NCBI GenBank assembly: GCA_048887225.1
Contig: JBHLJY010000021.1
Location: forward strand, 1-43,682
Direction: 5' to 3'
Length of the DNA: 43,682 nt
Source of the DNA: Candidatus Hodarchaeota archaeon
Lineage (GTDB): Archaea > Asgardarchaeota > Lokiarchaeia > Sigyniarchaeales > SOKP01
Shown here: positions 1 through 43,682 of the stretch, one piece after another
Position numbering within the stretch: position 1 is the first letter of the stretch
Layout of the letters: every line of letters starts with the position of its first letter
Position numbers and translations under genes: made by a program
Notes under the pieces: generated by a model
The model's input: only the letters and a program-made list of their open reading frames with translations
The model's database searches: none
What the model was told of the DNA's origin: nothing

Positions 1-1
1 T

Positions 2-1048
2 TCAGAAAGTAAAGATGTAGGAAGAAAAATTAGTTTTTTTGAGAAATTTCTTCCTGTATGGATTATATTATGCATGGCTCTCGGCATTTTTCTTTCTCAA
101 ATTATACCGGGCATAGGAGAAACGATTGATTCTTGGCAAATTAGAGGAATTTCAATTCCTATTGGAATTTGTTTATTTCTAATGATGTATCCCGCAATGT
201 TAAATCTCCAAGCGTCTGAGTTAAGAAAATTAGGGAAGAATCCGAAACCAATAATATTAACTTTAGTTTCTAATTGGATTATAGCGCCAATAACAGGGCT
301 GACTATGGCTATACTATTCCTAACAGATTTGCAGTTAATATTTGCGATTATTCTATTATCCAGTTCACCTTGTACTGCAATGGTTTTAGTATGGGGTTGG
401 ATGGCAAAAGGAAATCAGGAACAAAATGTAATAACGACTAGCGTAAATACAGCAACAATCATCTTTCTTTATATTCCAGTAATCTCACTCTTAGTGTTTA
501 TCGCAAATATTACATTAGAGAAAAAAATTCCTTTGGATCCTGTTATTCTATTAATTTCGTTATTTATTTTTATAGGACTTCCATTATTACTAGGGATAGT
601 TAGTAAGAAAGTATTGATTAGTACTAAAGGAGAAGTATGGTTTGACAATAAGTATAGACCCGCTGTTTCAAAAATAGCCATAGGAGCGTTATTGATGACT
701 TTAGTTGTCTTATTTTCTCTAAATGGAAACATTCTAATTCAGCGTCCTGACTTATTGCTACTTATAACAATCCCTCTACTATTAGGTTTTGCGATTGTTG
801 TCAGTATAAATCTCATAATCTCTAAATTAGCCAAGTTAAATTACCGAGAAGCAATTATCACTATTATTATTGGATCTTCAAGCCATTTTGAAATTGCTAT
901 TGCCGTTGCTGTTGCGATGTATGGAGTTGGTTCCATTGCTGCGTTAGGAACTACTATGGGCCTCTTCTGGGAGGTTCCAATTATGCTCTCATTAGTTTAT
1001 TTAGGAATATTTTTAAATAAAAAAGGTTTTTGGGAGAGTGAAAAATAA
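2..1048 (+). CDS. acr3: Acr3 family arsenite efflux transporter (5'-partial; the frame is open from the window start)
   Basis: Polytopic membrane protein with Acr3 motifs LMMYPAM, NWIIAP, PCTAMV (conserved Cys) and SSHFEIAIAVA. The frame upstream of 74 reads SESKDVGRKISFFEKFLPVWIILCM, a typical Acr3 N-terminus, so the real start lies before base 1. The stop overlaps the arsM start (TAATG). Confidence 0.93.
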   Translation, partial: SESKDVGRKISFFEKFLPVWIILCMALGIFLSQIIPGIGETIDSWQIRGISIPIGICLFLMMYPAMLNLQASELRKLGKNPKPIILTLVSNWIIAPITGLTMAILFLTDLQLIFAIILLSSSPCTAMVLVWGWMAKGNQEQNVITTSVNTATIIFLYIPVISLLVFIANITLEKKIPLDPVILLISLFIFIGLPLLLGIVSKKVLISTKGEVWFDNKYRPAVSKIAIGALLMTLVVLFSLNGNILIQRPDLLLLITIPLLLGFAIVVSINLIISKLAKLNYREAIITIIIGSSSHFEIAIAVAVAMYGVGSIAALGTTMGLFWEVPIMLSLVYLGIFLNKKGFWESEK

Positions 1049-1899
1049 TGAAAGATGAAGAAATAAAAAAGATTGTTAGAAATGGGTATGCGAAAATAGC
1101 GCAATCTGGAAGTTCTTGCTGTGGACCAGTGAATCCTTGTTGTGGAAGCTCTGAATCTGAAATAATTAAGGATATTAGTAGAAATATAGGTTATACTGAA
1201 GAGGAACTTAATTCCGTTCCAAAAGGAGCAAATCTTGGTCTTGGTTGCGGAAATCCTGTTGCACTCGCTTCAATAAAAGAAGGAGAAACTGTATTAGATT
1301 TAGGATCAGGAGCAGGTTTTGATGCCTTTCTCGCTGCTCAAAAGGTTGGACAGGCAGGAAAAGTTATCGGTGTTGATATGACCCCAGAGATGTTAACAGC
1401 CGCAAGGAAAAACGCTGAAGAGGGCAATTTTAAAAATGTTGAGTTTAGGTTAGGAGAGTTAGAAAATTTACCCGTCGCTGATACCTTCGTTGATTTAATT
1501 ATTTCAAACTGCGTAATCAATCTCGTACCTAGTAAGGAAAGAGTTTTTCAAGAAGCATTCCGAGTATTAAAGCCAAGAGGTCGTTTAATGATTTCCGATA
1601 TAGTCTTACTGAAAGAATTACCAGAATTCATAGTAAATTCTATGGAAGCTTATATCGGATGCGTTTCTGGTGCGATCTTAAAAGAAGAATATGTAAAAGC
1701 AATGAAAAATGCTGGATTTGAAGACATTAAAATTTTAGATCAAACTAGTTTTCCAATAGATGCCTTAACAATAAATCCAAGAGTCATGGAAATAATCAAG
1801 CAAATGGATATTTCAGTTGAAAAATTAAAAGATTTGGCAAACTCCGTTGTCAGCATAAAAGTTGAAGCAATCAAAAAAGAAAAATATATAGGTGATTAG
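1048..1899 (+). CDS. arsM: Arsenite S-adenosylmethionine methyltransferase
   Basis: SAM-binding VLDLGSGAGFD; catalytic-type Cys motifs GLGCGNP, ISNCVINL and GCVSGA; N-terminal SCC..PCC; translationally coupled to acr3. Confidence 0.95.
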   Translation: MKDEEIKKIVRNGYAKIAQSGSSCCGPVNPCCGSSESEIIKDISRNIGYTEEELNSVPKGANLGLGCGNPVALASIKEGETVLDLGSGAGFDAFLAAQKVGQAGKVIGVDMTPEMLTAARKNAEEGNFKNVEFRLGELENLPVADTFVDLIISNCVINLVPSKERVFQEAFRVLKPRGRLMISDIVLLKELPEFIVNSMEAYIGCVSGAILKEEYVKAMKNAGFEDIKILDQTSFPIDALTINPRVMEIIKQMDISVEKLKDLANSVVSIKVEAIKKEKYIGD

Positions 1900-1902
1900 A
1901 AA

Positions 1903-2355
1903 ATCAAGAAAATTAATCTGACTATTTTTGCTCCCGATAAAGAGTTAAATAATGGGGTTGAATATGTAATTCATATAAAAGATAACGGAACCATCATTGA
2001 TTTACTAAGAGATCTTGATAAAAAAATTTATGAAAAGCAGGAGAAATCTTATTTTCCCTTGTTTAAAGGTTTGATCCAAAGTTATCTTCAATTAATTTGG
2101 GATCCTCTAAATAATGTCATTTATGATGATTGTGCTGTGAATGCGTATGGTCCAAACAGAGAGTTTATACCTATTAGGGAAAATGTAAATTTTAATCTCT
2201 ACCCTGATAGTCAAATAACTTTGGTTGTCCATGCAGATTGATGAGCTGATAATATGGAAAAACGCCTAGATTTTGGATCATTTAAAACTATTTTACGAAG
2301 AGAATTCGGAAAAGACGATGAATCTTTTGCCCATTATTTTAAAAAATTAAAATAA
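1903..2355 (+). CDS. Putative selenoprotein, beta-grasp/MoaD-ThiS-like, with tandem Sec-Sec (TGA 2239-2241 and 2242-2244); start codon uncertain (ATC at 1903)
   Basis: Frame is open from 1900 to TAA 2353-2355 except for TGA-TGA: IKKINLTIFAPDKELNNGVEYVIHIKDNGTIIDLLRDLDKK...NLYPDSQITLVVHAD-U-U-ADNMEKRLDFGSFKTILRREFGKDDESFAHYFKKLK*. SD-like GGTGA (1891-1895) lies 7 nt before the ATC. A SECIS-like hairpin starts 5 nt after the TAA. The track ORF 2059-2241 is an internal fragment. The fold assignment is by eye only. Confidence 0.68.
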
Positions 2356-2358
2356 AAC

Positions 2359-2396
2359 GAATGAAATCTTTCAGAAAAAGCTAGTGAAAGATTGAC
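2359..2396 (+). ncRNA. SECIS-like element 1 (eukaryote/Loki-type), cis-acting in the 3' UTR
   Basis: AUGA (2361-2364), AAUCUUUCA (2365-2373), loop GAAAAAGCUAG, UGAAAGAUU (2385-2393), GAC. This gives a perfect 9-bp stem closed by a UGAN/NGAN core with tandem G.A pairs and an A-rich apical loop. Confidence 0.8.
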
Positions 2397-2443
2397 GATA
2401 GGTTTGCCTCCTAATATAAAATTGAAGTATATGAGTAATTAAT

Positions 2444-2656
2444 ATGATGTATACAAGTAATGTTAAATGTCCACATTGTGGGCATATAAATGAAACTAAA
2501 ATACCAGAAAAAATGTGATTAATGTGGATTAAATGTCAAGGTTGCGATAAAGTTATATGGGGACATGAAAATCCTCATGGCTGAAATTGAGTTTTGTGTA
2601 CTTATAGCGACATTCCTTGACTAAAACTCCAAGAAGAAATGGAACAAAAAAAATGA
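2444..2656 (+). CDS. GDCCVxC-family-like small Cys/Sec-rich protein with four putative selenocysteines
   Basis: MMYTSNVKCPHCGHINETKIPEKM-U-LMWIKCQGCDKVIWGHENPHG-U-N-U-VLCTYSDIP-U-LKLQEEMEQKK*. TGA at 2516, 2582, 2588 and 2618 (codons 25, 47, 49, 59). The layout matches the recalled family pattern CPxCG..MP..xC..xCxxC..GDCCVxCSY...CPPxQ. SECIS-like element 2 follows. Confidence 0.85.
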
Positions 2657-2662
2657 GATATT

Positions 2663-2700
2663 GAATGAAATCTTTCAAAAAATGCTGGTGAAAGATTGAC
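2663..2700 (+). ncRNA. SECIS-like element 2 (eukaryote/Loki-type)
   Basis: AUGA (2665-2668), AAUCUUUCA (2669-2677), loop AAAAAUGCUGG, UGAAAGAUU (2689-2697), GAC. It is identical to 2359-2396 at 35 of 38 nt, and all 3 differences are in the loop. Confidence 0.82.
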
Positions 2701-2801
2701 AAGAGGATTGTGTCCTTCTAATCATTTAATATAAACTATAAATTAAAAAATTTCATCGATTATGTGTACAGTGCTGTATTAAATAAGAAATATTGATTTT
2801 A

Positions 2802-2948
2802 TTAATTTTTTTCTGCTTTTAATTTTGCTTTTTTTCTTAAATATAATAAAATCTTTATAATAATATAGAGCCCAATCGCTATTAGACCAATTGCACCAAG
2901 TATCATTAATAAATAGTATCCTCCTATATCTGCCTCAAGTTCCGCCAT
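2802..2948 (-). CDS. Small single-pass membrane protein (48 aa, not in the ORF track)
   Basis: Hand translation: MAELEADIGGYYLLMILGAIGLIAIGLYIIIKILLYLRKKAKLKAEKN*. Acidic N-terminus, one hydrophobic helix, basic tail. Confidence 0.6.
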   Translation of the reverse strand: MAELEADIGGYYLLMILGAIGLIAIGLYIIIKILLYLRKKAKLKAEKN

Positions 2949-3010
2949 AATTATGACTATTTTCTTTGATTAAAGGGTAAATTTTCAAGTTTAATAATTA
3001 AAATAAATAA

Positions 3011-3280
3011 TTAACCCCATTTACTTCTATAACCTGTCCCCCCTTCAGGCCACGTAAATTTTAACGCTTCTTCTGCGCAAACGTACCAGCAAGCAGCACA
3101 TTCCATGCATTTTTCAAGACTTTTTATTTTAGCTTTTTTATTAACAATCTCAAAACACGCCGCTAAGCACACTTTCACGCAATTCGCACATCCAGTGCAT
3201 ATTTGCTCGTTTATTTTAATAAAATCGCCAGTTCCTTCTATCCATTCAACACCTGGAAATTCATTGAAAGTTTTCACCAT
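3011..3280 (-). CDS. 2x[4Fe-4S] ferredoxin, FixX-like
   Basis: CTGCANCVKVC and CMECAACWYVC motifs; FixX-like C-terminus WPEGGTGYRSKWG; lies 1 nt downstream of a FixC-like gene. Confidence 0.88.
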   Translation of the reverse strand: MVKTFNEFPGVEWIEGTGDFIKINEQICTGCANCVKVCLAACFEIVNKKAKIKSLEKCMECAACWYVCAEEALKFTWPEGGTGYRSKWG

Positions 3281-3281
3281 A

Positions 3282-4964
3282 TTAAATCACGCACCTGCTT
3301 GCTTGGACTTTAAATATTGAAGGATTAGCAAGATCTGCAAATTTTATTATCTTTTTGCTAAAATTGGTTGTTAACGGATCCAGCAATTTCATTAAAGTAA
3401 AATATATAGGTGTAAATATTGGTAATGCTGTTTTAATCATTTTATTAGAAGAATTTGAAAACGGAATAATTAATATAGCAAGTAATTTTTTTAAGCTTCT
3501 TAAAGATTTTAGAAAAGAATCAAGTAATCGCATATATCTCTGGAAGGACATTTCCTTTTTTCTTAATTTCTTTGATACCTTATATCTAGGATTTTTCTTT
3601 TCGGAATAATCGTAGCTCTCGTTCAGCCAATTTTTGTAATATCTGAAATACATCTTTATCCATTTTGTTATAATAGTGGGATCTTCTTTTAAATAGGATA
3701 GAACGGTTTTAAGTAATGGAGTAGTAAAATGAGTAAGTGATCCAAGCCCCCAACCATTATATATATATTTTTTCAATTTCTTTAAATTATGTTCTTTTTG
3801 AGCTATTCGTAGATTATATCGATTTTTGCCTGAAATAGACCATTGAATTATTGGATGACTTTTTATCTTATTGTCAAACTTTTTCAAAAAAGATTTAGAA
3901 GTATTCTTTGTTCGGATAGCTTCAATTGCTACTTTCGCGGCTATCTCAGCAGAAAACCAAGCTGCTGGTACGCCATCACATAGCTCTGTACTTTCGAGAC
4001 CAGCAGCATCTCCTATTAAAATCATCCCATCCACGTGATTGGCCATATTACGCAGGTTCCTATTAAGACCTACATATATTTCAAAGCCCTCCCACATCCT
4101 TGCGCGTAATTTAACACGAGGGGCCACTAAATTTTTCCACCATGATAATTTTGAAGTGATATTATGATGATATTCATCAAAAACCTTGCTTAAATTTGGA
4201 ACAGACTTCTTATCCATCCTTAAACATTGATCCTGCATAAAATGAAGGCTATTTCTATACGGCCATACCATAAGTCCATTTCCATAACCAAGTGGTGGAG
4301 CTATTTTTTGTTCGTCCCATCCCCAACACATTTTAACCGAATGTCCAAAGATTTTATCAATATCATCCTTAGGCATTTCGTAATCGTAAGTGTCAGCCAA
4401 GGAAATTGTCTCTGGAGGATATTTCTCTCTAATACCTGCTTTTATAGCTAATAATCCTTGAGAACCTTCAGCGTCGATGACAATCTTTGACCTAAATTTC
4501 TCACCTTTATCAGTTACTACACCTTTAATGCATCCATTTTCTTTTAAAACGTCCACCACGGTTGTTGAAGTTCTTAAAATAGCTCCTGCCTCTACAGCTT
4601 TTTTGGCTTCCCACTCACAGAAAGGTTTGCAATAAGTATTATACCCAAATGCGAATATCGGAGCGAAAGGTTTAGGAACTCTTAATGAATCGTCTATTTC
4701 AATATCGCCTGAATCTATGTCTTTTATTATATAATTAATTATCCCTTCAGCAGGCCTTTCAAAAGGAGGATTGCCGTCTCTAATGAATTCAGGTCCGAAA
4801 AGAAACCCATAAAATGGTATTGTTAACCCCGATATTACTTTATCGCCAACATTCTCAGATCTCTCAATCATCAGAGTTTTTAAACCAGCATCTGCGCATA
4901 TTTTGGCAGCAATAGGTCCACCAAATCCTGCCCCCACAACAATTACATCAAATTCTCCATCCAT
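3282..4964 (-). CDS. FAD-dependent oxidoreductase, FixC/geranylgeranyl-reductase family, with a long basic/amphipathic C-terminal extension
   Basis: DVIVVGAGFGG dinucleotide-binding motif, IDAEG, LIGDAAG; paired with a FixX-like ferredoxin. Confidence 0.82.
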   Translation of the reverse strand: MDGEFDVIVVGAGFGGPIAAKICADAGLKTLMIERSENVGDKVISGLTIPFYGFLFGPEFIRDGNPPFERPAEGIINYIIKDIDSGDIEIDDSLRVPKPFAPIFAFGYNTYCKPFCEWEAKKAVEAGAILRTSTTVVDVLKENGCIKGVVTDKGEKFRSKIVIDAEGSQGLLAIKAGIREKYPPETISLADTYDYEMPKDDIDKIFGHSVKMCWGWDEQKIAPPLGYGNGLMVWPYRNSLHFMQDQCLRMDKKSVPNLSKVFDEYHHNITSKLSWWKNLVAPRVKLRARMWEGFEIYVGLNRNLRNMANHVDGMILIGDAAGLESTELCDGVPAAWFSAEIAAKVAIEAIRTKNTSKSFLKKFDNKIKSHPIIQWSISGKNRYNLRIAQKEHNLKKLKKYIYNGWGLGSLTHFTTPLLKTVLSYLKEDPTIITKWIKMYFRYYKNWLNESYDYSEKKNPRYKVSKKLRKKEMSFQRYMRLLDSFLKSLRSLKKLLAILIIPFSNSSNKMIKTALPIFTPIYFTLMKLLDPLTTNFSKKIIKFADLANPSIFKVQASRCVI

Positions 4965-5133
4965 ATTATTACTACTCGGATATTCCTATATCCCCATATT
5001 CTGAAAAATTTTTTGATGGACTAAGAATATTGGGAATTCTATAGCATGTAATATAAAATTACTTAATACAAATAAAATTAACAATTTAAAAATTATTGTT
5101 TCATACCTAATAAAAACAGCAATGCCTTTTTCT

Positions 5134-5155
5134 AAAAAAAAAAGAAAAAAAAAAA
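5134..5155 (-). terminator. Oligo-U terminator-like tract after hsp20
   Basis: A 22-nt almost pure A run on + (U run on -) lies immediately after the hsp20 stop codon. Archaeal terminators are U-rich. Confidence 0.5.
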
Positions 5156-5157
5156 TT

Positions 5158-5526
5158 TTATTCTATCGATACATCAACAGTGCGCAATTCCACTTCCTTG
5201 AAAGGCACGTGGATCTTTAATAGTCCATTTTTGTAAGAACTTGTTGCTTTTTCAGCTTCTACCGGACAACACAATGTATAACTGCCTACATATCTAATTG
5301 TATCAGTTTCACCCACAACAAATAGTGTGTCTTCACCTAATTTTAATTTAATTGTATCTTTTTCAACTCCAGGCAAATAAACTTCAAAGTCATATCCAGT
5401 GCCTTCGTCGTTAGTCCATGAGCACATTTGAGGAGAAAATACTACTTTTCGTGGTTCTTCCTCAACTTTTTCTATTTCCTTAATATCTTCTTTTTTTTCA
5501 ATTTCAGTCATAATATTCCAACCCAT
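5158..5526 (-). CDS. hsp20: Small heat shock protein (Hsp20/alpha-crystallin); start may be ATG 5511
   Basis: EVYLPGVEKDTIKL and ATSSYKNGLLKIHVP match the alpha-crystallin AxYxNGxL motif. Confidence 0.88.
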   Translation of the reverse strand: MGWNIMTEIEKKEDIKEIEKVEEEPRKVVFSPQMCSWTNDEGTGYDFEVYLPGVEKDTIKLKLGEDTLFVVGETDTIRYVGSYTLCCPVEAEKATSSYKNGLLKIHVPFKEVELRTVDVSIE

Positions 5527-5818
5527 AATTATAAATTAGTCTTAACTAAATTTATTTAGAAAACCGAGAAATTAAAATCTTGTTCTGATAAAATATTAAA
5601 ATAATGTATTGGCTCAATTTCAATTTTTAATTAAATTAATCGAATTTTTTTCAAAATATAAAATTTTTATTTGAAAGAGATTAGTGGACTCTCTTGAGGG
5701 ATTTGATGATTTATATCATTAATGTAAAAAAACAAAATTTTTTACCACAAAAGTACCGTAGGTCTAGATTTATAAACTAAAAGTTTAAAAATAACTAAAG
5801 AAATTATATTTTTATAGG

Positions 5819-5931
5819 AAGGAATCAATAATAAATTCGAATGATTAACATTGGATTTCGCCCTCTATTAAACTCAACTGGAGTTTAATTCTCTCCTACT
5901 TTTTCATTTTTCATTCGGATTTTGATTCCTT
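5819..5931 (+). other. Nested inverted repeats / candidate structured RNA
   Basis: AAGGAATCAA (5819-5828) pairs with TTGATTCCTT (5922-5931); ATTCGAATGA (5835-5844) with TCATTCGGAT (5911-5920, one G.U); ATTAAACTC (5867-5875) with GAGTTTAAT (5881-5889). Confidence 0.55.
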
Positions 5932-6069
5932 TTCCTCCTTTGTTAATCTAAGAAATTGAGTTGATAATAAATTGTAAAAGGAATTGGGCTTTAATGCAAA
6001 TTTTTTTTTTTTAAGCATTATTAATTTCAATAACTCAATCTAATTCTTTTATCATAAAGAAGAATAAAT

Positions 6070-6951
6070 ATGTTAGAAAATTCAAAAATAATTATAGATA
6101 TTGATAGTTGTACCAACTGTAAAGCTTGTGTTAATGAATGCCAATATTATCATTTTGATTCCGAGAATTTGCAATTGGACGATAAATTTGAAGAGGGTTG
6201 TGATGAATGCGGGAAATGTGTTGCAGTTTGTCCAGTAAATGCAATCAGATTAAAGGCTCATATTAATCAGAAGCTTAATGATGTTCCTGTTCAGGAGGAA
6301 TTACCATCTTTTGAATCCCTAGCAAAACTTTTTCAAACAAGAAGATCAAGAAGACAATTTAAAAAAGATTCTGTCCCGAAAGATTTAATCGAGAAGATAT
6401 TGAATGTTGCTGGCAGATATTCTGCAACAGGACACAATCAGGAAAATGTATATTTCACTATTATACAAGATCGTGAAATATTAAAAAAATTGTCTGATGA
6501 GTGTACAAGTCAAGCAAAGAATCTTGTAGAGAAATTTGAAGATCCAGAAGGTAGAAAATCACTAGAAACTATGTTTCCTCCAGAATTGATAAAGAAAGTC
6601 GAAGAAGTCATTCCCTCATTCAAACTATCTTTAAAATATATAAGTCAAGGAAAAGAACATTGGCGGTGGGATGCTGAGCTTATTATAATTCATTCTCCCA
6701 AAGATTCAGCAACGTTAATAGAAAATTGTACATTGGCTGCTGGTCAAATTATGCTAGCAGCAGAAACATTAGGTTTAGGAACTTGTTCTTTAGGCTATAT
6801 TACTGCTTTTTTTAATAATTACAGATCAGTTTCTAAGATCGCAAGGATCCCGATAAAACATAGTGTAGGATATTCGTTAGCAATTGGATACCCTAAAGCA
6901 CGTTATTACAGAATCCCAGCAAGGAAGCCTCTCAAGGCAAAATGGCTTTAA
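6070..6951 (+). CDS. Nitroreductase family protein with N-terminal 4Fe-4S ferredoxin domain
   Basis: CTNCKACVNEC and CDECGKCVAVCP motifs; nitroreductase motifs RRSRRQF, SATGHNQ, LAAETLGLGTC and LAIGYP. Confidence 0.92.
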   Translation: MLENSKIIIDIDSCTNCKACVNECQYYHFDSENLQLDDKFEEGCDECGKCVAVCPVNAIRLKAHINQKLNDVPVQEELPSFESLAKLFQTRRSRRQFKKDSVPKDLIEKILNVAGRYSATGHNQENVYFTIIQDREILKKLSDECTSQAKNLVEKFEDPEGRKSLETMFPPELIKKVEEVIPSFKLSLKYISQGKEHWRWDAELIIIHSPKDSATLIENCTLAAGQIMLAAETLGLGTCSLGYITAFFNNYRSVSKIARIPIKHSVGYSLAIGYPKARYYRIPARKPLKAKWL

Positions 6952-6995
6952 ATTTTTTTATATGATTTTAAAAATCGTAAGAGATTATATCTCAT

Positions 6996-7124
6996 ATGAA
7001 GAGGAGATGCAAGAACTGTGGAATGATAAGGTCTGTGAAAGATCTGGTATTATTAGAGGATGGAACTTTTTTATGTTTCGCATGCTGGAACAAATCCATT
7101 AAAGAAAAAGAATCTCAAGATTAG
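6996..7124 (+). CDS. Zinc-finger micro-protein (42 aa, CxxC...CxxC; not in the ORF track)
   Basis: Hand translation: MKRRCKNCGMIRSVKDLVLLEDGTFLCFACWNKSIKEKESQD*. Confidence 0.72.
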   Translation: MKRRCKNCGMIRSVKDLVLLEDGTFLCFACWNKSIKEKESQD

Positions 7125-7173
7125 TCTACTTCTATTTCTAATCTATAAAAATGTATTGCTAAACTACATTAAA

Positions 7174-7401
7174 TTATTCATAAGAGAGAAGATAAGTATA
7201 TTTTACGAGATCAAATCTTTCAATTTTAATTAAATTTTGATCAATATCCTTTTCTGGGCTCACACATGGCATTTTAACTACAATTTTAAAGTCGTCTAGG
7301 TATAAATTATTGTAAAATATCTTTCTCTCTTTATCAAAATCTATAAATTTGCTTGTTGTAAAGCCCTCACTTTTCGATATTGGTGATAACAAAACGGGCA
7401 C
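7174..7401 (-). CDS. Hypothetical protein (75 aa)
   Basis: Non-overlapping ORF with GTG start and protein-like composition; no recognised motif. Confidence 0.4.
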   Translation of the reverse strand: MPVLLSPISKSEGFTTSKFIDFDKERKIFYNNLYLDDFKIVVKMPCVSPEKDIDQNLIKIERFDLVKYTYLLSYE

Positions 7402-7814
7402 CTCGCACTTTTATATTAAACTATATAACTCTTAGCTTTTAAATAAATCCCTTATGTATTATAAGTTATGAATATTGCCGACAAGTATATGGAAGATGGA
7501 TGATTTATTCCCATTTCCATTTATAAATTATTGTAACAAAAATAAAATAATAAATAACCTATTTATATCTTTCGATCTTCTATTTAAAGGACAACGCTCG
7601 CCACCTAACAAGAAATCATTTGAGTAATTCTAGAAAAAGTCGTAAAAATTGTTAAAATTTAAGTTTAAAAACAGAGTTACAGGAAATACTTTCGGAACAC
7701 CTTAGAAAAAAATAAAAATCTAGTATTAAAATAAATAATTTTTAATGATAAATACAATATTAATATTAATTATTTTTGTAAAGATTTAAGATATAATTTC
7801 CTAAAGGATAACCT

Positions 7815-9296
7815 ATGAGCAATATTGAATTTAAGAAGCTGATAAGAGAAAATACTGTTAAAATAGTCTCTACAATTGGACCTGCTTCAAGTTCTAAGCA
7901 AATGCTTAGAAAGCTAATTGGTGCTGGTGTAGATGTGTTTCGCCTAAATTTTTCACATGGAACTCACGATGAAAAAAGAGAATTAGTAAAAAGAATAAGA
8001 GAAGTAGATGATTATGTGGGTATTTTATCTGATATCCAAGGTCCTAAGATAAGGGTTGGACATTTTAAAGAAGACAAGGCTTATAATCTAAATGTTGGGC
8101 AAGATGTTAAAATTTTTGAAAAAAATATCTTAGGTGATCAAGATCAATTTTCAGTTCCTTTACCTGGATTCCTAAATTCAATGAATAAAGGAGATATATT
8201 TTTCATTAATGATGGAATCATAAAAGTTCAAATTAAAAGAAAGGAGAAAGACTACTATATAGGAGAAGTTTTAGCTGGAGGCCTAATAAGTAATAGAAAA
8301 GGAGTTAATATCCCTTATGGAGAATTAAAGCAGAGAGTCCCCACAGAAAAAGATATAAAGGATCTAGAACTTATCGCTGAATTGGACACAGAATATTGTG
8401 CGATATCATTTGTTTCAACACCAGAAGATGTACTTCATGTTAAAAAATTGCTTGAAAATTATGGGAATAGGAAAATAAAACTTATTTCTAAAATCGAGCG
8501 CCCAATAGCATTGGAATATTTTGATGGTATTCTAGATGTTTCTGATGGTATTATGGTAGCCAGGGGCGATTTAGGAGTAGAAATTGATCCAGATCAAGTG
8601 CCCTTATGGCAGAAAAAAATGATTAAAAAAAGTAATAGAGAAGGTAAACCTATTATAGTTGCAACCCAAATGCTTGAATCTATGATAAATGCACCTATTC
8701 CAACGCGAGCTGAAGTTAATGACGTATTTAATGCCGTAATAGATGGAACAGATGCTGTTATGCTCTCTGCTGAAACTGCAGTAGGCAAATATCCCACAGA
8801 TGCAGTTCAATATATGAATAGAATAGCATTTACTGCAAAAGAAAAAATGCCAGCAAGGATTCCTGATGATTATGACTCTGATAGATTGACTCATACCCAA
8901 GTAATTGGACACGCAATTCACGCATTAGCATCAGAAATGGAAGAGCTAAATTTTAGAGGAAAAATATTAGTTATTACACGTGGTGGAATTGGCGCAAAGA
9001 TGATATCTAAATATAGACCTCCACTACCCATCATAGCAATTACACCTCATAAAAGAACTGCAAGAGAGTTAAATTTACTCTGGGGGGTACAACCAGTTCA
9101 TATAGATAAAGTCGATTTTTATAAACTGGATGCTGAAGATATTATTGAGAAATCAGTTCAATTAGCTGTTGAAAAAGGTGCTCTTGATGAAAATGAACAT
9201 GTTATTATTTTAGTCGTTTCTAGAAAATTTGAGAGGAGAGGGAATCTCATAGGATTTTATTATGTGGGAGAAATTTTAGAGAGAATTTCCCAATAA
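7815..9296 (+). CDS. pyk: Pyruvate kinase
   Basis: Motifs KIVSTIGPAS, RLNFSHG, DIQGPKIR, KIE, MVARGDLGVE, ATQMLESM, PTRAEVNDV and MLSAETAVGKYP. Confidence 0.98.
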   Translation: MSNIEFKKLIRENTVKIVSTIGPASSSKQMLRKLIGAGVDVFRLNFSHGTHDEKRELVKRIREVDDYVGILSDIQGPKIRVGHFKEDKAYNLNVGQDVKIFEKNILGDQDQFSVPLPGFLNSMNKGDIFFINDGIIKVQIKRKEKDYYIGEVLAGGLISNRKGVNIPYGELKQRVPTEKDIKDLELIAELDTEYCAISFVSTPEDVLHVKKLLENYGNRKIKLISKIERPIALEYFDGILDVSDGIMVARGDLGVEIDPDQVPLWQKKMIKKSNREGKPIIVATQMLESMINAPIPTRAEVNDVFNAVIDGTDAVMLSAETAVGKYPTDAVQYMNRIAFTAKEKMPARIPDDYDSDRLTHTQVIGHAIHALASEMEELNFRGKILVITRGGIGAKMISKYRPPLPIIAITPHKRTARELNLLWGVQPVHIDKVDFYKLDAEDIIEKSVQLAVEKGALDENEHVIILVVSRKFERRGNLIGFYYVGEILERISQ

Positions 9297-9431
9297 TATC
9301 CACATTTTTTTTATTTCAAAAACTCTTTATTAGATTCTTTCATTCGGGAAATATCAATTTTATAAATAAAGAAACCGAATTAAAAATATTGTAATTATTT
9401 AATATTTTCAAAAAATAAAATTGATCAAGAA

Positions 9432-10775
9432 ATGGAATCAGAAGGAAAGTCTTCGAAAGGAAAATTTTTAGTTTATGGAAGCCCTCGATTAAGCGCTGGA
9501 ATCGTTTTAGATATTATAGATTTCGGGATCTTCTTTCTTTATATTACAGCATACGGACTTCATCCATTATTGCAAGGTATCGCCATGGCAGTTGGTAAAC
9601 TAAGCATAGCAGCGGGGCAATTTTTCATGGGATGGCTATCTGATAGTACAAAAACTAAATATGGACGGAGAAAGCCTTTCATAATATTCTATGCACCATT
9701 AACAGGAGTAGCTTTTACATGTGCACTCTTACCAATGGTATTTCTTCAAAATCCTGGGTATCTTCTTTTGTTTATATGGATTTTAATTTGGGATGGCGTT
9801 TTTCAATTTTCCTACGGTGGTTTAACAACCCCTTATCAATCCTGGGTAGCTGAACAATTCGTTGTTAATGAAAGACCTAAAGCTTCTGCTTTTCAAAATT
9901 TGTTTAGTTTCATCGGAGCAGGTATCGGTATAGTATTCACGTTACTTGTGTTTCCGCCTTTAGTTGAGTCATTTCAAAAAACCAATACAGTTGACTTGTC
10001 ATTTATAATTATAATATTTGCATTTGCATTGTTAGTAATCGCTCTTTTTTATATTTGTGCTTATATTCTGCCAGTAGAGACAACTGAAGGCGCCCAAATG
10101 AGCTTTATTGAAGATCTGAAGAAAGTATTTAAAGACAGAAATTTCATGAATGTGTGTTGGCTCCAAGCCATTGCTTTTTTGGCAATTGGAATGATAACAC
10201 CAACACTATTAGGCTTTGCAACAATTGTATTGAAATTAGAAGGTATAACCTTATATCTTGCAGCGGTATGTTTGTTAGTAGGAATTATGGTGTTTCTTTT
10301 TATGTGGAAAAAGCTTATTGATAAGAGAGGTAAAAAATCGACTTTTTCGATTATACTAATAACAGGTTTCATAGTGTTGCCATTCACTTTAATAGGTCTC
10401 TTGCCGGGTGAAATAAACTTTTTAGTTGCGATAATTTTTGTTTTAGCAATCGCGGCTTTCATGGGAGGGTGGTATTTATTTCCATATATTTGGTTCGCAG
10501 ATTTAGCTGAAGATGCAGAAGTGAAATCGGGAGAAACAGGGAGAAAAGCTGGATTATATGCAGGTTTTCCACAAATATTACTAAATATTTTTCAAGCAAT
10601 TGCGTTATTTATTACTGGATTTATATTGGGGTTACCTAATGTTCCAGGAAAAGAATTTTCTTGGGGTTATATCCTTTGGGGTCTATGGTGTTCTGGAATT
10701 ATATTGATTGCTTATCTATTTACGAAAAAATTTATTATATTAGATTTTGACTGGGAGAAAGAGCAGGGCATATAA
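9432..10775 (+). CDS. MFS transporter, GPH (melibiose/pentoside:cation symporter-like) family
   Basis: About 12 TM segments; GWLSDSTKTKYGRRKPFI signature. Confidence 0.88.
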   Translation: MESEGKSSKGKFLVYGSPRLSAGIVLDIIDFGIFFLYITAYGLHPLLQGIAMAVGKLSIAAGQFFMGWLSDSTKTKYGRRKPFIIFYAPLTGVAFTCALLPMVFLQNPGYLLLFIWILIWDGVFQFSYGGLTTPYQSWVAEQFVVNERPKASAFQNLFSFIGAGIGIVFTLLVFPPLVESFQKTNTVDLSFIIIIFAFALLVIALFYICAYILPVETTEGAQMSFIEDLKKVFKDRNFMNVCWLQAIAFLAIGMITPTLLGFATIVLKLEGITLYLAAVCLLVGIMVFLFMWKKLIDKRGKKSTFSIILITGFIVLPFTLIGLLPGEINFLVAIIFVLAIAAFMGGWYLFPYIWFADLAEDAEVKSGETGRKAGLYAGFPQILLNIFQAIALFITGFILGLPNVPGKEFSWGYILWGLWCSGIILIAYLFTKKFIILDFDWEKEQGI

Positions 10776-11090
10776 ATATAAAAAATTTTTTTTTATTCTC
10801 TTTTCATTGGTAAATTAAAAATTAAAACATAATTAGAAACTTATTTTTCAAACTAAATTAATAATAAAAAATAATTTTTATCTTCCCATTTTTTAATTTT
10901 TATAGTTTTAGAGCTTGAAATCCTTATTTTTTAACTATCGAAACATTTATATATGGTAAATCACCTTTTGTAATATGATGATATGTAAAGAGTCAGTTGA
11001 CAAAGAAAAATTTACTGATAGAAAAATGAGGTTTTTAATGAACAAAAATCAAAAAACTGAAATAAAAACAATTAAAAAAATGAGGGAGAT

Positions 11091-11798
11091 GTGAAAATTA
11101 CATTGTTTGAAGATTATTTTGATAAATTTATTAATGAACGTGGTTTTAACAGAGGATCATTTAACAAAATCTCCGTATCAAAAGAAGAATACGATAGACT
11201 TCTGGATTTAGCAGAGAAATATGAATTGCTTGCCACCGAACACAAACAAATCAAGTCAAGGAACGATGCTTTGCTTAAGGAACTTGACGATTTAAAAGAA
11301 GATGCTCGGAAATTTAAAGAATTAGAAGAAGAAAAGGAGAAATTCCTTAATTCGCTTCTGAGAGTACGGGCAGATTTCGAAAATTACAAAAAAATGTCTG
11401 AGCGTGAGAACCATAGATATAAATCGTATGTTAAGGAAAATATTCTCAAAAAATTAGTTCAGCATCACGATGATCTAATAAGGGCATTAAATATGTTGGA
11501 GATAATTGAGAATGGAGAATCTATTAAGAAAGGATTTGAGTTGTTAATAAAAAATTTTGAAAAACTACTTAAGGAAGAGGGCGTGGAAGCGTTGAATTGC
11601 GAAGGAGAAAAATTTGATCCATACAAGCATGAAGCGCTGATGACAGAAGAACGTAATGATCTCCCTGAAAACACAATAATAGAAGAATTAGATAAAGGTT
11701 ATTATTTAAATAACAAGATTCTAAGACCTGCAAAGGTCAAAATTTCAAAAAAACCAAAATCAAATTTAGAAAATTTAAATGAAAAAAAAATTGAATAA
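11091..11798 (+). CDS. grpE: Nucleotide exchange factor GrpE with extended N-terminal coiled coil
   Basis: LLRVRADFENYKK, FDPYKHEA, KGYYLNNKILRPAKVKISK; lies upstream of dnaK. Confidence 0.95.
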   Translation: MKITLFEDYFDKFINERGFNRGSFNKISVSKEEYDRLLDLAEKYELLATEHKQIKSRNDALLKELDDLKEDARKFKELEEEKEKFLNSLLRVRADFENYKKMSERENHRYKSYVKENILKKLVQHHDDLIRALNMLEIIENGESIKKGFELLIKNFEKLLKEEGVEALNCEGEKFDPYKHEALMTEERNDLPENTIIEELDKGYYLNNKILRPAKVKISKKPKSNLENLNEKKIE

Positions 11799-11826
11799 CC
11801 AAATTAAAAAAAAGGAGTGAAGAAAA

Positions 11827-13737
11827 ATGGGAAAAATAATCGGTATTGATTTAGGAACTTCAAACTCAGCAGCTGCAGTATTAATAGGCGGAAAACCTAC
11901 AATTATTCCAAGTGCTGAAGGAGTTACATTAGGAGGGAAGGCCTTTCCTTCGGTCGTGGCTTTTACTAAAGATGGACAGAGATTAATTGGAGAGCCTGCT
12001 AGGAGACAAGCAGTATCAAATCCAGATCGAACTATTACGGCGATTAAGAGGAAAATGGGGACATCTTATAAAGTTAATGTTGAAGGGAAAGATTATACTC
12101 CTCAAGAGATTTCTGCTATGATTCTAAGAAAAATCAAAGAAGATGCTAGTGCATATTTAGGCGAAGAAGTTACTGATGCAATAATCACTGTACCTGCATA
12201 TTTTAACGATAATCAAAGACAAGCCACAAAAGACGCAGGAAAAATCGCTGGTCTAAACGTAAGGCGATTAATCAACGAACCAACAGCTGCGGCCGTAGCT
12301 TATGGTTTAGATAAAGATGATGTTCAATTAAAAATTGCTGTGTTAGATCTTGGTGGAGGTACTTTTGATGTCACAATTATGGAGATGGCAAATAAAGTTT
12401 TTGAGGTGATTTCTACTGCCGGAGATACACAATTAGGGGGTACAGATATGGATAAAATCCTTGTTGATTATATAGTTTCAGAATTTCAGAAAGATCAAGG
12501 TGTTGATTTAAAAGGTGATTCCATGGCAGTGCAACGTGTCAGAGAAGCCGCTGAAAAAGCAAAGATAGAATTATCGACTTCAATTACAACAGATATTAAC
12601 CTACCTTATATAACAGCAACTAGCGACGGACCTAAGCATCTTAACTTGACTCTCACAAGAGCTAAATTGGAACAATTGATTGAACCTGTTTTAAAGAGAA
12701 TAGATGCTCCTATCCTAAAAGCTCTAAGGGATGCGGGTATGGCAAGAGGAGAGGTTGATAAGATTATTTTAGTTGGCGGACCTACAAGAATGCCTATTAT
12801 TCAAAAGAAATTCGAGGATTTATTAGGAAAAGTTCCTGAACGTAGCATTGACCCAATGGAATGTGTTGCTATGGGCGCTTCAATACAAGGTGGTGTTTTA
12901 ACTGGTGAAGTCAAAGATTTGCTATTACTAGATGTCACACCATTGTCATTAGGAGTCGAGACATTAGGCGGTGTATTTACTAAATTAATCGAAAGAAATA
13001 CTACAATTCCTACTGCAAAAACGGAGGTTTTCTCAACAGCCGCAGATAATCAACCCGCAGTCGAGATTCACGTATTACAAGGAGAAAGACCAAGAGCTGG
13101 CGACAATATAACGCTAGGAAAATTTCATTTAACTGGAATTCCACCAGCACCAAGAGGAGTACCTCAAATCGAAGTGTCATTTGATATTGACCAAAATGGT
13201 ATATTAAACGTATCTGCAAAAGATAAAGGAACTGGACGAAGTCAGTCAATTACTATTACCGCATCCACAAAGATGGCTGATCATGAGATTGAGCAAAAAG
13301 TACGTGAAGCGGAGATGCATGCTGAAGAAGATAAAAGATTTAAGGAGTTAACCGACGCAAAAAATCAAGGTGAAGCTTTGATCTATCAAACTGAAAAATT
13401 ACTTAAGGAAAATGAAGCTATAATCGGTGATTTAAAAGATAGAATCTTACAAAAAATATCAGATCTTAGAGGGGCTATGGAAAGTGATGATGTAAGCAGA
13501 ATAAATAATGCTATGGAAGAATTACAACAATCCTTACATGAAGTTTCAGCTCGAATGTATGGACAACAACAACCTGGACAAGGCGCTTATACTGGAGGAT
13601 ACCAAGGAGCCCCACCTGGAGGAATGGGTGATACTACATATACCAATCAAGGCAAAACTCAAGATGAAATCGAAGAGGAACAATTCCGAAGAGCTACTGG
13701 TCAGGACGATAATGTTGTAGATGCCGAGTATGAGTAA
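11827..13737 (+). CDS. dnaK: Chaperone DnaK (Hsp70)
   Basis: [49 protein letters not shown]-terminal VVDAEYE. Confidence 0.99.
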
Positions 13738-13812
13738 TTCTAATTTTTATTTAAATTATTTTATTTTTTTAATTTTTTAGAAATCCTGATTAATAAAAAG
13801 GGGTTGTAAAAT

Positions 13813-14823
13813 ATGGCAAAAGATTATTATAAGATTTTAGGCGTTGATAAGAATGCTTCAAAGGAAGAAATCAAAAGAGCATTTCGTAAAATGGCTCGAA
13901 AATACCATCCAGATGTAAATCCAGACGAGCCTAAGTCTGGGGAAAAATTTAAGGAGGTTAATGAAGCTTATTCTATTTTAAGTGATGATAAAAAACGAGA
14001 AATGTTTGATAAGTTTGGTGTGGTAGATGGAGATCCATCTGCATATCAGCAATGGAGTGGAGGATTTCCAGGGGGTGGAAAAACGTATCGTTCGCCAGAT
14101 GGAACAACCTATTATTATTCAACCTCAGGAGCACCTAGTGGATTTGACTTTAGTGAAATTTTTGGTAGTCATAACAAATCTCGTAGCGGATCTGGTGGAT
14201 TTGATTTTTTTAACGATTTAGGAGATATATTTGATGTATTTTCAAATAGAGGAGGAAGTACGAGAGCAAGATCAAGTCCTTTTAGAAATATACCAAGAGA
14301 AGGAGATGATTTACGCTATGATATGGAAATTGACTTTATGGATGCTTTTTATGGAGCAGAAAAAAGGATTCAATATAGAGATCCTATTAGTGGTCAAACT
14401 CAAAAATTAAAGGTGAAAATCCCAAGAGGAATCAAAGATGATCAAAAATTACGTCTTAAAGGAAAAGGGATGCCCGGAGAAAACGGAGGGACCCCAGGGG
14501 ATTTATATATTTCAGTTCATGTGAAAAAGCATCCCATATTTGAGAGGAGTGATGATGATTTATATGTAGTTCAAGAAGTTCCTTTTACCACCGCAGCGCT
14601 TGGAGGTAAAATTGTGGTACCAGGTATAGAAAAAACTTTAAATGTTACAGTGCCAAAAGGAACGAATGACTCTTCAGTTTTAAGATTAAAAGATCAAGGA
14701 TTTTATAAAATAAATTCCAATCAAAGAGGCAACCTTTTGATTGAAATTAAAATTAAAGTACCTAACAAATTGAATAAGACTCAAAAAGAATTATTGGATA
14801 AATTAAAACAAACTGGTTTATAG
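13813..14823 (+). CDS. dnaJ: DnaJ chaperone, class B (J domain, G/F region and C-terminal domain; no Zn finger)
   Basis: KDYYKILGV...YHPDVN J domain, G/F-rich linker, GDLYI; no CxxCxGxG repeats. Confidence 0.92.
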
Positions 14824-14839
14824 GAGTGTTATAGAAGAA

Positions 14840-15721
14840 GTGATTTCTAAAAAAATAAAGCAAATTAATTTATGTCCAGAATGTGGAGGTACAATTATAT
14901 CTATTCATGAGTCGGGAGACATTGTTTGTAGCCAATGTGGTTTAGTTTTAGATGAACGGTCAATAGATTTCTCCCATAATGGTCGGAGAGCTTTTACTTC
15001 ACAGGAAAAAAAACAGAGAGATAGAACTGGTTCACCAATCTCAAGATTAGTGCCCGATTTAGGATTAACTACAGTTATAAATAAAAATAATATTAATAAT
15101 CCAGATTTAAAAAGAGCTGCTAAATGGAACACTCGAATATCGTGGGAAAAAAGAAACTTATTAATCGCCACTACTGAATTAAAGAGAATTTGTAGTAACT
15201 TAAACTTACCTGATTATATTAAAGAAGAAGCTATGCATCTTTATAAACGAGCTTTTGAAAAAAAATTACTCAAGGGTAGATCCATTAATGGAATGGTCGC
15301 CGCATGTATATATTTTTCTATAAGAACGAAGAAGCTTCCAAGAACGCTCCAAGAAGTTATAGGTGAAGCTTCAGTAGAAGCTAAGGAAGTAAGAAGATGT
15401 TATAGCGCTTTAATAAGAGAATTAAAATTAAAAGTCCCAAACACAGATCCAAGTGCTCTTGTACCCAAATTTATCGTAGAGATGGGATTAGATGCAGAGA
15501 TAGAAAGATTAACAGTGAATTTTTTAGAAACCTTTAAATCAAAATTATCTACCAGCGGAAAAGATCCAAAAGGAATTGTTGCTGGAGCTCTTTATTTAGC
15601 TTGTAAGATTAAAGAAAAAAAATTGACACAAAGTCAAATTGCTGAAATTGTTGGGGTTACAGAGGTAACACTTCGCTCAAGATATAGAGAACTCGTTAAA
15701 AAATTAAAAATTAAGATATAA
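14840..15721 (+). CDS. tfb: Transcription initiation factor IIB (TFB)
   Basis: Zn ribbon CPECG...CSQCGLV; two cyclin repeats (KGRSINGMVAACIY, GKDPKGIVAGALY); HTH TQSQIAEIVGVTEVTLRSRYREL. Confidence 0.96.
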   Translation: MISKKIKQINLCPECGGTIISIHESGDIVCSQCGLVLDERSIDFSHNGRRAFTSQEKKQRDRTGSPISRLVPDLGLTTVINKNNINNPDLKRAAKWNTRISWEKRNLLIATTELKRICSNLNLPDYIKEEAMHLYKRAFEKKLLKGRSINGMVAACIYFSIRTKKLPRTLQEVIGEASVEAKEVRRCYSALIRELKLKVPNTDPSALVPKFIVEMGLDAEIERLTVNFLETFKSKLSTSGKDPKGIVAGALYLACKIKEKKLTQSQIAEIVGVTEVTLRSRYRELVKKLKIKI

Positions 15722-15747
15722 ATTTCTTTTTTCTTTATTAGCTAATT

Positions 15748-16578
15748 TTATCCGAGATATTTTTTTAAAAAATTCCATATAACTTTATTTACTTTCTCTG
15801 GTTCTTCAATTGTGAAGCCATGCTTCAAATTTTCGAAGATTTTTAATTCTGAGTTAGAAATTTTTTTGTGTAATAGTTTAGACGCTTCTGGCGGTGTATT
15901 AACATCCTTAGAACCTACTGTGATTAATGTAGGTTGCGTAATTTTATGCAATGAATCACGGATATCAAAATTTGCTAATGCTTTAAATTGATTAATATAA
16001 TCTTTCAATTGAGGTGGATCCTCTGTATACACAATAAAATTCATATTTTTTTTGATACGTTCAAATAATTCATTATCTCTCCTCAATTTTCTTTTAAAAG
16101 TATTTGTATAGATGAGACGAACAACAAATTGGAGTTTTTCATCAAAACTCATCTTATCAAAATTGTTGTAAACTTCAATGGTTTGATTTAATTCAATTGG
16201 TTCGACATATGCCTCTGTTGCTAATAAAATTAAAGTTTTGACTCTCTCGGGATATTTTAGAACAAATTTTAGGGCAATCATTCCACCCATGCTTATTCCG
16301 CAGAGATGAACTTTTTGTTGAATATTCAAATGATCAAGAAGGTTTATAGTATCCTCAACATACATATCCATTGTGTATGGATAATCCGGTCGAGAGCTTT
16401 TTCCCGCACCTCGATTATCAAAAGCGATAACAGTCATTTTTTCTTTGAAAAATTCAATCTGATAATTCCAAGCTTCTAATTTTGTATTGGTACCGTGAAT
16501 TAAGACGAGAAATTCACCCTTCCCTACTTTTATATAATTTATTTCAATGTCATTATGCTTAAATATAGGGATTTTCAA
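15748..16578 (-). CDS. Alpha/beta fold hydrolase (enol-lactonase-like)
   Basis: LIHG, FDNRGAGKS, nucleophile elbow GISMGG, Asp in GSKD, His in KHG. Confidence 0.9.
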   Translation of the reverse strand: MKIPIFKHNDIEINYIKVGKGEFLVLIHGTNTKLEAWNYQIEFFKEKMTVIAFDNRGAGKSSRPDYPYTMDMYVEDTINLLDHLNIQQKVHLCGISMGGMIALKFVLKYPERVKTLILLATEAYVEPIELNQTIEVYNNFDKMSFDEKLQFVVRLIYTNTFKRKLRRDNELFERIKKNMNFIVYTEDPPQLKDYINQFKALANFDIRDSLHKITQPTLITVGSKDVNTPPEASKLLHKKISNSELKIFENLKHGFTIEEPEKVNKVIWNFLKKYLG

Positions 16579-16653
16579 CCACCAAATTCACATTTTTCTA
16601 ACTTTAATTATAATTTTATAACTTTTTTATATTTTGAGGATTAAATTATTTTT

Positions 16654-18147
16654 ATGAAAGAAGATGTTATCATTATTGGAGCGGGTATTGGTGGATTAAC
16701 TGCTGGAGCCCTACTTGCTCATGGAGGTCATAAAGTTACTGTTTTAGAGAAAAATAATTATATAGGAGGTGCTTGTAGTTCTTATGAAAAGCAGGGATAT
16801 TTATTCGATCGAGCAGTTCATCTGTTTTCATCGGGATTAAATGGTCCATTTGGAAAGATTTTTGATCGAGTAGGTTTAGATTACCTTAGATTTATAAAGC
16901 ACATTAATGAAAAAACAGCAATGAAAATATACAAGCAAGAGGGTTATTTTCCTCTTGATATTAATATAAATTCAATGTTAAAGACATTACAGTTAAGAAA
17001 AAGCAAGAATGGAGTTAGTGAGAGCACTAGAAGTAGCATGACAGGATTAAGAGACATAGGATTTACTAAAAACACAATGAAAGATTTGGCGACAGTTATG
17101 ACATCAATTATGACGATGACTAAGAAAAAAATAAACAAATTATACGAGGATGAATTAACGGTTACGCAATGGTTAAATCAATATTCGGAGGATTCTTTTA
17201 TTCATGGAATTTTCGCATTTTTGCTAGCCGGTATGTTTTGTATAGGTAATTCGAAAGCGAGTGCTGCTGAATTTATTCATTGCTTTAAAACAGAGCTGAC
17301 TTCTCAAGAAGGTTATCAGTACCCTATCGGCGGTGGTGCGCAATCTATTCCTGACGCTATTGCTAAAGTGATTAAACATTTTGGTGGGGCGATACTTACA
17401 AATTCTCCAGTAAAAAGTATAGTAATTAAAGGAAATAAAGCTCAAGGTGTAATAATCGGGGAGGAATTGATAGAAGCTCCAATTATCGTTTCGAATCTTT
17501 CAATTAAATGGACAATTCTTAATCTTGTTGGAAAAGATTTTCTTGAGAAAAAATATATAGAGAAAATAGAGAACTTAACTCCTTCTTTATCTTCGATGAC
17601 ATTTAAACTTGCGTTAAAGAAACCGATGATTGAGAAATGGGGTTTTATTAATTGTTATCATCCAACTTTACACGATTGGGGAGATAAGTATGGACCTGGA
17701 TCTCCTCTATCCAACGGATTTTTTGGACCTGTGTTAAGCAATCTAGACCCGGCTCTTGCTCCGAAAGGACATCAAACCGCAATATTCGGTACGCTCGTAC
17801 CTTCAAAAGGGCCAGATTGGGAGAGGTGGAGAGAAATTTATTGGGAAGACCTTCTCTCGTTCTTTCCAGATTTAGATCAAAAGCTTGATTTTGTAGATAT
17901 TTCTTATCCTAAAGATATTGTCGCAGCTACAGGAAAGCTAGAAGGACCAGTTGAAGGTCTAGGCTTGACACCTGCTCAAACCGGTAACAATAAGCCATCT
18001 TCCGTGATCCCTGGAATTAATGGGTTGTATGTCGTCGGAGATACAGCAGGAAAGACGGCTCACGGAATTGGAACTCAACACGCCTGCGATAGTGGATTAA
18101 AATGCGCAGAAGCTATACTAGGAAATATTGAAATAAGTTCAATTTAA
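16654..18147 (+). CDS. Phytoene desaturase-family FAD oxidoreductase
   Basis: DVIIIGAGIGGLTAGALLA...LEKNNYIGG, YPIGGGAQ, GLYVVGD. Confidence 0.85.
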   Translation: MKEDVIIIGAGIGGLTAGALLAHGGHKVTVLEKNNYIGGACSSYEKQGYLFDRAVHLFSSGLNGPFGKIFDRVGLDYLRFIKHINEKTAMKIYKQEGYFPLDININSMLKTLQLRKSKNGVSESTRSSMTGLRDIGFTKNTMKDLATVMTSIMTMTKKKINKLYEDELTVTQWLNQYSEDSFIHGIFAFLLAGMFCIGNSKASAAEFIHCFKTELTSQEGYQYPIGGGAQSIPDAIAKVIKHFGGAILTNSPVKSIVIKGNKAQGVIIGEELIEAPIIVSNLSIKWTILNLVGKDFLEKKYIEKIENLTPSLSSMTFKLALKKPMIEKWGFINCYHPTLHDWGDKYGPGSPLSNGFFGPVLSNLDPALAPKGHQTAIFGTLVPSKGPDWERWREIYWEDLLSFFPDLDQKLDFVDISYPKDIVAATGKLEGPVEGLGLTPAQTGNNKPSSVIPGINGLYVVGDTAGKTAHGIGTQHACDSGLKCAEAILGNIEISSI

Positions 18148-18163
18148 ATAAAATCGAAAAATA

Positions 18164-19249
18164 TTAATGAAGCTGCTTTATTGGATAATGACCATACTTT
18201 TCTATAGCTTTTGGAATTGTCATAACATTTGGAAGAGATACTCCCCAAGGCAAACAACAGATTGGACTTACTATATATCTTCCTCCTGGAGCTAAATTTA
18301 TTATGTTCTCTTTAACTTTATCCTCTACATCTTGAGGGGTACCTGTTAATAATTCGCGACTAACATCGATATTTGCGCCCATTATGGTAACTTTTGGAAA
18401 TTCCTTCTTAAAATCAATCCAATATTCAATATCTAAAGGATGGGAACCATTTACCGCTATGAACTCTATTTCTTTACATACTTCTTTAAAATATGGTTTA
18501 GTTCCACAATTATGGAGGATAAAAGGGGACTTAATTTTTTTTTGAAATCTTTTAATAAATTGGCCTTCATATTTCATGGCATCTTTAAAGGACATCATAT
18601 GTTTATTGAAGGCATATCCCGTATACATTACAATATTAGTTGCTCCTACTCTTTCAATCCAATTATAATAAGCATCTAATTGGCTTTCATAAATTTTTTC
18701 GCACAATTTTAATAATAAATCAGGATTTCTTCGAATATCCTTAAATGCATCAACTCCTCTTAGTTCTTGGACTACTGACCATATTGCTACCCCCATACCT
18801 TGTGGAAATTTAGTTTTTTCTTTAATAATATTTGCAGTATTGAATGTTGTTTCCCAAAGATCTATTTTTGAATGATCTGGAATTTCCAACTTTTCAATAT
18901 CCTCTTCGGTTTTGCAAACTTCACCCTGTTTAATTGCTATAGGTTTATAATCGTACCATTGAATAGAATCCATTTTGCTATTTGCTTCAGCAAACGCGTA
19001 TGCTTCTGCAGGTCCAGCATAGGCAGAAGGGATCTGAATTGTATCTGCTCTAATAAATTCTGCAGTTTTAATAAGACAATTTGCGTAAGTCTCTGGTGAA
19101 CTTAAAATTTCTCTCGTCGTAATTCCTATAATCCGAGAAATGAATTGTTCATCAATTATAGCAAAAAATGGGACTCTATCAACACCTTTAATTTGACCAA
19201 CCAAAATTTTCATGAATCTACTAACCGATTTTACCCAATCATAGGGCAT
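18164..19249 (-). CDS. URO-D superfamily methylcobamide methyltransferase (MtaA/CmuA-like)
   Basis: Zn-ligand pattern LHNCG plus a downstream Cys (SPICCLP); GTPQDV; adjacent to a corrinoid protein. Confidence 0.78.
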   Translation of the reverse strand: MPYDWVKSVSRFMKILVGQIKGVDRVPFFAIIDEQFISRIIGITTREILSSPETYANCLIKTAEFIRADTIQIPSAYAGPAEAYAFAEANSKMDSIQWYDYKPIAIKQGEVCKTEEDIEKLEIPDHSKIDLWETTFNTANIIKEKTKFPQGMGVAIWSVVQELRGVDAFKDIRRNPDLLLKLCEKIYESQLDAYYNWIERVGATNIVMYTGYAFNKHMMSFKDAMKYEGQFIKRFQKKIKSPFILHNCGTKPYFKEVCKEIEFIAVNGSHPLDIEYWIDFKKEFPKVTIMGANIDVSRELLTGTPQDVEDKVKENIINLAPGGRYIVSPICCLPWGVSLPNVMTIPKAIEKYGHYPIKQLH

Positions 19250-19255
19250 TTTATA

Positions 19256-19906
19256 TCAACCTCCTCTAAATTCAGATATTAAATTTCTAATTTTTTTAAC
19301 ACCTTCCCATCCATCTTTAGCACAATCATCTGCTCCTATCATTGCACAGGAATCTTTTGAAACTATTCCACCCCCAATAATTATTTTTGAAGAGATATTC
19401 TCTTTTTTGAGTAATAGAATTGTTTCATGCATTTTTGAAATAGACATTGTGAGTAAACCACTTAGTCCTATAATGTCAGGTTTTATCTCTTTTGCTTTTT
19501 GAACAAATTCTTCTGGTGGAACATCTGATCCTAAATCGATAACATTAAATCCTTGACCTTTTAAAAGAGAAACTACGAGGCATTTCCCTATATCGTGTAT
19601 ATCTCCCTCTACTGTTCCAATTAATATATCCCCTTTGGAAATGGCTGATACTTCTATAAATGAGTTTTTTAATAAATCTATAGCTGCATTAATAGCATCT
19701 CCTGTCATTAACATATCGGCTAGGAAATATTTCTCTTGTTCGTATAGTTCTCCTACCTCTATTGCTCCTTTTATTATCGCACCGTTTAAAATATCTTTAT
19801 AGTCTAATCCTATATTTAACGCTTCATTTACAAAATCAATAGTTTTTTGTGAGTCTCCTTCTACAACCGAATTTTTTATCCTCGTTAACGTTTCTTTGTT
19901 CTTCAT
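19256..19906 (-). CDS. Corrinoid (B12-binding) protein, MtaC/MttC-like
   Basis: Cap domain plus GTVEGDIHDIGK (DxHxxG), GLSGLLT and IIGGG. Confidence 0.93.
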   Translation of the reverse strand: MKNKETLTRIKNSVVEGDSQKTIDFVNEALNIGLDYKDILNGAIIKGAIEVGELYEQEKYFLADMLMTGDAINAAIDLLKNSFIEVSAISKGDILIGTVEGDIHDIGKCLVVSLLKGQGFNVIDLGSDVPPEEFVQKAKEIKPDIIGLSGLLTMSISKMHETILLLKKENISSKIIIGGGIVSKDSCAMIGADDCAKDGWEGVKKIRNLISEFRGG

Positions 19907-19998
19907 AGCTTGCTTTTTTTTATTATTAACTAAGCTTAACCTTATAATAATTGTTCTATGTTATTTTATAAAAATCTAATTAAAACTATTATCTAATC

Positions 19999-20922
19999 CT
20001 ATCTAAACCGCGGAAAAAGAGCTAGTGCATTTTTATACGCAATGGCCATTCGAGTCTGTGTATCGAAACCATCGTAATTATCAAATCCTTCTATCATTAC
20101 AGATGCCGCTCGTTCTGGGAGAAATGGGTAATCACTACCAAAAAGAATTTGTGATGGATCTACTAATTCTTGGAGGGAACGAAGCGTATAGCTTGTACCT
20201 GACAATGCAATATCGTAATAGAAGCGCTTAAGATAATCTATTAATTTTTTTTTACCAAAAGAAATTCGCCACGCTATATATGGAACTGTGCCTCCAGCAT
20301 GAGATAAGATAAATCGAATCTCTGGATATTTTTTTATTGTGCTTCCATGTATTAAATTCGCTACTGCCCTCGTTGTATCGAATACATATTCTAAAACGGC
20401 AGCATTAAAGTTAGGCATAGGTTGTTTATCGGACGGAGGAGAATTAGGGTGAATTAATACAACTGCTTTTCGGCGATTCAATTCTGAAAAGAGATCGCTG
20501 AATATAGGATCACCAATATATTTGCCATTAATGTTACTAAGTAGAGCAATCCCATCTAAATTCAAAGTGTCCAAGGCATATTCTAACTCTAGAAGAGACT
20601 TTTTTACATTAGGCAAGGGTAACGAAGCAAAAGCACCAAACCTCTGTGGATATTTGTTTACTAAATGAGCGGAAAACTCATTGCAACGACGTGCCAGATC
20701 TTGCGCAAAATCACTATCTCCAAAATAAATACCTGGTGCAGAAATAGATGTAATAGCTGCTATGATGCCTTGCCTATCCATGAACGCAAGACTGCTTTCT
20801 ACGTCCCATTTAGGAAAAGATACGCCCTCTACAGAAGTGACACCAATAGCAGCTAGAGAAGAAAGATATTCTGGAGGGATTATGTGATGATGAATATCAA
20901 ATCTATTCAGTTTTATTGCCAT
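19999..20922 (-). CDS. Amidohydrolase_2 family protein (ACMSD/aromatic acid decarboxylase-like)
   Basis: DIHHH, LIHP, DTTRAV, LSHAGGTVPY, FGSDYPF. Confidence 0.88.
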   Translation of the reverse strand: MAIKLNRFDIHHHIIPPEYLSSLAAIGVTSVEGVSFPKWDVESSLAFMDRQGIIAAITSISAPGIYFGDSDFAQDLARRCNEFSAHLVNKYPQRFGAFASLPLPNVKKSLLELEYALDTLNLDGIALLSNINGKYIGDPIFSDLFSELNRRKAVVLIHPNSPPSDKQPMPNFNAAVLEYVFDTTRAVANLIHGSTIKKYPEIRFILSHAGGTVPYIAWRISFGKKKLIDYLKRFYYDIALSGTSYTLRSLQELVDPSQILFGSDYPFLPERAASVMIEGFDNYDGFDTQTRMAIAYKNALALFPRFR

Positions 20923-21152
20923 TGCCTATCTTCTTTCTTTCTATTCTCTTTAGATTTTTCTTAGCTGTGTAATAACTAATTTAGAAATATAAGTGAAAAA
21001 TATAAGTTTTTTTATTAAATGAATTAAGTTTTATAGAAAAATTAAAAAGTATAGTAAATAAATTTTCATTACTTAATAGTTGAATATTGATTACTATTAT
21101 TATAACAATATGAGATGTCCATAGAAATAACTAATATTTAATAGTGAAATAA

Positions 21153-22781
21153 ATGAGACTAGACTATATTGTTAAAAAAAATGCCAGAAGTAAACAAGAT
21201 AAGGTGGCTCTTGTTGATGTCATGGCGGGAGAAAATTTTATTACATACGGAGAATACAATCAAAGATGCATTAATTTCGCTAATTATGTTATTAACGATT
21301 TTAAAATCAATCCTGATGAAAGAATCGCTCTTTTATTAGAAAACAGCATAGAAATTTGCGTAGCTTATTACAGCATTCCAAAAACTTCGGCAATTACGGT
21401 GCCTTTAAATTTTTTTATGGCTAAAAGAGAGCTAGAATATTGTATAAACGATTGCAAACCAGTTATGTTAATATACGGAAATAATTTTGCAAATGACATA
21501 AATTATTATAAAGAAAATTGTCCTTCCATTAAAGAATATATATCAGAGCAACGATTTAACGAGTTATGCCAAATACCATTTGAAGGCAAAAGACTCAAGC
21601 CTCCTAGAAGACTTTTTGAGGAAGATATAGCTTTCATTGCTTATACTGGAGGAACTACAGGTTTCCCTAAAGGTGTGATGTTAACTCATGCAGGATTATT
21701 TAATAATATGATGAGTAGCGGTGAGTCGGTTATTGAATCTATACATGAAGATTCAAAAATTCTTAAAGAAGATGCATTAGAAATGTTAGAACATACTATT
21801 CTTATTCCTATTCCTATTTTTCATTTAGCTGCAATGTTAGTTTTTCTTATGTCATCATTTATTGGATATACTATTTATTTGCATAAAGGTTTTAAAGCGG
21901 ATAAAGTGGTGAAATCGATAGATAAATATAAAATTAACCATCTTGCTTGTGTTCCTACAAATATTATCTCACTTCTAGAGTTTTTAGAATCAGGCAAAGG
22001 GGGGGATTATGATTTAAGCAGTTTAACTGCTTTAACATATGGAGCCGCACCGATATCTCCAACAGTATTATCAAAAATCATGGAATTGTTACCCAATACT
22101 AAATTTCGCCAAGCATATGGACAAACAGAGTATTCGCCCGTTATTACTCAATTAACTAGTGAAGATCACGAGTTAGCAAAGAAATATCCTGAGATTCTAA
22201 AGAGCGGCGGGCGTCCTCAATATGGTACCGAAGTCATTATTGTTGATAAAAGTGGAAATTTCCTTCCTAAAGGTGAAATTGGTGAAGTTATTGCATCCGG
22301 AAAATCAATTATGAGAGGATATTGGAATAAGGAAAAATTAACCCAAAAAACTATTCGAAAGATTAATGGGAAAAACTGGTTATTTACGGGAGATATAGGA
22401 TATATAAAAGAAATTAACGGTAAAAATTACTTATTCTTGACAGATAGAGATAAGGATATGATAGTTAGTGGAGGAGAAAATATATATCCTAAAGAAATTG
22501 AAAATGTTATATATCAACTTGATGGTGTTAAAATGTGTGCTGTAATTGGCGTGCCAAGTGAAAAATGGGGTGAAGCAGTGGTGGCTTTAGTTGTCCCGAA
22601 AGAAGGAGCAAATTTGAAAGGAGAACAAATAATACAATATTGTGGGGAACATCTTGCTGGCTATAAAAAGCCAAAAAAAGTAATATTTAGAGATGACTTT
22701 CCGGTTAGTGCTCAGGGAAAAATTTTAAAAAGAGCGTTAAAAGATGAATTTTGGAAAGGAAAAAATCGGCGTATCCATTAA
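21153..22781 (+). CDS. Long-chain acyl-CoA synthetase / AMP-binding CoA ligase
   Basis: YTGGTTGFPKG, YGQTE, TGDIG, DRDKDMIVSGGENIYPKEIE, GKILK. Confidence 0.93.
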   Translation: MRLDYIVKKNARSKQDKVALVDVMAGENFITYGEYNQRCINFANYVINDFKINPDERIALLLENSIEICVAYYSIPKTSAITVPLNFFMAKRELEYCINDCKPVMLIYGNNFANDINYYKENCPSIKEYISEQRFNELCQIPFEGKRLKPPRRLFEEDIAFIAYTGGTTGFPKGVMLTHAGLFNNMMSSGESVIESIHEDSKILKEDALEMLEHTILIPIPIFHLAAMLVFLMSSFIGYTIYLHKGFKADKVVKSIDKYKINHLACVPTNIISLLEFLESGKGGDYDLSSLTALTYGAAPISPTVLSKIMELLPNTKFRQAYGQTEYSPVITQLTSEDHELAKKYPEILKSGGRPQYGTEVIIVDKSGNFLPKGEIGEVIASGKSIMRGYWNKEKLTQKTIRKINGKNWLFTGDIGYIKEINGKNYLFLTDRDKDMIVSGGENIYPKEIENVIYQLDGVKMCAVIGVPSEKWGEAVVALVVPKEGANLKGEQIIQYCGEHLAGYKKPKKVIFRDDFPVSAQGKILKRALKDEFWKGKNRRIH

Positions 22782-22798
22782 AAATATCAAAATATAAT

Positions 22799-23983
22799 TT
22801 AATTCTTTAAAGACTCAGTTTTCCTATATATTCCTTTTTGAATAATATATTTCATGATCTCATCAGTACCTGCACCTATTCGTAAAAGTCTCACATCTCG
22901 TGCGCATCTTTCCACTGGATATTTATTTGTATATCCAATCCCTCCTAAAACTTGAATTGCATCATCGCATATTTTAAATGCATTTGTACACGCAAAGAGT
23001 TTAGCCATAGCAGCTAATTCTCCATCTTCCATATGATTTAACGATTTTTGTAATAAGGCTTTCCCGGCTTCAAAGTTTGTAACCATTTCAGCAATTTTGA
23101 AACTAATACCTTCAAATTCGCAGATTGGTCTTTTAAATTGAACTCTTTCTTTAGAATATTGGATAGCTACATCTATTGCTCTTTTAGCAACGGCTAATGC
23201 TTGGACGGATACTGCTACCCGTTCAGGTCCCAACATCACCTGCATACTCGAAATTGCCGCAGTTTTACCTATTTTAGTATCATCTAATGTTGGTTTTATT
23301 TCCTTGTAAAAGAGAACGTTTTCTTTAGGGACTCTAACATTATTGAATTTCATATGCCCTAGATGTAATCCGTGGAGGCCCATCAATTGATACTCTTCAA
23401 TAACTTCAAATCCTTCCCAATCAGACTGTACAATAAAGGCTCCATTTCGACCATATACCAAGAGAATATCAGCTATGCTTCCATTAGTAATAAACCTTTT
23501 TTCACCAGTTAAAATGAAAACCTCACTCACATCATCTTTTTTGAATATTGTTTTCATTCTAGATAAGTCGCTCCCAGCGTCTGGCTCAGTAAAGCAAAAG
23601 CATCCTATTTTTTCGCCTTTTAGCAGGGGATCAATATATTTGCGTAGTAGTTTAGTTTTACCAAACATACGAATTAAAAGTGCTGGATATGTGGATGCTA
23701 AACGACTCATGTCAATCGGTAAACTATGATAACAAATTGCTTCAGACACCAATAATTCTTGCGTAAATGAGCCCGAACGCCCACCAAACCTTTTCGGGAA
23801 AGTAATTCCGATTAATCCTTTTTTGCCCATTGGTCTTATAACATCCCATATCTCTTTTTTACCTTGTTCAATATCGTCGATATATGGTGCAACCTCGTTC
23901 AAAGTAAATTCATCAATTTCGGTCTTGAATGCTAAGTCATCTTCGCTTAAATTTGAAAACATGCTTTCCATAATAAAAATCAA
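22799..23983 (-). CDS. Acyl-CoA dehydrogenase
   Basis: FCFTEPDAGSD, GEKRFITNG, RVQFKRPI, QVLGGIGY, IGAGTDEIM. Confidence 0.93.
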   Translation of the reverse strand: MIFIMESMFSNLSEDDLAFKTEIDEFTLNEVAPYIDDIEQGKKEIWDVIRPMGKKGLIGITFPKRFGGRSGSFTQELLVSEAICYHSLPIDMSRLASTYPALLIRMFGKTKLLRKYIDPLLKGEKIGCFCFTEPDAGSDLSRMKTIFKKDDVSEVFILTGEKRFITNGSIADILLVYGRNGAFIVQSDWEGFEVIEEYQLMGLHGLHLGHMKFNNVRVPKENVLFYKEIKPTLDDTKIGKTAAISSMQVMLGPERVAVSVQALAVAKRAIDVAIQYSKERVQFKRPICEFEGISFKIAEMVTNFEAGKALLQKSLNHMEDGELAAMAKLFACTNAFKICDDAIQVLGGIGYTNKYPVERCARDVRLLRIGAGTDEIMKYIIQKGIYRKTESLKN

Positions 23984-24066
23984 CTCTATTTATATTTTTA
24001 ATAAAAAAAGAAAGAATTACATATTAAATATTTTTATTTTATCCTTGTATAGCTATTTTTCTTTAT

Positions 24067-25632
24067 TTAGATTTCTTTGCCTGAGATATAAAATCCGGAA
24101 TCTGCTATATCATTAGGATCAAATGCTTTTTTAATCTTCCTAAGCCAATGGTGATAATTCATCATATGAGGGCCAAATAGGTCATGCATGCGGTCTCCTT
24201 CTACAAAAAAAGGAGCACCAAGATGGTTAAGCAAGTCATATTGATTACTTGCATCCATATATTCTGCCATTCCCGCAACGCTGTGCTCGTCTGTTTGATC
24301 AAACATGGTGGGTGATTCTACATGAAAATAATGTCCTGATTCATATGAGGTCATCCATACACCATCTCCAGAATCATTCCCTATAACCCCTTTTTCTATA
24401 TATTTCTTCTTCAATGGAATTCCTTTTTTTGTAGTTTCAAGACATACTGAAGCAGTATCACATTGGCCCTTTGACGATTGAAAGGCACCTGTTGCGATAA
24501 ATCCATGAAGTCCTAAATTTGAACGTAAAGCTTCAGCGTAAAAAATTGGTTTAGGGGTATATTTTGTGCCGATAATATCTTTTAATTTTAATTCTTCCAA
24601 TAACATTTCCATGACTTTCTGTTTATAATCATATTCACGCTTAGTCCTAGCCGTTATAATTACAACTAAAGGAGCTTTCAGACTAATAATTGCCCTTTTA
24701 TCTAGTAAATCTTCAATGCTAAATGCAAACATAGCAGATACAGCAAGTCCCGAGAGATGACTACACATGAAAGAGATTTCCTCCTCCTCAACTCTTAATA
24801 TAGCTTTTTCAAGTGCATCATAAGTTCTACAACCCATAACATATATTCTAATAAAGTTAGGAATCTCAAAATCATAATTTGGAGAATTACCTTTCAATTT
24901 GAAATCAGTACTACATGGATAAGGAAATAGTTTAATTGCCACTCTAGTAAATATTCCAATACCCGATTTAGCACCTGCCCACCCGCGCATTATTCCTCTA
25001 AGACTAGGCCCTGGACCATCACCATTAAACCAATCTGGATAATTCTTTAATCCAAGCGCCCCTAACCTTAAGATTTCACCGTCGGGCAACACCCACTCAA
25101 CACCCAAAACATTTCGAGCACTGTGGCCTGTTTGAGGAGATGTAAATCCAGGACCACACATAGAGGTCGCACTTGCAAGTGGAGATACCTGTGGTCCAGC
25201 ACCAGGCATATGACAATTTAAGCCATATTTCATTATTTCTACTTGTAATTGTGTGCCACTTACATAAGGCTCTACAACTGCATATAGATTTTTTTCGTCA
25301 ATCTTCACAATTCTATTCATTCTGCGAAGATCTACGATAATTGAATTATCTGTAGAGGGTTGATTCCATGGACCTAATCCTGTTGATTGAGCTTTAAATT
25401 GAATTCCATATTTATTACATAATTTTACAATCTTTTGAACTTCCTCTGTTGAAGAAGGTAAAACCACTGCTTTAGGTACAGGAGAAAACGGTATTGGCTC
25501 TTTATCTTCCATATAATTAACAAATTCCATACACCAATTATATGCATAAGCGTTTGTCATAACTTCGCCATCACTAATATTCTCAGGTCCAACTATGTCT
25601 TGAAATTCTTTAAGAACTTGTTCTTCTAACAC
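24067..25632 (-). CDS. FAD-binding oxidoreductase, VAO/PCMH (GlcD-like) family
   Basis: PKAVVLPSSTEEVQKIVKLCN, VDLRRMNRI, VEPYV, EWVLPDGEILRLG, IKKAFDPN. Confidence 0.87.
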   Translation of the reverse strand: MLEEQVLKEFQDIVGPENISDGEVMTNAYAYNWCMEFVNYMEDKEPIPFSPVPKAVVLPSSTEEVQKIVKLCNKYGIQFKAQSTGLGPWNQPSTDNSIIVDLRRMNRIVKIDEKNLYAVVEPYVSGTQLQVEIMKYGLNCHMPGAGPQVSPLASATSMCGPGFTSPQTGHSARNVLGVEWVLPDGEILRLGALGLKNYPDWFNGDGPGPSLRGIMRGWAGAKSGIGIFTRVAIKLFPYPCSTDFKLKGNSPNYDFEIPNFIRIYVMGCRTYDALEKAILRVEEEEISFMCSHLSGLAVSAMFAFSIEDLLDKRAIISLKAPLVVIITARTKREYDYKQKVMEMLLEELKLKDIIGTKYTPKPIFYAEALRSNLGLHGFIATGAFQSSKGQCDTASVCLETTKKGIPLKKKYIEKGVIGNDSGDGVWMTSYESGHYFHVESPTMFDQTDEHSVAGMAEYMDASNQYDLLNHLGAPFFVEGDRMHDLFGPHMMNYHHWLRKIKKAFDPNDIADSGFYISGKEI

Positions 25633-25635
25633 TAT

Positions 25636-26949
25636 TTAAGCCACCTCCGCCATTGCTTTTTTTAACTTATCAGGCTCAAAACCTAAGGACATCAATATTA
25701 GTTCGCTAATATCGTAATATTTCAGTTTAGAACCACTTTCTCCAATTCCATCTTGTAAATTTGTGGAACAAAATGGACATGCTGATATTAATGCATCAGC
25801 TTTAGTATCTTCAGCTTCTTCTATTCTGGTTTTGGCAGTATTTAATGCTAATTCAGGGAATGCTGATTTAACACCCGCACCAGCTCCACAACAATAAGCA
25901 TATTCTTTAATCCTTTCCATTTCTACGAATTTTAAACCAGGAATTTTATTTAGGATATTCCTTGGAGCTTCATATATCCCTTTTGATCCTGTTCTTTTAG
26001 GTTTTGGGGGTACATTAATAGAAATCAAAGGCATCAAATCCACAACTTTACCATCCCATTCTTCATATCTTTCTGCATTTCTTCCTAAATGACACGGATC
26101 GTGGTATGTTACTGTTAAGGGAATTTCATTTGTTAATTCTAGTTGCCCGGTTTCAAGTAGTTCATCAAAAAATTCGACAGTATGTAATACTCTAAAATTA
26201 TATTCTCTATACAAAGGATAATCCACTTTAAAGGTATCATAACATCCAGCACAACTAAAAATTATAGTGTCAATGCCTTTTTCTTCGATTACATGTAAGT
26301 TTCGATTTAATATCTCTTTAAAAGTTTTAACATCTCCAGTTCGCAAGATTGGGCTACCACAACAAACCTCTTCGTCTTGTAAGACATTAAATGGAACACC
26401 AGCGGTGTTTAAAATCTGGGCAGTAGCAATAGCCATTTCTTTTCTTCTATAGGAAGATGTACATCCTACAAAATATAATAACTTGGCGTTGGGATCAATC
26501 ATGATGTCATCAGGTAACCAGTCCAATCTTTTCTCATGGGGTTCATTATAAGGATTATTTACTTTTTTCACGGCTTCAATATATTCTTTTTGTTTGGGCA
26601 TAGGTCCAACTCCAGCTTGTACCAGTTTTTCTCTTAATTTCATCATAATTTCTAATGGTTCTAGAGTGTTTAGAAATTTACATGAAACAGCACAATTTCC
26701 ACATTCTGGACATTTATAAACAATATCTCGTAATTCTTCAGATGGTTTAATTCTGCCCATTTCTAACGCTAAAGCTAAAATAATCTTTCCACCCCCACTA
26801 TAAGGATGAAAATTATACATATCAATAGCGGGACATGCAGTGGCATATTTCTGAGATTTAATAGTTACCTGCGGAATCCATTTACATATAGAACAACGTA
26901 CACAACGTTTAATCATTTTTTGATATTCTTTTTCTTCCATTCTTATCAT
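25636..26949 (-). CDS. HdrD/GlcF-like Fe-S oxidoreductase with two CCG domains
   Basis: CVRCSIC, CPECGNCAVSC, FVGC, CCG, CAGC, YHDPCHLGR, CCGAG, ACPFC. Confidence 0.9.
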   Translation of the reverse strand: MIRMEEKEYQKMIKRCVRCSICKWIPQVTIKSQKYATACPAIDMYNFHPYSGGGKIILALALEMGRIKPSEELRDIVYKCPECGNCAVSCKFLNTLEPLEIMMKLREKLVQAGVGPMPKQKEYIEAVKKVNNPYNEPHEKRLDWLPDDIMIDPNAKLLYFVGCTSSYRRKEMAIATAQILNTAGVPFNVLQDEEVCCGSPILRTGDVKTFKEILNRNLHVIEEKGIDTIIFSCAGCYDTFKVDYPLYREYNFRVLHTVEFFDELLETGQLELTNEIPLTVTYHDPCHLGRNAERYEEWDGKVVDLMPLISINVPPKPKRTGSKGIYEAPRNILNKIPGLKFVEMERIKEYAYCCGAGAGVKSAFPELALNTAKTRIEEAEDTKADALISACPFCSTNLQDGIGESGSKLKYYDISELILMSLGFEPDKLKKAMAEVA

Positions 26950-27006
26950 CTGAACTTTTTATTTATGTAATTAAATTATTTATTTTGAAATTTATTCTTA
27001 AAGAAA

Positions 27007-28494
27007 TTAATCAATATCATCAAAACATAAAACTCCAGGATTTAAAACATTATTAGGGTCAAAAATCTTTTTTACTTTCTTTAAAGCAATTTCAGTTTGA
27101 TCGCTATGTCGTTTATATACTTCTTTTGCCCACAGACTATAGGGACGATTGAAGAAAGCTCCAGAATCCATTAAATTTTTGCTAATTTTTAGAAATTTCT
27201 CTTTAATATTTGGAACTGCTTCAATATCATTAGGATCATAAAATAGATCAAATTCACAGTGATACGAAGTTCCTTGGTTTATAGCTTGAATATAAATCCC
27301 TAAATCTTCTTGAAATCCAGTTTCTACCATTGATATAAATTCGGGAATTCTCTCGAAATTAGAAAGAAAGAAAACATCCTGATAACTTCCTTTTAACCTC
27401 ATTTTCCATGGTTCTGATGTAGATTCACTTACACATCTTAAAATCTCATTATCATTGATTTTATTAATGGATTTTCTATTTTCTAAATGGAGCTCTTTAA
27501 TAATCTTATTTATATCACCCTCTAAATATTTTAATTTATCATTTGCTAATTTTCCTCTCCCGGCGATAATAAAGATTAAATTCCACTTGGATAGAGTTTT
27601 TGCTAAATTTAAAATTTCTAGCGACCTATTTTTTACTAAACAAGCTAAATTTAAATTATTTAAAATAAAGATCTCATTGCATAATCGATATTTAATTAAT
27701 TCATGTTGAAGATCCATTAATTCTTGAATATTATCTGATTGTAAATGAAAAACTCTTTGAAGTGTTGGAATTAACTCTAATTTAAGTGTTGCCCATGTAA
27801 CTATTCCTAAACTTCCTTGAGCACCTTGAATTACTCTAAATGGACTAAATTGTGTTGGACCCATAGGATTTACATGAGCCTGTCCAACTTCTTGTAGCTC
27901 ATTAATTGTTCCTGGTCCTGCAGCGGTACCCGTTCTGAATAGATCCCCAGTTCCAAATATTACTTCAGTACATAAAAGAGGGTCGGAGCTATCCCAATGA
28001 TATCTAGGAATTGTAATTGGCTCTCTTTCTAGGGCACTTGCGACAACAGATTTATATTCTTTTGGATGTAATGGATGTAATAATCTTAATCCATGCTCTT
28101 TAAGCGTTGGAATTAAATCACCAAAAGTAACTCCCGGTTCTACCATAATAACCCTATTTTTTCTATCAATGGAGAGAATTTTTTTCATTTTTGAAAGATC
28201 TAATATTACTGTATTACTTCGATGAGGTACAGTGTCTCCATGGTGTCGAGGTCCAGTACTTGAGCTTATGGGGATAACTGAAAATTTTTCATTATTAGCC
28301 AGTTTTAAGATCTCTTCTATTTCTTTTGTGTTTGATGGCCAAACAACATATTCAGGCATTTTTCTTGGAAAAAAACTCATATCTTTTGAATAACTATTTA
28401 GTAAATCTGGATTGTTTGAGATATTTTTAGAGCCACAAATCTTTACTAACATTTGATAAATTTTATCATTACTCAATTTAGAAAACACTCTCAT
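27007..28494 (-). CDS. FAD-binding oxidoreductase, VAO/PCMH (GlcD-like) family
   Basis: PEYVVWP, LDLSKMKKI, VEPGVT, GAQGSLGIVT, VKKIFDPNNVLNPG. Confidence 0.88.
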   Translation of the reverse strand: MRVFSKLSNDKIYQMLVKICGSKNISNNPDLLNSYSKDMSFFPRKMPEYVVWPSNTKEIEEILKLANNEKFSVIPISSSTGPRHHGDTVPHRSNTVILDLSKMKKILSIDRKNRVIMVEPGVTFGDLIPTLKEHGLRLLHPLHPKEYKSVVASALEREPITIPRYHWDSSDPLLCTEVIFGTGDLFRTGTAAGPGTINELQEVGQAHVNPMGPTQFSPFRVIQGAQGSLGIVTWATLKLELIPTLQRVFHLQSDNIQELMDLQHELIKYRLCNEIFILNNLNLACLVKNRSLEILNLAKTLSKWNLIFIIAGRGKLANDKLKYLEGDINKIIKELHLENRKSINKINDNEILRCVSESTSEPWKMRLKGSYQDVFFLSNFERIPEFISMVETGFQEDLGIYIQAINQGTSYHCEFDLFYDPNDIEAVPNIKEKFLKISKNLMDSGAFFNRPYSLWAKEVYKRHSDQTEIALKKVKKIFDPNNVLNPGVLCFDDID

Positions 28495-28648
28495 ATTTTT
28501 TTTGAATTTAGCTCGAATATGATTATAAAACTTAAAATTAGAAAATTTTTATACTTTTCATTAGTAATTTTAAAGTCTTGATAATAAATTTTAAATTAAC
28601 TCATATTAATAATAAATACTATCTTTTATAATATTTTAAAGAAAATTA

Positions 28649-30061
28649 GTGTTTAAAATGAATAGCTATGATATAATTATTGTGGGAGGTGGACCTGGCG
28701 GTTCAATGGCTGCTAAAACTGCAGCTGAATTAGGATTGAAAACCATATTTTTTGAACGTGGGCGTAAACCTGGAGAAAAAAATTCTTCTGGATCTGGTTT
28801 AGGACCCCGTATGTGGAAGGATTTCCCAGATATGATGAAAGAGCTAACTCCAGAAAAATGTCCTTCTATGAGAGCGGGGTCTGCTGCTCGGTTATATTTT
28901 GTTAATAAAGAGAGTAGAGTTGCTGGTTATGTAATGTACCGTCCAACCGAATCAGTTTCTTATGAACCTGCTAAAAGCTGGATTACGATGAATTGTTATC
29001 GGAGCGAGTTCGATCCATGGATAGCTGAATTTGCAACTAATGCGGGTGCTGAATTAAAAACTTCGACTCTAATAGTGAACTTGTTAAAGGAGGACGGTAA
29101 GATTTCTGGAGTCGTTGATGAGCGCGGAGAAAAATATAAAGCACCACTAGTAATTGGAGCGGATGGGGCTATTTCAATGGTTGCAAAGCAAAGTGGATTA
29201 AGGACAAAATGGTCACAGGATCAGATCACAGTAGTCCCACAGTATGACTTTCAAGCACCTCCAGAAAAGATTGATGATATTATGGGGGATGAAACGCTTG
29301 CAGTGTGGTGGTCTGCTACATTTCCAGCATCATATCAAGCCTTTTTTAATGATGGATTTCATCAAGGACTAGGGAATTGGTTAAATAAATGGGATGCGAA
29401 TCCATTATTTTATCTAAATCAAGTCATAAATCTAAAGTATTACCAAAGATTGTTAAGAATATTAGAAGCTAAACCACGAGAGCTTCAATCTCATCTTCTC
29501 CCTTGGTTGCAATATCCTTACAACACGCATACAGATGGAATCATCCTAATTGGAGATGCTGGAGGATTTCCTTGTCCTCTTGAAGCTGAAGGAATTTATC
29601 CAGCAATGGTTACAGGAAAAATAGCAGCAGAAGTTGCTGCTGATGCAATCAGTTCCGGAGACGTTTCTAAAAAGCGGCTTTCAAAATTTGATGAAATGTG
29701 GCAAAAAACAAGTGTAGGAGAAGAATTCGAAGCGGGGGAAGAATTATATAATATATGGACAGCTTTACCTTTTAGTCCTAAAGAGACGATGACTTGGTTT
29801 ATTCCAATGTTCATGGAAGCGCTGGGAGGGATTTTTGATTGGTCACAGCCACATGCGAAACGAGTTCGACAAGTTGCAGCCCATATTAAATCATATATAC
29901 CACAAGCGCTACCCTTTATAATGAAATATGTGTTTCCGCTTGTTGCGAAAATTTTTGAGGATGATCTTGACAAAATGATGGATCCTCAAAAATTAATGAC
30001 TGCACTTCCAAAAGTAATGGAAATGCTTCCAAAAAAGAAAAAGCGAAGGAGGGGCAAGTAG
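28649..30061 (+). CDS. FAD-dependent oxidoreductase, FixC/geranylgeranyl-reductase family (start probably ATG 28658)
   Basis: DIIIVGGGPGG, RSEFDPW, IGADG, LIGDAGGF...EGIYPAM. Confidence 0.85.
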   Translation: MFKMNSYDIIIVGGGPGGSMAAKTAAELGLKTIFFERGRKPGEKNSSGSGLGPRMWKDFPDMMKELTPEKCPSMRAGSAARLYFVNKESRVAGYVMYRPTESVSYEPAKSWITMNCYRSEFDPWIAEFATNAGAELKTSTLIVNLLKEDGKISGVVDERGEKYKAPLVIGADGAISMVAKQSGLRTKWSQDQITVVPQYDFQAPPEKIDDIMGDETLAVWWSATFPASYQAFFNDGFHQGLGNWLNKWDANPLFYLNQVINLKYYQRLLRILEAKPRELQSHLLPWLQYPYNTHTDGIILIGDAGGFPCPLEAEGIYPAMVTGKIAAEVAADAISSGDVSKKRLSKFDEMWQKTSVGEEFEAGEELYNIWTALPFSPKETMTWFIPMFMEALGGIFDWSQPHAKRVRQVAAHIKSYIPQALPFIMKYVFPLVAKIFEDDLDKMMDPQKLMTALPKVMEMLPKKKKRRRGK

Positions 30062-30063
30062 AA

Positions 30064-30333
30064 ATGAGAATTGAATTAGAAGGACTATCAAAACATATTT
30101 CAGGAACGGGAGATTTTATTAAAATAGATCAAAATAAATGTAATGGATGCGGTATATGTGCTATAATATGCATTGTAAATTTATGGGGTATTAAAAACAA
30201 TGTTGCATTTATTAGAGATGATTACAAAGAAAGATGTTTAGAATGTGGAAGCTGTGGTCAAGTATGCGAACCTGGTGCCATAGATTTTAGTTATCCTGCT
30301 GGTGGCACTGGGATTGTATATGAAAAAGGTTAA
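30064..30333 (+). CDS. 2x[4Fe-4S] ferredoxin, FixX-like
   Basis: CNGCGICAIIC, CLECGSCGQVC, YPAGGTGIVYEKG. Confidence 0.88.
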   Translation: MRIELEGLSKHISGTGDFIKIDQNKCNGCGICAIICIVNLWGIKNNVAFIRDDYKERCLECGSCGQVCEPGAIDFSYPAGGTGIVYEKG

Positions 30334-30416
30334 TTTATATTTTTATTTTTTTTCTTGATCTTTCATTTTATTTAGAGAAATCACGATTTTTAATAGGGAA
30401 GAGATTAAAGAGAGGA

Positions 30417-31766
30417 GTGAATAACGTGAAATATGAAAATTATGATATAATAATTATTGGTTCAGGTTTAGGGGGATTAACAGCAGCAACTCTCCTTTCC
30501 CGTAAGGGATTTAAAACACTTGTGGTAGAGAGTAGAAGCCGCATAGGAGGCAGATTTTCCACATTCGAGTATGAAGGATTTAAATTACCCACTGGTGCGA
30601 TTCTTATCCCTGATGGTTGGGTAATCAAACTTCTTGAGGAGATGGGAGTTAATATAAATAATTTAAGACCAATAACAAGAGTGTATTACAGAATTAACGG
30701 TAAAAGGTATGAAATACCCCCTGAAATAGGTGTTCCTAAGGCGCTAGATATAATAGATCAGCTCGAGAGAGAAGATGCTGAGAGGAGGGGACGTCCAACG
30801 AAATCTGTCAATTTAAGTAAGATTATGCGTGGTTATTATAAGAAAATGAAAGGAATAACACGAGATGAAATTATAACCGTTCGAGATTGGCTCCTCCAAT
30901 ATACTGAAAATGAAAAGGTACACGAGGCCTTTGATACACTCTGTACTGGATTAATGATGGCTCACTCCTGGGAGCTTCCTGTTTCAAAATTTTTCCTTTT
31001 CCAGGAAATGACAAAATTTTTCATAGCTCCAAACGGAAATCTGAGTATTGCGAATGAACTTGCTAAAGTGGTTGAGAAAAATGGATCAGTATGGACTAAT
31101 TGCCCTGCGAGGAAAATAATTATCAATAATGGGAGAGCTACAGGTGTAATTGTTGAAAAAGGCGGAGAACAAATGAAAGTAAAATGTAAAGTAGTTATAA
31201 GTAATACGGGGGCCGAAACTACAGTAGATTTAGCAGGAAGGGAAAATTTTGATGATGAATATCTTAAAACTATGCGAATTAAGCTAAGACCAAGCTCATG
31301 TGTATTGGCTCTAATCGCAAGTGATAAGCCCCTCTGCTTAGAAGGAATACATGATGGGTTGGAAATAATAATGGGCTCGCGAAGAATTAAAACAGTAATT
31401 CCTATAAGCAATATCTGCCCTGAACTTGTTCCGCCTGGTCAACACCTTATTTATACTTCTGCCAAACACGAAACTACGCTCCACCCAATGGATGTGAAGT
31501 ATGAAATTCAACAAATCAAACGCGATATTAAAGAATTTTATCCGGATTTCGAAAAATATGGTCGATTTATAAAAATGAGAGCATGCGGTATTATAAATGA
31601 ATGGCCTGAGGGGCGAACATGGCTTGGTTATGGTATGCCATTGGAGACACCAATACCTAATCTATTTAACGTCGGTGATTCATGTGTGGCACCAGGACTT
31701 ATAGGAACTCCTGGTTCTGTTGAAAGTGGTTACCGGGTGGCCGATATCGTCGAGAAAGTATTATGA
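30417..31766 (+). CDS. Phytoene desaturase-family FAD oxidoreductase
   Basis: DIIIIGSGLGGLTAA, RIGGRF, TPIPNLFNVGD. Confidence 0.83.
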   Translation: MNNVKYENYDIIIIGSGLGGLTAATLLSRKGFKTLVVESRSRIGGRFSTFEYEGFKLPTGAILIPDGWVIKLLEEMGVNINNLRPITRVYYRINGKRYEIPPEIGVPKALDIIDQLEREDAERRGRPTKSVNLSKIMRGYYKKMKGITRDEIITVRDWLLQYTENEKVHEAFDTLCTGLMMAHSWELPVSKFFLFQEMTKFFIAPNGNLSIANELAKVVEKNGSVWTNCPARKIIINNGRATGVIVEKGGEQMKVKCKVVISNTGAETTVDLAGRENFDDEYLKTMRIKLRPSSCVLALIASDKPLCLEGIHDGLEIIMGSRRIKTVIPISNICPELVPPGQHLIYTSAKHETTLHPMDVKYEIQQIKRDIKEFYPDFEKYGRFIKMRACGIINEWPEGRTWLGYGMPLETPIPNLFNVGDSCVAPGLIGTPGSVESGYRVADIVEKVL

Positions 31767-31782
31767 ATCAATTTGAAGACTT

Positions 31783-32922
31783 ATGAAATGTGATTTCATG
31801 GACATCAATGATTTAAAAATAGGAAGAGAGGGTACGTTTATTCCCCCATTCAAAAGTAATATCAATATAGTTAAAAGCTATGAAAATGAGGGATATGATT
31901 CTATATTTTTTGCGGATCATATCTTAAATTGGGTACCAGAATCAATATGGACTCCAGATATTACGAATCTTGCCACTGTTTATCCTACCCCCCATCTGAT
32001 ATATGATGTTTTTTCTATGATGACTGCTACTGCTTTAAATACAAAAAAAATTCACATTGGAACGGGAGTTACAGAACCTTTTAGAAGGAATCCTGCGGTA
32101 TTAGCACAAAAATTTCTGACATTAGATGAATTATCAAGAGGAAGAGTGATTTTAGGGATAGGTACAGGTGAAAAAGGAAATACTGTTCCCTATGGAATAA
32201 AATGGGAGAACCCTGTAGGTAGATTAGAAGAAGCTATTACGATTATTAAGAAATTATGGGAAAGTGATAAAAAAATTGACTATGATGGAAATGTTTGGAA
32301 GTTAAAAAATGCCCTCCTTAGACTAAATCCTTTTAAGAAAGGAAAATTACCGCCAATATGGATCGCCGCTCGAGGACCTAGAATGCTTGATATTACAGGT
32401 AGATTAGGAGACGGCTGGTTACCTATTATTTTAAAACCAGAAGTATACAAGGAAAAACTTGGTATTCTTAGAAAATCCGCACAAAAAGCTGGGAGAGATC
32501 CGAATGATATTACTCCCGCACTAATTGTATGTATTATAACCGATGAAAAAAAAGAAGAAGTTGATAAGATGCTTGAAAATCCCATAACGAAAAACAATTT
32601 AATACCGTTATATAATGAAGATTTCAAGCCTTATGGATTATCACATCCTCTCGGAGAAGATATTGATGGAACATTAGAATTTATTCCTACGCATTATGAT
32701 AAGGATTCAATGCTGGAGATACTTGAAAAAATCCCGACTAAAATGTGTAGTGATTTTTATCTAAATGGTACCCCAGACGAGGTTATAGGTCAGATTGAAG
32801 ATTATGCAAAAGCTGGTGTCAAACATATTGTTCTCTTTAATTGTACTATATTATGCGGTATCAATAAAATTCCAAGCTCAAATAAGTGTATGAAGACTAT
32901 TATTGATTACTTCAAAAACTAA
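31783..32922 (+). CDS. LLM-class (luciferase-like, probably F420-dependent) oxidoreductase
   Basis: DSIFFADH, IGTGVTEPFRRNPAVLAQ, GRVILGIGTG, PPIWIAARGP, GDGWLP. Confidence 0.9.
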   Translation: MKCDFMDINDLKIGREGTFIPPFKSNINIVKSYENEGYDSIFFADHILNWVPESIWTPDITNLATVYPTPHLIYDVFSMMTATALNTKKIHIGTGVTEPFRRNPAVLAQKFLTLDELSRGRVILGIGTGEKGNTVPYGIKWENPVGRLEEAITIIKKLWESDKKIDYDGNVWKLKNALLRLNPFKKGKLPPIWIAARGPRMLDITGRLGDGWLPIILKPEVYKEKLGILRKSAQKAGRDPNDITPALIVCIITDEKKEEVDKMLENPITKNNLIPLYNEDFKPYGLSHPLGEDIDGTLEFIPTHYDKDSMLEILEKIPTKMCSDFYLNGTPDEVIGQIEDYAKAGVKHIVLFNCTILCGINKIPSSNKCMKTIIDYFKN

Positions 32923-32984
32923 ATAGGAACTAAAATTTAAAATAAAAAATTAAATATAAAACCCTTTTTTAATACTATACATTC

Positions 32985-33599
32985 TTACTCTTCTATAGAC
33001 TTCTTTGGGAATAATCGCTTCTTTAACTTTGCCAGATTGGTTTCGATATCATAATCAACTAAATCAACTTTATCTAATTCTTGAACTGCTCTTAAAACCA
33101 TCGCACCTTGAATACCAGTAGTATTTTTTATTTCCTCTCGAGACATCTCTTCTTTATCGCCATGAAGTGTTAATAAAATCCTAAAATGAGGTTGACCTTG
33201 AAAAATTTTTTCCAACAATACAGTATAGATGGATAACAATGCTTGAATTCTATCAAAATCTAATTCTTGTTCTTCCATTTCGGCAGCAATTCTAGCGAAT
33301 TTCCTCAATTCTTCTTTAACTTTTTTATACTCATCTAGCAATCTCATTTGTTCTTCTGTCATCTCGCCAATTTTTTCATCTCTTTCTTGTTTTTCTTTCG
33401 CTAATTTCTTCGTTTCTTGTTCCAATTTTTTTTTATCTAGCTCTAATTGAGTTTTTTCTCTTTCTAGTTTATCCCTTTCGTTTCTAATTTCAATTAATTT
33501 TTGTTTTGCTGCTCCTAATATATTTGGAATTCCTTTGACAGCACTTATAGTTTCATCAATTATTTTTAAGGTGTCTTTTTCTTCTGACATTGAAATCAA
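32985..33599 (-). CDS. Hypothetical coiled-coil protein with probable C-terminal winged HTH
   Basis: Heptad E/K/L-rich segment (about residues 25-115), then RILLTLH...MSREEIKNTTGIQGAMVLRAVQELDKVDLV. Confidence 0.6.
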   Translation of the reverse strand: MISMSEEKDTLKIIDETISAVKGIPNILGAAKQKLIEIRNERDKLEREKTQLELDKKKLEQETKKLAKEKQERDEKIGEMTEEQMRLLDEYKKVKEELRKFARIAAEMEEQELDFDRIQALLSIYTVLLEKIFQGQPHFRILLTLHGDKEEMSREEIKNTTGIQGAMVLRAVQELDKVDLVDYDIETNLAKLKKRLFPKKSIEE

Positions 33600-33676
33600 T
33601 TTATATTTTAGTATTAAATAATTTAAATTTATTTGTAGGATTTTAAATCGTAATTAAAATAAGGAATTTATTAAAA

Positions 33677-34903
33677 ATGGATGACGGTGAAAATTCTAAC
33701 AATAAACAAAAAATGATATTTGGTGTATCATTTCCTGTTTTCATAATGGGACTAGTTTCTTTTTTTACAGATGTCTCTTCTGAAATGATCCAGAGTATAT
33801 TACCTTTGTTTATTCTCTCTATTGGTGGGACCGTTTTAATTTTAGGATTAATTGCGGGAGTTACAACCGCAATTTCGAATATATTGAAAGGCGTTACAGG
33901 ATGGACGAGTGATAAAATTAACAAGAGAAAGCCATTTGTTGTTGCGGGATATACAATATCAAATCTTTCTAAACCATTTATTGGTTTTAGCCCAACATGG
34001 GAATTTATTTTAGGATTAAAAGCGATTGATCGCTTAGGTAAAGGAATTAGGACGTCTTCAAGAGATACTCTTATTTCTTATTATGCTGTTGAGAAAGGAA
34101 AAGCCTTCGGAATGCATCGCGCAATGGATACTCTAGGCGCCGTAGTTGGTTCTCTTTTAGCTTTTTTCTTTTTATTTATAGCATGGACCTATTCTCAAAT
34201 TATCTTCTTTTCTATAATTCCTGGTATTTTTGCGATTATTCTAATATTAACTATTAGGGAGGTTGATCCAATTAAATTAGATGAAACAAAGTTAAAATAT
34301 TATGGATATCCAAAAGTAGATAAAATTGATAAAAATTTTGTAAAATTAATTATTATTCTCGGTGTTATTGAATTTGCAAGTTTAGACATTGCATTTCTAA
34401 TAATACGATCTGCTGATTATGTAGAATTTATTTTCTTAATTCCTATGCTTTATTTGCTCTCAAACATTATTTATGTTATTTTTTCACCAATAACCGGCAG
34501 GATCTCTGATAAAATAGGGCGCAAACCTATAATAATTATAGGTTTATTAACTTTATTAATATCTTGTATTGTACTTGCATTTCCAATTAAAATATCATTA
34601 TTTTCACTATCAGTGATTATGCTAATTTTTATAATGTTTGGATTTTATATGGCTTCAGTAGATCCAATATCAAGAGCATATATTGCTGATTTAGCGGGAA
34701 AAAATAAGAGGGGTCGCGCATATGGCTATTATTACCTATCGGTTGGCCTTATCTCTTTAGTAGAATCAATAATTTTTGGCTTGATCTACCATATGTTTTC
34801 GTTTACATGGGCTTTTTTCTATATCTCAATTTTGTTGTTCATATGCATTATTATATTTATTGCGACAGATTTTTCTAAAATCATCAAGAAAAAGGAATTT
34901 TAA
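33677..34903 (+). CDS. MFS transporter
   Basis: About 12 TM segments; GWTSDKINKRK, DRLGKGIRTSSRD, GRISDKIGRK. Confidence 0.9.
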   Translation: MDDGENSNNKQKMIFGVSFPVFIMGLVSFFTDVSSEMIQSILPLFILSIGGTVLILGLIAGVTTAISNILKGVTGWTSDKINKRKPFVVAGYTISNLSKPFIGFSPTWEFILGLKAIDRLGKGIRTSSRDTLISYYAVEKGKAFGMHRAMDTLGAVVGSLLAFFFLFIAWTYSQIIFFSIIPGIFAIILILTIREVDPIKLDETKLKYYGYPKVDKIDKNFVKLIIILGVIEFASLDIAFLIIRSADYVEFIFLIPMLYLLSNIIYVIFSPITGRISDKIGRKPIIIIGLLTLLISCIVLAFPIKISLFSLSVIMLIFIMFGFYMASVDPISRAYIADLAGKNKRGRAYGYYYLSVGLISLVESIIFGLIYHMFSFTWAFFYISILLFICIIIFIATDFSKIIKKKEF

Positions 34904-34963
34904 TTGAGAGTTATTATTTGATTATGTTTAAGATTTATCTTTAAAAAACCTAAAAAAATTTGT

Positions 34964-36256
34964 TTATTTAATTTCACCTAAATCAATGCCTTTTGTTTCA
35001 ATTACGAATTTGTAAATTAATGGCATTGGTATTAATAGAAGAATGGCAAATAAAAGGAAAGCAACATCCAAGGAGTAAAAATATGTAATTATTCCTGCCA
35101 GTATTAAACCTAAAGTCGAACCTATAGCGCTGATTATACCTTTAAGTCCGGTCCCTGTTCCTCTTGAATCTGTTGGTATTAATTCTATAGTAATTATACT
35201 AATAAGAACCCATAATCCCCAAAAAGCAATATTCATCAAGCTTGTCCCTAAACAAACCAAAATTAACGCAATCCCAGGTGTTCGAACTCCGTTTATAACT
35301 AATAAAGATCCTATGAAAAATAAAGAACAATAAATAAATAATAGCGGTTTTCTACCAATTTTATCTGCCAATACGGCTGTTACCGCAAAACCCACTACAA
35401 CTGCTAGACTCATGATTGTTACTACTATATTGATATCTCCTTCTCTTAAATTAGGACTTTGTGCAATAAACAGTTCTCCTAATGTTAAAAATATATAATT
35501 CAATGCCCATATAAAGACGGTAATTAATATTATTATATATGCTATTCGACGGTCAGATCTGAAAATAGTTTTAAGGTTCTTCTTCATAACATTAGTTCTT
35601 TCTTTAGTTGAAGGTCTATTTTCTTTAACTTCTTGAAACTTAGAAGTTTCTTTTATAGTTAAAGCCACTAATATTCCCAATGGAATTCCTAACGCTATTG
35701 AGAAATATGTCATACCCCTCCAAGCGCCAACTGGAGATGATTCAGTAATATAAATCGCACGGAACACCGGCATTAATACGGCACCAATTATGCCACCCAT
35801 CAAGACTATATTTGTCCACATAGCTTTTTTTTCTGGAGGAGATTCCTCGTTAATATAAATCAACCAAATGTCAGAAGCGGCAAATATAGTAAGTAAAAAT
35901 CGATATATTGTGTATTCGATAATATTCCTCGAGAAAAGTATTCCTAACGAGGAAAGTGCCAAACCAAATATAGTTAACACTAATAGAAACTTTCTTCCAA
36001 TTCTATCTGATGAGTACCAAACGAGAAAAGCCACATAAGAACCCAAAGAAGCTATTGCTACAAAAAAAGCGAAAATTGAATTGGCGACATTCTGAGGGTA
36101 ATCTGATAAAAATTCTTCTACTATTTTTGAAGGAATTACAGAATTATAGAAACCTGTGTATGTATCAAGGATCTGGACAAGAATTAGTACGAATATCATG
36201 TATTTGAAATAAGCACTGGATCTATATGTTGAATTTTCATTATTTTGTTGAGTCAT
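34964..36256 (-). CDS. MFS transporter
   Basis: Motif A copies SDRIGRK and ADKIGRK; ELIPTDSRGTG; ETKG. Confidence 0.9.
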   Translation of the reverse strand: MTQQNNENSTYRSSAYFKYMIFVLILVQILDTYTGFYNSVIPSKIVEEFLSDYPQNVANSIFAFFVAIASLGSYVAFLVWYSSDRIGRKFLLVLTIFGLALSSLGILFSRNIIEYTIYRFLLTIFAASDIWLIYINEESPPEKKAMWTNIVLMGGIIGAVLMPVFRAIYITESSPVGAWRGMTYFSIALGIPLGILVALTIKETSKFQEVKENRPSTKERTNVMKKNLKTIFRSDRRIAYIIILITVFIWALNYIFLTLGELFIAQSPNLREGDINIVVTIMSLAVVVGFAVTAVLADKIGRKPLLFIYCSLFFIGSLLVINGVRTPGIALILVCLGTSLMNIAFWGLWVLISIITIELIPTDSRGTGTGLKGIISAIGSTLGLILAGIITYFYSLDVAFLLFAILLLIPMPLIYKFVIETKGIDLGEIK

Positions 36257-36353
36257 TATAACAATTTCATCGTAGAATTATTTATACTTTTTTATCCTAT
36301 GACCTAAAAATTCGTAAGTACAAATATCGTTTTTTTTGAGAATTAGAAAAATT

Positions 36354-37616
36354 TTATTTTTTAGTCCATAATTCTGCTAAATAGATTAAAACTTCAGTAG
36401 CTTTTTGTAAGGCAAGAGTAGGGATATATTCTTTTCTTGAATGAAACAATAAACCCCCTGCAAATATATTTGGTGTTGGAATTCCTATTGCGGATAATTT
36501 AGCACCATCAGTTCCACCTCTGATTGAGTGAATTTTAATTTCTACTCCTGCTAATTCAATTGCTTTCTTCGCTAAATCAACAATTTTTTGTTTTTTTTCT
36601 AGATATTTACGCATGTTTTCATATTGGTGCTTAAAAGCTTGTTCAATTTTAAGACCAGGATAACGAATTTCATACTTAGACTTTAGCTTTCTTAAGTATT
36701 CCATTCTTTTTTCATTATTCTCCGTTTCAAAATCTCTAAGAATTAGAGTAGCAGTGGCTTCTTCTTCGCTACCTTTAAGGCTCATAAGGTGATAAAAACC
36801 TTCCCTTTCTTCAGTTTTTTCAGGAGATTCTGCTTCTGGAAGTTCACTTAAAAATCGACTTGCGATGTGAATAGCATTTATCATTAATCCTTTAGCATAC
36901 CCTGGATGAACATTGAGTCCTTTAAATTTGATTGTCACGCCCCATGCGTCAAAACATTCGATTTCTAATTGCCCCATTTCAGACCCATCCATCGTATAAC
37001 ACACTTCGGGGAGCTTCTTTTTATTGATTTTCCTTGTACCCCTACCAATTTCTTCATCTGGTGTAAAACATACAACTATTGGTCCATGTTTCAATTCTTC
37101 TGGAAAATTGTTCCAAACAGCACACGCTGCCATAATTTCTGCGATACCTGCCTTGTCGTCAGTCCCCAATAAAGTATCACCTTGCGATGTAATTATATCA
37201 AGACCAATATAATTTTCTAATTCATGAGAATCCCCAGTTGTTAAGGTAATGTCATCGTTTTGAGCAAATTTTATATCGCTTCCATCAAAAGACTTATGAA
37301 TAACAGGCTTTACATCTTTACCATTTACAGCGGGGGAAGTATCTAGATGGGCGATTAGACCAATTGACTGTACATTTTCAAAACCTTTACTTGATGGTAA
37401 AAAAGCGTAAACATAACCAAATTTATCATGAATAACATCCTTTAGATTTAACTCTCTTAGTTCTTCAGCTAATTTTTTTCCTAAATCAAATTGATTTTTG
37501 GTAGATGGAAAAGATTTTGAATTCTCATCTGAAGTAGTCCATATTTTAACATATCTTAAAAATCGATCAACAACATCATTTAATAGAAATTCTTGAATTT
37601 CTTTTGAAATGCTCAT
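36354..37616 (-). CDS. pepT: Peptidase T (M20B tripeptidase)
   Basis: RFLRYVKI, AHLDTS, LLGTDDKAG, FTPDEEIGRG, VHPGYAKG, IRGGTDGA, FHSRKEY. Confidence 0.96.
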   Translation of the reverse strand: MSISKEIQEFLLNDVVDRFLRYVKIWTTSDENSKSFPSTKNQFDLGKKLAEELRELNLKDVIHDKFGYVYAFLPSSKGFENVQSIGLIAHLDTSPAVNGKDVKPVIHKSFDGSDIKFAQNDDITLTTGDSHELENYIGLDIITSQGDTLLGTDDKAGIAEIMAACAVWNNFPEELKHGPIVVCFTPDEEIGRGTRKINKKKLPEVCYTMDGSEMGQLEIECFDAWGVTIKFKGLNVHPGYAKGLMINAIHIASRFLSELPEAESPEKTEEREGFYHLMSLKGSEEEATATLILRDFETENNEKRMEYLRKLKSKYEIRYPGLKIEQAFKHQYENMRKYLEKKQKIVDLAKKAIELAGVEIKIHSIRGGTDGAKLSAIGIPTPNIFAGGLLFHSRKEYIPTLALQKATEVLIYLAELWTKK

Positions 37617-37712
37617 TTCAATTAAAAAATGGTTTTTTATTATGAATATTTATAACTCCTAATATCAATATAAAATTATCTATATACTTCATATACAATT
37701 GGTGTAAAAATA

Positions 37713-38288
37713 ATGGATGTAGAAGATGTTATTTATAAAAGAAGAACAATACGTAGATTTAAACAAGATCCAATTCCTATTGATACTCTAAAAAAACTTA
37801 TTGATTTTGCTCGTGTTGCTCCTGCTGGAAATAATATTCAATGTGTCGAATATATTATAGTTCATACTCCAGAAATGAGGGAAAAATTATTCCCGTTAGT
37901 ACGATGGGCTAGTTCACTACCTAAAGAAGAAAGAGATCCCGAGATAGACAGGCGCCCTACTGCCTATATTATTGTTCTTATAAATACTAATATAAAGAAA
38001 AGTTATTTTGAATTTGATATAGGAGCTGCAGTTGAAAATATACTCTTAGGAGCAGTAAAATATGGAATAGGAAGTTGCTGGATGGGCAACATTAATACGA
38101 GAAGAATTAGAGCGCTCCTTGAATTACCTGATTATTATGAAATTACACATGTTATAAGTCTGGGCTTTCGCGACGAAAAATCTGTTATTGAACCATATAA
38201 GGATTCTTTTAAATATTGGAAAGACGATGAGGGGGTTATGCATATCCCAAAAAGGAGTTTAGACAATATAATTTTCAAGATTTACTGA
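37713..38288 (+). CDS. Nitroreductase family protein
   Basis: RRTIRRF, APAGNNIQ, DIGAAVENILL, GIGSCWMG. Confidence 0.92.
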   Translation: MDVEDVIYKRRTIRRFKQDPIPIDTLKKLIDFARVAPAGNNIQCVEYIIVHTPEMREKLFPLVRWASSLPKEERDPEIDRRPTAYIIVLINTNIKKSYFEFDIGAAVENILLGAVKYGIGSCWMGNINTRRIRALLELPDYYEITHVISLGFRDEKSVIEPYKDSFKYWKDDEGVMHIPKRSLDNIIFKIY

Positions 38289-38374
38289 AGGATTATTCTT
38301 AGATAATAAATTGAACTTAAATAAATATATAAATAAAAACATCAACAAATAATTATTATTAATAGAACAATGGA

Positions 38375-38959
38375 TTGAATATTCTGAATTTAGTGGAAAA
38401 TCACACAGAGATGTCGCAATGGATTTTTAAGCTAGTCTTATTAGGAGACCACGCTGTAGGAAAAACATCTTTAATTAATCAATATGTGGAACATAAGTTT
38501 GAGGAAGATTACAAACCAACAATAGGAGTATCTATTGTAAAGACAAGCGTAATTCTCGAAAAAATTGAAACAAAAGTTTCCCTTTTACTCTGGGATATAG
38601 CATGGCAGGAAAAATATGAAAAATATCGCAAATATTATTTCGAAGGATGTGTAGGAGCTTTGCTTGTTTATGATATTACAAAACAAGATTCTTTAAAAAA
38701 TATAAAATCAAAGTGGTACAGTGATTTTAATAAATACACCGAAGCAAAAAATAGCGCTTATCTTTTAATTGGTAATAAAAGCGATTTAGAAAGTGAACGA
38801 AATGTTGATAATGACGATGGAAAAGATCTGGCAAATGAAATTAACGCTGCTGATTTCATCGAAACAAGTGCAAAATATGGTGATAATGTTGAAAAAGCGT
38901 TCTTAAGATTAGTTCAAAAAGTTTTAGCCAATTATGATGTAGTTTTTGATATAGAATAA
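38375..38959 (+). CDS. Rab-like small GTPase (Ras superfamily); start probably ATG 38411; G3 variant DIAW
   Basis: G1 GDHAVGKTS, G2 PTIG, G3 WDIAWQE, G4 GNKSD, G5 ETSAK; no C-terminal prenylation Cys. Confidence 0.92.
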   Translation: MNILNLVENHTEMSQWIFKLVLLGDHAVGKTSLINQYVEHKFEEDYKPTIGVSIVKTSVILEKIETKVSLLLWDIAWQEKYEKYRKYYFEGCVGALLVYDITKQDSLKNIKSKWYSDFNKYTEAKNSAYLLIGNKSDLESERNVDNDDGKDLANEINAADFIETSAKYGDNVEKAFLRLVQKVLANYDVVFDIE

Positions 38960-39083
38960 TTATAGATTTTATTTTTTATTAAAAGATTCTTAAGAACTTG
39001 AAAATTGGATTCCTATATTCAGTTTTCGAGTTATTTTAAAAATTGTTTCTTGTTAAAAATACTTTTATTAGAAAATTAATTAA

Positions 39084-39926
39084 TTGTATGTTATGATATT
39101 TGAGCAGTTAATTTATTTAGTGAAAGAACAAGTGGCATGGATCACATTAAATCGACCAAAGGTCTTAAACGCCTTAAATATGCAACTTTCTGACGAAATT
39201 GTGGCTGCTGTTGAAAAAGTCCGACAATCCACAAAATTAAAATTTCTTGTGATTAAAGGCGCTGGCGATAATTTCAGTGTAGGCGATGACATTACTGAAA
39301 TGGGAAGATGGGGCGATGCTAACAGGATTACGCGCCGAGCACGATATTACCAGAATATGGCTAACCAACTTGAAGAATTGGACAAAATTACTATTGCAGC
39401 GGTGGATGGATACGCTGTTGGAGGTGGATTGGAAATTACGATGGCCTGTGATTTTGTAATTGCAACTGAACGGGCAAAATGGGGAATGCCGGAAGTAGAT
39501 GTAGGAATTACACCAGGCTGGGGTGGAACTACAAGATTATCTCGACTTATTGGAAGACGTAGAGCTAAAGAAATCAATTTAATTGGAGCACTCCACAGCG
39601 CAAAACGAGCAGTTGAATGGAATTTATGGAATCGGGTTGTCCCTAATGATCAACTAGATGCTGAAGTGGAGCGGTTGCTCGATGTACTAAAATCTAAAAA
39701 TCAACAAGGGCTACGGCAGCTAAAATTTATTATTAATCGTGGCGTAGAATGTGATTTATATACAGCGCAAGGCTTTGAAGTTCTGTCTGCAGGTTTAACT
39801 GGAGCTGTTAGTGGAATGTGGAAAATTAAAGACGCAGATCAAGGCAAGGGTGTGCTAGGATTTTTAAGTAAAGATAGTCTCTGGCAAATCCGAAGAAAGT
39901 TAGCACGTAATTTTTGGACCGATTAA
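39084..39926 (+). CDS. Enoyl-CoA hydratase/isomerase family protein
   Basis: ITLNRPKVLNAL, FSVGDDI, AVGGGLE, GMPEVDVGITPGWGGT. Confidence 0.93.
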   Translation: MYVMIFEQLIYLVKEQVAWITLNRPKVLNALNMQLSDEIVAAVEKVRQSTKLKFLVIKGAGDNFSVGDDITEMGRWGDANRITRRARYYQNMANQLEELDKITIAAVDGYAVGGGLEITMACDFVIATERAKWGMPEVDVGITPGWGGTTRLSRLIGRRRAKEINLIGALHSAKRAVEWNLWNRVVPNDQLDAEVERLLDVLKSKNQQGLRQLKFIINRGVECDLYTAQGFEVLSAGLTGAVSGMWKIKDADQGKGVLGFLSKDSLWQIRRKLARNFWTD

Positions 39927-39960
39927 AAAGAAAAAAAGAAAAAAAAAATAATTTATTATT

Positions 39961-40569
39961 TTACCAGATCTCGAATTTTTCGTCCAGTTTTGTTCCGTAG
40001 ACAATCAAATATGGAATTACGAGATCCCATACGCTTTGAAGGGCGTTTATTAAAACTACCACAACAAGATAAGCTCCTAAAAACTCAAGAGGATACCCTA
40101 AGGCAATATATACTAATATATTAAAAGGCACCATTACTACTATTCTAATTATTATTCCGATTACTCCGTAGATCGCGTAAGTTTTTGGTTCTTTTAAAGT
40201 TCCGCTACTAATATCTTTTTTAATCAATTTCATTAGCAAATAGCTAGGAAGTATTAAAGCAACCGTCGCGGTAAATTTCATTATTGGACCAATGGGCGCA
40301 AACGGATCGAAAGGCATAAGCATTAGCATACCAACTACAGCTGCAATTAATCCTGCTAAAGGGCCGAATATTAGATAGCATATAACCCATATAATAGATA
40401 CTGGGTCAAAATAGGCAAGACCTTCAGGCGTTCTCGGTAAATACGCTGCAAGAAATGAAAGAGTAAGTGATAATGCTCCAAAAATGGCTCCTCCTGCAAT
40501 TTGTAATGTTAACAGAGATCTTTTTGTCATAAAACTTTCTTTTTCTTCAGTTTCTGACATTTTTGACAA
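39961..40569 (-). CDS. ECF transporter S component
   Basis: About 200 aa with 5-6 TM segments; AIFGALS (AxxxA), YFDPVSI, FGPLAG. Confidence 0.75.
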   Translation of the reverse strand: MSKMSETEEKESFMTKRSLLTLQIAGGAIFGALSLTLSFLAAYLPRTPEGLAYFDPVSIIWVICYLIFGPLAGLIAAVVGMLMLMPFDPFAPIGPIMKFTATVALILPSYLLMKLIKKDISSGTLKEPKTYAIYGVIGIIIRIVVMVPFNILVYIALGYPLEFLGAYLVVVVLINALQSVWDLVIPYLIVYGTKLDEKFEIW

Positions 40570-40711
40570 TCCTCTCCTTTAAAAATTTGAAATCTACTTT
40601 TTTTTGAGTAGATGATTTTAATAACTTAATAAAAAGAATGTTACATATAATATTAAAATAATGAAAAATTTTAACTACTCATTTTTAGGTAGTTTTGCAT
40701 ATAACCTACAC

Positions 40712-41479
40712 TTAGCCTATGATTGTAGATTTTTTATACTCGTGTAATATCGCTTGGACAAATATTTCTCCACTAATTTCTACCAAACTTGCTTGAATAT
40801 TTGTCCATATTAAGCTTCCATCTTTTTTTTTTATTTGTAAATCAACACGATGCACCTCTTCTCCATCTACAAATTGCTTAAAGATATTAAGTAGGGTAGG
40901 TAAATCTTCTGGCCGAATTGCCTCAAGTCTTCCAAGTTTTTTATCGATTAATTCATCTTTATTATATCCAAACATTTCTTTAGTAGTTGGATTACAATCC
41001 ATTACAATTCCTTTTGAATTAATTAAAAGAATTGCAAAAGGAGTATTTTCATAAAGGCCGCGAAATCTTTCTTCAGAATCTTTTAAATTTTGTTCGGCTA
41101 TCTTTCGTTCTGTAATGTTATTTCCAACACCTAAAATAGCATAAATTTTTCCTTTTTTCCACAAAGGGATGCCATAAGTTTCTATATAAACAAAATTTCC
41201 GTCTTTTGTTTTAAGTTTATATTCATCTTTTTTCGATTGTCTTCCAATATCTTCGAATATTTCTTTAACACGATTAAAAGCTACTTTCAACTGGTCGTTA
41301 TCAAGTATATCCTTAAAGGTTATATTCGGAAGTTCTTCTCTTTCATATCCAAGAGTAGTTAACGCAATATCGTTAGCATCGAGAAAATTTCCTTTTAAAT
41401 CGGTGATATAAATAAAATCTAAAGTATAATCGAAAATATCCTTATAACGTTCTCTAATTCCCTCTAAATCGATTTTCAT
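40712..41479 (-). CDS. Tandem PAS-domain protein without an output domain
   Basis: Two PAS S-box units (DLKGNFLDAN...LGYEREEL...NITERK; EERFRGLYEN...MFGYNKDEL...KKDGSLIW). Confidence 0.88.
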   Translation of the reverse strand: MKIDLEGIRERYKDIFDYTLDFIYITDLKGNFLDANDIALTTLGYEREELPNITFKDILDNDQLKVAFNRVKEIFEDIGRQSKKDEYKLKTKDGNFVYIETYGIPLWKKGKIYAILGVGNNITERKIAEQNLKDSEERFRGLYENTPFAILLINSKGIVMDCNPTTKEMFGYNKDELIDKKLGRLEAIRPEDLPTLLNIFKQFVDGEEVHRVDLQIKKKDGSLIWTNIQASLVEISGEIFVQAILHEYKKSTIIG

Positions 41480-41637
41480 TGTTATTCTGATAAAAATTTT
41501 TTAAAATTGTTTTTGATATTTTTTGCAAATACTCTCAACTCAATATGTTTAAATGACATAATATTATATTTATTTTTTTTCTTTTTTAGTAAAATTTTTT
41601 TCTTTTTCATAATTATAAAACATAGAAGTGATTTGAG

Positions 41638-42540
41638 ATGAACGAAATAGTTCAAAATTTTCTTGAAAAACAATTTTCTAAGAATAAACTTAACCGCCTC
41701 CATGAAAATTACGGGGGAGGGAGAATCTTTTCCAAACCGTTGATAGGAGTTTCACGTGGAGATGATCTTATTTTTCAAGAATTCAAAGAGGTGGTTGCCC
41801 CAGAACACCTAACTCCGCTTGAACTTTGGTTGGCAGAAGGAAAAGAAAAAATAAAGTCATCAAACCTACGTGTTCTTTCGATTGTTTTTCCTTTCGTAGA
41901 TAAAATCCGTAAAGAAAGTATAAATACGATAAAATTACCAAAAGTTGTTTTACCTGCTGAAATATATAGTTTAGGTCGAAATTACGCTAATGCTTTTAAA
42001 AAAGAAATTTGTAGCAAAACTATTGAGTTTTTTAAGAAACAAGGTTTTAACGCAGTAGCTGGAATGATTAGTGATGTCTTTACTATCATAACTAAGGGTA
42101 GATTTTATTCTAATTGGTCAGAAAGACATATTGCTTTTGCTTCGGGGCTTGGCACTTTTAGTTTACATGAAGGTTTAATCACGGAGGTTGGGTGTAATAT
42201 TAGATTAGCCTCAGTCATTACTGATGCACCACTAGAAGCTACAATTAGAAAGAATAATGATCCCTATGGGAACTGTTTATATTATTCAAAAGGAACATGT
42301 AGAAAGTGTGAAGAGAGATGTCCAGGTAAAGCAATAACAGAAAGGGGACACGATAAAAATTTATGTTGGGCTTATGGACAAAAAATAGCTAGAAAAATGA
42401 TAATTCGTCTAAAGCCTATCCTAAAACCTCATTATCGCCGTATTAATGGTGTAAAACAAGAGCAAAAACCCCCAGTTGGCTGTGCGTTTTGCCAATTCGA
42501 CGTTCCTTGCATGGATAGGAATCCTATGAATATTGAGTAA
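41638..42540 (+). CDS. Epoxyqueuosine-reductase (QueG)-like Fe-S protein, function uncertain
   Basis: WSERHIAFASGLG, RLASVITD, C..CRKCEERCP, CAFCQFDVPC. Confidence 0.78.
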   Translation: MNEIVQNFLEKQFSKNKLNRLHENYGGGRIFSKPLIGVSRGDDLIFQEFKEVVAPEHLTPLELWLAEGKEKIKSSNLRVLSIVFPFVDKIRKESINTIKLPKVVLPAEIYSLGRNYANAFKKEICSKTIEFFKKQGFNAVAGMISDVFTIITKGRFYSNWSERHIAFASGLGTFSLHEGLITEVGCNIRLASVITDAPLEATIRKNNDPYGNCLYYSKGTCRKCEERCPGKAITERGHDKNLCWAYGQKIARKMIIRLKPILKPHYRRINGVKQEQKPPVGCAFCQFDVPCMDRNPMNIE

Positions 42541-42546
42541 TAAATA

Positions 42547-43682
42547 TCAATCAGTAATATTGAGTAAGTTGCGACCAATATTGGAGTCAAAATGAACTGG
42601 AAAAGTAAGTCCAACGAGTTCTTTTTGCTCCAATTTTCTTAAAAGCTCTGAACTGACGTTAATATTGGCAAGAGTACGGCGATTGTTCTCTAAGTGACCG
42701 ATAACAATTCCTCGCTTCGGATTGCCCGTTCTATCATAATAAATTGTGTAAGCTTCAATGGTTAGCTGGCCATTTGCTTCTTCAATTGGTTCAGGTAATG
42801 ATTTAGCTAATATTGCTTCTTGAATGCTTGTATCATCGCGCTCGAGCCACGATTTAACAGGTGGTTCAGTACCATAGATTCCAAATGACTGTTTTGTATT
42901 ATATCCTCCATTAGCAACAACCATTATTTTTAATGAAGGATTTTTTCGGATAAGATTAACAGTTGTTACAATTGCGTGTGTAGTATAATTACTCCATGGA
43001 CCACCAAAATACGGTAATCCGCCAGTTACGGTCAAATCACGTGGATCATCCTCAGTAAGACCAATTTCATTCTTCACAATCTCTACAATGGAAGGAAAAC
43101 AGCTATATAAATCAAATTTATCAATATCCCTAAGTTTAAGACCTGCTTGATCCAAGGCGAGTCGTGCTCCTTCTTTAGCTGCTGGTGAATCATGAAGAAG
43201 AGGACGTTGGGTAATGCTAAAAATATTTCTAAGATCGGCACTCCCCATCAGATAGACCCAGAATTTCTGGTCAATTTTAAGTTCCTCGGCAATTTCTTCA
43301 TTTGTCATTATTACAGTCCCTGATTGATCTACAAATAAATTAGAACACATACGTTTAGTATATGGATAATTTACTTTACGATTTTCTGGAGATGGACGTG
43401 TTATTTCCTCAGCAGTATAAGAATTTTGGGTCCAAGCATGAGGATTTTTAGATGCAATCTTAGAGAAATGTTCAAAAAGTCTGCCCATATATAATCTATG
43501 TTCTTCAATAGATCTACCTGATGCATTACGTATTGCTGTTTCAAATAAAGAATATGAACAAGAAGGGAATATCATACCATATTTATTTTCAAAATCACTG
43601 GTACCATTCCATAACTTACCCTGCATATATTTAGGGCTTTTATATTTCGGCCAATTTAAAGTGATTTTACCTGCCTTACTCC
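42547..43682 (-). CDS. Thiolase-like protein (acetyl-CoA acetyltransferase-related), 5'-partial
   Basis: YPYTKRM, DLYSCFP, LTVTGGLPYFGGP, ANGG. The frame stays open from 43626 to the window end, so the start lies outside the window. Confidence 0.85.
   Translation of the reverse strand, partial: SKAGKITLNWPKYKSPKYMQGKLWNGTSDFENKYGMIFPSCSYSLFETAIRNASGRSIEEHRLYMGRLFEHFSKIASKNPHAWTQNSYTAEEITRPSPENRKVNYPYTKRMCSNLFVDQSGTVIMTNEEIAEELKIDQKFWVYLMGSADLRNIFSITQRPLLHDSPAAKEGARLALDQAGLKLRDIDKFDLYSCFPSIVEIVKNEIGLTEDDPRDLTVTGGLPYFGGPWSNYTTHAIVTTVNLIRKNPSLKIMVVANGGYNTKQSFGIYGTEPPVKSWLERDDTSIQEAILAKSLPEPIEEANGQLTIEAYTIYYDRTGNPKRGIVIGHLENNRRTLANINVSSELLRKLEQKELVGLTFPVHFDSNIGRNLLNITD

Follow-up and report, generated by a model that had tools for sequence, protein, structure and literature searches.

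The 43,682-nt contig analyzed here (JBHLJY010000021.1, Candidatus Hodarchaeota archaeon; called the window in its full length) opens with an arsenic-resistance operon in which acr3 and arsM are followed by two genes that very probably encode genuine selenoproteins and carry the eukaryote-like SECIS elements of Asgard archaea. In our estimate there is an even chance that this acr3-arsM operon and its two selenoproteins provide a selenol-based capture of As(III), or of other soft metals, serving both Acr3 and ArsM. The locus was characterized through its gene structure, the signals for Sec recoding, sequence conservation, synteny and the predicted fold, and the coordinates of its features are collected in Table 1.

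Table 1. Features of the acr3-arsM-selenoprotein locus, in positions of the window.
Feature	Position	Strand	Evidence or remark
acr3, arsenite efflux permease	2..1048	+	TIGR00832 262 bits; Pfam SBF
arsM, As(III) S-adenosylmethionine methyltransferase	1048..1899	+	NF008823 356.7 bits, cut-off 263
Shine-Dalgarno-like GGTGAT, within arsM 3' end	1891..1896	+	6 nt before putative ATC start of gene 1
Gene 1, Sec-Sec (UU) beta-grasp selenoprotein, ~150 aa	1903..2355	+	TGA-TGA conservation, predicted fold
SECIS element 1, type I eukaryote-like	2361..2395	+	5 nt past gene 1 stop
Gene 2, GDCCVxC/GOS_B-family selenoprotein, 70 aa, 4 Sec	2444..2656	+	NF041374 46.7 bits, cut-off 40
SECIS element 2, stem same as element 1	2665..2699	+	47 nt past fourth Sec codon

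The 5' end of acr3 is lost at the contig start, with a few codons only missing, and the remainder is 96% identical to a full-length copy from the same genus. In that same-genus genome and in most relatives arsR lies divergently upstream of acr3, and in the present genome it is probably located just off the contig. The parts that define an ars operon (an acr3 or arsB pump, ArsR, and accessory genes on one strand) are thus present, arsR being judged from the relatives. The acr3 stop codon (TAA, 1046-1048) overlaps the arsM ATG at 1048 by 1 nt (TAATG), and arsM ends at TAG 1897-1899; the Cys motifs of ArsM (LGCG, SNCV and GCVSG) are legible in its translation. A first-pass annotation of this DNA had described the TAATG overlap, two co-directional frames downstream broken by TGA only (two codons in gene 1, four in gene 2), and an identical hairpin behind each frame, and all of these observations were borne out.

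The frame of gene 1 runs open from position 1900 as far as TAA 2353-2355, the sole interruption being two adjacent TGA codons (2239-2241 and 2242-2244). It follows directly upon the arsM stop in the same frame and contains no ATG, GTG or TTG start; translation most likely begins at ATC 1903, which the Shine-Dalgarno-like GGTGAT precedes. In relatives, G(G)GTGAT precedes an aligned ATT by 5-7 nt, and one relative has ATG at this position. Read-through of the arsM TAG, whether by Pyl insertion or as a fusion protein, was considered and rejected because the same TAG/Shine-Dalgarno/ATT arrangement recurs in genomes with no arsM upstream. A frameshift into gene 1 from an out-of-frame GTG was likewise rejected, since the direction of the required shift varies by genome.

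Homologues of gene 1 numbered 128, most of them ending at the TGA pair. The UU family is present in 136 of 400 Asgard genomes (about a third) and in 117 of the 134 genomes from the family to which the window belongs, and all 32 distinct copies examined carry TGA-TGA in frame followed by a conserved tail. The true stops of these genes are TAA or TAG, the genome-wide stop usage being TAA 74%, TGA 14% and TAG 12%. Some copies contain no Met past the dyad, and the tail is therefore not a separate downstream ORF. The first-pass annotation had looked to alternation of TGA with Cys as a check on the Sec codons; for gene 1 the dyad position is Val-Ser in the single Sec-less homologue found, so that no UGA-to-Cys alignment was obtained, while gene 2 supplied one, as described below. 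No Pfam or NCBIfam family, ArsD families included, matched gene 1, and a PDB sequence search with the family profile gave no match. The family is absent from the published Asgard selenoproteome surveys, and a literature search on adjacent Sec residues turned up nothing useful. It is an undescribed family with no database assignment, of which the copy in the window is the founding member; neither the family nor an ars cluster of this kind was found in the Asgard selenoproteome literature.

Gene 2 begins at ATG 2444, carries in-frame TGA codons at 2516-2518, 2582-2584, 2588-2590 and 2618-2620, and probably ends at the next in-frame stop, TGA 2654-2656. The four internal TGAs are conserved in ~24 genomes. 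The product scored above the NF041374 cut-off with U read as C, and 32.9 bits with the stops treated as unknown residues. U25, U49 and U59 each fall on a Cys that is invariant in the all-Cys Asgard forms, and U47 is adjacent to the first Cys of the CC pair. The resulting motif is G-U-N-U-V-L-C in place of the literal G-D-C-C-V-x-C; one ligand is displaced by one position, the number of ligands is kept, and all nine of the nine Cys/Sec positions of the GDCCVxC family are retained. Foldseek searches with the gene 2 model returned weak zinc-ribbon matches only (eS27, MCM; E 0.3 or worse). The GDCCVxC family is already catalogued as a selenoprotein, "hypothetical protein GOS_B", and listed with one Sec (PMC13188914), whereas in the Asgard form there are four and the signature reads G-U-x-U-V-x-C. 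The earlier proposal of a GDCCVxC-like protein with four Sec residues is supported, three of the four TGAs aligning with Cys, and its family is a known one (NF041374). The published surveys consulted contain no report of the family in archaea, and a literature search on GDCCVxC turned up nothing useful.

Both hairpins have the form AUGA-9 bp-11 nt(AAA)-9 bp-GA, in agreement with the published type I SECIS with an A-rich loop; their nine stem pairs are identical, and the 111 nt around them show 82% identity. When the 3.27 Mb genome was scanned for hairpins of this type, 18 matches were obtained, 10 of which have a 9-bp stem and 11-nt loop behind the ATGA core. Six of these ten strict hairpins lie just 3' of classical selenoprotein genes (SelD, three VhuD-like, one Prx-like and one VhuU-like), two are those of the window, and two stand behind unidentified frames. 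In relatives the TGA patterns of both genes are preserved codon for codon, and the features of the locus go beyond chance. In an alignment of 20 elements homologous to SECIS 1, 95% of cells were paired, with four compensatory pairs, a covariation score reached by none of 500 shuffles. Among 14 related 4-Sec genes searched, a SECIS-like hairpin was found 41-56 nt after the fourth TGA in 12 and at 78 nt in one, and was not found in the remaining one. An Rfam scan of the whole window reported no SECIS or other family, a blank that is the expected outcome for Asgard SECIS elements.

The Sec machinery whose presence the first-pass annotation had made a check was found in the genome: SepSecS (490 bits), a PSTK-like gene, EFSec (249 bits) and a SelD that itself contains an in-frame TGA, together with a candidate tRNA-Sec. 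The candidate, read by hand, lies ~70 nt upstream of SepSecS; its acceptor stem is 9 bp long, its anticodon is UCA and its T-loop holds a ~31-nt intron. Such an intron has been reported for Loki tRNA-Sec (PMC4989117). ARAGORN and Rfam RF01852 did not find a tRNA-Sec in the genome, nor did a strict custom pattern, and the candidate was located by a search on the anticodon arm alone; its Rfam score is only 20 bits because of insertions.

The AF2 model of gene 1 has a pLDDT of 92.8, dipping to 78 on an exposed segment that carries the dyad between the beta-grasp and the tail. Its best structural matches were CysO (Z 7.4), SAMP1 (Z 6.6), MoaD (Z 6.1 and 4.3) and Urm1, with a Foldseek E-value of 5.6e-3; a Z of 6-7 is a middling level on the calibration of the tool. 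With the TGA-TGA pair conserved throughout, the model agrees with the earlier description of this frame as a beta-grasp protein with Sec-Sec. The alignment ranges place the UU onto the terminal Gly-Gly of the carriers (MoaD, SAMP), and the gene 1 chain continues for ~36 residues past the dyad into a short helical tail. Cys78 (codon 2131-2133, numbering from 1900) is likely the third ligand beside the dyad, and the beta-grasp topology of the model would bring it near. The choice of third ligand looks complementary: homologues with Cys78 have HAD-UU (n=113), those with no Cys78 have GC-UU (n=7), and a single one has U-G-UU, counts that represent only 2-3 independent clades.

Across genomes the UU family usually sits in arsenic-resistance clusters, the usual arrangement being arsR/acr3-...-UU. 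The retrieved flank contained acr3 in most of ~35 UU loci, the acr3/arsR link is nearly constant over many genera in the HAD-UU clade and its tandem paralogue, and in another family a UU homologue of 25% identity lies directly behind arsR and divergent from acr3. Most clusters holding a UU gene lack arsM, and in other genomes a CpaM/HgcA-like corrinoid fusion or a pair of small Cys-rich proteins fills its slot. It is acr3 and arsR that accompany the Sec-Sec protein as conserved partners, with arsM a variable insert, and of the synteny with acr3 and arsM proposed earlier the acr3 half holds. Deep UU homologues adjoin a CDF cation-efflux gene, AOR/ferredoxin, a prismane-type protein or NifU and not ars genes, and the ancestral role of the family may therefore be broader than arsenic. 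Gene 2, which the first-pass annotation had also tied to arsenic, is so linked in this operon; elsewhere the 4-Sec Asgard form is only sometimes ars-linked. It adjoins MerA in four genomes (G264, G229, G227 and G236), the MerA neighbour scoring 532 bits to TIGR02053 and the pairing in G236 resting on a truncated, Pfam-only reductase frame, and it adjoins a methyltransferase in three. The all-Cys GDCC forms examined had no ars neighbours. From its neighbours, the 4-Sec protein looks like a general soft-metal module.

As(III) is bound by three thiolates in ArsD, ArsR and ArsM. In the mechanism we propose, each selenoprotein gene would be decoded through its own 3' SECIS. The gene 1 product would be a cytosolic beta-grasp protein with Sec-Sec at the end of the last strand and the helical tail as a cap; for this protein we infer the identity of the As(III) ligands, the binding and the hand-off. 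Sec-Sec and Cys78 would form a three-ligand selenol/thiol site that captures As(III), protects cellular dithiols from it and delivers it to Acr3 for export, with ArsM in this genome as a second recipient that methylates it. The gene 2 product would be a zinc-ribbon mini-protein in which the four structural Cys are kept and Sec has replaced four of the five second-site ligands, giving a portable soft-metal(loid) binding module that may work with MerA in other genomes. More tentatively, a sulfur-carrier-like beta-grasp may have been turned, in Asgard archaea, into a dedicated selenium-based As(III) chaperone for Acr3-type pumps, which together with gene 2 would give selenium-dependent tolerance of arsenic and mercury. 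That Sec-Sec took the place of the terminal Gly-Gly, the two adjacent UGAs being decoded by one 3' SECIS, is a possible but doubtful part of the same reading.

A close functional parallel is the metallochaperone ArsD, whose own site binds As(III) and feeds an efflux system. Like gene 1, ArsD is a small cytosolic protein encoded in an ars operon, and its vicinal pair with a third ligand (Cys12-Cys13-Cys18) resembles the putative gene 1 site. ArsD, however, folds like thioredoxin, has Cys ligands only and works for the ArsA ATPase, whereas gene 1 has a predicted beta-grasp, Sec-Sec plus Cys, and Acr3 as its pump; the two share no sequence similarity, and gene 1 shows neither the fold nor the family features of ArsD. 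To our knowledge no chaperone has been described for Acr3.

The Sec-Sec protein might instead be a redox enzyme or relay, cycling through a diselenide or selenenylsulfide like the GCUG tail of thioredoxin reductase and acting on arsenate, As-thiol adducts or the disulfides of ArsM turnover. ArsM requires a reductant, which would suit such a role. The position of the dyad on an exposed segment, the lack of a recognizable arsC in the clusters seen and the fact that known selenoproteins are mostly redox catalysts (PMC13188914) point the same way. We nevertheless consider this reading unlikely: gene 1 lacks a thioredoxin-like or reductase fold as well as any nucleotide or flavin domain, the cluster has no conserved reductase partner, most UU clusters are without arsM, and the three-ligand pattern suits the coordination of a metalloid better than two-electron redox chemistry. 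Thioredoxin reductase offers a comparison: the Cys-Sec pair of its C-terminal Gly-Cys-Sec-Gly, two vicinal chalcogens on a flexible segment, is a high-affinity target of arsenite; unlike gene 1, it has Cys-Sec in place of Sec-Sec, within a large flavoenzyme.

It is quite unlikely, in our view, that the two proteins serve as general buffers of soft metals (Hg, Cd, Zn, Cu, Sb), recruited into whatever resistance cluster each lineage has, with arsenic incidental here. The MerA and methyltransferase neighbours of the 4-Sec GDCC gene, the all-Cys forms free of ars neighbours and the CDF cation-efflux gene beside a distant UU homologue are what such buffers would predict, but the HAD-UU clade and its tandem paralogue are nearly always linked to acr3/arsR, and the link recurs in a distant family.

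There is a slim chance that the beta-grasp protein descends from MoaD/ThiS/SAMP-type proteins and acts as a carrier of selenium or sulfur, supplying Se or S, for instance in making As-Se or As-S species or in cluster assembly. The predicted fold resembles that of MoaD/ThiS/CysO/SAMP/Urm1 carriers at a middling level (Z 4.3-7.4), the reactive residues of which likewise end the last strand, with UU at the Gly-Gly position, and the sole Sec-less homologue found adjoins a NifU/IscU-like gene. The ~36 residues past the dyad, on the other hand, leave no free C-terminal carboxylate for adenylation, no E1-like activating enzyme was present in any cluster seen, and there is no sequence similarity. Gene 1 is not a member of these carriers because it has no C-terminal Gly-Gly or free C-terminus, no E1 partner nearby and no sequence similarity to them.

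That the TGAs are ordinary stops, the frames short ORFs or decayed genes and the hairpins terminators or repeats would accord with gene callers ending proteins at TGA and with the blank Rfam scan, but is highly improbable given that all six sites are strictly TGA, never TAA or TAG, in dozens of genomes, that in-frame amino-acid conservation continues downstream, that three TGAs fall on invariant Cys, that the hairpin type is common to the SelD, VhuD, Prx and VhuU genes, and that the Sec machinery is complete.

Precedents for the use of Sec in arsenic or mercury organometallic and resistance contexts are the bacterial ArsM fusion selenoproteins (NF041536, NF041537) and the Sao/Hgc proteins of Haft and co-workers. 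These are bacterial, have other folds and in-ORF SECIS elements, and carry Sec inside ArsM or fused domains, whereas the ArsM of the window is without Sec and is accompanied by separate small selenoprotein genes with 3' eukaryote-like SECIS elements. Asgard surveys list only about seven selenoprotein families, each recognized by its homology to a family already known and none with a link to metal(loid) resistance (PMC11227280, PMC13188914). The locus brings two more families to these archaea and a candidate link between selenium and arsenic detoxification; if the chaperone reading is true, the gene 1 protein would be the first known chaperone for Acr3-type pumps, and arsenic and mercury tolerance in these archaea would be selenium-dependent. 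Two adjacent UGAs in one gene and four UGAs within 35 codons in the other, each served by a single eukaryote-like SECIS 41-120 nt away, make the UU and 4-Sec genes useful for the study of processivity and spacing in an archaeal-to-eukaryotic Sec system. Selenoprotein genes of this kind are systematically truncated by gene callers.

Two selenoprotein genes, each with its own SECIS element, stand inside an ars operon at the start of contig C21 of the host genome (3.27 Mb, 30% G+C). The first (gene 1) encodes a protein with a Sec-Sec dyad, called UU here, and the second (gene 2) a four-Sec GDCC protein. Coordinates and frames were re-read and the features were found where the first-pass annotation had placed them, so its description of overlapping acr3 and arsM genes (acr3 stop and arsM ATG at 1048) followed by two TGA-broken frames, each with a hairpin behind it, was accurate. 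The stems of the two hairpins are identical.

Coordinates of features in the window and at related loci
Feature	Position	Details
acr3 permease gene	contig edge-1048	TIGR00832, Pfam SBF
arsM arsenite methyltransferase gene	1048-1899	NF008823, 356.7 bits (cut-off 263)
Gene 1 frame	1900 to TAA 2353-2355	arsM frame, open past arsM TAG; sole interruption TGA TGA 2239-2244
Hairpin 1	2361-2395	3' of gene 1; AUGA / 9 bp / 11-nt A-rich loop / 9 bp / GA
Gene 2 frame	from ATG 2444	TGA at codons 25, 47, 49, 59
Hairpin 2	2665-2699	3' of gene 2; AUGA / 9 bp / 11-nt A-rich loop / 9 bp / GA
Small proteins between acr3 and UU gene, related locus	L017:4442-4657 and L017:4676-4963	Cys/His-rich and CxC
tRNA-Sec candidate, host genome	L001:1278-1430 (contig C4:44554-44706)	~70 nt upstream of SepSecS; read by eye

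The host genome was scanned for the hairpin architecture, giving 18 matches, and in 10 of them an ATGA core precedes a 9-bp stem with an 11-nt loop. Of the 10, six sit 4-21 nt past the end of a frame or overlap that end by a few nt; the frames encode SelD, three VhuD/MvhD-like proteins and one protein each of Prx-like and VhuU-like type, and every one of them contains UGA. The other four are the window's own pair and two behind unassigned frames (contig C14 near 30222 and contig C18 near 47774). The product of one of the latter frames is small, seems to be anchored in the membrane and contains G-G-G-U-G-C; both frames may encode additional, unlisted selenoproteins. In form, the window hairpins correspond to the type I eukaryote-like SECIS of Lokiarchaeia, which has an AUGA_GA core and an adenine-rich loop (PMC11227280). 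Across 20 homologous elements from related loci, 95% of stem cells were paired (39-55% in slid controls) and four pairs had compensatory changes; the covariation score was reached by none of 500 shuffles.

A check for Sec decoding machinery in the genome found genes for SepSecS (490 bits) and, ~5 kb from it, EFSec/SelB (249 bits); the genome also encodes a PSTK-like kinase, a SelD whose frame contains a TGA, and a tRNA-Sec candidate. Read by eye, the candidate combines a 9-bp acceptor stem with D and anticodon stems of 6 bp each and a T stem of 4 bp; its anticodon is UCA, its variable arm is long, and insertions interrupt both the T loop (~31 nt) and the D loop. A T-loop insertion is reported for the Lokiarchaeum tRNA-Sec (PMC4989117), and the candidate is similar. 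Its Rfam score was only 20 bits, under threshold, and an ARAGORN run missed it.

Gene 1 matched no family in Pfam or NCBIfam and no PDB sequence. A search of a large protein database gave 128 relatives, which come from Asgard MAGs and from metagenomes of sediment; most of them stop exactly at ...HAD, the site of the TGA pair; in a few, translated with TGA as Trp, a conserved tail of ~35 residues is visible. All 32 distinct DNA copies keep TGA-TGA at this site in frame with the tail, and the genes end in TAA or TAG (stop usage in long frames of the host genome: TAA 74%, TGA 14%, TAG 12%). Since no Met follows the dyad in several copies, the tail does not form a gene of its own. By profile search the family is present in 136 of 400 sampled Asgard genomes, including 117/134 of the window's own family, often as two tandem paralogues. 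The AlphaFold model was confident (pLDDT 92.8, pTM 0.89); its nearest structures were CysO, SAMP1, HVO_2177, MoaD and Urm1 (Z 4.3-7.4), with Urm1 the top Foldseek match (E 5.6e-3). These middling scores indicate a beta-grasp fold, as first proposed for this Sec-Sec protein, and leave family membership unestablished. Extrapolating the alignment ranges would put the dyad (model residues 114-115) at the position of the terminal Gly-Gly in MoaD and SAMP1.

In most genomes, whether complete or draft, arsR and acr3 diverge, and acr3 is followed by a Cys/His-rich protein of 60-72 aa and a 96-aa CxC protein, both optional, and then by UU and SECIS. The two small proteins are conserved between acr3 and UU in most relatives, are absent from the window and matched nothing in Pfam or NCBIfam. 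One genome has an ArsM-CxC protein fusion (L080:421-1539), a Rosetta-stone arrangement which ties the CxC protein, the usual predecessor of UU, to arsenic handling. ArsM itself is inserted in the UU cluster in the window and a same-genus genome; other inserts are a second UU paralogue, a GDCC gene or a CpaM methyltransferase/HgcA-like corrinoid fusion. The fusion (554 aa, L081:490-2151) occupies ArsM's place and recurs between acr3 and the CxC gene at L036, L039, L040 and L045, which hints at corrinoid-dependent metalloid methylation. A UU homologue of 25% identity from another family lies directly behind arsR, divergent from acr3; other deep homologues adjoin a CDF cation-efflux gene, AOR/ferredoxin or a prismane-type gene. 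The one homologue that lacks Sec (L085:1274-2216) has Cys-Val-Ser at the site and adjoins a NifU/IscU-like gene; its contig also bears an Arf-family GTPase gene. The proposed synteny with acr3 and arsM therefore held in part: the acr3/arsR link is strong in the clade to which the window belongs, arsM is a module that can be absent, and more widely the family may act in other settings, of soft-metal or redox kind.

Gene 2 scored above the cut-off of NF041374 (GDCCVxC domain), a family equated with the one-Sec selenoprotein 'GOS_B' in a 2026 review (PMC13188914). The family occurs in 60 of the 400 genomes, as all-Cys forms in three other families and as four-TGA forms in the window's order. Nine Cys/Sec positions are conserved across both forms, and both CxxC pairs of the N-terminal zinc ribbon remain Cys. 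TGA aligns with Cys, as expected, at U25, U49 and U59, each in place of an invariant Cys; U47 is offset, falling one residue ahead of the site where the first Cys of the CC pair has been lost. The model (pLDDT 84) gave weak matches of zinc-ribbon type. A SECIS-like hairpin lies 41-56 nt past the fourth TGA in 12 of 14 related four-Sec genes searched and 78 nt past it in another; in the last none was found. Neighbours of the four-Sec gene are UU/ars genes in four genomes, a pyridine nucleotide-disulphide reductase frame in four others (G264, G229, G227, G236) and a methyltransferase in a further three; those of all-Cys forms are unrelated. MerA was scored only at L070:1449-3201 (TIGR02053, 532 bits), with the four-Sec gene directly upstream; the reductases at L072 and L078 (467 aa) were called by likeness, unscored, and that at L071 is a truncated 199-aa frame with a Pfam match only. 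Bacterial MerA is partnered by MerP or NmerA, and at L070 the Sec-rich GDCC protein holds that place. It could thus be a movable soft-metal binding module.

Cys78 (counted from 1900) is present in every HAD-U-U sequence (113 cases), and of the sequences lacking it, 7 carry Gly-Cys immediately ahead of the dyad and 1 has a third Sec two residues ahead of it, a pattern amounting to only two or three independent clades; a single sequence carries both Cys78 and a Cys adjoining the dyad. Beta-grasp topology should bring the beginning of the Cys78 strand alongside the end of the last one. As(III) sites in ArsD, ArsR and ArsM are trios of soft ligands. The UU protein may capture As(III) on Sec114, Sec115 and Cys78, where selenols, ionised at neutral pH, would hold it tighter than thiols, and may then hand it to Acr3, and to ArsM where present. 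Rival roles for the UU protein would be a redox relay, a general metal buffer (a role shared with the GDCC protein) or an Se/S carrier. Selenoproteins in bacterial As and Hg contexts are already known. In a limited literature search, the Asgard selenoproteome surveys and the 2026 review made no mention of arsenic-linked, beta-grasp or GDCC selenoproteins in archaea, in keeping with the first-pass annotation, which knew of no such operon described in Asgard archaea; the surveys missed them because they searched by homology to known families.

Gene 1 has no ATG, GTG or TTG start (window 1891-1905, compared with loci L036-L047). In these UU genes the putative start is one aligned codon that stands 5-7 nt behind a Shine-Dalgarno-like G(G)GTGAT; it reads ATC in the window, ATT in most relatives, and otherwise ATA or, in one relative, ATG, and an in-frame TAG often directly precedes it. 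The alignment suggests AUU/AUC initiation across the whole family. In gene 2 (window 2618-2668), the conserved Sec codon UGA 2618 lies 44 nt 5' of the SECIS core; UGA 2654, 8 nt 5' of the core, must be the stop (TAA in most relatives), and a further in-frame UGA falls within the AUGA core itself. Distance to the SECIS seems to decide how UGA is read in this gene.

Follow-up and report, generated by a model that had tools for sequence, protein, structure and literature searches.

Two lokiSECIS-type hairpins mark probable, unlisted selenoprotein genes in an arsenic-resistance operon of a Candidatus Hodarchaeota archaeon

Two near-identical hairpins, each located just downstream of a small gene in an arsenic-resistance operon, are very probably functional type-I Asgard SECIS elements (lokiSECIS) that would cause the upstream UGA codons, two in gene 1 and four in gene 2, to be read as selenocysteine (Sec, U). 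The hairpins belong to the eukaryote-like SECIS type already described for Lokiarchaeota, an RNA class known since 2016. This known class marks unlisted selenoprotein genes here; the elements are not new in kind, and the genes they serve are unlisted. The evidence computed in this study comprises the features of the hairpins, their covariation, their association with UGA-containing genes, the coding continuity through the UGAs, the Sec/Cys pairs of gene 2, and the Sec machinery of the genome. The window, which is the whole stretch of 43,682 nucleotides analysed, is contig C21 of a 3.27-Mb assembly with 30% G+C.

The initial annotation had reported a repeated 38-nt string, GAATGAAATCTTTCA-N11-TGAAAGATTGAC, and the two locations given, 2359-2396 and 2663-2700, proved exact. 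Of the 38 positions, 35 agree between the copies; the three mismatches all fall in the loop, as described before (positions 1, 6, and 10: GAAAAAGCTAG vs AAAAATGCTGG); the loops are GAAAAAGCUAG in copy 1 and AAAAAUGCUGG in copy 2. The short gap behind the genes was confirmed, with the AUGA 5 nt past the TAA of gene 1 and 8 nt past the TGA of gene 2 (Table 1). Each copy has nine perfect stem pairs and an 11-nt loop, and RNAfold draws the 9-bp hairpin in both. The eukaryote-like SECIS reading also stood, as an AUGA..GA core and an A-rich loop are present in each copy, directly 3' of a gene with in-frame UGAs. The direct repeat itself spans 101 nt at 70% identity (2342-2442 vs 2646-2746) and is longer than the earlier 38 nt because it includes a second small hairpin downstream. 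Since this 3' hairpin belongs to the element, each element measures about 56 nt, not 38. The folding energies were unremarkable for such a composition, with AU-rich stems (z = -1.7 for SECIS-1 and -0.6 for SECIS-2). Because these z-scores are not distinctive, the argument for the structure is covariation rather than energy.

Table 1. Coordinates of the genes, SECIS elements, and their parts in the window.
Feature	Position	Strand	Details
acr3, arsenite efflux permease	2..1048	+	TIGR00832, 262 bits vs cut-off 282.8
arsM, arsenite methyltransferase	1048..1899	+	NF008823, 356.7 bits vs cut-off 263
Gene 1, beta-grasp protein	1900..2355	+	UGA-UGA 2239-2244; stop TAA 2353-2355
SECIS-1	2358..2413	+	Motif, alignment, covariance model 80 bits
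SECIS-1 C-stem	2358-2359 with 2396-2397
SECIS-1 3-nt bulge	2360-2362
SECIS-1 AUGA; GA	2361-2364; 2394-2395
SECIS-1 G.A/A.G pairs (predicted)	2363-2364 with 2394-2395
SECIS-1 stem	2365-2373 with 2385-2393
SECIS-1 11-nt loop	2374-2384
SECIS-1 3' mini-hairpin	2399-2413
TATA-like TAATATAAAA	2412..2421	+	Centre ~27-28 nt before ATG 2444; overlaps mini-hairpin 3' end
Gene 2, GDCCVxC-family protein, 70 residues	2444..2656	+	NF041374; Sec codons (predicted) 2516, 2582, 2588, 2618; stop UGA 2654-2656
SECIS-2	2661..2717	+	Motif, alignment, covariance model 77 bits
SECIS-2 C-stem	2661-2663 with 2700-2702
SECIS-2 bulge	2664-2666
SECIS-2 AUGA; GA	2665-2668; 2698-2699
SECIS-2 G.A/A.G pairs (predicted)	2667-2668 with 2698-2699
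SECIS-2 stem	2669-2677 with 2689-2697
SECIS-2 loop	2678-2688
SECIS-2 mini-hairpin	2703-2717

All published features of lokiSECIS are present in both window copies. According to the main text of Mariotti 2016 (PMC4989117), the stem has 9 bp, with AUGA on its 5' side and GA on its 3' side, and the element lies near the end of the CDS; in the 11-nt loop, the five leading bases are preferentially A, and the final G is ultraconserved and usually has an A in front of it. In the main text of Huang 2024 (PMC11227280), lokiSECIS is named the type I eSECIS-like structure. The window elements resemble lokiSECIS in the AUGA, the 9-bp stem, the 11-nt loop with leading As and a final G, the GA(C), and the position a few nucleotides past the stop, and a UGA near the element serves as the stop there as here. 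The element is no different, whereas the genes served differ, two of them lying outside the five- and seven-family lists of the two main texts. The Rfam search gave no match at the gathering score in the window and no SECIS family at E up to 10 on 2300-2780; the main text of Mariotti 2016 (PMC4989117) states that existing SECIS models likewise miss lokiSECIS. Because Rfam has no matching family, class membership rests on the published descriptions and on our own covariance model, which was partly trained on these sequences.

Compared with the eukaryotic SECIS (SECIS_1, RF00031), the window elements have the same AUGA..GA quartet, unpaired As in the apical loop, and 3' position. The upper stem is shorter, as the initial annotation had pointed out (9 bp here vs about 12 or more), and the long helix I and internal loop of the eukaryotic element contrast with a 2-3-bp C-stem flush against a 3-nt bulge in the window elements, which lie 5-8 nt past the stop. 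SBP2, a large protein with an L7Ae domain, was not found in the genome, where only two PF01248 matches occur, in open frames of 123 and 135 aa; the same SBP2 absence is reported in the main text of Mariotti 2016 (PMC4989117). The euryarchaeal SECIS (Methanococcus type, GAA_A bulge) likewise occupies a 3' position and is served by an archaeal SelB without a known SECIS-binding domain, but it has GC-rich stems and a GAA/A asymmetric bulge, in contrast to the AU-rich stems and tandem G.A core found here. The canonical kink-turn (box C/D, Kt-7), to which L7Ae binds, has the C-stem, 3-nt bulge, tandem G.A/A.G pairs, and non-canonical stem with an often non-Watson-Crick first pair that are predicted here as well; the A-rich apical loop and 3' hairpin of the window elements have no counterpart in box C/D RNAs.

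For the comparative analysis, we aligned 89 elements, 11 from the same genome and 78 from orthologous loci of other Asgard genomes, of which 88 were distinct. All nine pairs of the main stem showed compensatory changes and 93% of the cells were paired (88 distinct elements), with a covariation score of 0.47 vs 0.18 when shuffled and at most 0.145 with the partner slid. The AUGA and GA columns were invariant in the 89 aligned elements, as were loop positions 3-5 and the terminal G. The alignment also revealed a closing pair (col13:col50) between the base after the GA (the C of GAC) and the base four positions before the GA of AUGA. It was paired in 88 of 88 elements (GC 71, CG 14, UA 2, and AU 1), which explains the conserved GAC, and the bulge that it leaves was always 3 nt, N-A-U. 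The pair adjoining the G.A pairs (col19:47) was unpaired in 44 of the 88; in kink-turns, the first pair of the non-canonical stem is usually non-standard. The layout of the element, as predicted from these columns, matches the canonical kink-turn in its C-stem, 3-nt bulge, and tandem G.A pairs. A 3' hairpin of at least four pairs, starting no more than 8 nt past the GA, was present in all 88 elements with 49 different stem sequences, and 29% of shuffled tails folded equally well. In the hydrogenase-type elements of this genome, an outer helix was seen to enclose the 3' hairpin as well. The main texts of PMC4989117 and PMC11227280 describe the core, stem, and loop only; the closing pair with its bulge and the 3' mini-hairpin are not in them.

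Gene 1 follows acr3, whose score is just under the cut-off because its N-terminus is missing (the 5' end is cut by the window), and arsM. The frame of gene 1 is open from 1900 and contains no in-frame ATG, GTG, or TTG before 2059; translation probably starts at ATC 1903, which an SD-like GGTGA (1891-1895) precedes. The start region is identical in the independent MAG L001, and nine other orthologues have GGTGA and then ATT or ATC right after an in-frame stop, an arrangement that points to an ATY codon as a non-canonical start or to coupling with the termination of arsM. A 1-nt assembly error at the start of gene 1 was ruled out by the same sequence in L001 and the same arrangement in the nine other orthologues. 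The predicted fold of the protein (pLDDT 87) is closest to Urm1, SAMP1, and MoaD, with a weak E-value (5e-3) and a probability of ~1.0. By tblastn, acr3 was found in 43 of 55 gene-1 loci, mostly directly upstream of gene 1.

No Pfam or NCBIfam family matched gene 1, and its more than 120 database homologues are Asgard proteins annotated as ending in ...VHAD or as reading WW. The UGA-UGA, in the context HAD-UU-AD, was invariant in 54 distinct orthologous DNA sequences and was never replaced by TAA, TAG, or a Cys codon. No Cys-containing homologue of gene 1 was found, and the Sec/Cys comparison is thus limited to gene 2. The codon-position entropies were 0.46/0.38/0.91 over the 32 codons after the UGA-UGA vs 0.46/0.26/1.16 before it, and a SECIS lies right after the gene-1 stop in 51 of the 55 loci. 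A branch of gene-1 paralogues (L005, L015, L019, L020, and L024-L027) reads DSGC-UU-EKV and has no Met after the UGAs, which excludes the tail of gene 1 as an ORF of its own. Together with the conserved frame and periodicity, these paralogues (UUEKV...) ruled out a double stop at the UGA-UGA with an independent 33-aa ORF (2254-2355) behind it.

Two further observations concern the cysteines around gene 1. The DSGC-UU-EKV branch does not have the invariant Cys78 of the window's branch (DDCAV), and each branch has one Cys plus the Sec pair; by analogy, one Cys and a Sec pair could give three ligands as in As(III) sites. In L003, L008, L012, and L040 (~2450-2950), acr3 and gene 1 are separated by two small Cys-rich ORFs, which form one fused frame in L040. 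The sequence ...HSSCN..CNKDSP...HCGTDRC occurs in one of them, and DACACEW in the other, which is thioredoxin-like; both are absent from the window, where arsM stands in their place.

Gene 2 matched NF041374 (GDCCVxC domain-containing (seleno)protein) over residues 5-64 with 46.7 bits (cut-off 40), and its motif in the window is G-U-x-U-V-L-C. The four UGAs are conserved in about 26 genomes belonging to two families of the order. Other families have TGA-free forms of gene 2 with GDCCVFC, and three of the four U positions align with Cys. Five loci with the Cys form of gene 2 were scanned, and no SECIS match was found in them. In L066 (L066:1907-3193), a gene-2 orthologue with another SECIS type is followed by a MerA-like pyridine-nucleotide-disulphide oxidoreductase with a dimerisation domain; because of this neighbour, gene 2 is not tied to arsenic genes everywhere.

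The initial annotation had further held that each cistron needs its own 3' SECIS. This claim failed, as the HdrA-VhuD pairs of this genome and the gene-1-paralogue/gene-2 module in L060 have one SECIS per pair. The four hdrA genes (C1, C8, and C16; ~660-680 aa) contain two to four in-frame UGAs each; the only SECIS stands behind vhuD, 1.8-2.4 kb downstream of two UGAs whose contexts (CRUGINI and DDCSIUILGP) are conserved in all four. The L060 locus, whose genome belongs to the same family, has a single SECIS behind a row of three genes (L060:860-1800), namely an ArsM-like methyltransferase gene, a C-U-U paralogue of gene 1, and gene 2, and the two selenoprotein genes are separated by 12 nt. 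Similarly, two tandem gene-1 paralogues share one common SECIS in L015 and L025. If genes 1 and 2 are carried on one mRNA, we infer, rather than observe, which element serves which gene.

As one SECIS is enough in the L060 module, one of the window copies might be dispensable. Only one element would then be needed, and the other would be a redundant copy that adds little to recoding, either a remnant of cassette insertion or loss or a copy held similar by gene conversion. We consider this improbable, even though the shared elements in L060, in L015 and L025, and behind the hdrA-vhuD pairs speak for it. The closest relative, L001 (96% protein identity for acr3 and 93% for arsM), also fits it: when L001:3310-3900 is compared with window positions 2200-3050, a unit of exactly 304 nt (gene 2 plus one SECIS) is missing and near-identity resumes downstream, so that the two SECIS copies behave as direct repeats flanking a gene cassette. 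Furthermore, the penultimate loop base of SECIS-2 is G, at a nearly invariant position where A is conserved in at least 90% of the aligned elements. The SECIS types point in the same direction. The L060-type gene-2 orthologues, including the examined ones without an adjacent separate SECIS, have the type ..CGAUAA/UUAUCG.. followed by GAG, gene-2 orthologues with a further SECIS copy in the same locus have the gene-1 type, and the gene-2 protein of the window is closer to the L060 form. SECIS-2 thus looks copied from the gene-1 type, and the SECIS appears to follow its neighbourhood, via duplication or conversion. However, both window copies retain all invariant positions, perfect 9-bp stems, the C-stem, and the mini-hairpin; the 51 of 55 gene-1 loci mentioned above retain a SECIS directly behind gene 1; and L005, L062, and L072 have three SECIS copies each; in L005, one copy follows gene 1, one its paralogue, and one gene 2.

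The TATA-like stretch between the two genes is a plausible candidate promoter for a separate gene-2 transcript, judged by its position. Archaeal TATA boxes of leaderless genes usually stand at such a distance (~27-28 nt) from the start codon. A similar AT-rich block, conserved in several loci, occurs in L020, where it lies downstream of the gene-1 SECIS and ~30-60 nt ahead of the following gene. The TATA-like reading is weakened by the frequency of AT-rich strings at 30% G+C and by the overlap with the mini-hairpin.

We scanned the genome for the motif, as the initial annotation had proposed. The strict motif consisted of ATGA, nine pairs (one mismatch allowed), an 11-nt A-rich loop with G as its last base, and GA or AA behind the stem. 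The scan resulted in 13 matches in the real genome, 11 of which also have the closing pair, none in the reversed genome, and one or two in each of five block-shuffled genomes, so the motif is far more frequent than chance would give. The upstream frame was read for 11 matches, which follow vhuD/mvhD (four times), selD, vhuU, prxL, an AhpD-like gene, a small membrane gene, and the two genes of the window; one strict match on C1 has no long upstream frame. Wherever the upstream frame could be read, the gene in front of the match contained UGA, and most of these genes belong to known selenoprotein families (vhuD four times, selD, vhuU, and prxL). The motifs of the upstream genes were CWKUGYG and AGUYP in vhuD, FGUSCK in selD, DCULSC in vhuU, WUAHC in the peroxiredoxin-like gene, CKPU in the AhpD/CMD-like gene, and GGGUGC in the membrane gene. 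According to the initial annotation, a motif spread behind TGA-free genes and missing from known selenoprotein loci would speak against SECIS; we looked for this pattern, and the outcome favours SECIS.

These matches bear directly on the possibility that the hairpins are terminators, REP-like repeats, or kink-turns for another use (e.g., L7Ae regulation), with gene 1 ending at a double stop and gene 2 being no gene. The position at gene ends, the unremarkable energy z-scores, and the AT-rich sequence downstream would agree with it. Nevertheless, it is very unlikely: the matches stand behind UGA-containing genes, so the motif is not a terminator or REP-like repeat, periodicity runs on through the UGA-UGA of gene 1, the Cys-form homologues of gene 2 lack the element, and there is no T run 3' of the elements.

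A covariance model built from our alignment gave the window copies the scores listed in Table 1 and one extra variant on C12. The search scored 150 of ~5700 first-look candidates and missed two known copies (C8 and C35); therefore, the element inventory rests on the motif scan. The variant (G000:C12:40251-40327, minus strand; 37 bits) has AUGC in place of the AUGA core, together with an outer helix (CCGAAA/UUUCGG), and no long ORF was found directly upstream of it. It may be a degenerate or variant SECIS.

A selenium-free reading of UGA as Trp or Cys, either throughout the genome or through near-cognate suppression, has a negligible chance, since the five database homologues that show WW at the UGA-UGA site come from short contigs, presumably called with code 4, the gene-2 UGAs align with Cys and not Trp, and the Sec machinery is complete. 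Global TGA reassignment was ruled out because TGA is the ordinary stop of 297 of 2095 long ORFs (14%). The machinery includes SepSecS (490 bits), SelB (248.6 bits, with an aSelB_III domain), a PSTK-like match, and a SelD with an in-frame UGA. The tRNA-Sec gene (G000:C4:44554-44706; L100:8055-8207) lies about 25 nt upstream of SepSecS and has a 9-bp acceptor stem, a UCA anticodon in a CUUCAAA anticodon loop, and an encoded CCA. It differs from the genes of relatives by two insertions, putative introns, one located in the D-arm region and one in the T-loop. Because of these insertions, the standard tools missed it: it was not detected on this genome by ARAGORN in several modes, by Rfam RF01852, or by two hand-written patterns, and only a BLAST search that used the tRNA-Sec genes of relatives located it. 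No tRNA-Sec match over the cut-off was obtained in eight further genomes of the genus.

The distances between the codons and the elements separate the two uses of UGA. In the gene-1 family (63 members) and the gene-2 family (21 members), the conserved Sec-UGAs lie 41-170 nt before the AUGA, and the terminating UGAs lie between -1 nt (the UGA of the AUGA itself) and 21 nt before it. In gene 2 of the window, the Sec-UGAs are 149, 83, 77, and 47 nt before the AUGA and the stop UGA is 11 nt before it. This Sec/stop spacing agrees with the constraint proposed in the main text of Mariotti 2016 (PMC4989117). In the proposed mechanism, the RNA would fold into a kink-turn made of the 2-3-bp C-stem, the 3-nt bulge N-A-U, and tandem sheared G.A/A.G pairs, topped by the 9-bp stem and the 11-nt A-rich loop ending in G and followed by a short clamp hairpin on the 3' side. 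Placed 5-8 nt past the stop, the element would let archaeal SelB and Sec-tRNA(Sec) decode the upstream UGAs as selenocysteine. A UGA too near the element, such as the one at 11 nt in gene 2, would escape recoding and terminate translation.

The main text of Mariotti 2016 (PMC4989117) notes that no archaeal SECIS-binding protein was known at that time. We tentatively suggest, with the odds rather against it, that the Asgard SECIS is a textbook L7Ae-type kink-turn with a 3' clamp hairpin and that ordinary L7Ae, one of only two L7Ae-domain proteins found, is a candidate SECIS-binding protein. If this is true, L7Ae would be the functional forerunner of eukaryotic SBP2, and L7Ae together with the spacing would provide a concrete archaeal Sec-insertion mechanism, including efficient decoding of adjacent UGAs.

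Genes 1 and 2 are absent from the five families in the main text of Mariotti 2016 (PMC4989117) and from the seven in that of Huang 2024 (PMC11227280), and neither is mentioned in a 2026 review (PMC13188914) or in Sun 2021; the family name GDCCVxC was not found in the literature searched. The genome holds at least four selenoprotein genes beyond the seven Asgard families of the 2024 survey, two of which, the invariant Sec-Sec pair protein and the four-Sec protein, are within the arsenic-resistance operon. As the unlisted genes were revealed by the SECIS scan, homology-only surveys undercount Asgard selenoproteomes. The 88-element set sharpens the structure model by adding a kink-turn closing pair that covaries, the bulge of 3 nt, and a 3' hairpin shared by all elements, and an empirical distance rule separates Sec-UGA from stop-UGA; the model and the rule bear on the recognition of archaeal and early eukaryotic SECIS.

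Two matches of the scan lie behind other small genes. On C14 (G000:C14:29931-30256; L095:1210-1535), a small membrane-anchored protein with GGGUGC, for which no Pfam family scored above the cut-off, is followed by a lokiSECIS, and its likely stop is a UGA 20 nt before the AUGA. On C18 (G000:C18:47488-47808; L097:1215-1535), an 85-aa AhpD/CMD-like protein with CKPU matched PF02627 at the cut-off (22.9 bits); this CKPU family is absent from the Asgard selenoprotein lists in the main texts of Mariotti 2016 and Huang 2024. The lokiSECIS behind the C18 gene scored 75.9 bits and has the same sequence type as those in the window.

Follow-up and report, generated by a model that had tools for sequence, protein, structure and literature searches.

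Near the start of the window, by which we mean the whole 43,682-nucleotide stretch of Asgard (Lokiarchaeial) DNA that was analyzed, four genes follow one another on the forward strand. They encode an SBF/Acr3-type transporter (positions 74 to 1048; PF01758, 134 bits), the arsenite methyltransferase ArsM (1048 to 1899; NF008823, 356.7 bits), a candidate selenoprotein with a conserved adjacent Sec-Sec pair, here called the UU gene (1903 to 2355), and a small protein of 70 codons plus a terminal TGA (2444 to 2656). The translated product of positions 2444 to 2653 is 70 residues long, and its codons 25, 47, 49, and 59 are TGA, which confirmed the first-pass annotation's report of four in-frame TGAs uninterrupted by any TAA, TAG, or frameshift. 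The opposite strand is closed. The window has a G+C content of 33%, and its 33 long open reading frames end in TAA (25), TAG (4), or TGA (4). Because TGA serves as the normal terminator of those four frames, the genetic code is not globally reassigned.

With U replaced by C, the protein matched NCBIfam NF041374 ("GDCCVxC domain-containing (seleno)protein," GOS_B) at 46.7 bits (E value of 2.8e-12, profile positions 1 to 57 of 58), above the curated cutoff of 40 bits, and the membership in the GDCCVxC family that had been proposed for it thus held. A six-frame read that kept the UGAs as stops scored 32.9 bits. The family had also been said to be annotated as including selenoproteins, and this agrees both with the name of NF041374 and with Table 1 of a 2026 review (PMC13188914). 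A Pfam scan of the protein returned only subthreshold zinc-ribbon fragments. Eight of the nine Cys/Sec columns of the conserved NF041374 ligand scaffold are common to the family and the window protein, and the ninth is shifted by one residue, with U47 standing against column 48. The literal G-D-C-C-V-x-C signature is absent; all 25 Sec-form genes described below read G-U-x-U-V-x-C. Among the top 150 library representatives of NF041374, 143 carry xCC[VILM]xC and one carries W-x-W, a miscall with TGA read as Trp. On the alignment, G-U-x-U-V-x-C marks a divergent subfamily of NF041374, not a typical member.

The TGA codons are supported by independent DNA. A contig from a mangrove metagenome sequenced in a separate study covers positions 2451 to 2676 at about 96% identity, and none of its eight differences lies within a TGA codon, which argues that the TGAs are not an assembly slip. 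Sequencing run X1 does not count as independent, since it is probably the source sample, and raw-read run X21 yielded no reads for the locus at about 1% sampling. A homologous-protein search returned two matches only, of 83% and 71% identity. Both are the same gene miscalled with TGA as Trp at the same columns and are uninformative on family size.

A six-frame search with NF041374 in 400 genomes of the phylum found 63 holders. "Promethearchaeota archaeon" metagenome-assembled genomes (MAGs), Loki_b31 and bin41 among them, make up the holders. The form with four TGAs in frame occurs in 25 genomes of the window's order, drawn from families f1 and f3 and from nine genera; one of these was first counted at three TGAs and had four on inspection. 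All-Cys versions without stops (61.8 to 95 bits) are carried by 34 genomes from three families of other classes. The occurrence of the Sec form is patchy (19 of 134 genomes in f1, 6 of 14 in f3), as expected for an accessory trait. One Sec-form locus, L058, keeps the four TGAs and the downstream element but has neither the first Cys nor an evident start. A copy in genome G068 with two TGAs (L059, G068:C22:9644-9796) was considered as an intermediate Sec form and rejected. It is a decayed Cys-form gene, with its two TGAs at non-Cys columns, a scrambled N terminus, and no SECIS.

Codon usage at the ligand columns is absolutely partitioned among the orthologues. The first-pass annotation had proposed that TGA and TGY be tabulated for each column across Asgard MAGs, and this gave TGA in 25 of 25 at columns 25 (positions 2516 to 2518), 47, 49, and 59 (2618 to 2620), set against TGT or TGC in 25 of 25 at columns 9, 12, 31, 34, and 52. 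The latter codons form the pairs C9-P-H-C12 (2468 to 2479) and C31-Q-G-C34 (2534 to 2545) and the single C52 of the V-x-C motif (2597 to 2599). Orthologues with TAA, TAG, or indels at these columns, which had been named as grounds for refutation, were not found among the 25. In a joint alignment of 49 sequences (25 Sec and 24 Cys forms), C9, P10, C12, C25, C31, C34, C49, C52, and C59 are invariant, so that the assignment of U25, U49, and U59 to conserved Cys columns holds for three of the four UGAs. The fourth bears out the reading that U47 converts the DCC motif to UxU. U47-N48-U49 is encoded by TGA AAT TGA (2582 to 2590, with U47 at 2582 to 2584 and U49 at 2588 to 2590); U47 aligns with the D of G-D-C-C and U49 with the second Cys of the CC pair, the column of the first Cys being variable. 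A three-residue insertion before the CC pair is common to the Sec forms.

Next, we considered whether the frame is under selection. Estimates of dN/dS were 0.36 for the codons that precede the first UGA, 0.34 for those between the first and second, and 0.24 for those beyond the third, with the caveats that the pairs compared are not independent and that dS is close to saturation. Even so, selection clearly acts on the reading frame past each UGA. When U was coded as C, a maximum-likelihood tree placed all Sec forms on one side of a branch with 100/95 support, and within their subtree the split between f3 and f1 matches the genome taxonomy. This topology agrees with the Sec form having arisen once, at the base of the order, and then been inherited vertically. 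Orthologue identities of 35 to 67% exclude one contaminating sequence as the source of the shared codons. The gene might instead be a pseudogene, that is, an all-Cys GDCCVxC copy in which TGT or TGC codons have mutated to TGA. A change from TGY to TGA is only a single transition or transversion, and one relative, the G068 copy, does look decayed. However, decay would have had to leave the same four TGA columns in 25 genomes of nine genera, with no TAA, TAG, or frameshift, with dN/dS at 0.24 to 0.36, and with a covarying SECIS kept (by-eye candidates only in L045 and L050). We give this reading almost no weight.

Directly 3' of the gene on the same strand lies an eSECIS-like element (2657 to 2726). 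It consists of an AUGA core (2665 to 2668), a 9-bp helix (2669 to 2677 paired with 2689 to 2697), an A-rich loop of 11 nt that begins with five A's (2678 to 2688), a GA (2698 to 2699), and a second small hairpin (2703 to 2717). The AUGA starts 11 nt past the start of the terminal TGA. Type I eSECIS-like elements of Asgard archaea have been described as having an AUGA...GA core, a helix of about 9 bp, unpaired apical A's, and a place in the 3' untranslated region (UTR) (Mariotti 2016, PMC4989117; Huang 2024), and the window element shows every one of these features. An equivalent element starts 41 to 56 nt past the last Sec codon in 23 of the 25 orthologues, and an alignment of 24 elements has compensatory changes in 11 of 12 predicted pairs. 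An Rfam scan of the window reported no family at its gathering score, although it is unconfirmed that Rfam holds an Asgard SECIS family.

The upstream UU gene has a near-identical SECIS of its own (2353 to 2422, forward strand), and it had been left undecided earlier whether the downstream element or both flanking ones serve the four-Sec gene. We built a covariance model, R1, from the aligned orthologue elements. R1 found one element directly 3' of the Sec-form genes in 23 of 25, and also the element in L058, with extra elements only beside UU-type genes; where no UU-type gene is present upstream, the upstream SECIS is absent. The part of the earlier proposal that names a downstream element therefore stands, and the flanking upstream copy is not required, since these 23 orthologues have a single one. 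Judged from the orthologues, the downstream SECIS alone suffices for the four-Sec gene. R1 had no matches in 30 Cys-form loci. It missed L045 and L050, both of genus g18, in which only type II candidates with a ministem could be proposed by eye, and minimum free energy folding of these two was uninformative (z scores of -0.3 and -0.8). By the mechanism we propose, one eukaryote-like SECIS in a short 3' UTR would direct the reading of four UGAs as Sec.

In the 3.27-Mb genome to which the window belongs, R1 matched six sites, namely, the two in the window and one each after genes for an AhpD-like protein with C-K-P-U, SelD, HdrA/MvhD, and a second MvhD-like protein. A cruder pattern scan of that genome found the same architecture after SelD, HdrA/MvhD, two VhuU-like genes, and an open reading frame with G-G-G-U-G-C. 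The last of these (G000:C14:29904-30260) is small, has an N-terminal membrane anchor, and ends in a TGA just 5' of a SECIS-like element (30222 to 30257); it is a candidate uncharacterized selenoprotein. The AhpD-like frame (G000:C18:47467-47835) lies at a contig end, and its SECIS is nearly identical to the window copies (62 bits with R1). At G000:C16:28557-31109, an HdrA gene with four in-frame TGAs and an MvhD gene with two share one common SECIS, an arrangement consistent with that reported by Mariotti (2016; PMC4989117). The second MvhD-like gene (G000:C1:229383-229466, reverse strand) has two Sec codons and its own SECIS.

We then asked whether the genome encodes the means to make and insert Sec. 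It contains SepSecS (490 bits), SelB (248.6 bits, above the cutoff), a kinase resembling PSTK (155.7 bits, below the cutoff), and a SelD that itself contains Sec. ARAGORN and Rfam RF01852 found no tRNA-Sec in the unedited genome, while in the closed genomes of three holders tRNA-Sec was found at 57 to 60 bits. A blastn lead from relatives located the gene in the window's own genome at G000:C4:44554-44702, 75 nt upstream of SepSecS. It carries two insertions, one of 31 nt in the D arm (44570 to 44600) and one of 30 nt in the T loop (44659 to 44688), and with both removed, the 88-nt sequence was called tRNA-SeC(tca) by ARAGORN. The insertions are presumably noncanonical archaeal tRNA introns; bulge-helix-bulge (BHB) motifs were not examined. 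SepSecS was found in five of five sampled Sec-form genomes and in none of five sampled Cys-form genomes (70 to 96% complete), and the Sec form therefore tracks the capacity to make Sec. Decoding would be carried out by this genome-encoded archaeal SelB and tRNA-Sec machinery.

These findings also bear on whether the UGAs are decoded as something other than Sec, through read-through by near-cognate Cys- or Trp-tRNA or through a lineage-wide reassignment of TGA. Public gene callers did give Trp at TGA for close relatives. Against this, ordinary genes in the window end in TGA, the columns match invariant Cys rather than Trp, and both the SECIS and SepSecS track the TGA forms exactly where they were sampled. 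Decoding as another amino acid is very improbable, and we retain Sec as the reading.

A fifth UGA at the end of the gene (2654 to 2656), 8 nt 5' of the SECIS core, is taken as a stop by inference, and UGA would then have both meanings, Sec and stop, in a single mRNA. Terminators of the 25 Sec-form genes are TAA in 19, TAG in 1, and TGA in 5. The five terminal TGAs (those of the window, L038, L039, L051, and L053) start -1 to 21 nt from the AUGA, and L038 and L039 terminate at the UGA of the SECIS core itself. The Sec UGAs start 41 to 56 nt from the AUGA for the last one and up to about 150 nt for the first, those of the window lying 47 to 149 nt from the SECIS, with U59 44 nt 5' of its core. 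Downstream of the terminal stops, hypothetical read-through sequences show no conservation. The simplest inference is that a minimum distance between UGA and SECIS, somewhere between about 21 and 41 nt, separates stop from Sec. Below that distance, the SECIS might be unable to stay folded with the UGA in the ribosomal A site, and the fifth UGA of the window would terminate because it is too near the core for the element to be outside the ribosome. In Methanococcus maripaludis, the shortest natural distance quoted is 88 nt (PMC9622424), so efficient decoding at the last Sec codon, 44 nt from the core, is unproven.

To see how the Sec residues are arranged in the protein, we modeled it with AlphaFold2 from the 49-sequence alignment (pLDDT of 94.9, pTM of 0.78). 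The model has strands at residues 4 to 8, 15 to 19, 28 to 30, and 37 to 39 around CPxC and CxxC and helices at 50 to 54 and 60 to 68. Solved structures were searched with Foldseek (PDB), VIA-align, and a profile run over PDB sequences, and none proved to be a relative. The only matches were weak and confined to the first 40 or so residues, to the ribbons of eS27, MCM, RPB9/TFIIS, and NZF proteins (Foldseek E values of at least 0.5, VIA Z scores of at most 3.7, and HMM E values of at least 0.01). We read the protein as two sites, in which C9-P-H-C12 and C31-Q-G-C34 are the first and second knuckles of a putative Cys4 zinc ribbon and U25, U47, U49, C52, and U59 make up the second. Convergence of these five nonribbon ligands into one site is inferred, with no distances taken from the model. 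All four Sec residues lie outside the ribbon, the positions of which remain Cys in all 25 orthologues. The first C of the CC pair is missing from some Cys-form relatives, which suggests that 25, 49, 52, and 59 are core ligands and 47/48 auxiliary.

The same layout bears on the possibility that ribosomes usually terminate at the first UGA and release a half-ribbon peptide of 24 residues, and that full-length protein is made rarely and in a selenium-dependent manner, as in a sensor or attenuator. Decoding of UGA through a SECIS is always in competition with termination, and four sequential recodings would multiply any inefficiency. However, selection past the UGAs is at least as strong as before them (dN/dS of 0.24 against 0.36), the most conserved motif, G-U-x-U-V-x-C-x-Y-G, is downstream, and the 24-residue product would be without half of the zinc ribbon. 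We consider a sensor or attenuator improbable. The gene, its conservation, its SECIS, the Sec machinery, and the genomic context are established here, and that the gene is a translated four-Sec selenoprotein is, in our judgment, very probable. The insertion of Sec itself is inferred, with no evidence at the protein or RNA level.

The neighboring UU gene, with which the four-Sec gene shares the window locus, was also examined in other genomes. It encodes about 150 amino acids, and its Sec-Sec pair, as H-A-D-U-U or G-C-U-U, is conserved in four genomes (the window and those with L035, L036, and L043). Tandem paralogues are present in L043 and L036, and one of them has three Sec residues (A-U-G-U-U). 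The UU protein had no Pfam or NCBIfam match, and no ATG, GTG, or TTG start lies near its conserved N terminus; an ATA or ATT start is possible. At L035 (1690 to 2464), a gap of 24 nt without any SECIS separates the UU gene from the four-Sec gene, and a single SECIS follows the second gene. If the two are cotranscribed, six UGAs would depend on one SECIS. In sequencing run X3, a mangrove contig (record 12) joins the end of the UU gene (2346) to the second SECIS (2660) with 18 other letters between them. From this arrangement, the contig is that of a relative without the four-Sec gene between two SECIS copies.

In the window, ArsM and the UU frame are in the same register, with one TAG between them (1897 to 1899). 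Read-through of that TAG into an ArsM-UU product was set aside because L043 has a UU gene without ArsM and L035 has about 145 other codons in between; the single-TAG arrangement is probably a coincidence. The ArsM of L035 is joined instead to an ArsD-like domain in one fusion.

The first-pass annotation had stated that this family is often near heavy-metal resistance genes. Such genes were present here, as ArsM and the Acr3-type transporter, and 17 of 26 Sec-form loci have a metal(loid) resistance gene within 2.5 kb; none of the metal genes searched for was found at the other 9. In the 25 loci apart from the window, the neighbors were MerA (seven loci, by tblastn), MerB (three), heavy-metal P1B-ATPases (two), ArsM/UU/ArsD-like genes (three), and ArsM-like methyltransferases (three). 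In four scanned loci, MerA was identified by the TIGR02053 equivalog at 512 to 540 bits, above the cutoff. An ArsD-like domain is part of the same cluster in L035, L036, and L043.

These metal(loid) detoxification neighborhoods favor a role with soft metal(loid)s. The second site would present four selenolates and one thiolate, and Sec, with its lower pKa, may bind more tightly and faster than Cys. We lean, with modest confidence, toward a protein that would capture soft metal(loid)s such as Hg(II) or As(III) with high affinity, buffer them, or pass them on within resistance clusters, a role inferred without binding data. Function is unproven, and the neighborhoods are mixed (Hg, As, and Cu/Zn/Cd).

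The main rival to this role accepts a real selenoprotein and holds that its Sec-rich site is no metal(loid) chaperone or buffer but is redox active, as a selenol/thiol oxidoreductase or in the reduction of Se or As species, or binds an Fe-S-like cofactor. Known selenoproteins are for the most part redox enzymes (PMC13188914, PMC4989117), the chemistry of ArsM, MerA, and MerB requires thiol reductants, and HdrA of Lokiarchaea has several Sec residues in or near Fe-S motifs (PMC4989117). The protein, though, has no thioredoxin-like fold and no CxxC or UxxC redox box, only weak matches to zinc-ribbon folds, and its five soft ligands, with their clustering inferred, together with Hg, As, and P1B-ATPase neighbors better suit metal binding. 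We regard the redox role as unlikely, though it cannot be dismissed. The explanation as a whole, a four-Sec GDCCVxC-family selenoprotein decoded through a single 3' SECIS with an inferred role in metal(loid) handling, we hold with high confidence. A bolder version remains tentative and is in our view rather doubtful. In it, a "seleno-metallochaperone" with a polyselenolate site (Se4S or Se3S+Se) would have arisen a single time, at the base of the order, would bind Hg(II) or As(III) with greater affinity and speed than any thiol protein, and would feed MerA, MerB, ArsM, or efflux pumps, while its mRNA would reveal a rule that tells Sec UGAs (at least 41 nt) from stop UGAs (at most 21 nt).

Compared with what is known, the family itself corresponds to the "hypothetical protein GOS_B" of ocean-metagenome selenoprotein surveys, with one Sec (PMC13188914). 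The protein here has the same size of about 70 amino acids and the same CPxC...C...CxxC...CC-V-x-C...C scaffold, but it has four Sec residues where the family is listed with one and U-x-U with a three-residue insertion where the family has the CC pair. Surveys of Asgard archaea list only seven families (SelD, FrhA, HdrA, FrhD, Prx-like, AhpF-N, and DsbA-like [PMC11227280; PMC9723677]), and we did not find the NF041374 family in published archaeal or Asgard selenoproteomes (PMC11227280; PMC9723677; PMC13188914). The term "GDCCVxC" did not occur in the literature searched.

The first-pass annotation had called the Sec density exceptional and had likened the decoding to that of eukaryotic SELENOP. 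The density stands, but a nearer precedent for the decoding is Lokiarchaeal HdrA/VhuD, in which HdrA has up to four Sec residues and as many as six UGAs were proposed to depend on one SECIS (Mariotti 2016, PMC4989117). That a single SECIS can act on several UGAs is thus already known, and the mode of decoding is less novel here than had been implied. HdrA/VhuD shares with the present gene the organisms, the SECIS type, and several UGAs per 3' element, as in the HdrA of this genome. HdrA is, however, an unrelated protein of about 650 amino acids with Sec spread along the chain and UGAs hundreds to thousands of nucleotides from the SECIS, whereas here the four Sec residues fall in a 35-residue stretch and the UGAs lie close to the element. 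SELENOP resembles it in having many Sec residues, a SECIS in the 3' UTR, a Sec/Cys-rich region that binds metal, and a dependence on processive decoding of UGA; it is nonhomologous, far larger, has two SECIS elements, and transports selenium, so that the likeness is one of working principle only.

Among bacterial proteins, NF041115 (UxxU) and MbdU (NF045648; CU) likewise have small, presumed metal sites containing Sec and heavy-metal contexts (PMC13188914), but they are other families with at most two Sec residues and in-frame bacterial SECIS elements; their sequences were not compared with ours. MerP/NmerA and ArsD are also small, Cys-rich, and encoded beside MerA or ArsM-type genes. They have no sequence or fold relationship to the four-Sec protein, which differs in its selenolate ligands, and the analogy is functional only.

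New here are the occurrence of the family in archaea, its state with four Sec residues, the rearrangement to U-x-U, the Sec density, the strict partition between Sec and Cys, and the Hg and As context. At 4 Sec in 70 residues (5.7%), this is the protein densest in selenium among the prokaryotic proteins that we found described. It exceeds the one, rarely two or three, Sec residues per protein tabulated for 119 prokaryotic families (PMC13188914) and is far above Lokiarchaeal HdrA. The gene adds a metal(loid) resistance family to an Asgard selenoproteome that is otherwise made up of hydrogenase, Hdr, SelD, and redoxin types (PMC11227280). Because gene callers miss it or mistranslate it with TGA as Trp, Hg and As resistance islands of Lokiarchaea are underannotated. 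Kept across an order, the strict partition is unusually clear evidence from nature that Sec and Cys cannot stand in for each other in one protein whose metal binding is inferred. The short, conserved spacing between the Sec UGAs and the SECIS, with terminal UGAs nearer still, amounts to a testable, though inferred, distance rule for recoding by a eukaryote-like SECIS. If true, the four-Sec gene would offer a small, naturally occurring system in which to study how several UGAs are decoded processively, in the lineage nearest the eukaryotes.
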